DNA of 64,000 bases from Chlorokybus atmophyticus (lineage: Eukaryota; Plantae; Mesostigma and Chlorokybus algae), in assembly GCA_009103225.1 (NCBI GenBank), contig RHPI01002503.1:118391-182390 (forward strand), written 5' to 3'. The first letter of the stretch is position 1. Each line of letters begins with the position of its first letter. Positions 1-64,000 of this stretch are shown here, one piece after another. The notes under the pieces are model-generated. The model ran no database searches and was not told where the DNA came from. It worked only from the letters and a program-made list of their open reading frames with translations. The position numbers and the translations under genes were made by a program.

Positions 1-672
1 TGTGACGGTGCTCGTGCCTTGTCACCTGTGAGTTGGTCCAATCCACAACCCTCTCACCAAGACACGGTATTCACACCGGAACCTTGCCCCCTCTGCCAAG
101 CACACACGCGCGCCCCGCCACTCGCGTACGCACGCGCGTGCGCTCGAAGCTACACACCGACTTGTGTAGCGCCTTGGATCGTCACACAAGCAAGCACACA
201 CCGGTAGACACACGCTAGCAACCCCTGCTAGCCACCACCAAGCTTGCACACAAGAAACTAGGGAGCTAAAGGTTGTATTGCAAGTTGTAGAATGTCACTT
301 TTATACCTACCAGTCTGCACATGCTACTGTCTAGACGATTCTAGCGCTAGACGGAACTAGAAGCTAAGATACTCTTGCAGAATCTTGTAGTACACTTCTA
401 GACCTTTCCAACGCACCAAAGATCTCCTAATTTGCTGCTCATATGGTCAAGTTATACTACTTGGCGCCAGGCCCTTCCAGAAATCTGGTCGAGCCCTTCT
501 CGACTGGCCCTCCGTTTTCTGGCACCTTCCGGACTGGTCTTGGGGCCCCGGTCGATATCCGCGGCAGACTCATAACTCGCCGATATCCGCCACAAGTCAT
601 TAACAACATGTACCTTACAAACAAGGCCTAAAACGGCCATGAAAATCACAGAATTTGGCCTTGACTGTTACA
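1..672 (-). mobile_element. Probable LTR of an LTR retrotransposon (solo LTR, or 5' LTR whose internal region lies left of the window)
   Basis: Read on the minus strand it starts TGTAAC (672) and ends GTCACA (1), giving TG...CA termini with imperfect inverted ends. TATAAAAG lies on the minus strand near 296-303. There are several TCTAG motifs, and sequence becomes AT-richer after 672. No PPT is present at 673+, and the TSD cannot be tested at the window edge. Confidence 0.6.
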
Positions 673-2576
673 TTAACGATATCTCAATAAACACTCAGAT
701 TCCGTTGGCGATCGCTTGATTGGATAAGACGACCATTGATGCATATGGTCTTGTGGCCACTTTTGCGCGTCGGGCAATGGATGCTTGTGAGCTTAAGAGG
801 TGTACACGATACTTTTGTATACGATATCTATCACGCATTGTGACTGCATTTTGTTAGCGCATATCAATCACACTCCAGCGCGCGAGCCACCATTATTTAA
901 GCAATGAAAGCAATCAAAGCGCTAGCTACAGCTGCAGTGCATGCATATGCAGGCCCCTTTTTGCGCGTACACGAGACAGCATGTAGCTTTTAAAGCCCTT
1001 GCACGCATACAACCTATTGTATGGCTGTGTTTTATAGAGTAGCGCTAGACATATCGTTGGACCCCAACCGCTAGTGGGCAAACATGTAATATATTTGTGT
1101 TCCAACATTGCAAATGTAAAGGCAGCCGGCTGCGTTTGGCCAAAGTCGACCAGGTGTTATATACAATATGTGTATATCTGTATATGATACATATCAACAA
1201 TAGTGTCGAGCTTAACATAAGCTTTCGGCTACTTGTTTGTTTAGCTTAGATATTGTCATGCAGCTGGAGAAAAAAAAACAACGTGTTTTGGCCTAGTGTT
1301 TCAAGAAAATTCAACTCAATAACATTTTACTACAACAACATTTAAACACAACCGTGCTGGGCGATTCTTATGTATATAGGGCATGGCATTTACATGCAAT
1401 AGGCCTCAGACATCACATATGCAGTACATGGGCAATAGCACAAAATTAAGGTCGGTATAGCTTTTACCTACCACCGCTAACAATGCTCACTAGCCTATGT
1501 GAATGTGTGCTATGCAATGGGCCGGGTTTGTGTGACGAGGCAAAGCAAAGAGGCTGGGGCTGCACCTGCGGGGAGACTCTCCTCCTTAAGGGAAGCTTTT
1601 TCGCGTGTGTGAGTCCAGCAGCGCGTGGGGCTATAAAGAGAACGGTAAAGACAGTGGTGTGTTGTGCAGTGCAGTGGTGAGCTGGAACCCCACGCCCCCA
1701 CCGCCGTCAACACCCGCTGCTACCACCCCATCGTGCTACCGCCCTGATACGCGACACACTATGCCATAGCCGTTACGGTTGCAACAAGGCACTACCACAT
1801 GCCATAATAACCCAACAAGTTGTGAATACGACAGATCGTGATTGCAACACATGCAATCACATAGCAATGTGGGATGCAATTTACATGTGTCCCCCATGAC
1901 TCATTATGCAGGCACAAAGTGCTCCTTACATGCACTTACCCAGTCTCACTTCATGTCACCTGCACTCACCCGTCGTACGTGTACCGTATACGTATTTGCT
2001 TGTCCATCGCGTCCGGCCCTGAACACTAATATCATAACATGACTGTGGGACATGTTAAATGGCACGTGGCTCCCCCTATGGCAGCAACTTTTGCTGCCAT
2101 GCCGCAATGCTGAAGGCGCCGATGTTACAACCAACCAAAACAAGTAAACACCCGCACATTTATACCACAACCTGTTCGTAAGGCATCGTTGCAGCTTGGC
2201 CAGCAACTGCCTGCGTGCGTTCCCTGCATGCAATACAACGTCAATAAAACGCCACCACCTCATGCACCAAGTGAGCGCGATAAGTAGTCCTTTGCATGAA
2301 ACGGCGTGCATGTGACACGGTGGTGTTAAGTTTTGCCGACATTGCTACATTGCTACATTTGATAACGGGTGCGGGGCACGTTGCACCAAGACTCCGGAGT
2401 CAAAATTGGGCACATGCAGGATCGTTCAGCTTGTTGTAGAGGTGCGTGTACATATCCCCACATTACGCATGTATATATCCCCACATAGCGTGTTCTTACA
2501 TACAATGCGATTGAGATATAGAACCGACATACAGGTAGCTGTACATACAGGATATGCGCGGTAGTTGTATACATGC

Positions 2577-2778
<202 letters not shown>

Positions 2779-3540
2779 CAAGCACGTTTGTGTATGCACG
2801 CCATAATGCATGTACACCACCAACGGGCTACACACACTGTTCATTCACACCCTAAGTTCTACACTACTCTAGACCTCCATGTTTGACATGCATACATGCG
2901 TGTTAGTGGTCGATCACCTGCACAAGGTGCCAGGGTGAGTGACGTTGATGGATACAACCCCCCAGCCAAAGCATCATCAGCGGTGTACATGAGACTTGAT
3001 ATGTTCCATAACAAACGGTCACACAAACAAAGGAATACACATACATTACGAATTGGTAAGCCCAATCCTATTCATAGATACCTTGTGTAATTTTATGCAT
3101 AAGACAAAAAAAAGGACGAGCTTGTAATCTTACTGACTTATGTATACATGACATTGAATTGTTTACATGTTATATGCAAGATGATTATGTACACAAACTT
3201 CGTTCATGCAACTGACGGCCCACTGTCTTGCACGCGTAGGGCTGGCGTCGAACTTTTGAACACATGATCAATATCATTATTGCCGGTGTCAACCGACAGC
3301 CTTTTGGGGCCAAAGCCAGTTTGCTGACAGCGGCTTTGTGCCAACACCCGCCAAACATGCCGTTTCGTTGGCAAGTGGATTGCAATTGCGTATAGACAAA
3401 TCGCCGGTTTATCGCGCACAAAGCAGCAGTTAGTAAAAACTATTCCTCCAATTTGCAAAAGGCTACGGTCGATTGACGTCGGCAATATTGCCGCATGTTA
3501 TGCCACGTTATATCGTGCGATTAGCAGCTGTGAGCGAATG

Positions 3541-3584
3541 AGCGAGAGAGCGAGAGAGCGAGAGAGCGAGAGAGCGAGAGCGAG

Positions 3585-3636
<52 letters not shown>
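3541..3636. repeat. (GA)n / (GCGAGAGA)n compound microsatellite
   Basis: Directly visible. It lies just downstream of the stop codon of the minus-strand gene at 3707. Confidence 0.95.
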
Positions 3637-3639
<3 letters not shown>

Positions 3640-3706
3640 CAACCCAAGAGNCAATGCAGGTGGCACGCACAACTTCAGCAAGAAAGATCAAGTAGACAGA
3701 GCACAT

Positions 3707-6700
3707 CTACAACCCAGGCAGCTGGTCTGGGGAGAGGTACAAGTACCGACAAAGCTTTGGACGCACTGCCTGCATGCACGGAGCATCGCCGAAGCGCTCC
3801 GGCGCAACAAGTGACAGCATCAGCTTCGCGTCATCCCGCGAAGGCACTCGGGGTGCTGCACCGGGCTTGGGATGGACTGCCAACGCAAGAGCCAACCGAC
3901 AGACGTCTACTGTGGCCAGCTGCTGATCACCTCGCTGTAGCGATGCTTTCACCTGCATGAACGCATCCGCATGGTAGTTGTTCACGTGTACAACAAGAAG
4001 AGCAGAACAACTTGCGTAATCTAGGAACCGCGCAAGACTGGAGTACCTGCAAAAGGGCCGACTCTGCAGCAGCGTCGGCTGCAGCACTTAGTTGGTACTC
4101 ACTTTGGGGCAATTCAAGCGCGGTGTTCATGGTGGCAAGAAGGTCAGATGACGCAGTAATTGCAGCGTGCAGCTCCTCGGCTGCAGTGTACAAAATGCAT
4201 TACAACACCCAGCAGCTACTGCATCACTTGTGCGTGCGCTATGCCACTTATTGATGGCATAGCCTGGCATACCTGAGTCGCATCCTCTAGATAACTTCAA
4301 AGCAACATCCAAGGTGCGCTTGAACAACATGGTCTTCAGTTGGTCAGGTAGTGGCATGTCCACGACACGCAGGTCATTACAAACATTCGCCAGGAACCTG
4401 TTGCATGGCACGGTATGTTGCATGTTGAGTAACATGCGCACAGCGTGTCTGGTACCAGCTACCAGTGGCAATGTGCTGATACCTCAGTTCTTCATCGGAA
4501 ATTGTTGAGCCCCGTAAGCGACCGGCCAACAGCTTTTTTGACAATGCTGACGCCTGCTCTCCTGAAGCCACCTGCAGCAGCAGTCCAACCCTTTGATAGG
4601 AATCTCAACGTACCCACTAGGCCGCTATGCGATTCCATCAACGCCCTCCCCACCTGTACAGCACTTGCTGCCTCAAACGCTGATAGACCAAGCCAGCGAC
4701 CAAATTTGTCCAACCGTGCCCACCCGTCAGGCTCCATGCGACAGTCTCTCATGACATGCCTTGCCGCAAAAGTCTGCATAACAACAGCATTGGCTTTTCA
4801 TTTCATTCACCGGAAAGCTTACCCTCACTTGACCATACCTGAACAGCCATTTGTGATGCACGCAGGAGTCCTTGCGGGAGTGCCAGGACTGCCAACAGAG
4901 TGGAGACATGCTTTGAGTCTGGCTCCTGCTGCAGCAAGAAATTGACTTCCAGAAAGCTTTCATACAAGGCACTTGCTTGAACTGCACTCAGGCGTCCCAA
5001 CAGCGAGCACTGGGTGACAACATCTTCGTCCAATGTGTCATGCCCCAATACTTGCAAGCCCACAGCCAAAGAGGATGGAACCGACAGAAGTTCCCTCAGT
5101 TTCTTCCCCCTGTGAGAAGGGCAACGACACAGATTGAAGTGCAAATCGTGCATTGACATGAGACACCTCATCAAGTACGGTACAGTTGTGATGACCAAAG
5201 TTACCACCATACCTGACCTGAGCAGTGCCTTTCTCACGTAGAAGCTGCTGTGCCAGTTCATAGCACACGGTTTGAGCAGCTTGGCTCATAGCCCACTGCA
5301 AGGTGATGACGTGCATGAGCAACGCATACCACTCGGAAGTTGAAACAGACATGACTTGTGACATTCGCAGAATGTATGCGCGTGCTGGCATATATTGAGG
5401 ATTGAAATGCACGTATGATAGACAAGCACATCTGTATGGAAGCACAATAGCATGTCAACAAACTGCCAGCAGCACAGTGCATCACAAACAACAGCTGGCT
5501 ACACCTGAAGCCACTGTATACAGTGGCTGTCAATGCAGTACGCGTGTTCTTTGCAAGATACATCAATCAATACCAACCTGCACATCTGACTTCTCCAGGT
5601 CAGAAGATTGCACTTCGCTCAATACACGCTGCCATTTCTGCAAGCAGCTTGCATGCAATCAGCTCTGCTAACCTGCGTACAACCCATGCATGACGCCTAC
5701 CAACCTTGTCGTCAGTCTCTTGAAGGCCAACGAGTCCAAGAACAGCTCTGTGGAAGCCGATTAGCTCTGAAGCCTGTGCTTCAGCACTCTCAATGTGCTC
5801 CCTGCTCAAGCCCAGAACGGCGCGTGCGGCGTCCAAGTTTGGGAATGCCCCCCGACCTAAACGCGGTTTTGAGCCATTGTTGCAACAACCACAAACAATG
5901 CTTGTGGGGCGTGCTGACGGTGTTGCAAAGCATGGCCAGGTAGTACTGTTGCCAGTGTCAAAGCTAGTGTACCGTTACCAATGTTGTGCGCCAGCACAGC
6001 CCGTCTATAGACAGTGGCTTCAATAGCGTCCGCAACAGGTTTGTCAAGGCCGCAGGCTGTCTGCAAGGCAGCTGGTGACAGACAGTAAAGCAAACCAACC
6101 TCATGCGCACACGTACACATCACATGTGTATGGGGGTCTCACCTACTGCAGACAGATATGCTCGCACTAACAATACATGCACGCCAACAGCATATGCACA
6201 ACGAAGCTTACTTGCAAACCCTTCAAGCCATCGCGGGTGATCTGCATCCCTTGCGCGTTGTGTAAGCCCAGGATCGCTTCCACAACAACCGTATACAGGG
6301 CGTTTGCATCTGCACGCTCGGGAGTGCTGCTAGTCTCCGCACTCTGACTCAGAAACTTCTGAACCATTAAGATTGCCGTGGGCTTGTCCCTGCAAACCAC
6401 TCAATCAGTGAGGGGCAAATATGCTGAAGTTTACACACTACCCCTATACCTCAGATTCTGCGAGTGATCCCAGATGCACACCATACCCAGCTTTAACAGC
6501 AAGCACTGCCCGTTCAAGATTTCCAGCGTCCTTCACTGTACTGCTTTGCTCAGGAACCACTTCTTGGCTTTTGTCCCCAAGTTGCTCTAACTGAAGACGC
6601 GCCTTCAATGCTTCAAGATCAGCGAACACTGCCTTGGCCTTGGCCAACCGATCCTCCAATGATGCAATGCTTTCTGGATCAGCGGTTCCTGCTTTCATGG

Positions 6701-8589
6701 TAGCAAGCTGGTCCTTTAAAGACCCCACCTTTCTTGATGCCAGCATAATGTCCTCGTTGATTGCGGTCACTGCTTCAGACAGTTGCGTCCTCTCATTTGT
6801 CGTAGGTACCTCTGGGTGGGTGTCACTCGTGGAGGCCCTGTCAATGATCTCATGGGCAACACTTGATTGGGTGCTAATAACAATGTGACGCTCACGCGCA
6901 ATGCCATGCCCTCATCACATCAAGGAGGTATGCGGGATGTATGATGCCTCTAGACTACTGGGTGGCAAGTGTACCTCTCCAAGACATTGTTCATCATGCG
7001 CTCCAGAGTGTTTCGCTCCATCTCAAGAAATCTGTTGCTCAAATCTTCATCACTGGTAGCGCGACCAACATGATAAGTTGCACACCTGGCTGCTGACCGC
7101 AGCTGCAAACCTACTGTTACCTGATCCAGCCGCCCACTTCACTCATGCTTGCAGAAGCTGCGGCTGATGCGGCTGTTGCACGATCGTCCTGCATGCACGA
7201 CACCCTTCACTAAGATCCTATATGGTGAACAGCAAGTGCAAATGCAGTGCTTCTACCTCTGGCAGTCGTGGTGCAGGTGGTGGCTGTTGAAAGGCCTTGG
7301 TTGGCTCCTTCGCAGCTAAAGTTGAGATAAGAAGTGTCTCTTTGGCGGATATCGCCTGGCCAGCGCATGCACTCAGATAAGCCACCAACTCACCGAGCGT
7401 TGGGGGACCGGCAACTGATGTAAACAAATCTCACCTGCGCGACTTTCTCTGCAAGTTTGTAGTACAGTTCTCTCCTGCTCCGAGCGCGTTCCAACGCAGT
7501 TGACAATGCAGCACGTTCCTGGCAGCATAAGGCAGTGCGGCATAAGACAGACCCAGCACAGGTCAATTGATTCACAATCATGCGCTAGACCACCTCAAGC
7601 CGAGTTCGTGCGGCAGTCTCCTGCTCTTCTCCCATCAATCTGGCTGCTGCATTGTACAACTCCATCATAGCAGTGGTAAGACGCTCGCATCTTCTATCAA
7701 GCGCTTGTACTGCAGGATATTAAGAGGTTAGAGCTTGCAAAATACGCTCTCGCTCAAGCTCAATGCTGGCACCGCCAAGCTTTCGCACAAGCAGGCGGGC
7801 ACGGATGTGTGGGTGGCTGCGGGGTGGTGGGATGCATGTTTGCATGTGTGCCTGTGAGCGCGTGCTTGACTATGCGTGCTAGCGTGCGTTGACCAGCGAC
7901 TCAAAGAACTATAACAAATTCTAAGTAACAGGGAACAGCATAGCACAAGCATTGCAAGGAGTGTATGACTCTGCGTGAACAACACCCACCTTTGTTCAAG
8001 GTGTCTTCTCGCTCCTGCCTCAACCCTTGCAGCTGTCTACTCAAATCTTCCGCATTTTGAGCAAAGACGCTCAGTACACTGGCACTCTGGCGCTGAGCAC
8101 ACACCACCAACAATTATGTGTTAGGGCAGTTGCGGTGCATGCACGAGGTTGGGCTGGAACGCTTTCCACTTACGTGCGCTAACATGTTTACTTGCTGATC
8201 ACGAGTATCAGCACTCAGACAGCTATGCAGGCATGCCAGGTACATCATTCAACAAAATGGTAGTTGCAATTCGGTAAGTTTCAAAATCAGCAGCCCTCAC
8301 CACCCAACGTATATAGACACAGATCAAACTAGTATTGTGCTGAAACCGCCTCGGGTATCAAGTGCTTGTAAGGCATGCAAGTTGTACACACACGCACCCG
8401 TAGATGCTTGGATGCTGAGCGCGTCTTGAGCCTCAGTCCAGGCGACAGCACCCTCATAGCAGAAGCCGGCTTCCAGCTCCCACCGTGACGCCGCTTGCTG
8501 CCCTGGGCTGCCTGCTGCGCATGCGGCGCTCGTCGTATACCAGCCACCATCGCAAGGGGCACACCGGCCACCACCGACGCCGCCGCCAT
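3707..8589 (-). CDS. Multi-exon (about 18 exons) probable plastid-targeted protein with N-terminal coiled coil and Tic110-like helical repeats
   Basis: ATG at 8589 gives a transit-peptide-like start, MAAASVVAGVPLAMVAGIRRAPHAQQ. Phase-consistent GT-AG exons encode AEDLSRQLQGLRQERE, SLEDRLAKAKAVFADLEALKARLQ, GLKGLQTACGLDKPVADAIEATVYRRAV, NLDAARAVLGLSREHIESAEAQ, WARLDKFGRWLGLSAFEAASAV and ISDEELRFLANVCNDLRV. The protein ends ...YLSPDQLPGL* (TAG at 3707). The gene is well supported; the product assignment is tentative. Confidence 0.7.
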
Positions 8590-9559
8590 GCCGCCCAGCA
8601 ACGACAAGCGCTGACACTGCCGCCAACGACACGCGCAAGTGCATGCTGCAGCCAAACGCAATGGCCATCGTCACAGCGTCGCGCGCCGTCTGGCGCTGCC
8701 CGAGCGCAACATCTTCGCCAGATTGCAATGCGCATCGCAAACGCGGGCAGCGGTGCGAAGCATGCATCCAAAAGAGTGACAACCTCGCCACAAGGCTCTT
8801 CTCCTGGGGTGAAGGGGCGTTTGGGCAACGGTGGCAAAGGCAGGTGATTACATCTAGTACTGGCCTGGTCTGCCACTTGCAATAGATCGCTCTGCAGCAG
8901 TTGTCAACAGCAATGGTGTACATGCTTCTGCATTACATTCTGTAGTTGTGTTGTTGGAGTTCCAGCATGGTTGTTGACACCGCAACATGATCTCGCGAAA
9001 AATAAATTTTGGTCCTATTGGCATGATGAACACAGCAATCAGTCAGTGTGTACACTTGCGGCCTTGCGATCCTGCACGTCAACAGGGCAGTATACATGGT
9101 AGCAAGTTCCTAATGTGGCGTTTAAGGATGGTGTCATTGCGCACTCTACAGATGATGCACGAGTCTATGCAAACCAACTTACATTGAAGTGCGTGCGGAC
9201 ATGCGCGTGTGTACTTGATCCATGAGCCTTTCACAGCACCAGGACAGTGCAAGGGTTGCTGATGTACAAGGGCATGATTTGTGGCACCTCTTGCTTTTCT
9301 CGCAATTCCAAGAGCCATCACAACCAGCAGTCTGCAACAAACACTGAGGCTGCACTCGCTGGACACAGGTGCGGCAACCACAAGACACACATCTAATAAG
9401 TATGATCGTCCACACACGCCAAACACGGCAATTCAATAAATACTATCCCCTGTATACTATGCCCTGGTGCAAACAACCCCAGTGCAAGACAACCCCAAAA
9501 ACAAGCCACCTCAACACTGAAAAGTGCGGGCGCTTAAAACTTGTGGCATCTGCCGCTCA

Positions 9560-12226
9560 TCAGGCCGCCACTTGCGTCGCTGGCCTAGTGAATATGGATA
9601 TGTTGAAGTTGTGCTGCGGCTTGGCAACGGCGGCGGACTCTTCAACAGACACATTGGGATGGACACCCGCAACGATGGTGAGAACAAACTGCCTTGACGG
9701 CTGTCCTGTGGGCGTGGGTGCACAGGAGGGGGCCGCACTTTGCAACGCGTCGGTGACCCTCCCGTGTCTGTTGTTGTTTGGGAGCACCAAGGGGTTGATG
9801 GTAAGGGCCCTCTCTTGCGCAAACTTGCCCTTCTTCCCAGCAGCCGGCTTGCTTCCCGCATAGCTCTGACCCCGACCCTTCCCCCGACCCTGCTTCCCAA
9901 CTGCCTGCGCTGCTGCACCCTTGCCATCTGCACAATAACACAGGCACTCAGAATTGTTTCAACAACAACTGTGCCAATAGCATCAACAGCCGCTTTGTTA
10001 TGCGTGAATGGAGTCAATTATACCTTCAGCCGGGGCCGATGATGACGGCGGGCCATCTGCGCCAGTTGTTTCAGCAGCCCCGACGCTCGTGGTTTCGGCT
10101 CCACTGTCTTGGGCCATTTTCATCTGCAGCCATTGCAGTAAAGCCTGGTCGTCAGGACTTGGTTCATTAGCGGTTTCTGCGGCCCGCTTCGATACTCTGA
10201 CCCTCATGGCCTTGAGCTTTATACGACGCTCGTTGCGCTTCTGCCTGGCCTCAGCTAGCAACTGAGGCGTAACCTGCGGCACACGCTGGGTTAGCCTTCA
10301 GCAGCAGCCAGGGATTTTGCAATGACGGGAGTCATGGGCATATAGCACACCTGCTTGTCTGCCTGCAAGGCTTGAAGCTTCCGCTGCTGCTGCTCCAACT
10401 GCCAACGTATCGACGCTTCCCATGTCAGGCCCTCAGGCACTTGCTCTTCTGAAGTCTCAGAATCCTGCACAACACAACCTACATTAGGAGGCGCAACATG
10501 CGAAAAGCTGGCCATGGGAATGCCAACATAAGCTGCATGCCAACAACGGCAACACGCAATGCACAGTAGGCTTATTAAAAGTCCTCTTACCCTTTGTGTG
10601 GCGCTGCCGGCAGCTTCATCACGGGGACTGGTCGTCGGTTTGTCGGAAACAGTGACAGTTTCTTTGCTCTCTGCTGGAGAGGCCTGCGCACTTGCTGCAT
10701 CCTTCTCCGGTGGTGTGGCAGCCGAGGCCCCTTTGTCTTCAGGAGTGCTACTGGTGACATGGTTGTTGCCATTTATCTTGCTGTTAGTAGCAGCGTCTTC
10801 AAGCATGGCAAGCTCTGCTGCATCTGCAAGCTCGAGGATGCCATGCTTGGGGCGGACATTGAGCGTCGATCGTTTCTTGGTCGCAACTTTCTTTGCTCGC
10901 AGCTGAGTCTTTACTGTGGGAGTCTTGCCTTTCGGCGGTGCAGAGGGACTTTGAACAGGAACCTCGCCTGACTCTGCATTTGCATGGCAGAGCTTCAGTA
11001 CGTAGCCAATACGGGTGTTGAGGTAAGGAAAGGAAGAGCTTCATTCTCACCTGAAGCTGGACTGGAACTCGGCCTGTCCTCACTTGCTTTAGCCAACCGC
11101 TTTGAGGCATCAGTCGATGGAGGAGAACCCATTCTCGACCTTGGGCGTTTGATGGGAGCTGCAAGCCACAATGTGTGCATATGTAAATGGCATCATACAC
11201 ACTCAGTATCCATATTCAAGCGCATTCTAGGCATGGAACTGCCATTGGGTGAATGAGACACAGCAACTAACATGCAGATGAATTGCATACTCGAGAACAG
11301 ATGGACACAGGACCAGACAGCAATATGTGTAGGTGCACAAGCATGCACATACACGCGACCGTAGAGGCATGGCAAAATGCCAGATGTGCTACAACGCATA
11401 TGTTGACTTACGGCAAGACCCATGACGACCACGTCTTGCGGTTATAGGGTGAACAATGATGCTGCAGTGTTGGTGAATGTCAGATATACTCTTTACAACA
11501 TGCATGTGTACTACAACAACCCTGATGCGCGCATGCAAACGAACTGGGCTCGTATATGATTGATCTAAAGCAGAAGTACACGTGTTCGCATGTCAAGCCT
11601 ACCTGAGTGAGCAGCGACTGGATGATGCACATCAGCCAACCTCTTCCGCTTGATGGGCTTCACTGAAACAGACAGTACGCATCAGCAATGAGCAGCCATA
11701 CAAAGCAGTAGTGTGTACCCTTAAACACAATGGTTCTGTAGCATCTACTGTGTCTGTAGATGCTACAGAACCATTGTGTGTAAGGGTAGCTAGCCACGAA
11801 ACACATCGCCGAAGCCTATCACGTGATACAGGACGCTGCAAGCTGCTAGAATGCTATGCAATGCCACAGCGCACACACAATGTGCACAGTTGCCAACTAA
11901 CCTGAGATTTCTTTGTCATTTGCAGTCGCCTCGTCCGCGGAATGAAGAGCGCGTTTTGGCCTAAGTAAGCGTGGGACCTCGTACGTTTCGTAGTCCATCC
12001 TGGCTCGAATGACACGCTGCGAGCGGTTGCGCTGAGGCGGCTGCGAGGAGGTTTGCTGCTGCTGCTTGCGGGCCATTTGCCCACCGCCACTGGGCCCCAT
12101 GCTGCTCGCCAGCAAGGCGGCAACCCTTCTTTTCCTGAAAGGCTTCTGGAGAGCCAGCTTGGAAGATAGCTTGCCACTGCTAAAGCAAGCAGACGAAGAG
12201 TTGTAGTGCCCTTCTGCATGTGCCAT
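9560..12226 (-). CDS. Hypothetical multi-exon, largely disordered basic protein (probably nuclear)
   Basis: Phase-consistent exons encode MAHAEGHY...KPFRKRR...RMDYETYEVPRLLRPKR, KPIKRKRL, KKVATKKRSTLNVRPKHGILEL, WEASIRWQLEQQQRKLQALQ, EARQKRNERRIKLKAMR and QGRGKGRGQ, ending ...RPATQVAA* (9560). The start codon is uncertain; upstream 5' exons and donors exist near 12320 and 12633. Confidence 0.7.
11716..11788. repeat. Near-perfect inverted repeat (33-bp stem, 1 mismatch, 7-nt loop) inside an intron
   Basis: The left arm TACCCTTAAACACAATGGTTCTGTAGCATCTAC (11716-11748) pairs with 11756-11788. Confidence 0.95.
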
Positions 12227-13382
12227 AGCAGTGCCAAGTATCAGAAAACACGCGTTACAGCTGCTGCTGAGGTGCTTGACTGCCTCTCACAATGTTCTTA
12301 TGAGTAAACAAGCAAATACCGAGGGAACATTTTTGCAGACCAAGCTCTGCATGTCAACGCCTAGGCTGGTGACAGCACAGGCGGCAGAGTCATCGGCACT
12401 GGCCGACAACCAGCCACCCGCCGCTTTGAGCGAGTAACATTGCGTGTTCTCACTAGACATGCTGACCTAGACGCGCTCCCGCCCAACCCCCATGTCAAAA
12501 ACGGTGGAAACAAGCAAGGTCAAAGTCGCCGGCCAGCTGCGCATGACGACACACAGCTGTCGCGAAAGCCAGCTCACGATGCACAACCCTTGATCTGCGG
12601 ACAACAAAACCATCAGCTCACACCGCTACTCACCAGCGGCCTAAACAAGCAGCCGCCTCCCGCAGCGCCAGGAAGCTCTGCCGGTGTGCTGTCTTCACGC
12701 GTCAGCGTGCTGCAGGCACCGGCGCAAGCAACCCGCCATGCTCGACACGGACGGCGACGGACAGCAGCGCACCGTCCCTGACACCAACGCTGTGAGCGAC
12801 GCGAGCGCCAACAGCACCGCCGCGTCCTCCTCCGCCGCCTGCTTCCCCTTCCCGCCGCCGCCGCCGCCTTGCCCCAAAAGCCCTACGACTACGACTTTGC
12901 CTCGCCCCCCCTGCTGCGCCTCCGCGGATACGCGCGAGGAGTTCACGGCCGCACGTGGCGACAGCAGTGCTGCGCAGCTCGTTGTGCTCCGGGGACGCAC
13001 AAGGGGCACAAGGGGCGGCCGCGCACAACACAAAGCCCGTACACGCTTTGCTCATCTCATGGCTGATGAAGCATCCGCCCGTCCATGTTTACGGCGGGAG
13101 CCAACTTTCAAGCACACAAGAGTCGCTGTCATCTACCCATGACTGTCTAGTTCATGCATGAATGCACATTGTGGGAGATTGAGTATTTCAAGCACATCAT
13201 GTCATACGCATATACCCCCAAAAAGTCAAATTTCATTTGACCACTGCAACGTACGATAATGCACATATGATGCAAAATTGCTTATATACATCGCATCACT
13301 ATTAGCACGCCCGCAGAGGGAGGGGGGGAGATGGACGGAAGCAAGAGGTACCGAAAGAGTAAGATGCTCGCTTTTATACATT

Positions 13383-13419
13383 TGTAGCCCCCGTTTTGTT
13401 AAGCTCGCCGGGGGCTACA
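13383..13419. repeat. 11-bp perfect stem-loop (TGTAGCCCCCG / CGGGGGCTACA) in an AT-rich spacer
   Basis: Directly visible, with a 15-nt loop. Confidence 0.85.
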
Positions 13420-14173
13420 GATGGCATCAAGATTACAAACACGATAATTTGTAGTGTGTAAAACCGGTGGTGTAAACTGCACATAGCCTGCAATTCATGT
13501 TTGCATTAATGAAATTGGCACGCAGCTAGTATGTTAAGTAACGTATTCCAAGCAATGCTGTACCGCTTTAAATACACGCATTGAATGTATACATGTATTC
13601 ACAACAAATGCAACAGCATGCACTTTAATAAACAAGTATGCTGGATACTATCTTTTTATTATGCATGTATGTTGAACACAATAATGTTTACTTTCTTATC
13701 ACAAGCGTCACGCCAAATGTTTTGGCAAGCGCATGTCACATGCATGCTAAAGAGGCTAATTAATTTCATCGTTGTCGTCGCTGACAGACATCAAAAGGAT
13801 AACCTCTACTTCGGCACTTCTGCTCTGCACAAGTACAGCCCCTCCTGCTGTCGCCCACATTCTCAACCTATCTGCTGTGAACATAGTTGCAACCCTGTTA
13901 CCATTAGCGTAATTGTATTTCATTAATTACTGCTTGCTGCTGGTGCTTGCGTAATGTCATGCTGCGTGTGGATGTGACAAAGGGTCCCTCTTATTTACCA
14001 CATGCATGATCAACATCATGATGTAGCCTACATCATGTAGGCCTACCAGCAATGCTGGTCCAGCATGCATGTCACCATCTGCTAAATACCGTGCCATAAC
14101 ATCAGTTTCAAACCGGCACACTGTATGTTTGAACCGGCACATGCATGTACAGTAGAAACACGTGGGATCGCCT

Positions 14174-14204
14174 TGCCACGTGGCAGTAAGCGACGAAACC
14201 CTAA
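14174..14204 (+). promoter_or_regulatory. Palindromic G-box (TGCCACGTGGCA) plus telo-box (AAACCCTAA) just upstream of the ATG at 14228
   Basis: Exact matches at 14174-14185 and 14196-14204 to established plant cis-elements. Function is inferred from sequence and position only. Confidence 0.45.
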
Positions 14205-14227
14205 CCTGAGAACTTGCAGCGGCGGCA

Positions 14228-15645
14228 ATGGCCGCAGCGGCGGCGGTGGCGGATGTGGACGATGCGCATGCTGTGGAGGGCATTGTTGCGGTCGCAGACG
14301 ACAACGACCTTTTGCTGCGGCTCTCATACGATGACTTCCTAGCTGCGGCGAGAGGACGGCGTGCCGAGAGCTTGAGGGCTGCGCCCGCTGGTAGCCAAGA
14401 CCCAGCTGACGAGGAGGGTGGGCATGGAAACATTGGCTCATGCGGCAATGGTGGCCTTCCGCCCGCTGAGGTGCAGCAGTATCGAGCTGCTGCTGCCAAA
14501 AAGGCTATCTCACGCAGCGCTGCACAGGCGCAGAGGCGGACGGAGGCGCTGCGCACGCTTAAAGCACAGGCACGTGTGCATGACGAGCAATTGTACGTAA
14601 ACCACTTGCGATATACCGAACAACCTACTTGAAGTGCACATCAGTCGCAGAAGATTAGCAAACTTCTGTGCATGCATTGTTACGCTGCTAGTTCGTGGTG
14701 ACTGAGCATTGCAGAAGTATTTGCTTGTGCATGACTCCAAGTGCAGTTCATGCACATGCAGACAACAGCATGCCGTTGACTCATGGTGCATCTAATTCGC
14801 CATTGCCAAAGGAGCGTGCACTGCTATGAGAGTGAGTTATGCATATTTTGCTCGCGAGTGACTTTGCATGGTTTCAGGCAGAACAGAAGAGAAGGTTGGA
14901 AGCACAACGACATGCTGCCGCACGACGCATACAGCGAGCAGTGCGCAGGTTTCTGGCTAGGCTGCATGAAAGCCATATCAGCAGCAATAGACTTACTGTC
15001 TCTGCGTCTCGGCTTCATGAGATTCTACTGACGTGGAAGCTTCGTGCACACTTTACCCGACAGCGTCGGACAAGGGTGACTACACAGGTAGCAATTGTAG
15101 GTGCCCCAAGTTGGAGGCATCTAACTTGCATGTGCCTGCGTTATTGCATTTCTGGTGACAGCTTGTCCTGGTTTACATCACGCATGTTGCTTTGTGCTCA
15201 GGTTGGCAGGCATAGCCGGGCGCACAAAGAACTCCGGGTGTTTGTTCCAGAGGATTCGTTTCTGGATACATCGTGGCAGAAAGTGAACCTGCATCGCATT
15301 GCACACTACAAGGTATGTTCAGCAAGCTTTTGGCCGCACAGGGGCTGTTCATTGCTCTGTCGTTTCTACGGTGTGTGAAGCCATATGCATGACTGCGACC
15401 AGCTGTAGTGTGGACAGGACTGAATTAAGCAAATGTGTGCAGGCGCTGTATCTGCACATGGCGTTGGTAGAGCGATCCACAACCCTGCCAGCCTTTGGTA
15501 CCTCCGCCCCCCCCCGCNNNNNNNNNNNNNNNNNNNNNNNNNNNNNNNNNNNNNNNNNNNNNNNNNNNNNNNNNNNNNNNNNNNNNNNNNNNNNNNNNNN
15601 NNNNNNNNNNNNNNNNNNNNNNNNNNNNNNNNNNNNNNNNNNNNN

Positions 15646-15681
<36 letters not shown>

Positions 15682-17455
15682 TTTCTGGGGCGGACGCTTA
15701 GCAGCTTCACACAACTTGCATGCACTAAACGTTTCCTAAGTGACTATTTGTGACTACACCAGAAAGGTTTTCAGTGCTATGTGAGCGACTGGTCGCAGCC
15801 ATCTGCGGCGCACGACTTCGCAGGTGCCTTCAGTCACCACAAGTGCAGAGTCTGATTGTTGAGATACAGGTAAGGACTTGATCTAGTTCGGTTTTTCCAT
15901 TGTGTACCGTGTTGATCACTTCATGAATTGGTTTCTTGTGCAGGACATTGTGCTGTTGCTCACAGACCTGCAAGACGAAGCAGCGGCGGGACTGCTAGCA
16001 GATATCAGGCTTGCTGAACGGTTGGCACTACAGCTCACATCTAAACGACAGCAGCTGGATGACTTTCTTGAAGGTATGGGACGTGCGTTCAAGTGTATTG
16101 TACCATCCCCGCTGTTGTGCGATACCGTCCAGGCTGTGCAGCTTGGCGCATCCTATATGTATGCTGACCAATACGAGTGTTGTTGGTTGCAGGTCGTTTG
16201 CGATTGCCAACATCTTCCCCCGCTCGTCCGAGGGTTCCACGTCGGTCCAACAGCGATAATGCTGCGCCTGAGGTGGTGGCTTCCACACCCAGCGTTTCCG
16301 ATAGCGTGCGAAGCTTTCTACCTCGAAGGCGCAACAGTGCATCGGCCCACAACTTTAACAGCGTGGCGACTGCGAAACCGGTGCCTTGGCTTTCTATGGG
16401 CAACGCTCATCATGGCATTGCTGCTGTTGCTGCAGGCGATGCTCCTTCCGTGCACTACGCTGCGCCAGCAGCCAGCAGCAAGCATCCTCCAGAGGGTAGC
16501 ACAAGTTTGACCAAGTTGGCGGAGCTCAACAAGTCAGTCCAGCAGCAGCAAGCGGAGGTTCTGCGCAACATGGAGAGCCAAGAGCGCCCAGCTCTCGCGG
16601 ACACCAGCAACATGCCTGCCAGCACTCCCCAGCAAAGCCATGTACCACCCATACCGCGGACCACAAGGCGGCAAGGAGAGTCTTCTCCAAAGCCACCCCC
16701 GAGCGTCGTGCCATCACGACCCTTTCTGCGTCGCAAGTCTCAATGCATGCCCCAGCAGAAGCTTGACTGGTCCAAGGTATGGGTCACATAGGGCAGTGTT
16801 TGCCATTAAGCGTATTGACCCCAATTGAAGAGCAGTGAGGGTGCTGTCTTGCTAATCATTTAAGTGTGATAATCAGGTGAAGCCAGTGGTACAGTGTCAC
16901 CTAGAAGATCACCTGGTCCCGCACAAACCCGAACCTCCCGACAAGTCAAAGCCGCCGACGCGGACAATGAAACTCTCACAGGTGCCAAGCCGCGTGTACG
17001 ACCATCTGCGCTCAAGGCCCGAAGATGAAAGCAGCTTGGCAAGCTCACGCTCATCGGCGTCCTCACAACAAGCAGATCGACCAGCGTGGGGACGGCGACC
17101 TCAAACAGCGGCTGCTCCAAGTTGGAAGTCGCACCAACCACCATCACAGGCTGCACAATTTGCACAGGCTGCACAGCATGTGCAGCCTGTACAGCGCTCT
17201 ACACGAGGCACATGGAAAACCTCATCGCTGGTTCAACAGGTTGTCGAAGTGAGTGAGGTGTTGCACAGTTCCAAGGCGCACGCAGAGTTGCAGCGCCTCT
17301 TTGCACCCTCCGCACACCACACAAGGATACCGCAACTACGCACAGACGCACCTATTCTAGTTGATTACGATGCAGCTAAGTACACCAAAAGCATGCAAGC
17401 CCTGCAGCAACATGGGTTGCAACATGGGTTGACATTTGTCCACATTCCAGACTAG
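14228..17455 (+). CDS. IQ-motif protein, multi-exon, with long disordered C-terminal half
   Basis: Starts MAAAAAVADVDD. Contains the IQ motif AARRIQRAVRRFLAR, then LVAAICGARLRRCLQSPQVQSLIVEIQDIVLLL and PFLRRKSQCMPQQKLDWSKVKPVVQC. Ends ...TFVHIPD* at 17455. One intron spans an assembly gap. Confidence 0.8.
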
Positions 17456-17563
17456 TTACTTGTTTAAGTCTTCTTCAACTACAGTACTGGTTGTAGAAGT
17501 ACTGTCATTGTTACATAGTAATACAGTGCCATTGTAGTGAAGTTGTCAGTCTCAAAGTCTTTG

Positions 17564-18379
17564 TCATGACAAGAAGCAACCGCTGGGCCCATCACGCGAT
17601 CGCTTCACGTTGCCATAAGCTGCTAGTTCTATTGCATCCATATCCCGTCCTGCAAGCAGTCGCCGGAAGTCGTCAACCTGCACATGCATGGTGACATGCG
17701 CTGCCACTTACTTGATAGCCGACAGTACTCGCTGTCCCTCTGCAAGTCGTCGTTGGTTACATTTAAGCGAGCACCCTTGACCTGGTTTGCTCGTGTCTGT
17801 GCACACATGTTAACTGTGTGCAGGGCAGTGATTGCATGTGTAGAGTAGTCTTAGAAATTTATGTACAACAGTGTTTGTGTACATCCCGCCACGGGCGGGC
17901 TCAAGACTTATTACTGGGCAAGTGAGCAGCAGATACATGTCACCTGCAGGACTTGGCAGTTGTCTAGAGTAGAGGCTCCACCCAAACTCCACGGTGTGAT
18001 GTGGTCATAGTTGTAGCATAGGCATCCCGAGCAGGCTACCAGAGGCTTGAACACGGTGTTGCCCGCAGCATCCTTCCTCCACCTCTCAGTGTCACGCCCA
18101 GAAACCTAAGCCAACTACAAGGTATATATATCTTTCATTTGTTTGTGGGTTGTGCATGTACAGAGCATGCATGCCCAGGTACTGCTGCCAATGCACTGTC
18201 GTGTGCACCTTCTCAGCCTTCTCCCAGCACTGCTTCCTGACGGCCAGCGGGAAGGACCTCTCCCTGCTACGCGGAGATGACGTTGGCGAGGAGGGCGGAG
18301 ATGAAGGGGACGTCGACCTCCTCCTCTGCCGTCTCCTCGTGGGCGACTCCACCTCCTCCACCGCTGCCGCCGTCGCCAT
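17564..18379 (-). CDS. HNH endonuclease (plant At3g47490-type) with C-terminal CaaX motif
   Basis: Four exons: MATAAAVEE...RSFPLAVRKQCWEKAEK | VSGRDTERWRKDAAGNTVFKPLVACSGCLCYNYDHITPWSLGGASTLDNCQVLQ | TRANQVKGARLNVTNDDLQRDSEYCRLS | RRDMDAIELAAYGNVKRSRDGPSGCFLS*. Confidence 0.92.
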
Positions 18380-18783
18380 ATCCTGCTGCTGAACCCATAA
18401 AAGCCGAACCTGAGCTCACCGTGTTCACCTGATTCCGCCAAATGTACTGAACCCCATCAAACAAGTTCGATGAACGCATCTCAAGGGCTGGCTTCAACCA
18501 ATAGTAAAACCAGCAGAAAGCACCTATCCTAGGTCGACGGCTGTGAGCTTGTCCACATCACTGGAGATCATCGGACGGCGTGTAGCGTCGCACTTTGGGC
18601 CATTGGCGGCGCCCTGGGTGAGGGCATAGGTGGGCCTGTGGGTGGTGTCGCCAGCGACGAGGGTCGGGCGGCCGGTGGCTAGCACTAGGGGCCGGCAGGA
18701 GCTGGCGGGAGGGGTGTAGTGCAGCCGGTAGTGGCCTTGAACGTGCGGCTGGGCAGTCCAGCTGCGCAGTGCTCGTGGCCTCC

Positions 18784-21700
18784 ATGGCCTCCACCTCAGC
18801 TGCCGTGTCTGGCGCCGCCGCCGCACGGTGCTGTGGCGTTGCACACAAGCCTGCTGTGGCGCAGCGACAGCCTGCAGCTTCTGTAGTGTGCAGGCGAGCA
18901 GGAAGGTTGGAGGCCAGGCGTTGCTTGCCTTCGCTACTGCCGCATAGGAGAAGACAACGGCTGCAAGCTGCTGTTGTCTGCTGCGCCTCCGCCGCCGCCG
19001 CCTCCCCGTCCCCGCCCTCGTCCTCCGCAGCTGGCATACCCTTTGCTCAGGACTCTCATGAGCGCCCGCAGACGCCCAAGCGGCCGTTGTTTTGGCTGCC
19101 GGTATGCGTTGTGATGTGAATGTTCAACAACGAAGGTGTTGCTTAGAAAGACGCAGGGTTGTATGCAATGCACTGCTTTTGGTTGCATGTCGTATGCTAA
19201 ACATACTGCAGTAATTATCAATGGGACCGCAGTAATTGGTGCTTGCTTCTCAAATTGTTGTTTGTATGAAAGCGAGTTGCAGTTTGAGGCATGAAAACAA
19301 GGATTACAAACACGCTGGTTGCAGAGCACATGGTCAGGGTTGTCGGTAGGGGTAAACTAAAGGTTTGAGAACATAAAGCGTTCTTTTTCACTACGTTGTC
19401 GTTGAAGCAGTGTCTCCTTACCGCCGAATCGCGCGCCATGCTACTTGTGGAGCTCATCAGTATTACCCGTGTGCGTGCGTTGCGTACATGCATGCTGTGC
19501 GTAATGCATGCAGAACTGAGGTGCATGCATGCACAGCATGCTTGTACCTCGGTTTGCTTCTTGTCATAGGCTTGGACTTGTTAGACTTGTTAGTTGGTAC
19601 AACATACCAAGGCCGGTTCTCACCATGGGGGGTGGTCGTGCAGATTTTGCGTGCGCTGCCAGTAGTTGCACTGGTCACCGCTGTTAGGTTGGTCTTTCCA
19701 CAAGCAGCAGGCGCGCATTCTGTCACACTTACCAGGCCTGTTGCCATCCCCTCAAGCGAAGTGCTGGGCAGTGCATGGACAGGTCTAGTGGCAGGTCAGT
19801 GGTGCCCACGACGTTGGTGAGCTTTACACCAGAAGCAACACTTGATGCTGTTGCTATATCCTCTATATGCGGGCAAAGGCGTCAACACCCCCGTTTCCCT
19901 TTATCAGGGTGCTTGCACACGTTGACCGGGCCAGATCACCTAGCAGCCCTAGCTCCACTTTCAATCGGAAGGTATTTGTCCGATCGGGTGTAGCAATGTT
20001 TGTATGTGGCCACAATTTGTTGACAGACATACAATCCAACGCGTTTTATACCGCGGAGTTGCGCAGTAGGGTTGGTTGGTTGGTTGTAGGCATGATGCTT
20101 TTGATTAATGGGTGCTTCACAGGTCGAAGCTTCAAAGTGCCTGGGTTGGTGCCCTTTGGGGTTGCGGTCATGAGATTGGGCAGATTATTTTTGGCATCCT
20201 ATTCTTGCTTCTGAAGGTACGCTCAGCATGTCACATCAAACCTCCCAAGGCAACTTCACCAGGTTGTCTTACATCGTTGTACGTGCAGGAGCGCTTGCAC
20301 ATAGAGCTGATACGCACGTGGAGCAGTAGAGTTGCCGGTAAGCTGAGTGTTGCTTTGTCACATGCTGCATGCAAAATTGACGAATGCACAGTTTGATGGC
20401 AAGTCGGTGCTAATTTGTTCCAAGTTGCAAGCAGTCAACCACTTGTCTGGCTTGTTGCAGGGCTCACCCTGCTGGCAATCGGTGCCTTGGGCGTGCGCGA
20501 GGCGCAAACTCCTGTGGAGGTCGTTGCTGAGGCAGCTCAGGGCATTTCTTTGTCGCCTGATGGAACAGCCGCTGCAGCAATCTCAAAGCAGCGGTTCAAC
20601 ATCGCAACCTTTACAACAGGTGTGTACACAACGTATGCACAAAGACCTTGGCATTGATTTGCTACAGCACGCATGTCTCGACTTGTCTTTTTACAAGTTA
20701 TATTCAAGCAATAGAGCACATTGGTATGCGTAGGAAGGTGTCTGACCAACATAAAGCACGCAGCTGTGAGCGCCATTGTCATCACTGCTACAGATTAGCA
20801 CGTGTTGGCCCCTGTCAATCAACTTGTTGACCAGTGCTCACAGTTTACGATTGCTGTTGTGCAGGCATTGTGCATGGGCTTCAGCCGGATGCCTTGCTAG
20901 TGGTAAGTTTAACCACCATGGTTGCAAAGATTGGTAACATGGTGTGCAATCAGTCACATCAAATGCCATCCATGCAAATACCTTCATTGTATGTGTTAGT
21001 GTGCTTTGTGCATGCTCTCACGTGATTTTAACAATTAATCAGAACTTCTCTGTGCATGCAGATTCTCCCTGCACTGGCACTTCCAAAGGCGGCGGGTGCT
21101 GCATTCCTTGTCACATTCCTGATTGGCACGGTGAGTGCCTGGATGCCCCCCTCCCCCCCCCCCCNNNNNNNNNNNNNNNNNNNNNNNNNNNNNNNNNNNN
21201 NNNNNNNNNNNNNNNNNNNNNNNNNNNNNNNNNNNNNNNNNNNNNNNNNNNNNNNNNNNNNNNNNNNNNNNNNNNNNNNNNNNNNNNNNNNNNNNNNNNN
21301 NNNNNNNNNNNNNNNNNNNNNNNNNNNNNNNNNNNNNNNNNNNNNNNNNNNNNNNNNNNNNNNNNNNNNNNNNNNNNNNNNNNNNNNNNNNNNNNNNNNN
21401 NNNNNNNNNNNNNNNNNNNNNNNNNNNNNNNNNNNNNNNNNNNNNNNNNNNNNNNNNNNNNNNNNNNNNNNNNNNNNNNNNNNNNNCCCCCCCCCCCCCC
21501 CCCCCCGCCCATCAGCACGAGCACCAGCACTACACACACAAAAAAGCATCCATCCATATACCAAAGGAAGCGCATGCTGTGCGCGTTCAATGTTCTTGTG
21601 GCTGCTTGTGAGGTTCATGTTATGCAGCACAAGTTGCTGTGGTTTGAGAAAGCTGACTACTTGTGGTCTCACGCGCAGGTGTGTGCCATGGGCAGTTATA

Positions 21701-21910
21701 CGGCTTTTATAGGTGCATCCAGTGAAGCACTGAGCTCACGAGTACCGTGGGTAAGTGTTGACTCGTTGTTGGACGCCCCGATGCCTGTCAAATGCTCATT
21801 GCAATGTGTCGCAGGTGACGAAGCGTCTCAGCTTAATTTCATCAATTGTTGCAGTGGTTGTGGGTTTGCTTCTGCTTGTAGGTAATGCGCTGGGTATTGA
21901 CATCTTGTAG
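18784..21910 (+). CDS. Plastid-targeted nickel/cobalt transporter-like membrane protein (NiCoT/UreH-like)
   Basis: A Ser/Ala/Arg-rich transit peptide is followed by SAWTGLVAGCLHTLTGPDHLAALAPLSIG, ALWGCGHEIGQIIFG, GIVHGLQPDALLV, ILPALALP and AMGSYTAFIG. Ends ...GNALGIDIL* (TAG at 21910). Confidence 0.9.
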
Positions 21911-22713
21911 GCGACTACTGCCTTAGGCTGGGCTTAGGTTGCAGCTATTACTGCATCAGTTGCTATCTGTATACTAGGGCTATTCGCACGCTGTTCCTTG
22001 ATATTGGTTTTGGGCGAGCATTTTTTTGAAGCGGCAATTGCATCCCATGGTTGTGTAGTAAAGTGATTTGCGTATGTGGGGCGGCGACAACGTCACTTGT
22101 CAGTGCTGCGACAGGTCAGCAAAAGGGCCGCTCAGCCTAAATGCACACACATCCTGTACTGGCTGTCAACTGCATGCGATGAGCTTATTATGCATGCCTG
22201 AGACACCAGGCACAATCTTTGGCTGAAGCTGTCCTTAGCAGCGTTGTCACACAGCATACACAGGCTGGTCCAGCACTTAGGTGGACCGCAGGTGGGTTGC
22301 AAAAGGCAGCAATCGCAGGCTAGGCTTCCTGTTTATGAGAAATCTGCGTCTCATCAGATTATGACACTCTCACAATCTTGCTGACCAGACTAATGGTGCA
22401 TATGCAAGTACAGTAGCAAGACCCTAGGCAACTACAAGTCAGGCAACACAGCACTGTGCAGTACGGACGCATGCATACACAAGTCATGGTCGTGTGGGAA
22501 TGGGAGCGGCAGTACCACTTCATCGGCACATACAACATTGAACAAATACCCGGTGTAGAGAGCCTGCAACACTTAACACCGCTCGCACTTGACTCTGTTA
22601 CAGGGCCTGTCACCTTGTACAGGGCAAGAATGCAGTAGTCATAATATACACACATGCTGCGCTAATGTCCATCATCGAACCAGCAGCAATAAATAGCATT
22701 GAGACCAGTGCTG

Positions 22714-24246
22714 CTACCGCAACAGCCGCGCCGGTGACATTTGGATGGGCTTCAGCGGCGCACGCACACGCGCTCTCCTGAGCCTGCAGTGGAAACGGTT
22801 ACTGCGACTATCACAACAGTCATAGCAAGTTGTATAACCCACCAACGTCATTGCCAACTTGTTTGACTTGGTCATTGTCACAGCACTTGGCATTTCCTGT
22901 ACATACACTGTGGGCCGTGCGGGTGTGCCGGGATGCGCTCCATGGTAGCAGCTTCTGCACATTGCTGTGTACATGTCCGCTCCCCCAATCAGCTGCGCAA
23001 CACAGCATCCACCCATCAGTGCCATCGCCCCCGAACAAACAACACCGAGTTCAAACAAAACCCACACCACGGGCTCTCACCTCTACTTGAGTGGCCTCAA
23101 CGGTCCGCTTCGTAAACGCGGCATCTCCGTGGCAACTCGTGCACACCGCATTGAGCTTCACCACGCTCTCGGCCAAAGGCACCAGCTCGAGCACGCGCTT
23201 AAACGGCTGCAGGATGTTGGATGTAATGGTTGGTGCCCAATGACAACTGACAATGAAGGTGTGAAGAAGAAACAGACCAACCTTACCTTGCGCTCAAATG
23301 TGCCATCCAAAGCAGCGACGATCACAATCTTGCCTTCGTTGGCCCACCGCTCGCAGTACTCCACAACATCTGCAACATGAGAAGGTGCAAGTGAGCCATG
23401 CTCTTGCAGAACAAATAACAGAAACAGCAGCAGCAACAATGACACTGACAGCAAGAACAGCTAGTACCCCTGTGACTACAACAGCGGCAACATCTATAAC
23501 AACAGCTGATACTACTACAACTGCAGTAACAACTGCTTCTACCCACCAGCGAAGAACTGGCCCTCGTCAATGGCGATAGCGCAGTAGGCGCCGCCCGCCA
23601 CGACGTTAGCAACCTCTGCAAGCGCCACGCACGGGCGAGCCTCGCAAGTCCAGTCCACTACCGTGTCGTGTGTCGCCAGCCGCCTCGCATTGTATCTCAC
23701 ATCCCCCTTATACTGCGCAAGGCAGGGTTGGTTTTCCACAAGTGCGCATGTTTTCGTATGTGCGTGCGGGTGTGCGGGTGTTGTTACACCAATTTCATAC
23801 CTTCACTATGAGGCAGTTCTTTCCCTGTCTGATGAGCCTTCCGGCCCTGCGCGCCAGCTCGGTGGTCTTTCCGGAGAACATCGGCCCGAAGATCAACTCT
23901 ATTCTGCCACCCTGCAATTGGTAGTTGATATTTGTCATGGGTATGTCAATGGACTTTGCGGCAAGCAAGAAATGTTGCTGATGCGCAAGACGTGACTCAC
24001 CTCAGTGCGGCCTGTTGAGGGAGAGGGCGGCGCCATAGGTGAAGGACTAGTGGCCTGCGTATTACAAAATAGTCGGCTACAAAACGTCATTGTCACAACC
24101 TGATATGAAGCTTGTTACAGTCATACAACAATACAAGGCATTGATGTTGATGTAGAGCAACAGCACACCTGTGCAGGTGTCCTTCCTGATATGGAGAGCG
24201 CACCCATCCTGACCGCCACGTCTTCCGCATGCTGCTGGCGTTCCAT
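22714..24246 (-). CDS. TK1: Thymidine kinase (TK1 family)
   Basis: Motifs: [16 protein letters not shown] (P-loop), [33 protein letters not shown]...[16 protein letters not shown] (Zn lasso). The start MERQQHAED (24246) and the last exon (...[11 protein letters not shown] at 22714) are less certain. Confidence 0.95.
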
Positions 24247-24417
24247 CTCTTCCAACTTCTTCTCACACCTCCTTTTCTCCTCTTCCTGCCTTTCCCACTC
24301 TTACTTCTCTTTACCCTCCTACTTCTCCTCGCTCGGCTGCTGCTCTATCTCCTCCTCCTTCTCCTCTTCCTCCGCCGCCGCCGCCGCCTGCACCCGCAAC
24401 AGCAACAACTCTCATTG

Positions 24418-24504
24418 GCGGCAAAAGTGCGGGACTGCAGTTTGAATATTTGAACTCAACAACCGAACGGAACACAATCACGGAAGTTCTGCTCTCCGAA
24501 ACGG
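24418..24504. promoter_or_regulatory. Cluster of cell-cycle-type cis motifs at the 5' end of thymidine kinase
   Basis: E2F consensus TTTGCCGC on the minus strand (24418-24425), TTTGAA twice (24441, 24449) and the MSA core AACGG twice (24466, 24500). These are short motifs and function is inferred. Confidence 0.35.
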
Positions 24505-25899
24505 ACGTTCCGTGATCAACACCGTAAAGCGCGGCGTGCCTTCAGACACACCTTCGGACACTGTCGCAGCCTGCGACAGGCAATCGGCCGCAAATGCCTG
24601 TATGACGCTGCACGATATCCCGCGGCAAGCGACACGGCCAAACTGAGGCTGGTTACATTGGACGCGTTGCCGCGCTTCTGTTGGTGTGGCAAACTGTTGT
24701 TATGGTCCATAACCACTGTGAGAGGGTCTTGTTCGCTTTTCCCGACTGACATTGACATCGTATTGGTTAAGTATTGGGACATTAGAAGCTCGGTTCGCGC
24801 AACTTCGACCGGAGACGAGGCGCAGAAGTTATCCTGTATGTCGCTGCTGCTTGCGTAAAAGCATGAATGTTGTCACTGCATTTGCGGACGTGGAAAGCTG
24901 CTGCTTGCTACGTGCTCCTCAGCGGAGGTGTGCAGAGCAGAGGAGGCAAGGTGGTGGTGGTGGTGGTGCAAGTCGCTGGCGTTGTCGTCCTCCTCGTCGT
25001 GGGCGTCGCCGGAAGGGACATCAGGTACGTTTGTGTCGTGCAGGCATGCCTGATTGTCATCCCTGTGATGTTGCTTGGCGATGATCCAAGGCGAGCTTGC
25101 TGGTGCAAACTAGCAGCTGTCATGTCCGTACGTGCTGCTGCTGGCTCCCATAGCAGGCCTGCCCTGCTTGTCTGTGCTGTCCATTGCGCTTTCCTTGAGA
25201 TCAAGTCTTCGAGCAAAGCTGCCAGCTGTGTGCTGGCTTGCTGTCATGCAATTCGACGTCTCTGAGGTCGTTTGGTTTGCTGCTGCTGGTCTGGTTGCTG
25301 AACGTGGGGTTGAAACCTTGGTCTAGGGTGGGAAGGATGCTAGTGGCTTGTTTGCCTGAGGATGTGTGCAATTGCGCAATGCATTGCTGTGATGTGATGC
25401 TGCATCTTTCCGCCTCCCTTGCCCCGAGCCCTTGCCTGCTCGTGATGTAACGTCTGCTGCTTTTGGCCGATGCTGCTGCCAAAGCGCTGAGAACTGCACG
25501 AAACAGGGCTTACCCAACGCAATTGGGCAAGCTCTGCTGCTAATTGCTGATTCGCTGTGTTCCAGCAGAGGCATTGCCAGAAGGACGCTGCCAGCGGGTC
25601 TTTCTCTGCAGGTTGGCAGTCTTGACTTGGTCCATGCTCCAGCTGCATTGTAGCTTGGGTCAATGGGGTGACCACATTGAACGTGTGCATGGTTCCAGGC
25701 TGTAGACCTGTTTAAGTACTGTCATGCATGCTTGCTCAAGTTGTAAGAACAAGCCTGAAGCGATTCTAAATCTGTGGCGTCGCATGGCTGTTGGCAGGCT
25801 GTAGTACAAGCCGCTCCCGATTAGATCGTCGAGCAGTACGGCACTGAATCTCAAACTTCGTACAAATGGTATAGTAGCAGTCCTAGCCTAGTGTTGAGA

Positions 25900-27692
25900 A
25901 TGGACGCAATCTACCGCATAGTTAAGCGCAGGTTTATAGGCAGTAGTTCAGCGTCCGGTGACATTAGTATGATGGACAACTCCTCCACCAATGAGTACTC
26001 TTTGCTCCGATCTGGCAAACGGGTAGCGCGTGCTTTGGTCTTTGACAAGCCAACGACCGACGGAATGGTGACCTCACGCTCGTATACGGACTCGCCAACC
26101 TCACCTCTGCCTGGCGACCTCACCACAGACCTTTTCAGCGAACCCGATGAAGAAAACTGCGACTTGCTTGGCCTTCCCACAGAGCTGTTGACAACCCTCT
26201 TGGATAACATGGAAGTGAAGGACCTTGCTGCGACTGCTCAAGCATGCACTCGCCTCCGAACTCTTGCGTCTGCCGACCGGCACTGGCAGGTATGTACTCA
26301 TGTTGTTGGGTATGCATGCTTGCATGCAGCGCGCTTTGGGTTTCAAGGACAATCAAAGCGGTGTCAAAACCAATATTTTTCTTTTAGGCTTTGTTCATCA
26401 AGCGATGGGGCTCAATCACACCAACGCTTGAAGTTGCGGCGACTCTGGCAGGAAGTTGGCAGCAGCTCTATGCAGCCAAGCATATTGCAGAACGGGACTC
26501 TGCACCGTGGATCACGCCTTCTCGCCACGAGGTACACTTAGCTTTTGTCAAGTTGCTAGATTTGAAAGCAACTGATGCGATAGTGCCTTGGCTGCAGGTG
26601 GATGCCGTTGTTGAACGCATGAAGGGACCCAAGTGTGAGACAGGCTCCCAGGCCGAGCTCGTGGTGATCTTCCTTGTTGACGGCTCCGGTAGCGTCACTG
26701 AGGAGGACTTTTCCACAATGACACGCTTCTTGAAGCAAGCTGTAGAGTCCATAAAAGTGACACACGAGTTGGCCAAGGTAAATGCGGATGTTGCCAGCTT
26801 GCCCAGTGGCAACAACAGACTGACAGCTTTGTTCATTGCAGGTTGGAGTCATCCAGTTCAGCAATGAAGTCCGTATTGAGCTGGCGCCGCGCAACATCAC
26901 ACCTGCGGAGTTCGCCCAGGTACCACCGCGTGCTGGTGCAAAGTTAGCCAAGACTTCTCATCGCACATGACTCATGGCAGGTGGTTGATGAGATGGCGCG
27001 TATGAACGGCGGCACCAACATAGCGTCTCCTATTCGGTCAGTGCGTTGGCGTTGTAGTCTTGCCTATCATTGTGATTATGATCAGAGCCTTGCATCATGC
27101 TTGCAACGTTGTAAATTGGTCGCATGCATATGCTTCTTGCATGATGGTTGGTTCTTGTGTCTTAAACTGCCATGGCATCTGCAGCAAGGCAGAGAAGCTA
27201 TTGAGGGAGGGCATACCATATAATGCAACTCGCGTCATCGCTTTGCTAACAGACGGCCGCGTGGACTCCCATCAAGTTGGACATTGCAACATGCTGTCAT
27301 CATTGCATGTGCAGACAGGGAGTAGTGGAGACTGACAAATGCGCAATCCTCAGGCGCGCGAGGCTGTGGAGCGCGCAGAACGAGTGGCTGATGAGTTGGA
27401 GAACGTGTCTCTATTTGCATTCGGTGTAGGGCGCGGTGTGGATAAGGTTAGTGCTTCACTGTCATGAAGTGTCACATTTACAAGCAGTTACCTGCTGGTA
27501 CCCTTTAGCAACCTGCAGCATGGTGCAGTCGTGGGAGTATGCACACAAGAAGAGTTGCTAGTAACGCTTGACTGTTGCACCATGTGTTTGCAGGCAGAGC
27601 TCACACGCATTGTGAGTGCTGTTGATGGCAATAAGCATGGTGACAATGGCCGGTACTTGGGTTTGCGCACCCTTGAAGAAGCTCCATGGTAG
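25900..27692 (+). CDS. F-box protein with C-terminal von Willebrand factor A (vWA) domain
   Basis: F-box: LLGLPTELLTTLLDNMEVKDLAATAQACTRLRTLASADRHWQALF. vWA: VIFLVDGSGSV (DxSxS), VGVIQFS, NGGTNIA, IALLTDG, FAFGVG. Ends ...LRTLEEAPW* (TAG at 27692). Confidence 0.92.
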
Positions 27693-29461
27693 CTGTTGCA
27701 TTGCATTGCAAAGCGGGCAGTACGCGAAACGGCTTGGCAGGCCAATGCGACTGCTGAGTTTGCAGCGCCATGGATGAGATGCATTTGTAAGGACTCTTGT
27801 ACATAGTTATTCCGTTCACCGGCAGGCATCTGGTAGCATGGGCTGCTGGCGCCTGACCCCTTGTGCAGTGCGTTGTTTCTTCAGCTGTAAGTTCGTGTAG
27901 TTGCATGTAGATAGAGCTGCCGCAAGTTGTTCATAACTTCTGTCCTTATTGTCATCTGCATGTCCTGGTACACGACAGTTGCATGTGCACAACCACAGGA
28001 GACTGGGAACAGACACCGGTAAGACAGTCGTGCAGTAGCCACTTGGTTGCAGCCCACGCTCATCGTAATGCATGCGCATCAACATGCCAGGGCACTCCGT
28101 ACCAGCAATAAGCACAGGCACATCGGCTGGACGCCGGCATTGAGTCGTACAGGATTCTGACAAGGTGGATGCAGTGCTGACATTGGAGTAGGTGGCCCGG
28201 CGAGTGCTTCCGCTGTCGATGGCAAGGGTGGTGTGCTGTGGTGAATGCTGGCGTTCCCGCAATGGTACACAGCGTGTGATTATATCACAGCAGGTTGTCA
28301 CACCGCCAAACTGCGGGGTGATGATGTGCTGTGTGCGATGTTATGCTGGGTGTATAAGAGTATAGTAAGCTACATTAGCAGCATGCAAGGTGTCAAGCAT
28401 ACACAGCATCATGCATAGCAGCCAGCACACAGCACATGCAGTCGTCATGCTCACACCTTATACATGTGTGCATATTGAGCAGGTGGCATTGTGTACCCAT
28501 GTACATGTTTAGTTTGCTTAGGTTTGGTAGTGGCATTTCGTTGCAGGTGCGCTGGCATGCTGAGCTGTGGATACACATGCGTTAATATGTTGATGATGGC
28601 CTTTGACTTGACTAGAGAAACACTGGGCTACGACTCTATAAGTCACTTTGGCATGGCAATACTCCCCCCCCCCCCGGGGGGTGCGCATACAGTACATACG
28701 GATCTACACACGCCACACGCATAGACACATACACACATAGAAACACACGACCACAGAACGAGCATACACCTTTTGTACACCAACACATGCAGCACGCATA
28801 CCCATTCACGCACACGCGTAGAGCACTCACATGCACAGCACGTACAAATGCATGCCGTGGCGAGAGGACCTACTGCTAGCTCATCTGTTGTTGCGGATAA
28901 CTGCATTGAATTTGTGTGCTGAGAAAGTTATAGCAAACAAACAATTCTTTACACTGGTCGTTTCAGTTACCAGAATCTGCGTACCTGCGTTGTTACCATG
29001 CGAAAAAATAAGAGAATAAGTAAGGAGTGATAGTAGGCCAGCAGGTATGAACTCAACACAACCCAGTTTAAACAACAGGTACTTTAGTCTTTGTGCAGAC
29101 CTCTACACCCACAGCTACAACAACTGAGGGGAGCCTTCTCAGAAAAAACTTTCAGATGCACATATACATTACACCATGACCACCGTTCAGCCAGACTGCA
29201 CACGTCTGACAACATGGTCAGAAAACCGGCTACAAGTTTATGCATTTTTGGTAAACACCCTGCGAAGAGCACAGGAGAGGATCACTTCCTACCAGGTACA
29301 CATGCTACAGCAGCTCCATCACTGGCTGGGTGGCTATCCAGCATATACTCTGCACGGGCCCCCAAGGCCACCATGCGCGTACGGGTGGGGGGTATGTACA
29401 ATCCGTAAAAGCGAGACACGCATAGATACAGTAAGATCCATACTGTAAGCCCCATGCGCAC

Positions 29462-32400
29462 TCACAGGTTGCGCGTGTCTGTATCACGCAGCACGAAGAC
29501 TGTCTCCCAGTAGCGGAAACCAAAGTGCGCCGCAACTGATGCAATGGATGCAAATGAGAGGGCCCAAGCTTGCCCTGCAGCAGAACATAATGTTAGCAAT
29601 CCCAAAGGGCTTCTGCATATTGCTGACACACGAGCAACCATGCCATGACGAGCAAAGCATTATATGCTAATGCTGTTGCTTAATATGAGAGAGGCTCAAG
29701 GCTTACATGTTCCAGCCTCGGCGGCGGCAATCGCAACCAGAGCAAATGCCACTGCCAGACTTGTCGTCTGGGCAATCCGTACGTTGCGCAGCGCATCTCG
29801 GCAACTTTTGCAGTGCTTTGTATGCTGTAAGAAAAGGTGTAGACCACGCGTTCAGCCGACAGTCAGCACAAGAGCCGATGGTACAACAAGTAGATCAACC
29901 GGCTGAAAAAGAAACAATGTGTCCCGGTAGTCATACCGTGTGGTAGCGATCAAGGATTTGTTCTTTCGTATCATTGTGCAAGGGGGCAGGCCCGCCAACC
30001 CATTGAGGAGGCCCTGAATTCGCACGTCAGTGGTAATCTTATATACAGCATCAATAATAGTGACGCATAAGACAGGTACCTGCCATCTTGTGCCAACGAT
30101 CATACTGCAAGACACAAAGTAGAGTAAGTTGGGCAGCAGCAACAAGCATGCAACAAGCATGCAATTGCATGACCTGCTTGTGCAACCTTACCTGCACGCA
30201 CAGGCGATCACTGGGCGCCGGCATGTAGCACTCCCGCAAGTATTGTTTGCGGCGGTTTGTAGCTTCGAGGTCTCGCTCCTGAACATACACATGTGGTTAT
30301 GTGAGTTCAGAAGCGAAGCAAGTTAAGCACATCATTTTGGGTTCTCTCAACTTCGTCACATATTCATGTGCACATCTTGCTTCTGGGTTGCATGAGCTCT
30401 AGCAATGTTGTCCCAAGGCCCACATCAACGCCTGCATGAGAAGCAAAGTCTGGACAAGGACACGTACCTGCTGGACCAGTAACATGTCATCTGTGGTAAA
30501 AATTCCCGTGTGTTGCTGGTGCTCAAGCCACCTGGGAAGAAGCTGCGCAAAGACCAACTGAGCACTGATGGCCGCCCNNNNNNNNNNNNNNNNNNNNNNN
30601 NNNNNNNNNNNNNNNNNNNCCCCCCCCCCCCCCCACCACCACCACCACATCAGTACAAATAGACCAACAGTCACTGAGACTGCACATGAAAACGCTGAGT
30701 TGTGAAGCTGAGGGTGGCGGGAAAGGTTGATGACTCAATGATACCCAAACAACACAGGCAAACAAACACGCCATGCATCACTGTGACGCACATTTTTGAG
30801 TTGCTGGGGCCACCAGGTTGTTGTGTATGGTATACTGTCAAGGACAAAAACTCTGGAGCGCCCAACGGAGATTGGAGTGTAGTAGAGAGCCTGCATGAAC
30901 ACCAGACTCAGCGCAACCCAAGCCAAACATTTACATGGGCACCGTATTGTGTTTGCGTACCGAAAACATGAACACTTTTTTTTCATTGTCTGTTGTGTGC
31001 AGTATGTCGTAGCATTGAGGGGCACGGTAGTACTGGCTACTTGTTCCCATGGGCGCTTTCTGTGATAACAAGCCATTCTGTCAGCATGCCACAATGTTGC
31101 ATCATTGCGCACAACCCATGCATTGTATAACACATAAAAACCAGTAAGAGGGGTCTTTGAAAGGTTGAGGGTTGAGCCGTTTGTGCACACATTGACTGCA
31201 CATGCACGTGCATGTGTGCACACACATAGTTGTGCATATCTGATGTACATGCGTATACATGTGTTTGTGGCCCCGATACACATACATCAACTTCGTCTTC
31301 ACAACACGCGCTCAGGGAAAGTGCAGGTTGAACACATGCAATGCGTCACGCACCGATGCGGTTGCAAAACCCCGAATGGACACTGGCTCAGAGATCTCTG
31401 GTTCACGAGGTTTGAAGTTTTCTCGTCTGAAAGTCATGATGCCATGGTGCGCAAACCTAACCAACACGTTGCAGAATATATACAGTCATGTGAGCTCATG
31501 CAGCATGACAGTCACTTCAGGTTGAAGTTGTGCTCGCTGCATGCCTCGTACCAAATATGACTCAAGTCCAGCGTGTTGTCCCACAACAGATCGTAGCTGT
31601 ATGCAACGTCGCGCATGTACCACGCGTTGACAGATGCGTTGTACTCTGTGACAGCCTTAGGCAGCGGCACAGGAGTTGTGTCTGCCAGCTGCTTGGACTG
31701 GCTGTCCGGCCAAACCCACAACATACCCTACATTACAAGTCAGGGCAGCCCTTGAAAGTAGCTTCGTTCAACATGCAACAAACAATAGATGGCCCAACTC
31801 ACCAGCTCCTCTTTGATGGCCAGCGTAGTTGCGCATGCGCGTGGAGACGCCAACGGCGTTGTTTGACCTGCTTGTAATTGAGGAATGCGACTGCATAGCA
31901 CCGTGCGTTACTGATTGTCAAGAAAACAACTTGGCTCAGGCATGATAACTTTGTCGGCGTGCACGCAGCTGTGCAACCAATCGAGCACCTGCAGTTTCCG
32001 TCGCTTGCAAACTCCCAACCTGCGTGTCAATTATAGAAGTCAGTGCAACCGCAAGACAAGTCTACCCAATGTTTAGGTTACAGCACAGCGCCATCATGCA
32101 TGCAACCCAACCTCTGGTGAAGACTATCACAACTATTATGGTTGCACACGATGAGCCTCTCACCGTGGTAAGCGCATTGCAGCTGACCATTTTCAAGTCG
32201 GCCTTCGGACAGGCGAGCAAGCCGATGTGGGCACCTGCAATGACAATGTCAAGCGCTTGAACGGTGTGATTGGTGAACTAAACGAAAGTGCACAAGACGA
32301 CTGTGTGCTGATGGGAGCAGGCACACCTGTCATGGAACGCTCGCCATGCACCGCTGCCGTCGCGCCAAAGCACAATGGGCTGACCGAGAATGGTGAAAGG

Positions 32401-32758
32401 CGTCGGCTTTGCCGGGTCAAGGTCTTGCACAATCGCAACAGGATACCTGTTTGATGGCAGCCGTCACTCATGCATGCAACCCATACACATCACCATGAAA
32501 GGACATCAAGAAAACTTGGGCAAGCACGCACCAGTGCTGAAACCAGTTGAACTGTTCTTGCTTCTCCTCAGCGTGCGCTTCCTCCACAGCGACGTCCTTC
32601 TCAGGGGCGCTCACCACGGCGGTCGCTTGCACCGCAAGCGAACGACGAGTTGCTCGCAGCCGGCATGCAGAGGTGAAGGCGGCATGATGAGGATTGCGAG
32701 CAGCATTCTTGCTTGAGACACGGCAAGGGCTGCGCCGCAAATCTGGCGTAGCCTGCAT
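29462..32758 (-). CDS. Plastid Rieske non-heme iron oxygenase, PAO/PTC52/TIC55 (LLS1-like) family
   Basis: Transit peptide MQATPDLRR, then FNWFQHWYPVAIV, the Rieske motifs CPHRL...CAYHGW, the mononuclear Fe site DNTLDLSHIWFAHHG, PRWLEH, LDRYHT and HTKHCKSC, and a hydrophobic C-terminus ending ...DTDTRNL* (29462). Confidence 0.92.
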
Positions 32759-33800
32759 CCGTGCATTATGCTGGTCAGACTTGTTAACACCAAGCTTGAC
32801 GCACACATCGACACTCAACACGCATTACCAGGCCAGGCCTTACCGTGCTTGTCGTCGTCAAAGCCGGACGCAAGCATCTCGTCGTCGTCGCCAACACGGC
32901 ACTGCCAGCTGCCGCCATGCTTGCTGCTCACACAACTTGGTCCTAACACAGCTGTCTATCGTTCACTCCTCGTTCTACTCTTCTTTTCACGCAAACTGTG
33001 GACAAGACTAGAGCAGTCACTGTTTCCTTCAGGTAGTTACGCCTGGCAGCCGCAAGCCAAGCTGCTCTGGCTGCAGCAAGCCAAAGCAGCTGACAGGGCA
33101 AGTCAGCTACTCCGCAACCCTGCCGCAACCGTTCAGCGTAGCGTTGAGCTTGCCGACATGCTGGATTGCAGTAGCAGCAGCTTAACCAACCGCACCGTCC
33201 AATCTAAACCTGTATCAAGATCAGCACTTTCGTTGGCATTTAGCCTTATTGAGTCTTAATGTCCCGCCAACCAAACAAAGCTGACAGCATTACCAAGCCA
33301 GATAAACGGCGTGCTCTAGTGGACGCCACGTAAGCTGCCACCGCTCCGCCATGTAAGCGTAATCCAGGTCAAGCATTGTCCCAAACAGAGCAGGTTCCAC
33401 AGACCCCGAACGTCCTTGTGGCCGTAGGCTCCCGATCCCGGTCGGATCTGTACGACGTGGAGCGCTGCAGTGCGCTTATTGGCGAGGGTGCATTGACACC
33501 GCAAAATTCGCAATTCACCGCCAGTCCTCGCAGCTCGTGCGCTCTCAGTCGTCGGATGGCAGCTACGTTGGCGCGAGCCGTGCCAAAACTGCAGGACCGC
33601 GGTCAGCACCTAAATTGGACCCTTAGCTAGGCTCTAACCGCTACGTTGTAGAAATCTGCCGAGGAGCAAAGATATCACAGCAGATTGGCAGGGGGTAAGG
33701 CTTGCTTACGTTAAAGAAGAGCAGCTGCAGTTGACCCGAGGTGGAAAGGGATCTAACCACAGTGCGCATCTGTGTGTGAGGCAGGTGCGTGTGTGACAGC

Positions 33801-35657
33801 ATGGCGGCGGCGGCGGCAGCAGTGACGGTGTGGTCGTGCTCTTCGTCCTTGTCATCAACAGCGTCAGGGGCGTCGTGCAGCAAAGCTGTCGTTAGCAATT
33901 TTTCCAAGCACTCCAGGAGAGGGATTTCCTTCAGAGCTGGCAGTGTACATATCCACATCAGGGGTGCAGTGCAGACCAGGTGCGTGCTAGCTGACAGGCC
34001 AGCAGCGGCATCGGCGGCGAGGGCTGCGGTGGAGAAGGTCAGGGGTGACGACCTCGCTGACGTCGCTGTCGTCCGTGATGATGGGAATGGAGAGGCCACA
34101 CGCCAGAAGCTGGAGCAGCAGCTGGAGAGAAGCAGCGGCAGCAATGGTCAGTGACAAGCTCGCAGTGCACTGCAGCACAGTTCAACAATGAAGGATTGTT
34201 CTTGTGTGCGCTTGCTGCGCGTCATATAAATCTGCCTATACGCTGTCATGTGGCCTGCTGCAGTTGAGCTACATGGCACGCATCAGCATGACATCCCCCC
34301 CCTCCCCCCCTTGCTTGCTTGCCGTCATAGCCGCTTCACATGTCAACAGTAGAACTTGCAAGAGTGAAGACAGTGCGTCACTGCTATAGCTAACATATAC
34401 ACAGGCGCGCACAGCACAACGTCAACACAAAGCACTTACTGACATGCAGGACTGTAGCGCCTGAACACACGCGAGCGCGTGCGCGTAGATATGTGCTTGC
34501 ACCTCATGCACATTAACGCGCGCACGCACACACATAGTATCCTCTCTCACATTCTTCGCCCTGCCACAGCCTTGTCCATGGAGCCCGGTCTCTCCGCTTC
34601 CGACCTTGTCTCCACCCCCTTTCAACGACTGATAGTCGGCACGTCCTTCGGTCTGGCATTGCTGGTAGCTCTGAGGGGGGCGTATCACGACGGAAGGATC
34701 GAGATCGGACTCGGGACTGTCGCAGTCACGGTCGCGGCGTATGTGCTGAGTGACCTTGCGAGCGGGATATATCACTGGAGTGTGGATAACTATGGAAGCG
34801 GGGCAACGCCCATTGTGGGAGGACAGGTACGATGGGTCAAGTACTGATGTGATCTTGTGCTGAGTTTTATAGAGTTTATCTATGGAACACGCTGTCCAGT
34901 TGTCCAACCGTTGCAATACCAAGTCGCTTTACTCCAATGCCTTTTATGTAATTCATTTTGATGATCCCATGGGCTCATACACAACCAACAAGCGTTGTTG
35001 TCATGCGTGAGTTAGATTGAAATATCGGACTTTGGTAGTTTCATGTTGGTTTTGATCCTCCACAATGATTATGCGTGCAGTCTACATGGTTACACGCAAG
35101 GTCTTGTGGGAGCGGAGTTGGTGCAAACACCTGAGTGGGTGTTAGTTAGCCGCAAGTGGCTCACATGAGCATGTTGTGCCCGCGCGCAGATTGCGGCTTT
35201 CCAGGGCCACCACAAGTACCCCTGGACGATCACCCGTCGCCAGTTCGCGAACAACGTCCACAAGGTGTGCATCCCAACCATCCCCTTCCTACTGGCATTC
35301 CTAGCTCTCCCCGTCTCCAGCCCCGCCGCCAACACATTCATCGCCACGTTCGTGCCCCTCATCGTGCTGAGCCAGCAGTTCCATGCGTGGGCTCACTGCC
35401 GCAAGAGCGACCTCTCGCCTCCCGTGTTGTGGCTTCAAGACAGAGGACTTGTTGTGTCTCGCAAGGCACACGGCGCACACCATCGCCCGCCCTTTGAGGG
35501 CAACTACTCCATTGTCAATGGCATGTGGAACGACGTGTTGGATAGAAGTGGCACGTTCAGGCGGGCAGAGGAGTGGATTCATGCGAAGACTGGAGTAAGG
35601 CCGAGATGTTGGGATGATACGCCTGAACAGTGGCTGGAGGATAGCAAATCCTCATGA
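33801..35657 (+). CDS. FAD4: Fatty acid desaturase 4 (Delta3-trans-hexadecenoyl-PG desaturase; FAD4/TMEM189 family), plastid-targeted
   Basis: Three exons with a transit peptide. His motifs: SGIYHWSVDNYG, AFQGHHKYPW, QQFHAWAH, HGAHHRPPFEGNYSIVNGMWN. Confidence 0.93.
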
Positions 35658-36132
35658 GGAAGGAGGGGTGAATAAGGAGGAATTTGTGTTGTGGAGTGGT
35701 TGTTGCACTGGACAACGTGTCTGTATTTAGAGATATCGTAGTTTGTACATGTAGGGATTGGCAGAAGCTGATTGCAGGTAGAGTAGGGATTGCTGTTGTT
35801 TCAGGCCAGGAGCCTGTGTTTACTGATGCGCCCAAGTTTGCATCCCTGTGGTGCATTTGTCATGATCACAAGCAGCATTGGCAAAGTGACGTTGGTAGTC
35901 CACATCAGAAAAGCATTTCGACTATGCTTGGTTGCACATGAGTACGGTCCGACTGCGTTGTCGGTATAGTCACGTCCTAACTGCAGTCACGTGATGGCGC
36001 CTTAGTACCTAGAACAGCAGATCAAAAGCCAACACCCGTGCCTTTGTTGGCCTTCATTGACCTCAGATTGGCAAAACCAACGAACAGGACTGGCAAGGAT
36101 TTGCAAACAAACACAATCAATTAACAACCAAG

Positions 36133-38636
36133 TCACGTCATTTTACATTTGTGGTACTTTGAAGGCGGCCAGAAGGCTTCTTGCAAATTTTTCCACAAGC
36201 CTTTGTCGTATACATGCTCAAAAGGACCCAACAGCTCCTCCATGCTGATAGCGACTCCAGCCTTAATTGCACGCTGCTGAGCCGCATACGCATCTTTATA
36301 ATCCTTTTGTTTGAAGCTCTGCAGCACACCATTGGTGATGCGAACGTTCACATAACCAACAAACACTGTGTGGGCAATGCACACCTCACTGGTTGTGACA
36401 TTGCGGGCCACGAGCCACATCTGCTGCGCGGTGAAAGCAAACACGACGAGAGCGGCCATGCCGCAGAAGAGCGCCAGCAGCGCTGGAGTGGAGTAGTAGT
36501 GCAGGAACCACTACATATTAGGAAGACATTATCACTACTTAGAGAAGAAGGAGTTGCAGACTGCACATCACACGAACAAGGGCGACAACGTTACCAATAC
36601 CTGGATAATAAAGCCGTACGAATCTGCGACTGCGATGTGCTGACCGTCCTCATCAGCTGCAAAGCAACAATACTGTTACATATTTGCTTATACGATTGGT
36701 TGGTAAAACCAAGCCACCAATGAAAGCTAGCAGTTGAATCCCATAGGCTCTGGTTGTATGCGCTCAAGACTGCTGCTCTTACCATACACGGCATCCAACA
36801 ACCCGCGATGCTTGGCGGCACCCGCCAGCGCAGCGGCCATCAAATAGGCGCCGTACATGCACACCATCTGTATGCTGGCAAGCAAAAGCATTCAGCATTA
36901 CCGTGTCTGTTGAAACAAGATTTTTGCTTCACAGGTTTTCAAGCGCCACTTACGTGAAAAGGAACAGCAGGAAATAGCGCATGTTGTTTTCACCAACGCA
37001 GTTGTTCTGCGCGGAGTAACCACACAATTCTGTCGTCAGCATGCGTGCATCCAACAACCGGTCACTCAGCTGTGCAAGCCTGCAACTGATATGACCACAT
37101 CATGTGCCAGCTACACCACAGTTCACATCTGTTGATATTACATAAAACAGGTGACCACAATGCATGCCGACTGCACCAAAATCACAAATTACAACTGATT
37201 TGCATACAACAAGTACATGTTACAGGATGCTTTGATTGATTAGGCTCAGCGTACTACGAATGTACTAGATGGTAAAGTCAATGAACGGAGTAAGCGGCAA
37301 TTTAAGCAACAACTTAACAATGTGAGGCCTACCAGCCAGGCGCAGTGATGATCAAGGCGCGACACGCAGCGATTGCATATGCGGCAGTGCTTTGAACGTG
37401 CAGGCCTGCAGACTAACCCAACATCAGAGACCCTCAGCACAATGCATTACTGTTCACTGCCAGCCATCCGACAGCGCTAACCTGGTTATCAAGCACGTGG
37501 AGCACACCTTCGCAGTGTACTGGAACTCGTCATACGGGTACATCGCGGCGTACACGCGCACATTTGTGTGCGTGATTGTTCCGGCATCGCCCCAGCATGC
37601 CAGGAAGAATAACACTAAGCAGACTGTCACGAGCAGCGGAGCAGTGTACCTGTGATTGGCCTTGTGACGCATACATCTATGAACATGGACACAAGCACCA
37701 ACAAATATGCATCCACACAGACACACATCTGCCTGTCAACGCAGACAAACGCACTCACACATGTGCACGTAGGTGTTTAGTGCACGTATACATCCAGCTT
37801 TGCCCATAACTACTGGCAAGCAGAGTTTTGATATTTGCAGTCCTTGCCTGTGCACGGCCGACAGGTATGGCCCTGGAATCAAAGGGTAAACGGTTGTGGA
37901 GAACGTCATGTACCCTCCCAACATAAGCAAAAGGAAGAACAGCTGCACCGCATTTGTCACAAGTGTACGTGATCAGCATGTATGACAACAACGAAAGAAC
38001 ACCCATGAGTTTCAACCAGGCGTGCGTGTATACAAGCACGCATGCCAAATACAAGCCCCTTGCTTGCAAAAGCGGGTTGGGACGTCCGCAGCAGAGGTCC
38101 TCCGTATGCTCAAGGCACCGATCGCCGGCCTTCCCAAACACCACAGCAATGCACCGCCTGCACACCACGCAATTGGTTGTTCATCTGACCATGCAACCAA
38201 CAGCCTTCAGTACTGACAGTGCAAACAACTATCAATGAACCACATGCACTGCAAGCTTCGTAACTGACGACACAACTATCCACCACAACCAATGGTCGTG
38301 GTTCCCCAACCATGCATTAACCATTCATACGCACACATATAGCTAAGCTGGACAGCAAAAAGCGCACAGGCAGTGTCAGCCTGCCAAGATACCAAAGCAA
38401 ACGCCAAGGCCACGGAAGTGGCATGGTGCAAGTGGGCAATGAGCAGCCATCCTGCGCGTGTGCGATATGCACTAGGAGGAGTTCTAGGCGTACTGTGCGT
38501 GGAGGCAGCCGCCGCCGGTGATGAAGGCGTGGACGCGGGGCAGGGGCGTGCGTCGGAATGCCTCCGCCTGGCCGAACAGCAGCACGAACAGCAGCGCCGC
38601 GAACAGCAGAATCACGGACACCGCCGCCCACGCCAT
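36133..38636 (-). CDS. DHHC protein S-acyltransferase (SWF1/ZDHHC4/PAT17-like)
   Basis: N-terminal TM segment [12 protein letters not shown]...RTPLPRVH, then [61 protein letters not shown] (TTxE) and YDKGLWKNL. Confidence 0.93.
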
Positions 38637-39496
38637 GGCTCGTCCCAAGCAATGCGTTGTTCGAGGCGGACAGCAGTTGAACCGTCCGTAGTAGTGGCCA
38701 AGGCAACCTGTGAGTGACTGCCAACATGTGCCCGGTGCAGTTGCTGCACGAGAAGGTTTAACTTCTCTTGGTTGAGTTCTCTCAACACAGGCTGCTTGTA
38801 CACAGAGTTTAGGAGAGTAAGTGCACGCAGCGTTTCACCGACGTGCATGTGCCAGCATTGAACCACAGCATGAAAGCCACATCCGCCAATAGTTGGGTAT
38901 GAGTATAACCACTGCACAAGTAGTTCTGATAGACAAATGTAACTTCAAGTCAACAGGAAGATTTTGTTGGGGCAAGCACGATGAGCATACCTAGTGGTAT
39001 TTGCAATTGCAACACCAACAAGTACTCCGCAGGACAGCGCCACTCAAACCACCTCTCCTGTATGTACAGCAAGGCTGCGATCTACCAGCATGCAAAGGGC
39101 ACCTACAGCTTCACACACACACACACACACAAGCACTAAGCAGCAAGCGCAGCAGGCTAGCACAGACCGGTGGGGTAACGGATTAGGGAATCAAAACCAC
39201 CTGCATAATAAAACTACAACCGGCTAGGTGCGATGCAAGTTGTATGCCCACAATATCTAGACAACTGTTGACCAACGCCTCGGTTTGCACAAGTGTTGCC
39301 CTTGTAAGCTTGGCAGCACCTTACTTTGTCCAAAGTTGCAATGGTTGCTTGAAAGAATACCAATGCAACCGCGCTGCAGTCGCATGCACTACCACTCCAG
39401 GCATGTGAACTACTACTACAGGCCATACTCTATACGGCGTTGTCGGCCGCTAAGTCATATTTCACAACACACACACCCCTATCCAGCTATGCTACG

Positions 39497-40287
39497 CTAC
39501 GCCATAAACTTCAGGCAGCGCGTGTCAGTGTGTATCGTGTTGCAGCGTCTGCAGCAGAAGCGGGACCCGCAGCGCGTGCACGTGTAGGGGGCAGTGTATC
39601 CGCATACCGCGCAGAAGTGGCGTCGCACCCGCGAGCGAGGTGGCCCGACTGCTGCTGTCAAGTACGTTGGCACGTCTGGTGGTTGCTCATCCAAATTTGA
39701 CTGCACACAGCACATAGTAGTCACCAGCTGTGACGCAACAGCATAACTTGAGATGATCAGCTCATGATGCTTGGTGTGCATGCATGCATGCACGCACACT
39801 ACCAAAGCCACGAGCAGATGGGAGATGACACCACTGCTGTTTGATCAGCACACCTCTTCAAGCAAGATGGCGAAAGATGTGGGGCCGCCTCGCTTTGAAC
39901 TGGTCTGCGCCTTAACCGCCGTCCGCCGCGTCTTTCGCTTGCCTTTCTTTGGTGCATAGGCTGCGCAACAACTCAACTGAATGGTCCTGTGCAACGCGCA
40001 TGTAAGACGGCATACGCAGCAGAGCTACCCTCCAACAATACACAATCGCAGTGCAGCGACATGCCTTCATCCTCGTTCTCATCATTGAAGACATCATCGT
40101 CGTCGTCCTCAGCAACTTGCATGTCAACAGCCCCGCCATCGTTTTCAAGCGCATCTAGCCTTGCTCTCTGCGCCTGCGAGCGTGTCTCTGCATCCACCAC
40201 AGCCATCGCCGCCGCCACATGGCGCTTGCGCGTTGTTCGCCGCTCGCTTGCGGGAGCGCTTGTTGATGGCGCATTGTCAAACTCCAT
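39497..40287 (-). CDS. SWC6: SWR1 complex subunit 6 (SEF/ZNHIT1), zf-HIT
   Basis: RARLDALENDG, SFAILLEESNL, PTYLTAAVGPP, RHFCAVCGYTAPYTCTRCGSRFCCRRCNTIHTDTRCLKF. Confidence 0.95.
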
Positions 40288-41622
40288 AGCTAATTGCTGC
40301 TAGCACTGCGGCAAGCGTCGACAAAACCAAGTAGATTCAGGAGGCGCAACAAGCACGAACAGCGCTGACAGAGTGTTGACACTTGTATGCTCGCACATGA
40401 AATTCTGTGCAACATGTTGTGGACAGCAACAACCATGCAATTGCAGCGACAGAGTTGCCGACTACTACCCAATGTGCAGGCTGTACAGTGACAAGTAAAA
40501 CTAGTAGCGCTCCAGTCGTTTGACACTACGCTTGTCAAAACAGGCGCAACAAAACCGCACAACAGTCGAGTGGCTCGGACTTCTCTGATGCGCGGTGCGT
40601 ACCTTCCTTCCGACGAAACTCAGCGAGCAGTTTAGTAAAGTGTTATCCGCACCTTGTCTACCTACGACCGCCGCAGTCCCCAAACGGTCGCCGCCGCCGC
40701 CGCCGCCGCCGCCGCGACCGCGCCTAGGACAACCATATCGCCAGCGACGGGCGAAGCAACATGCTGCTGAAGACCTAGCCAGCGTATCTTGAACAAGGTA
40801 CCTATGGTTCTCGGGATACCGCATCTGCCAGACATTCGCAGCAGGTATCGCGCAGCCTCGTAACTCCGTCAAGGTATCTCGCACGCTCCGCGCGCAATTC
40901 TTTTCCGCCTTTCAATGCAAGCGATTGGTCTCCAGTAAGACCCGTCCGTTTAACTGCAAGTTTCTAATGCTCTGCATGCAGGTGCAATTCTCGACCAGAG
41001 TGAAGCAGCGCCGTTCCGTTGCGAAGTTGACTCAAAACTTTTGAGTCGAAGCGACTTGAATTTTTGCTTCTGGCAGGGAATACCCTAAGTTTACCCGTTA
41101 CCACATGTGGAAAATTCCGTTTTGTGTCCGTGGAATGTTTGTGGTTGGTCCAGCTTTTTCTGTTTCGAGGATGATCAGCTCAAAATCAGTGTGCTGTGTG
41201 CTGGGCCAGCATTGTATGTACGCTGTGGCGGTTAGCAGCAAGTAGCAGCTTTTTTGGTGCGGTGCCAGCTGTGCGGGGCGGCGGCGGGGGCCTTGACGGC
41301 GTGGTTGGTGGTGTCCTTGTATTGGGGCAGAACCTTTTTGTGGTGGCCGGCCAGCAGGAATTCCTGCCAAGGGTTTTGGCGGTTGCCTGTTACGGCGAGG
41401 GTTTTGGTGCCTCTTGCTTCTGACAGCAAGGGGATTTTGTGAAGGGGCGTAAGCCCACCGTAGCCGTAGTTTTTGCGTGCGCAGTGGTTGTGTGCGCTTT
41501 TCTCTGCGCTGAAAAGACTTTTGTTGCTTAAAAGCTGCTAAGCTTCCTTCCTACCTGCCGCTGTGGCTCTGCGTCATTCTTAGCGGTGGCGCCCGCTGCG
41601 GCGCCTTGGAGGTCCCGGGGAC

Positions 41623-44321
41623 ATGGACGGGGCGGGAGGCGGGGCGCAGAACACCCCACGCACAGTTGAGCAGGTCTACGAAGATTTCTCACAGCGGCGG
41701 TCCGGCGTCCTTAAAGCGCTAAGCAGCGGTGAGCGACCCCTGCTGTGCGACCTGGCCGTTCTAAGCCGTGCAGCCGTGTGTATTTCTATGGCATGTTGAG
41801 TCAGCACCTTCTTGCCTTGCGTGCAGTTGCATGGGGGCAACAAATTTACGTCTCCCTGTCCGCATGCGACCTCAGCATGTTGACATTTCTTCTGGCGGCT
41901 CTCTCTCGTTATAGCTGGCAAGCTCACTCAAAAGCCTGCCCCCNNNNNNNNNNNNNNNNNNNNNNNNNNNNNNNNNNNNNNNNNNNNNNNNNNNNNNNNN
42001 NNNNNNNNNNNNNNNNNNNNNNNNNNNCCCCCCCCCCCCCCCCCCCCCCCAAAAAAAAAGTTAATGCATTGACTGGACACCGGCGGAGTTTGAGCAATGC
42101 GTCCTTGAGTGTTTGCATGTCTTGCGGCTATGACGTAGCTCAATAGATGCAGACCGTCTTGTCCGTCATGCATGCACGTCTCGTGTCATGCAATTCATAT
42201 CTGAGCGTGTCAGACATCGCTTGGGCGCAGAAATGTTTCTTGCATGGCACAGTGACCTTGTCCAAGAGCTTGTCCTGCACACTGTGTTTTATGTTTATTC
42301 AGAGATCGGTACGACAATACGACATGTTGACGCTAGTATTATGTCCTGAGGTGAAAGGGTTGTCACGCACTTCTTTGTTATGTGAACAGAGGTTGAGAAC
42401 TTTTACACGCAATGCGACCCTGAAAAGGAAAACCTATGCTTGTATGGTTACCCGGACGGCACTTGGGAGGTGGCGCTACCGGCGGAAGAAGTGCCTCCAG
42501 AGTTGCCCGAACCTGCCCTCGGTATCAACTTTGCCCGAGATGGCATGCAACGGAAGGATTGGCTATCGCTCGTCGCAGTGCATTCAGACGCATGGCTGCT
42601 GGCTGTTTCCTTCTACTACGGTGCAAGATTTGACAAGAATGAGAGGTACGTTGCTTGGTGTTGTTATGAGTCTGTGCAAAGTTGTACTTGTACGCATAGT
42701 AGCTTTTGCACGATTGGCGGGTGCAGGGAGGGTTGCACCATTTCAACGCGCAGTCGCAAGGCATCCTTCATCCATGGTTTGTTGATACACCTGTTTTGGT
42801 GAAGTGAAGTGTTTTGTGTGGCGAGTACATATTTTATGTTATCAGCAGTGGTTACGCCAGCGTACTTCCAAACTGTCTTGCATCCTCTTGCTGTTGTTAA
42901 GAGTTTCCATGCCTTTTAGGTAGCAAATGCTGTAGAGCGCAGGCTTGCCGCAGACCTGACGCCCTCGTGCATGGGAGAAAAGGAGGGGGGGGGGGGAGGT
43001 CATTTCTCTCTCATTGTTTAAAAGGAAACCTGGGACAGGCTAGCTTGTGCAAAAACAGTATTTGTAGTAGTTGTAGTAGTTGCTGGGGTTCATAAGATGC
43101 GCAACAGCTTGCACACGCCAATTTACTGTCCTTGTAGTTGCTGTCAGGCTTGCTGAACAACGTGCTTGCTGGGTAGGAAATGTGCATATTGAATTTCTGC
43201 TGTCCCCTGGGGATATATCTAAGTGTTTGCTGTGCATGAAGTCTTGTTCAACAGCATAGTTGGACTGCAGGAAACGTTTGTTCACCATGGTCAACGAGTT
43301 GCCCACAGTCTATGACATGGTGACTGGGAGGGCCAAGGCTGCTTCAAGTAAGAACTCCAACGACAACAAGCGAAAGCAGTCAACAAAGCCAGCACCTCCG
43401 GTGAGTGCAACATGTGATGACCAGTGTGGGTATCTGCTAGCACTGCTTAGGGTGACGCGTTTCATGGGACTTGCGCTCGTGGTGGGAGAGGCAAGAGGGG
43501 AAGGGTGTGGAGAGGGTGGTGCGGTTGGTGCAGTTGAGATGTAAGTTGTTCAGCACTGGTGTATGTGGATGTCATGGCCCTATTGTCTGGTTGTCTCAAG
43601 TGCGATAGCAGGAGCATGTACAGTCACTTCACGCGTGGAGGCTCTATAATGGATTATTGTTGCAGCTGCTGGGGGCCCAGAAGCTGCAATAATAATCCTT
43701 CACAGGGTGGTGATTGTCACATTACTTTTGGTTATGTTTATGTTTATATGTCTTTCGTAGTCAGTGGTAGTTGGTCATTAGTCATGGCGACGCCATTGTC
43801 ATCAGGCACAAGCGGTCAAGCACCACTAGGTCGTCACATCTTACAAGTATCAAGTTAGGTGAGTGTGTGCTGTTGTGCATGTCCTATATTGAGTTTCGGC
43901 CACTCGCTGCAATGTTCTATAAGGACGCATGCCATTGGTCGTCAGGTTGTCAGCATTATTGTGCTATCAAGTTCATCATTCTCATTTGCAATGACTGTGC
44001 ACTGTTTTGATTTGACAACATGATTAACATGTCTGTGCTCCTTCTTTGCAGCCCAAGCCGGCGGCTGCACCTGCTGCAGCAAGTGCACCGCCCTCCAAGC
44101 CCAACTACAGTGCAGATGACGGTGATTCATACGATGAGGAGGACGACGAGCAAGCGCTCTGCGGGATCTGCCAAGGCCCGTACGGTGCGAACGAGTTTTG
44201 GATTGCTTGCGACTCGTGCGAAACATGGTACCACGGCAAGTGCGTCAAGGTCACTCCGGCGCGAGCAGAGCATATGAAAAACTACAAGTGCCCACAATGT
44301 GCGAAACGAGCCCGCCCTTAG
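41623..44321 (+). CDS. Alfin-like PHD-finger protein (PAL/DUF3594 + PHD; H3K4me3 reader)
   Basis: [78 protein letters not shown] finger: [47 protein letters not shown]. Confidence 0.97.
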
Positions 44322-45315
44322 GTGTGCAGACATTGTTTGTAGGGGCATCAAACGGAGTTTTCACAGGAGGCCGTGGCTAGAGTCTTCCATTCAGATAAGG
44401 TCGGTGCGAGTGCAGTTGACAGATGTTTATATGAAGCAGTGGCTGTATTCGCTTCGCGGTGATTATGAAGGCAGTTGTAGTACATTGGCAGGGTGTAGAC
44501 TGCGAGAGGTGCGCTGCACTGTCAGTCCACGCATTCAGATTGACTGACGACAGCAGGCTTGTACATCCGCAGCAGCTTGCTCTGCCTCTGTGCCTGGCAT
44601 CCACCCTATCTTCCATTGTGCCACGGCGAAAGTGCAACGTTCAACAGCTGCTGTTGCTGACCAAGGCTTCAGCCATTTTGGTCAAGTGGAAGTGTGCTAA
44701 AGTTGCTGTAGTGAGCAATGCGAAACATGCTGGTTTTCTATACCCTGTGCTGCCCATGCAGCACGCGTGCGGTCTGATGGAAAATGAATGCAGTTGTCCT
44801 CTGGCTGAACCCTCAGTTGTCATCAACTTATTAAATATTGCTGGATGGAAATGAGTCACACAGTGCGAATGTAGGCAGGGCACTGGTGCTTATTGGCTGG
44901 CCAGGCAGCTGCACTTGCAGGCTTGCTGAGCCCTTAGCAAAGCTTCCAGCAGCATTTGCCTCTGCTTGTTTCGACTATAGCAACTCTTACTGTAGTGTGT
45001 CGGATGTTGTGCAAAAACTTGACTATGAAATGAAAAATAGTTCCGGTTTCACACTGACGTTAGAGTCAATAATAGTAGTTGAGTAGAGTGTAAACGTGTT
45101 GATGGTGAGTGTAAGTGGCTGACTGTATGCTAGTCACTCCTTGCATGTCGAATGCATGCGCATACGCACGCCGCATTGCATGCACGAATATAAAGCGTAA
45201 ATGCAATGTGCAATGCAATGTGCCGCACACCAAGCCCACGTTAACTCACAACACAAGAAGACAAACAATTTACAGGGGCCCAAAGCAGCGCTACACCAAT
45301 ATGACACTAGACTGA

Positions 45316-46428
45316 TCAGTAGAACGACCAGCAGGGCACGGCAAGGCAAAGTAGGGCAAGGTAGATAGTGATCACCACCTGCGCAGCAGCAGCGTAGGTG
45401 TGAGGAGCTGGCTGGGCAAGAGAAGTCGACGACGACGACTGACTGGGCCGCGCCGCCAAAAGTTCGCCCTTGCTGACTTTACCTTGCGCGACACTCAAGA
45501 ATGGCTGCAGGGCATGCAGTTAGTACGTTAGAGCCGTTAGTGCAGCCATTAATATACAAGTCAGCCAAGTCACGGTCTAGCCAGTTATGCACCAGCATGA
45601 CCAGCTCAAGCACACCAGCATGCATAGAGTGGACAATGGCTTGAATGCGGGCAGGAATCCTGCTCCCGCCAAAGGCTTACCTTGCACTCACCTGTACTTA
45701 CCTGTTGCTCGTGGTTTGCGTGTTCATCCCTCTCTTCACCAAGTGGAATAGATGGTGGTATGTTTCATTAAACACCACTCCATGTTGCCTCGCACACCTT
45801 CTGCACAACACTGACAGTAGCGAAATATACGTGGAAGCCCACCACCAGCGTTGTGCAGGGTATATGGTATTAAGATTGAGATTAGGCAAACCAAAAGAAC
45901 ATACTGTGCTTGATACGGGTAAAAGTCACTGCATGTGCTTAATTAACAGGGTGGGGTAGCTTGTAGTGGATAGCTGTAAGTAGTTGGCTGTGCCCGGTGG
46001 TGTTGGTTGGCAAATGAAGGTATGTGTTGGAAGAATGGCGTGTGCTTCTAGTCAGCAAGTGACATTGTGCATGTTTAATGAATGCAAGCCATTTATTGCA
46101 TGCCTAGAATAGTTTCTCAGATTTATGTACACTCATGTTACACGGGCATAGCTCGGTTCGGGTCAACTGCGCAACTACACAAGCACACCGATTCATCCAC
46201 ACAAGATCATCATAAGTCAGTGTAAACAAACAGCAGCAACAACACGCGGCAAAGCACTTAAACCAAGCTACCAACCAACCAAGAGTTAGAACTAGGGGGA
46301 TGGCTTTCTAGGTGCTGACAGCACCGTGCTGTGTAGCGTTGTTGTGCACTCCGCCCCCACTAGCATAGCTGCACCGCTGGTAGATCTCCAAGGCGGAGCT
46401 GAAGTAGCTGCAATTCTTCCGCGACCAT
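45316..46428 (-). other. Putative small spliced transcript (micro-ORF or lncRNA) divergent from VIPAS39
   Basis: A good-context ATG (GCCTCCGCCAAGATGG, 46428) starts MVAEELQLLQLRLGDLPA. There is a candidate donor at 46374, a candidate acceptor at 45801, three tandem consensus donors (45701, 45691, 45680) and an acceptor near 45507. No long ORF exists in any frame. Confidence 0.35.
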
Positions 46429-46943
46429 CTTGGCGGAGGCGGCGGACGGAGCTGTTTTGCTTCTGCCGACCAGCTTCGTAATCGAGCCGCTGCGAGCTGT
46501 AGGGATGACACGCAGTGTTTGAGAAAAATTCAAGCGCGTGCGTGCCTCGGGCGGCAGCATTAACACAGTGAGCCGCAATTTTGGTCACCATCTTGCTGCT
46601 TTTGTTCCATGCGGCGCATCGTCATTGCCGTGCTATTGTACAACCAGTCGTGGGCTGCATGCGCCTCGTGTTTCTCGGCACAGCGTGTCACGCAGTAGCC
46701 AGGCAGTCGTTGTGATTGTTACAGGCAGTCGCTGCGAGCACTACATTGCGCGAACCTTGCTGTTCCTTTTGTGCAGGTCACGGTGCTGTAGCAATTGTTC
46801 GTTGGTTGGTAGCGGACAGGCTAATTGCAACATGAGCTCGCTGTGGTCACACAGCATTTTGCCGGTGAAGGCAACGACCTCACTATGAAGTAGGCCGGGG
46901 AAACGCAATAGCTGGTGCCTTGCTGGTTTACAGCCTGGCAAAC

Positions 46944-49778
46944 ATGCCGCTGACTGAGGCGGAGGCGGAGCTTGAGCCTGAGACTGAAGTGAAGGCGTGG
47001 CCTGCGGGTGATAAGCAGAGAGGCAGCCTGATCAGCTTTGAAGATGATAGCACGGCACAGCTTGCCGTTGCAACCGAAAGCGAAGCAGCAGCAGCAAGCA
47101 GCAGCTTCACCACCGCGGTGAAGGCTGACCCGGAGCTTCAAGCAGCTGAGAAGCATAAGGTTGGTGCTCAACTTGTTGCCTATGGGTTAGGTGTGTTTGT
47201 ACCAGTTCTTTTTAAGCAAGCTGGCGCAGGGTTCTTACCGTGGTCGTACTTGTGCAGGAGGCCTTGGCGCTTGCGAAGGGAGCTGACAATGTGTTTGATG
47301 CAGCCTTCTGGGTTGAAACGAAGGCAACAACGACTGTCGACACACAAACTGCTTGCTTTCCCGCCTCGGGTGAGCAGGTATTGCTAGCCAATGGAATGGT
47401 CTGACATATTGACATGCTGTACCTGCCATTGTCTAGTTGTGAAGTTCACACCATCGATAATGCCCAGCGCAACGGTTCCTATGTCGAACTGTACATAGCG
47501 CCAGGCTCATGCCATGTGCTCGCCCACTGTGCTGCTGGTCTTCACTCTTCCCAGGCCTTCTCTGTTGTTGTCAACTGCAGAGTGGCCCAAGCAAAGACCT
47601 CTCAGAGCATGCTATCACCCGGGCTGCGCTACCAATGCCTGCTGAAACGCAGCTCGAGCAAAGCAGTTTGATTGATGACCGCTTTGAGAGCGTTGCTCGC
47701 ACTGAGCTGCCATCATCATTGATTGCCCAGTCCAGCTCCTCACAACTACTCGAGTACCAAGCGCGCATTGCAGGTGACTGCTGGCTCTTCTAACTGATTG
47801 CACACTGCCTTGCGAAAACACGTGGCATAACGGAGCTGCATTGTGTAAGCTCCAATCAACCTCGCATCTACTTGTAGCGCTCGAGCAGGAGAATGCTCAG
47901 CTAGCTGAGAAGCTGATGAGGTTGGAGCTGGAACGCATAGAGTTTATGACCGCAAAGCTGAAAGAACGGCCGCAGGCAAGCACTGACAACAGCCGTGGTT
48001 CACCGGCAATGCATACATGCAGCGATGTGTGAGTTACATGTTTCTGGTTGCAGACTCCGTCGGATGTCATTGCAGCGTGGGTCTGTGGTGACGCGGTCGC
48101 CCGCAATTCGTCACGGCTGTCATTGCAACGGTTTCGATCCCTCCAAGACAAGCAGCGGCTTCTCGCGGAAGCCGTGTGCTGGCGCGATCCTGATGTACTG
48201 CTGGCGGTCATCCTGTTCCTAAGAGTATGCCACTTGTGCCCAGTTGTCATCTGCATGCACGTGCACGCAACGCATGCGCGCGGGTATGTGTGTGGGCGGG
48301 TGGGCATGTGTGTGTGCATGGGTGCATGCGCTCACAATTATGCACGCACAAACGCAGACACGCACGCATACACACAAGCAGTGTACGTGATGTCGCAGGA
48401 CACACAGGTCCCGAAGCTATTCCTTGGAACGATTTGCGGGCACGTGTCTGCCGTGCAAGCCTATTGGAGATATCTGGAAGAGCAGGACGCGCTGCCGCAG
48501 CTGGCGGCGCTGCATAAGTACCAGCAGGACGCTCGAAGTGAAGCACTTTTGATGATCAAGTGCGCTTATCGAATGACAGAGGTATGGAGTTCATCGTGTA
48601 GCCTGCATTGTGCGACACAATGTAACGCATAGCCTTGTTGGCAGCCTGCACAGCGGCTACAGGCGTTGCAAGATGCGAGCGTGTTCTTGGGTAGAGCCTC
48701 GTGTGCAGGGCTGGAGTTTGAATGGGAGGCCATTAAGCAGGACATGGATCTCTTGCAGATTCAGGCGAAGATGGAGGTGTGCATGATGGATGCTAAGAAT
48801 ATTATGCTTGACTGCGTGAACCATCGTTGGAGCAGCTTGAGATTTGCTGAAGTGCTCATTTTCTGAGTGTCATGAAGGAGTTCGACACTCGCATGGAGGC
48901 CTCAGCCCAGGAGCCCATGTTTCAGCAACACAGAAGGCCAAGTCTGAAGTTTGCCACAGTGCGCGACGCGCTCTACTACTGCTTTTTCTTCTATGTAAGT
49001 CAGTATCTATATCTTGGTGACACTTGTTTGCAGTGACACTACAACTCACACTGAACTCGCGCTATGCTTGCTTCTTGTCTGTAGCCGTATGCACCGGAAA
49101 ACAAATTGAGCCAGGCCAACATTATCCGAGAACAGCTCTTGGTAAGATGTTGCAATTATGCTTGCATGTGTTCGAGTACTGGACATATGTTCTTGTTGTG
49201 GGTGGTTGTGTCGCTTATGGAAGTCTGCAATGGCAGGTAAGCGATCAGATGTACACATGGATGCAGCTGCTTGCAAGAGCGCAGCTGCAGGACTGGGACT
49301 CCGTGGCCAGCATACCCACATTGAAGGTAAGTTTGCATGAGATGGCCAACGCTGCCTCACTGTGTCCTCTTCCACATCTCTGTCGGATATCACCTTGTCT
49401 ATGCATGCACGACCGACTGCGTCAAATGCACAGGGCATGATCTACAAAAAGGCCATGACGCCAATCGGCTTCGGTCCGTTCGTAGAAGTGATGACCTGGT
49501 TCAACGGGCCAATGGAGCTGCGTGTGCGCTTTGCCGAGTCAATAACCGACCCCGAGCGGAAGTACCTCACATGCAGTCGGCACAGGCTGCACCAGCCCGC
49601 GATTCAAGCGCTTCTTGCGCTTGAGAGCAAAGAGACTCTGCTGCGATATCGTGTCCAGATACTGGGGGAGAACGCCCTTGAGCAAGACATTCAGACAATT
49701 GATGACGCCATTGCAGACCCGCGGCGCAAATGGAAGAGCCGCTCAGTAATCCACAGCAAGTGGCGGCCTTCACTATGA
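46944..49778 (+). CDS. VIPAS39: VIPAS39/SPE-39 (VPS16B)-like protein, VPS33B-interacting
   Basis: LSLQRFRSLQDKQRLLAEAVCWRDPDVLLAVILFLR, FQQHRRPSL...ALYYCFFF, LLARAQLQDWDSV, KKAMTPIGFGPFVEVM, LLRYR and DPRRKWK parallel what I recall of the animal VIPAS39 C-terminal domain (SLERFRSLQDK...VITAVLIFLK; KRAPIGF; IRWKN). Confidence 0.85.
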
Positions 49779-51057
49779 CCATGTATGTGTACAGACCCGA
49801 CCGTGATCCCATGCGATATATGCTGTGTTACACCCTATGCAACGCAATGCTCGCAAAGACCGGCTTGAAGACACCACAGGTACGCAATTACCTTGGTAAT
49901 GCATCTGACTCCAGTTCCACAGCGTAGCACGAACACTGGGAATGCCAATGCAATCACTATCAAGTTGCATAACCAGCATGGACGCTGCGATCATGTCTAA
50001 CATGTGTTGTGAACGCACTGCTTGTGGATACATGCTCCCTGCTCCCTGCTCCTCTGCTGGCTGTTGTATGCGGTTATATGCTGTATGTTGCATGATATGC
50101 TGCGATTGTATCTAGCCTAAGTCCAGTGTTTTTGCATATACATCAGCTGAGGTTTGATGTGCGCCAACTGCAGGTGTGACACCAACTGGTTTGTGCGACA
50201 GAGGCTGTGGCATTGGCAAAGCATGTACACATTAGTATGGCTTGGAATTGGTGAATATACTAGACATTGTTTGTCCTGCACCAATTTGCTTCTACGAGTA
50301 TCTGCATAGGATACAACAAATGACTGTTAACAGCAAGGGGCAATCACTGCATCCCTTCTTACGGAGACCTACCAGTGTCACCTGTGTCACTGCTGCTGTT
50401 GCCGAAGCTCCTGATTATACTACTCTACTGAGCTACCACGCCATTGACACCTGTGTCAGTGCAGCGGTGCCACCAAAACTTCTCATACTGTTGTACTACT
50501 GCGCTACCTCGCCAGCATATCACATTTGAAAGTTGATCGACATAAAATCTACATGCTACATTTGATCAATGCATGATACCACCAGCTAGCATGTCAATGC
50601 TGTAGCACAAGGATTGCACCTAAGCTGCATCAAAGCCATGGCCACATGAGCACATGGTTGGAGATTGCAGTGTGCTTGTGTACAATATGCATGTAACTTG
50701 CAAGCCAGAGAACACGCATCCCAACACTTGGTACGCGCGCTTATACAAGCAACTCGTAATTGTGCTCGACTTGACACCGCACAGTAGTCCGCACATTGCT
50801 ACCTGAACTACCTGAACGGTGCAGTCTCTTGCCCAGGGCGATGCCAACTGCAGCGGCCAAACTTCACAACGGAAAACAGTAACTCTGTTCTTGACCACCA
50901 AAAAGTCACTACACCAGATTGCAATAAACAGTAGCTAAGACTTGATTTGTCGTCTGTCATATATACACAAGCCAGGCGGAACATCTACAGCAGTACATTT
51001 TCATACTACCTGTTGCACACTCGGGAGCGTCGTAAATCTAAGAAAACCACAAAATTC

Positions 51058-52374
51058 TCAACCGCAGTTGCTGTACGGCTCAATTGAACTGATCAACCCG
51101 TTCCCGCGCAGCGCTTCACAATAACCCTCGGCTTCATCACGCCCACAGATGATAACGTTGCTGAGACCGTTGACATGGGCCTAAGGAAGAAGTGCATGTA
51201 AATACGCAGAGATTACAAAGCCAGATACCCTATCCTCGTGTAGTATATGTGGTAACACCAAACAACCTCCATGAGGTAATCAATTTGGCAGACAAATGAC
51301 AGCGTATAAGCAGCCTTATATGACAGCAGCAGCAAGCAGCGAGCTCACCTCGTTCATGATGTTGACTGCGACATCAACTGTCATTGAAGGGATGCATTTC
51401 ATCAAAACTTGCACGACATACTCCCGCCTGTTGAAGTCGTCATTGTGCAGCAGAACTCGATATGGCGGAGCCATTTTCCTCTGCTGCTCCTTACTGCACA
51501 ACAACATGCAATTGAGCACATGCATGGAGAGAGAAAAACTTGAGGATATATGTTGCGCAAGGGAATGCTGCGAAGGAGTCTCACAGTAAGGTGCAGAGTT
51601 GTGGATCGCACTTACCCAAGATCCACTTGCTCCCCATACTGCGGCTTCTCGATGGTGGGGGCAGGTTTGTCGAGAATGCCGGGTCCAGCTGCAGCAACTA
51701 CGGAACATGGCGAAGCGCGTGCAGTAACAACGCGCCACTCGCCTGCATGCAATACTGCAACTGTAAGCCATGACAAACGTAGAGCAAAAAGAACCCCCTA
51801 CATGATTGTGCCATGATCTGCGCGTGCCACTCAGTGGGCTAGTAGGGCGTTGACTACACCTGACTTGCGGACAAGGACTTTGTAACGCCTGTTCCGGCAG
51901 TAAGACCTGACTCGTACTACCCGACTGACAAGCAGTTGCCTGCACTCAATGCAAAGGTAAACAAGCTGCTAGACGGAAGGAACGGACGAGCGAACCAACG
52001 CTATAACCAACCAACGCCACAAGCTCTTCAATTGCGTGATGTGGGAAGTGATCTGTTATACACGCATGCAGTCGGACTGTGTACCCTATCACGTTTCAGT
52101 GGATCAATGCAACGAATCTGAACATGCGTGTCGTCGCTACAACAAGGGGCGCTGCATCCATCTAAATCAGAACGAAGGGGATAGTGGCACACCCCAGCTA
52201 GCAAGCGACCAGCCACCCACCGTGGCTGCGTTGTCGGAAAGCAGCAGGCCGGGCATTACCGCCGGTCCTCCACTGTCCGGAATGCCTGTGCAGGCTGCTG
52301 GAGGACGCTGCTTGCGACCTAATGTTGCTTGCCACCACCAAGGCAGTTGTCGCTGCTACCACCGACGTCGCCAT
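51058..52374 (-). CDS. CLPS1: Plastid ATP-dependent Clp protease adaptor ClpS1
   Basis: Transit peptide MATSVVAATTALVVASNIRS, then GPGILDKP, APPYRVLLHNDDFNRREYVVQVLMKCIP, AVNIMNEAHVNGLS and AEGYCEALRGNGLISSIEP. The four exons are phase-consistent. Confidence 0.95.
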
Positions 52375-52929
52375 GACCCGCCAAGTGCAAGAGTCACTCC
52401 TCTCCACTCAGCTCAGCTCAGCTCGGCCCAGCAGACCACACACGGCCGCCGCTAGGAACCAGCGGCGGCCTGAAGCCAGAGAATACAAGCAAAGCTCGCT
52501 GCGTGTGCGGCCTAGGAGACCTGCAACGCGTCCTGCAATGGCCAACGCACGCCGGCAACGACAACACCACGACCACGACCACTGCCGCTGCCGCCGCCGC
52601 CGCCGAGCGAAGTCGCCAGCTGGCGCGCGACACTCTGTGTTGCAGTCAAGGTTGCCGCCAAGTGTTCGCCCCGCAACTTAACCGAGCATTGAGGATATAC
52701 TTCTCCCTTCACAACAAATAGGTTGGATGTCGGTGCTTTCACATGGACGCCAGTCGGCAAAACTCTGTCAAACCAAACGGAGCTCGTAGAGGCACGTAAA
52801 ACAGGGTGCCTTGTTTGGAGCGCTGATGTGGAGCCACAAGCGCCGTCGGTTGAGCCCTTCGTGAGCGCTCCTTCCTTCCTTCCTTCCTTCTTTCGCAGTC
52901 GGTAACATTGATCAGAGCGCCTTGCACAA

Positions 52930-53720
52930 AGTGATGCACTACATTGCGTGCCTTACACATTGTCGACCTGTATGACACAAGCTAGATAATGGGTATTGCT
53001 TTTGACAATGGCATGCAAATCACGCTTTTTGATGATACTACTATCATGCTTATTTGGCCGCCCTGCGTGTTTTCCCTGGTTTCCCCACTGAAAACTGCCT
53101 GACAAACTGCATGCTGCAGGGAAAGTTATTTGTCCTCCAGTCCTCAGGTTGATCTGTATGTGAAGCATTTGCTTATTGCATTTTTCAAGGTAAGCATAAA
53201 TGTAATACAAATTCAGTGGTATACAGCACATGTTATGGATCGCTACGAATACGTGTATCATTTATAGTTAAAGTAACATGAATAAAAATTGTGTTAAAAA
53301 TGCATAACATCACACGTAATTTATTGCATAGTATATACACAATCCTCTACAATCCTCCTTTTCAAGCATACACCTGCCAAAGTGTGCATAATAAAATCTT
53401 CGCGCATCATACATGCAGTAATAATAATGTTGAAAATGAATGATGCAGAGCTTTTTGCTATCGCACATTTTTGTGTAAATACGATAACCTTCTTGATATG
53501 ACTTATTTTTAACCAACACCGCGTACCTGTTCCACAAGTTCAAAGAAGAGTACAATGTGTCGCATGTGTTGACGTATGTGATGTGCAAAGATGTTGAATT
53601 TATGGGTTTAAGAGATGATGTTGTCTGTCCAACAAGTATTCCAGCGACAAGTTTGCCAGTTTAAGCAATCTCAAATATGATGCTTACAACAGGGTCAGTC
53701 TATTGTGTTATAAGCATTGC
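52930..53720. other. AT-rich, CpG-poor island between the divergent ClpS1 and PDI genes (likely decayed transposon sequence)
   Basis: Abrupt drop in GC relative to the GC-rich flanking promoter regions, with only short broken ORFs. No TIR or TSD found. Confidence 0.4.
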
Positions 53721-53927
53721 TTGTCACACTGACAATGTCACTGCCACTGACAGTTAGCGCGCAACACGAACGAACGTGCACGCGCGCCGTAAGCTTTGTA
53801 TTTGCCGCTGGTAGGGTTATTGTTGTCCGAGGCGTAGACGAAGGCGGCGGAGGCGGCGGACTGCAGAGAGGAGGAGGGACAGCAGCTCATACACAAGCAC
53901 TAGCTGCTGATCAGGAGAGCAGCAAGC

Positions 53928-56130
53928 ATGGCGCGCGGGATGTCTGCAGCGCTGCTGGTCGTCTTTGCGCTGCTTGCTGTCCAGCAGCATGCGCTAGTTG
54001 CCGCCGCCGAGGAAGAGGGCTTCACCACGGTGCTGACACCCGACAATTTCGACGACCTGGTTGGCCAGGACAAGCCCGCCCTCATTGAGTTCTACGCGCC
54101 CTGGTGAGCGAGAGCTACTGTCGGTACTGCTGCTGCTGCTGCTGCTGCTGCTGTGACTTCTGCAGGCTTGCTTCTCTGTTGAGCCTGAGAAGCATGCATG
54201 CCGTTCACATTGAACGTGCTGCGCAGCATGTTTGCTTGTCATGCTCTGTGTGAAGGAAGAGTGGCTGTGCTTGATTGCGGTGACGTTCTTATCGTTTGGA
54301 TGCCACACGTTGGAACTTCGTCACTGTTTTGTGCATGCTGATGGCTGCTCGGTTCTTTGATGTGCAGGTGCGGACATTGTAAGAAGCTCGCACCGGTACG
54401 TACGGGAGCTTGCGTGCAGTGCCAGCAATTATGTGGGCACGCTGTACGCTCTGTGTTGACTTTCTGCTGGTTCCACTTGCACAGGAATACGAGTCTCTCG
54501 CCCAAGTCTTCTCCAAGACTGGCAAGGTTGTCATTGGCAAGGTAGACTGTGACTCGCACAAGGACCTTTGTGGCAAGTTTGATGTCAAGGGCTACCCCAC
54601 CATCAAGTGGTTCAACAAGGATTCCTCAAAGCCGGACGAGTAAGCGCCTTTGCGCACAGCATGCACCAGCAATCCATGTGTTGCTCACCTTGTGACATAC
54701 TGATCATTGATCACTTGTGCAGTTACAACAGTGGAAGGACTGCAGATGACTTGGTGGCTTTTGTTAATGGCAAGATTGGTAAGCCATAGCATTGAACAGG
54801 AACGTGTGGCAGTAAACGTGACTATGAAAACGCAGTATTGTTGCGTGCTTCGGCTCATGCTTGCACCTCCAGGCACAAACTTGAAGGTCAAGAAGGCTCC
54901 AACTGCCGTGACCGTGTTGACGGATGCCACTTTTGATGCGATTGTGAAGGATCCCACCAAGGATGTCCTGGTCGAGTTCTATGCACCATGGTGTGGCCAC
55001 TGCAAGTCTCTTGCACCGGTCAGTTGCGAGACTGCAATCATAGCTTGTGGACCATCACCCAGTCCAGCATGAGTTGTTTAACTTGGTGTAATGTGTTCAA
55101 CAGGAATATGAGAAAGTTGCCGCCACCTTTGCTGCCGATGAAGATGTTGTGATTGCCAACCTCGATGCAGACAACTTCCGAGACATTGGTACCAAGTAAG
55201 TCATTGCAATATTGTTGTGTTTGTATACCACGCCCCAAGTGGCCGCCTTGGTTGAGCAGTGTTTGCATGTGATTGTTGCTACTGTCAAATAAGGTTTTGG
55301 ATGCTCAAGTAGTGGTTGCATGGGCACTTTGCAGGTATGGTGTGGAAGGCTTTCCCACCATCAAATTCTTTCCCAAGGACAACAAGGAAGGTGAAGATTA
55401 TGCGGGCGGGAGGACTCCACAAGACTTTATCAAGTTTATCAATGAGAGGGCAGGCACGCAGCGTGTCCTTGGTGGTGGTCTCACTTCAGAGGTGTGTGAA
55501 CCTTTGTTTCCGCATACCTGATTGGTCATGCCATCCATGATGCTGCTGTTTACTTTACATGGCCATGGTTCCAGTTGGTGTTCGGTGCCACGCGTGAGAT
55601 TTGTGCTCCTTTGCAGGCTGGACGGCTGGCAGACCTGGACACTGTGGTCAAGGAGTTTTTGTCCGCCGCAGAGTCAGCCCGCGAGTCCATCATTGAACAG
55701 GCTGAGAAGGCGGTGGCAGCTCTTTCTGGCAAGACCAAGTGAGTTTCTTGGTGGCAATGGACATGTTTTGCATTGCACTGCTGCACATGCCGCATGAACT
55801 CTGTCTGCAAGTGTCATGTATGACTGTCACTGAGTAATCTAGTGAGCAGACCTTGTCTAGCAAGCTCATGTAAGTTGCTGCAGGACATCCGGTGACTACT
55901 ATGTCAAGGTCATGAGGAACATTGTGAAGAAGGGAGCAACATACGCCTCAACCGAGGCGGAGCGCCTGGAGCGCATGTTGGCAGGCGTAAGTGCAGTGCA
56001 GAATATAATGTAGTGGGTATCAGTTGCTTTGATGCTGACAGTTGGTGTTTGACAGAACTTGACACCCTTGAAGTCTTCTGAGTTCTCCCTGCGCAAGAAC
56101 ATCTTGGCGGCGTTCTCCTCATCAGAGTAG
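53928..56130 (+). CDS. Protein disulfide isomerase with two thioredoxin domains and a C-terminal ERp29-like D domain (PDIL2-1/ERp38 type)
   Basis: Signal peptide [18 protein letters not shown], two WCGHC active sites ([15 protein letters not shown] and [15 protein letters not shown]), and a D domain (GRLADLD...YYVKVM...EAERLERML...LRKNILAAF). No KDEL, as expected for this class. Confidence 0.97.
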
Positions 56131-56981
56131 TTAGGTGTATTTTAGAGCTTTGCCCAAAACTTTTTGAACAGGACTGTCACGACTAGCGTTGGCCGGTGTC
56201 ATTGATTCACGATCGTTAAAAATTCATGGCAACAAGTATGTAAGTGAGCACATGTTACTCCGATCATTGCCAAGTTACTGGTACTGGCGTATTGATAACA
56301 CTGCAGCATGTCTGGTGCTTGCAAAAGACCAACAGTGGTCTTGGGTTATATGAACCAAGTATTGTAACTTGAGGAAGGTTGTGGCTCCGTAGAGTGGGGT
56401 CTCAATGCATGTGCAAAATGCATGTAGGTGTGCCACCTTCTATTATCAGCATGGGCATATAATGGTCAGTGATTTAATGCATTGATCTTACAATCTTCAA
56501 CATCGCAAAGTGCTAAGCGTGGGCACTTGACAATGAAGTAAGCACTTGATGTAGTAGCTCATGTGAGATGCAAGGTTACAAGATTGCATTTGAGTTTCGT
56601 AAAAGTTCCATTAAAAAACATTCCTTGCCTTCGCGGTATAAAAACTTGTTATACCTAGATCTCCTTCCATTGATGACATAAAAGCAATGGACTCGTTCCA
56701 TTATGAAGCTTGCACGAAATGACACTTGCTAAGTTGCGTAGCTATGGTCACATCAAGAAGGGCACGGGNNNNNNNNNNNNNNNNNNNNNNNNNNNNNNNN
56801 NNNNNNNNNNNNNNNNNNNNNNNNNNNNNNNNNNNNNNNNNNNNNNNNNNNNNNNNNNNNNNNNNNNNNNNNNNNNNNNNNNNNNNNNNNNNNNNNNNNN
56901 NNNNNNNNNNNNNNNNNNNNNNNNNNNNNNNNNNNNNNNNNNNNNNNNNNNNNNNNNNNNNNNNNNNNNNNNNNNNNNNNN

Positions 56982-56999
56982 ATGGGAGCGGTCAGGCAG
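56982..56999 (+). repeat. 18-bp sequence ATGGGAGCGGTCAGGCAG repeated at 63110-63127; fragment of a dispersed repeat next to assembly gaps
   Basis: Exact direct match between the two sites, both within AT-rich regions that contain gaps. Confidence 0.6.
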
Positions 57000-58643
57000 G
57001 GGTAAATAACTACATAGATGTTATTTACATGGGTTTATGTATTTAGAACATGCAAAATTCAAACAACCCTTAATTGCACTTGATCTGTATTATAAACGTG
57101 TGACATGATGTGATCATGCGATGGCAAGAATTTCAAAACTATCACATTTTTATCGCATGATTAGGGTCATAATTGCAATTCAAGTCATTGTGAGTAACTA
57201 GTGGGCGTGGGATTCATATTGCTTTCGCAAGCGATGCATATTTAGCATGTGAGGATCGTTATACATGTAAAAATCCACTCGACCAATAAGCATACACATG
57301 TGATTGCACTTAGTAAATGCAACATTTCAGACGCGTGGCAGTCATTGCTACATCTGTCAAGAACTAGACGTGGGTTACGTCAGTCGCATGATGTGACTCA
57401 CATGCTAAGCCACCGAATACGGATTGTGCCATATATGGCACTGAATGATTACATTTGTATGCGTGGCTCATCTATGCGGGCGCTTGAGGGCGCTCCGCTA
57501 TCATAATCATGAACTCTTTAACTTTGTAAAAGGTGGGACATAAATCATGCCTTGGGATAGGGCTTATATGCTTGCCTTGTTTTTGCATGCTCGCATACCC
57601 ACTTTTGCCATAAAAGCGGGTGCCCCCCCCCACCCCCCCCCCCCNCTTCCCTGCTCATTTATACTATAGTGCACTTACCTTAAGCTCAATTCCCTCAACC
57701 CACTGATGTTAATATGATGTGGTTTTTAAAAAAATGGGGGTACCTTTGACTTGTACTAGGAGTTGCCCTTTACTATGCTACATGATCACTTATGGTATGT
57801 GGTGTACGCACATTTATCAAGGGCAACGCACCGTGCTTTAAAAGTGTGTGATATATCATTGTAATCCTTACGGATTGACATTATCCTTACTATTCGAATA
57901 CCGTATTTGAGCAAATACGACCCCNNNNNNNNNNNNNNNNNNNNNNNNCAAATCAATGGGTGTATTGTATTATGGCTGCATTTTGCCCGTCAAAGGGGGG
58001 TTACAAACTTCGCGCCCCCCCCGCCCCCCCCCAAGTTTCGCGGGGGGGTACTGTGATAAGGGGGGGCGTCAATTCGCACAAATAGTTTGCAATTAACCTT
58101 CGTTGATTAGCATAGGTTGTAAAAGTCACACTCATAATGCATGACGGGCCGACTCAACGGTCACCTTTAACATGTGGGCATTACATCCATGTCATCAACT
58201 TGAACATAGTATGCCTATATGGCATGCAAGATGGACGGCTTTTACGCATAAACTCGTCACAGGTGCAATGCTCTGCCAACATCAGCATAGCGGCGGCGGC
58301 AGCGGCGGCGGCAGCGGCGGCGGCGGACCGGACTTCTGAGGAGCTTCTTCTTGTAAGCAACTCAAGTGGTTCGATATCTCACGACTTACTCGAGCACGGC
58401 CAGGTGGTTGATCAGCACAGCGCGGTGTGCTCTCTGTACTGGTTGCTCCAGCATTGGTTGCTTGCAGCCTGGTTGGAAAGCAGCAGGCTTACAGCGACGG
58501 CGACGTTAACGGGTTGTCCGAGGCGTTGTCTGCATCGTCAGGGTGAAGGTGCGCACACAGAATGAGGCTGGTCGGGTAGCCGAGGGGCGGCGAGAGGGTT
58601 CCCATCCTGAGGTCACAGGGGTTGGGCGCTAGGGTTCTACAAC

Positions 58644-61521
58644 ATGAGGCCCAGGCCGTTGAGTAGCGGCGGCGGCAGAGCTGCTGCCAATGCGAGCGCT
58701 GATGCCGAGAGGGACCGCAGCGCCGTGCTCGCCGCCAGCGTCAGGAAGGTCAGACCGGACCACAACTTCCCTCTCCGGTACTACTACAGATCTGCCGACA
58801 ATCTCCTCAGGCAGGTGCGTGTTTTCCCTAAGGCCAATACATTGGGTAATGTCATTGAGCGTTGCCACAATGCATTTCCACATTGGCAGCAACACCTTTC
58901 CGGGTGTGGCGTTTATCAATGCATGGGGAATGCCCTTTGCTAAATGCTAGCTAGCTGCGTCTTGGGCAATGTGTGCGTAAGCTGGCGGTACAAGCTTTGA
59001 GTTTAAGTTCACTTGGTCTAAACACTGCTGGCATGACTTATATGCCCTGTTCTTGCATTGCATAGCAGCTTATTCCACAGGTAGCAGTGTGTCGTGCTTA
59101 GCAGTAAGTTGAGAAGTGAGTAACCAACATCATTATACAGTAATGAAGAACGACGACAGTAAGTAATGACGGGACAACGTCCATAGCAGCACTGTGTTGT
59201 TGCTCCCCACAGGTTGACTGCCATCAGCGGTTGCGCTGCTTTTTGGTGCAGCTGCTTGGCTGTTGTTATGCTGTCCACGAGGAGTTGACAACCGGGTGCA
59301 GCACCTTGCCATGTGTGTGCGTGTGCGTGCATGCGCTCGCATGCACACACATGCGCGTGCGTGCTCTCGCACTTGTTGCTGTTGTTGTTGTTGGAATGGT
59401 TGCGTGCAGAACAGTGCGATTCAATTGCTGGTATTTTGTATCTTACACAGTCTTGTCATTGGAGGTTGTTGACCAACCTTTGCAACACTTGACCTGTTTT
59501 GTATGTTCAGGCAAAAATCTGCAAGGATGAGAATAACGTGGAAGAGCAGTTTGTTCTGCTACTACGTTTCTCAAGGTGATGAAGACGTGTTGGGCTGCGT
59601 TGTCCGGTATCTTGCATAACATGCGTCATGTGCTTTCTGGTCTAACAATACAGCTGATGTGTTGTCATTGCAGTCTTATGCTGGAAACAATCAGCCAGCA
59701 CAAAGACTATAGTAGGTTGCTTCCCAACGAGCGGGTAGACTTTCGCAAGGTGAACCTTGTGAACTATTGACGCGATCTCATGGTAGTGTGCAAGGCTTCA
59801 CTTGGCACTGATATGTTTGCGTTGCAGCGATTGATAGACGTGTTGAAAGAAGCGGAAAGCTTGAAACCAGTCATCAACTCAAGATGGCTCTCAGGCGCGT
59901 CTGCTGCTCCGCGCATTCAGCAACAAAATACGGGCGTGGTGTCTGCGCTGCTTGCTCCATGGTCGTCCATTGTCACAGACGACGCATTGGCTGGCTCCCT
60001 ACCATCCCAGTTTCAGGTGACAATGCTGCCCTGGTCAACAGCATGGTTGCGCACTTGCATACCAGTTGTACAGCATGGATTGTACTCTACTAGCCTCAGT
60101 CTATGATCAGAAGTTGAGCTTCACCTCAAAAGTTGTTCTTCTTTGTTAATGTTCAAATCTTGTTAGGCATCAATGTTGGTGGGAGTGCGTACACAAAGGG
60201 GTGGCCCTATGGATCTGCTCACAGGCGACCTTGACATGGCTCGTTTAAGCATTGCGCCAGCAGCTTCGCAGTTTCAACAACGAGACGTTAGCAGGTAGCT
60301 TGGGTGATGCATGTAGCAGGCATTAGAAGATGAAAGTCATGCCGCACACTTGTTGAACACTGCAGAGTCAGAAGCCTGGAGATACCCCTTCCAAGCTCGC
60401 AAGCACTCTACCGGCATTCGATCATTAACCTCTCGCAGCGGAGACCACCCTCTCCAGAGCAGCCAAGCTTGCCTCAGGTCAGCACTTAACATTGACATTC
60501 AATTATGTGTGGCACTCACATCATGATCTGTACTGCTGACATGTCCCATGCCCCATTGGTTCAGATTCAATATCCTGCACACGTGGACACCACGCCAGCG
60601 CAGATCCCAGAGTAGGTTCAGCCGTTCTCCTGTCTCAACTTGTTGCAGCAGATTCAGTGCTGCACTGTAACTACAAGGCATTGACTGTGTTGCTTGGACA
60701 GTCTGATGGACATGCAAGCTGAACTGGAGCCTGCACCGGGTGTTCCGCCATCAGCTGGACAGTACTCGCTAAAGGGCCCTCCGATCGCTGAGCCTGTTGA
60801 GATTCCTTTGGCTCGGATCGCACCTCTGCACCAGCCGCAGATACCCCCTCAAGAGGTCGAAGTGTTAACTGCGACACCAAGCCTCGCGGTTGCCACCTCT
60901 GAACCGCCGCCACCGCCGCCATCCGAGGTGGCCGACCCATGGCCGGGTGCGGCAGATGGCGGGTTGAAGACCAAAGAGCTAAAGCCCTTGCACATATCTG
61001 CGAAGATGTTGGACGAGTTCATGCGTCTCGCAAAGAGCAACACTCGGAGTAACTTGGAGACATGCGCCATACTGGCGGGCAAGATGAAGCAGGGAGTGTT
61101 CTATATCACCACGCTGATTGTGCCTAAGCAGGAGGCCACCACGGACTCGTGTGCAATGCTTAACGAGGAAGAACTTTTTGAAGTGCAAGACTCCAAAGAG
61201 CTGTTCTCGCTGGGCTGGATACACACGCACCCAACCCAGTCATGCTTCATGTCGTCCATTGATCTTCACACGCACTGCGCCTACCAGACCATGTTGTCTG
61301 AAGCCGTTGCGATCGTGATGGCTCCCACAGATACCAACAGGCATTTTGGTATATTCAAACTCACTGATCCTGGGGGCCTCAAGTTGATTCAGCAATGCCC
61401 GCGTCGAGGTTTCCATGCTCATGAAAGGCCTGTGGATGGCGGTCCTATATATGAGCACTCTGGGCATGTATTCCTAAACCCAGCCGTTGGGTTTGATGTT
61501 CTTGACCTGAGGACCAGATAG
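58644..61521 (+). CDS. AMSH: AMSH-like K63 deubiquitinase (N-terminal MIT/USP8-dimer-like domain + JAMM/MPN+), AMSH3-type
   Basis: FPLRYYYRSADNLLRQA, SLMLETISQHKDY. JAMM domain: NLETCAILAG...LGWIHTHPTQSCFMSSIDLHTHCAYQTMLSEAVAIVMAPTD...CPRRGFHAH. Ends DLRTR* (61521). Confidence 0.96.
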
Positions 61522-63671
61522 TAGGTTGTGCGTGGAAACGAGTGTAGCAACCATTCATACAGCGCACATGTTGCAGTTGTGAAGGAGGTAATTTGCTGTT
61601 ATGTGGGGACTTGCATTGCCCGCAAGAGCCACTCATTCCTCACACGAGCCATGGTTCATACAATCAGCATGGTTGCTCTAGGTCTCAATGGTTGCCCCAC
61701 GGAGACTCCGTGTCTGTGCTGGATATGCAATGGTGAGTGTCCGGGGCCTTGTGTTCCTTCCAGCCTGCCCTTGCATAGGGTATAGGTCAGCATGTACCAC
61801 GGAAGCACCCCTGTTGCTTAGCGATCCACTTATTACACAAAAATATACCACTATGTCACATCACGTGAGTCGCTCACTGTTACATCGCAGACGTGTACAC
61901 ACTACACCCTGGCAGAATACCAACACACATGACACCGCATGCATGCAGCATATGAAGCATGAAACCTTTTGTACACAGCCGCTGGCTTCAATGTCAACTA
62001 CGCAAGAGTCGCCTCCACCTCGTGGTAGGAGGCTCAAGGGGGACCAATGTTCAGCCCGGCACCGCTGCCCCCTTGGTATAGCTCAGGTTGGCATCGTTTC
62101 CTGCCTGCTGCCATGTATAAGCGGCTGCTACCGTTTCAGGAGGTATTATAGGGCGAATGCCCCCCCTCCCCCTTTCTTAATATCGGACAAGAACCATGTC
62201 CACAGCAGGCATAGTGATACAACTGATGAGGCATGTCATTCGTGGGGCTTGCAAGGAGGAGGGTATGTTCGACTTTGTATGGTGGCAATGACATGCAATG
62301 TACATACGCACGACCAGTCTGATATGTGCTGTTCTGAGCTTGCACTACGCAAGACCGCCAAGGCCAAATCATAGTCCCGTTGCGTCACCCTTCACCAACT
62401 TTTCCATCCTTATTCATGCAAATCGTGCATAAAATATATGCACGTGCCTGCCCTGCTCTTTAACGCCTTGCTGTGGCTGTGGCTGCTGCGCCAATCTCCT
62501 GGGGTTCTCACCTTGCGCATGTGCATGTGTGCTCAGGTCGGTTGGTTCTCGCTTGCTGCTTGCCACTGCATCCTACTGCCGCCCCCCCAGAGCACATGGT
62601 GCATATATTATAATATAGTATGCAAGGATTGTGGCATGCATGAGAATGTAGCGAACATGTGCATATAATTGTGAAGCCCCTATGAGAAGTGAAGTGTTGC
62701 TCTTGCTTGTCTCCGTGTCTAATTTGCTTGCTGCTTGTGGTGCATTGGGAATGCTGCTTTGCCCTGCAATGCACGCTTATGCACACTTAGTGTACGTGCA
62801 CTACACACATGTGTATCATATTTACCCCAACATCGTGGGGATTATAATCCCCTCTATTAAATATACAATGTGTTTATACTACAAGAATTTATGATGTAGC
62901 TCGTCCCCTCGGGGGGGAGGGGGGGCGGGGGGGAGGAGAGAATTGTACATGTACATGGTTGTATAAAGCATGCAAGCTCATAAGCAAGTAAGCGAGTACA
63001 TGCTTAAACAATTCAAATTGGGGGAGCATACTGTGCTAGTAGCTCAACAACTCCGAACGCCATCTACAATTTTAGTTTATATGTGCATGTGTGTGTAAAG
63101 CAGCGGGCAATGGGAGCGGTCAGGCAGAGCAGGGCAATGCAGAGGGACAACGTGCGCGGCAAGGAGGGTGGGTGGTGGCAACGGTTGAAATACTTCTAAA
63201 AAAAAGTACTAAGTGCCTTTTTCTTGAATTTTTGNNNNNNNNNNNNNNNNNNNNNNNNNNNNNNNNNNNNNNNNNNNNNNNNNNNNNNNNNNNNNNNNNN
63301 NNNNNNNNNNNNNNNNNNNNNNNNNNNNNNNNNNNNNNNNNNNNNNNNNNNNNNNNNNNNNNNNNNNNNNNNNNNNNNNNNNNNNNNNNNNNNNNNNNNN
63401 NNNNNNNNNNNNNNNNNNNNNNNNNNNNNNNNNNNNNNNNNNNNNNNNNNNNNNNNNNNNNNNNNNNNNNNNNNNNGGGAGTCTTGTGCTTTGCGATGGC
63501 CACGGCAATGCTGTGCAATGTGTATAAACCCGGGGGGCATATGATGAGGAAAACACAATTTACATGTTGAGTGATATTAATCAAGTGTGGGACAAACGTG
63601 AGACTACACATATGTCATTATTATATCGTTTATGAGTGTCCATTACCATGTCCACTTCACGTATTTATTTT

Positions 63672-63880
63672 AAACTCAACACTCAAGTGCTACCATAGAG
63701 CTCTCGTGTTTCGTTTGTGTTGCATGTCACATAAGGTTTGTTGCGTCAATAACTGTAAGTTCCACTTTACATACACATATCTGTTTCAAACTCAACACCC
63801 AAGTGCTACTATGGAGCTCTCGTATATCGTTTGTGTGGCATGTCACAATTCAAGGTTTGTTGCGTTGATAGCTGTAATTA
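63672..63880. repeat. Two diverged tandem copies of a 116-bp unit
   Basis: AAACTCAACAC(T/C)CAAGTGCTAC(C/T)AT(A/G)GAGCTCTCGT...GCATGTCACA...AAGGTTTGTTGCGT starts at both 63672 and 63788. Confidence 0.85.
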
Positions 63881-63882
63881 CA

Positions 63883-64000
63883 TGATGAGAGTGCGTTAGG
63901 CTGCCAGGGCGGGTCCAGCGCAATCAGCTAGCCCTCACGTCGAAGGCCCAGGCCCACCCGCGACTGCACTCGTCGTATCCACGTCAGCATCATAAGCAAA
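63883..64000 (+). mobile_element. Possible start of an LTR inserted into the tandem repeat
   Basis: The second repeat copy stops abruptly at about 63880, and GC-rich sequence beginning TGATGAG follows, with GGCCCA motifs. The end lies outside the window. Confidence 0.3.

What the first reader, a model, noticed from the sequence alone, without database searches (positions are those of the whole stretch)
46944..49778. VIPAS39/SPE-39 in a green-lineage genome
VIPAS39 partners VPS33B in the animal CHEVI complex. Yeast and Arabidopsis are described with a single Vps16/Vps33 pair serving HOPS and CORVET. An intron-rich, natively integrated VIPAS39 among clearly plant-type genes implies that a CHEVI-like tether is much older than animals and was lost in land plants, or that this alga runs an undescribed endosomal or secretory tethering route.
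Basis: partly seen in the sequence, partly recalled or inferred. Interest (0 to 1): 0.7.

Follow-up and report, generated by a model that had tools for sequence, protein, structure and literature searches.

The report
VIPAS39-like tether gene in Chlorokybus
The early-branching streptophyte alga Chlorokybus has an intact, transcribed gene for a propeller-less VPS16 relative that looks like animal VIPAS39/SPE-39, a protein that recent papers call animal-only, but whether it has a VPS33B-type partner could not be tested.

Summary
Positions 46944-49778 (+) run exactly from the start codon to the stop codon of an 11-exon gene of 573 codons. Spliced transcript contigs from two independent studies support every splice junction. 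The genome is Chlorokybus atmophyticus, and the neighbouring genes are plant-type (Alfin-PHD, ClpS, thioredoxin/PDI).

The protein has a roughly 175-residue N-terminus with no domain match, a short predicted coiled coil, and a Vps16_C-type helical solenoid. It has no Vps16_N beta-propeller. Its relatives are few and about 25-34% identical. One is an Anaeramoeba protein named 'defective spermatogenesis protein'.

- **Link to Vps16:** a profile of the family matches the Vps33-binding C-terminal part of Chaetomium Vps16 (E 4e-14).
- **Closer to VIPAS39 than to VPS16:** a confident AlphaFold model fits an animal SPE-39-homolog cluster (TM 0.82) better than canonical VPS16 (TM 0.67). Language-model neighbours of its closest full-length relative are animal SPE-39/VPS16B clusters (0.94, against 0.81 for VPS16).

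I therefore file it as a VIPAS39/VPS16B-type protein. This conflicts with statements that VPS16B and VPS33B occur only in metazoans.

Not shown: a tree with named animal VIPAS39 and VPS16, a VPS33B partner or a canonical VPS16 in this genome, and loss in land plants. The public gene model mis-splices exons 4-6.

The scan's notes hold no earlier VIPAS39 finding on any DNA.

The parts
46568..46776 (+). 5' UTR intron (GT-AG). The transcript contig carries about 520 nt of 5' UTR.
   Evidence: Joint 46567|46777 in X1 contig record 1
46944..47159 (+). Coding exon 1 (72 aa). Start codon at 46944. Acidic, low-complexity N-terminus.
   Evidence: Sequence; in-frame stop at 46866-68; joint 47159|47258; no significant Pfam hit (best E 0.039)
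47258..47377 (+). Coding exon 2 (40 aa), N-terminal region without a domain match
   Evidence: Joints; no significant Pfam hit (best E 0.097)
47581..47773 (+). Coding exon 3 (64 codons plus 1 nt), Ser-rich N-terminal region without a domain match
   Evidence: Joints
47878..47975 (+). Coding exon 4. Encodes the short predicted coiled coil (ALEQENAQLAEKLMRLELERIEFMTAKLKERPQ). Followed by a GC-AG intron (47976-48053).
   Evidence: Joint 47971/47975|48050/48054 in X1 and X2; translation; aligns with EEN.QL.EKL of Anaeramoeba P0006
48054..48224 (+). Coding exon 5 (57 aa). Start of the Vps16_C-like solenoid, with the motif DPDVLLAVILFLR. The public model reads it out of frame.
   Evidence: BLASTP to P0010, 48% over 29 aa, E 1e-6; P0001 sequence
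48399..48581 (+). Coding exon 6 (61 aa). The public model omits its first 23 codons.
   Evidence: Joint 48224|48399 in X1 and X2
48645..48776 (+). Coding exon 7 (44 aa). Falls in the segment that aligns with the Vps33-contacting helices of Vps16.
   Evidence: Profile positions 118-162 align with Chaetomium Vps16 in the significant hit; the human VPS16 642-736 fragment (4bx9_C) matches the same positions only at E 1.1, which is not significant.
48878..48994 (+). Coding exon 8 (39 aa)
   Evidence: conserved with P0004 and P0010
49085..49141 (+). Coding exon 9 (19 aa)
49237..49326 (+). Coding exon 10 (30 aa), VSD..Y.W..L.ARA...DW block
   Evidence: alignment A4
49434..49778 (+). Coding exon 11 (114 aa plus stop). 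Contains the PIGFGPFVEV motif and the family-specific C-terminal helices ending in KWK.
   Evidence: phmmer against 1.84 billion proteins: P0001 self hit, then P0004 at 1.4e-5 and P0006 at 4.9e-5.
49880..50173 (+). Intron in the 3' UTR, about 100 nt after the stop. It is removed in both runs and retained in one X1 contig.
   Evidence: Joint 49876/49879|50171/50174 and record 2

Best explanation
This is a native, expressed Chlorokybus gene for a VIPAS39/SPE-39/VPS16B-type protein, a paralogue of the HOPS/CORVET core subunit VPS16. It keeps only the C-terminal alpha-solenoid, the part of Vps16 that clamps the SM protein Vps33. It lacks the N-terminal beta-propeller that builds VPS16 into the hexameric tethers. 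Shown: the gene structure, expression, absence of a propeller, homology to Vps16_C, and greater structural and feature similarity to animal SPE-39 homologs than to VPS16. Inferred: the solenoid (exons 5-11) binds a Vps33-family SM protein. The short coiled coil (exon 4) and the roughly 175-residue acidic N-terminus, which has no domain match and looks disordered by composition, would mediate self-association or partner and membrane recruitment. This would give a small SM-plus-adaptor fusion module outside HOPS/CORVET, as described for animal VPS33B-VPS16B. The family is older than animals and has been lost, or has diverged beyond detection, in most sampled lineages.
For: Spliced contigs from two studies confirm all junctions. 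The in-frame stop upstream of the ATG and a 520-nt 5' UTR leave no room for a propeller. Exons 1-3 have no significant Pfam hit. Vps16_C scores 26.2 bits against a cut-off of 21 on P0001. The family profile matches the Chaetomium Vps16 C-terminus from the Vps33-Vps16 crystal at E 4e-14. Foldseek's best PDB hits are the same chains (E 2e-5). The AF2 model has pLDDT 84.7 and pTM 0.79. The best Atlas shape match is a 'spermatogenesis-defective protein 39 homolog' cluster, TM 0.82 over 266 residues, against TM 0.67 over 230 residues for VPS16. For P0004, the closest full-length relative (34% identity, E 4e-34), the language-model neighbours are animal SPE-39/VPS16B clusters at 0.94, against 0.81 for VPS16. 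The Anaeramoeba relative is named 'defective spermatogenesis protein' and is colinear to the C-terminal KWK. The neighbouring genes are plant-type.
Against: The TM-score and language-model comparisons are proxies, and both sides are predicted models. Animal VIPAS39 did not reach E 1e-3 in the single-exon phmmer search. The Pfam score is low, and the exons on their own give no hit. The name of the Anaeramoeba protein comes from the depositors' annotation and is not a test. No VPS33B-type partner was looked for.
Confidence: 0.72

Rival explanations
1. It is a truncated VPS16 paralogue that arose independently, in this lineage or in protists, and lost the propeller by convergence. It would not be orthologous to animal VIPAS39. 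It could bind the single ordinary VPS33 and modulate HOPS/CORVET, for example as a competitor or assembly factor.
For: Only Vps16_C homology is firmly shown. The phyletic pattern is very patchy, with only seven credible relatives at E below 1e-3 among 1.84 billion representatives. No tree was built.
Against: The same architecture and a colinear C-terminus (coiled coil, solenoid, KWK end) are shared with Anaeramoeba and several unrelated environmental eukaryotes. The fold is closer to animal SPE-39 than to VPS16. The language-model neighbours of P0004 are animal SPE-39/VPS16B.
Confidence: 0.2
2. It is a contaminant, a chimeric scaffold or a recently transferred gene, and not a native Chlorokybus gene.
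For: It has no close relative in other green-lineage proteomes. An assembly gap lies 5 kb upstream, at 41945-42027.
Against: It has ten spliceosomal coding introns plus UTR introns and a GC content like its surroundings. Plant-specific Alfin-PHD, ClpS and PDI-type genes flank it on the same contig with no gap in between. Identical spliced transcripts occur in runs of the same organism from two studies eight years apart. The nearest relatives are only about 30% identical, so there is no recent donor.
Confidence: 0.03
3. It is a decaying or non-functional remnant, transcribed but without function.
For: It is more divergent than other family members at some conserved positions (for example PIGFGPF, and a weak Pfam score). 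An intron lies about 100 nt after the stop, which could make the mRNA a target of nonsense-mediated decay.
Against: The 573-codon frame is intact across 11 exons, with the conserved blocks in place. A confident helical model was obtained. The gene is expressed in two data sets.
Confidence: 0.05

Closest known systems
Animal VIPAS39 / VIPAR / VPS16B (C. elegans SPE-39, Drosophila Vps16B), partner of VPS33B
   Same: A propeller-less protein of about 450-570 aa. It has a long N-terminus without a recognised domain, then a Vps16_C-type solenoid. The predicted fold of the Chlorokybus C-terminal 283 residues matches an animal SPE-39-homolog cluster at TM 0.82. The closest full-length relative has animal SPE-39/VPS16B clusters as its nearest language-model neighbours.
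   Different: Sequence similarity to animal proteins was too low to reach E 1e-3 with one exon. Orthology was not tested by a tree. A partner SM protein is unknown. The host is a photosynthetic streptophyte, whereas the literature calls the pair metazoan-only (PMC10208892, PMC6005816).
Canonical VPS16 (yeast Vps16, human VPS16, Arabidopsis VCL1), core subunit of HOPS and CORVET
   Same: Homologous C-terminal solenoid, the region that binds Vps33 domain 3b in the Chaetomium Vps33-Vps16 structures (4KMO, 5BV1).
   Different: It has no Vps16_N beta-propeller and is 573 aa, against 834-835 aa for the canonical VPS16 seen here. Its Vps16_C score is weak. The last 80 or so profile positions (the family-specific C-terminus) are not matched by Chaetomium Vps16. 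The fold match is poorer (TM 0.67 against 0.82).
Anaeramoeba flamelloides 'defective spermatogenesis protein' (KAJ3440469.1, P0006)
   Same: Same order of parts: a long N-terminus without a recognised domain, EEN.QL.EKL coiled coil, solenoid, PIGF.PFV motif and a ...KWK(N) end. It is colinear over 206 residues, E 7e-16.
   Different: Only 25% identical. It has a longer, Lys/Asn-rich N-terminus. It has no Pfam hit at all. It has not been characterised.

Membership tests
VIPAS39 / SPE-39 / VPS16B | C-terminal alpha-solenoid homologous to Vps16_C (the Vps33-binding part of Vps16) | tested here: met
   Pfam PF04840 scores 26.2 bits against a cut-off of 21 on P0001. The family profile matches 4kmo_B at E 4e-14. 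Foldseek matches 5bv1_B at E 2e-5.
VIPAS39 / SPE-39 / VPS16B | No N-terminal Vps16_N beta-propeller; total length about 450-570 aa | tested here: met
   The protein is 573 aa. An in-frame stop lies upstream of the ATG in the same exon, and the mRNA contig of 2345 nt is fully accounted for. Exons 1-3 have no significant Pfam hit.
VIPAS39 / SPE-39 / VPS16B | Groups with animal VIPAS39 and not with VPS16 in a phylogeny | tested here: inconclusive
   No tree was possible, because named animal VIPAS39 and VPS16 sequences could not be fetched. The proxies favour VIPAS39: Atlas TM 0.82 (SPE-39 homolog) against 0.67 (VPS16), and language-model scores of 0.94 against 0.81 for relative P0004. The Anaeramoeba relative is named 'defective spermatogenesis protein'.
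VIPAS39 / SPE-39 / VPS16B | Binds the SM protein VPS33B, and a VPS33B paralogue is present in the same genome | not testable with these tools
   Only this 64-kb window can be read. The scan's notes hold nothing on VPS33 or VPS16.
Canonical VPS16 (HOPS/CORVET core) | Vps16_N beta-propeller followed by Vps16_C | tested here: not met
   No propeller is encoded. The N-terminus is about 175 residues of low-complexity sequence plus a short coiled coil.
CHEVI complex (VPS33B-VIPAS39) | Stable complex of a VPS33B-clade SM protein with the VIPAS39-type subunit, outside HOPS/CORVET | not tested
   This needs the partner gene and a binding assay or a multimer model.

The most novel reading that the evidence does not exclude
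The VPS33B-VIPAS39 (CHEVI-type) fusion module is not an animal invention. It would be an ancient eukaryotic paralogue pair, present at or near the last eukaryotic common ancestor. It would survive in scattered lineages, including one of the earliest-branching streptophytes, and would have been lost before or during the rise of land plants. Chlorokybus would then run a post-Golgi or recycling-endosome tethering route that no plant model has.
Probability: 0.3. Interest if true: 0.7.

Novelty: new member of a known kind. Interest (0 to 1): 0.5.

Why it matters
Recent primary papers state that VPS33B and VPS16B/VIPAS39 exist only in metazoans (PMC10208892; also PMC6005816). They discuss the pair in terms of animal-specific organelles and ARC syndrome. 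An expressed VIPAS39-type gene in a streptophyte alga, with relatives in Anaeramoeba and other protists, moves the origin of at least this subunit far back. It also makes one question directly testable: does the partner SM paralogue co-occur with it, and what did this module do before animals existed? The finding also corrects a public gene model, which destroys the first helices of the domain.

Tried and rejected
- **Exon-level scans:** Pfam and PDB sequence scans of single exons, and of the exon 5-intron-exon 6 read-through, gave no relevant hit.
- **Word-based protein searches:** all three returned almost nothing. P0001 found only itself. Alignment A1 was swamped by low-complexity words from the N-terminus. 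The conserved-region alignment A3 added only P0010. Named animal VIPAS39 and VPS16 sequences therefore could not be obtained, and no tree was built.
- **Metagenome scan:** I did not repeat it, because unnamed environmental sequences would not settle orthology.
- **Earlier notes:** the scan's notes hold nothing on VPS16, VPS33 or VIPAS39.
- **Literature:** searches found no description of VIPAS39 or VPS33B outside animals. The Anaeramoeba paper does not mention it.
- I used exon references, the public model P0001 and its correct part, P0001:250-532.
- **Rejected readings:** a canonical VPS16 fragment (there is no propeller and the N-terminus is complete) and a contaminant (the context is native).

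Full report
**Observation**

The finding's coordinates are exactly the start and stop of a gene on the + strand. The ATG at 46944 is preceded by an in-frame TGA at 46866-68 in the same exon. The reading frame ends with the TGA at 49776-49778. I derived an 11-exon model from splice signals. I then laid public run contigs of the same organism on 46500-50300.

Two runs from different studies (X1 from 2021, X2 from 2013) contain contigs in which the coding introns are removed at the predicted sites. The runs are not recorded as RNA. The exon-only, spliced contigs show that they are.

- X1 covers all ten junctions and X2 covers seven.
- Nine introns are GT-AG. The intron at 47976-48053 is GC-AG.
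- There is also a 5' UTR intron (46568-46776) and an intron about 100 nt after the stop (49880-50173).
- The 2345-nt X1 contig is fully accounted for by about 520 nt of 5' UTR, 1722 nt of coding sequence and 103 nt of 3' sequence. No further coding exon can lie upstream.
- The protein has 573 residues.

**Source and context**

The public protein with 100% identity to the last exon is jgi/Chlat1/6227, also known as EP00898_Chlorokybus_atmophyticus_P005807. This agrees with earlier notes of the scan.

The flanking genes are an Alfin-PHD protein (42440-44321 +; Alfin PF12165, E 8e-39), ClpS (near 51.3-51.9 kb, - strand) and a thioredoxin/PDI-type gene (from 54.4 kb). GC content is even across the locus. 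The gene is native.

**Public model error**

The public model P0001 has 532 aa and differs from the transcripts between exons 4 and 6. It replaces 91 true residues with 50 residues read in the wrong frame. The 91 residues are FMTAKLKERPQ, all of exon 5, and the first 23 codons of exon 6.

The lost part includes the conserved motif DPDVLLAVILFLR. That motif matches P0010 at 48% identity over 29 residues (E 1e-6). It corresponds to the start of Pfam Vps16_C.

**What it is**

Single exons are too short for Pfam or PDB sequence hits. I therefore searched the last exon (114 aa) against 1.84 billion representative proteins.

- The search returned eight hits below E 1e-3. One was the protein itself (P0001) and one was a repeat protein that I discount (P0002).
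- The credible relatives were P0004 (590 aa, environmental), P0006 (684 aa, Anaeramoeba flamelloides, named 'defective spermatogenesis protein') and four fragments.
- A later profile search added P0010 and P0011, from a EukProt transcriptome.

Pairwise matches to the correct C-terminal 283 residues are:

| Relative | Identity | Aligned length | E-value |
|---|---|---|---|
| P0004 | 34% | 177 aa | 4e-34 |
| P0010 | 27% | 230 aa | 6e-22 |
| P0006 | 25% | 206 aa | 7e-16 |

The match to P0006 is colinear up to the shared ...KWK end.

The full-length members share one plan: a long low-complexity N-terminus, a short coiled coil (EEN.QL.EKL), then a helical domain. Pfam Vps16_C is the only family found. 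It scores 26.2 bits (cut-off 21) on P0001 and 52.8 bits on P0004.

A profile of the family matches the C-terminal part of Chaetomium Vps16, from the Vps33-Vps16 crystal structures, at E 4e-14. No VIPAS39 chain is in the PDB copy.

**VIPAS39 or VPS16?**

- **No propeller.** The protein has no Vps16_N propeller. This is the architectural difference between VIPAS39 and VPS16.
- **Fold.** An AlphaFold2 model of residues 250-532 of P0001, made with the nine-sequence family alignment, has pLDDT 84.7 and pTM 0.79. In the ESM Atlas its best shape match is a cluster named 'spermatogenesis-defective protein 39 homolog' (Mollusca; TM 0.82, 266 residues, rmsd 2.8). The next is canonical VPS16 (TM 0.67, 230 residues). 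In the PDB the best matches are the Chaetomium Vps16 chains bound to Vps33.
- **Language-model neighbours.** For P0004 these are animal SPE-39 homolog and VPS16B clusters at 0.94 (24 of the 30 nearest), against 0.81 for VPS16. For the Chlorokybus fragment they are arthropod and nematode Vps16_C clusters at 0.92-0.95.
- **C-terminus.** The family-specific C-terminal 80 or so profile positions are not matched by Chaetomium Vps16.

These lines agree, but they are proxies. I could not fetch named animal VIPAS39 or canonical VPS16 sequences, because the word-based searches returned almost nothing. No phylogeny was therefore made.

As the operators require, the joined 573-aa model was not sent to any search or fold. 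I used exon references, P0001 and P0001:250-532.

**How it probably works**

Shown: the solenoid is homologous to the Vps16 segment that holds Vps33.

Inferred: it binds a Vps33-family SM protein. Without a propeller it cannot take VPS16's place in HOPS or CORVET. It would then form a small SM-adaptor module like animal VPS33B-VPS16B. That complex contains two opposed VPS33B molecules and acts in Golgi-endosome and recycling traffic (PMC10208892, PMC13748641). The coiled coil and the acidic N-terminus would provide self-association or recruitment.

Which SM protein it binds is unknown.

**Comparison with the literature**

[quoted passage not shown] PMC6005816 says metazoans additionally possess VPS33B. 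PMC11513930 describes CHEVI as paralogues of VPS33 and VPS16 'in mammals'. Arabidopsis work describes one core containing VCL1/VPS16 and VPS33 (PMC5877921).

Six full-text searches found no description of VIPAS39 or VPS33B outside animals. The Anaeramoeba genome record already carries an SPE-39-type name. The family's wider range is thus implicit in databases, but I found no paper that discusses it.

**Distribution**

No relative above about 35% identity exists among 15 billion proteins. No land-plant protein appeared in the single-exon search. That fits loss in land plants. It is weak evidence, because the family evolves fast.

**Verdict**

The gene is a real, expressed and misannotated member of the VIPAS39/VPS16B kind in a streptophyte alga (confidence about 0.7). 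The step from this one subunit to 'a CHEVI-like tether' is untested.

Noticed in passing
window 47941-48470 (exons 4-6 of the gene): The public Chlorokybus gene model (jgi/Chlat1/6227, 532 aa) uses splice sites that the transcripts do not support. It reads exon 5 out of frame and drops 23 codons of exon 6, so the first conserved helices of the Vps16_C-like domain are lost.
   Followed up: yes
window 47976-48053: A GC-AG intron, used in the transcript contigs of both runs. A GT donor 51 nt downstream (48027) would also keep the frame but is not used.
   Followed up: partly
window 48225-48398: Intron 5 is rich in GCA/CAC/GTG-type simple sequence and has no stop in the exon frame. Exon 5, the intron and exon 6 therefore read through as one 176-codon ORF, which could mislead ORF-based gene callers.
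   Followed up: no
window 49880-50173: A spliced intron lies about 100 nt downstream of the stop codon. It is removed in both runs and retained in one X1 contig. This could mean control by nonsense-mediated decay, or overlap with a downstream transcript.
   Followed up: no
window 41945-42027: An assembly gap (a run of N) is followed by a C homopolymer of about 24 bases. It lies just upstream of the Alfin-PHD gene.
   Followed up: no
window 42440-44321 (+): An Alfin-like PHD-finger gene (Alfin PF12165, E 8e-39; PHD E 2e-11). This is a plant-type chromatin reader and serves as a marker of native context.
   Followed up: partly
window 20001-22000, 56001-58000, 62001-64000: Three AT-rich troughs (GC 0.42, 0.37 and 0.42) against a background of about 0.52. 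They were not examined.
   Followed up: no
L002:1-393 and 359-1183: The environmental relative P0008 sits on a 1268-bp JGI contig. An overlapping upstream ORF of 130 aa there may be the frame-shifted N-terminal part of the same protein.
   Followed up: no
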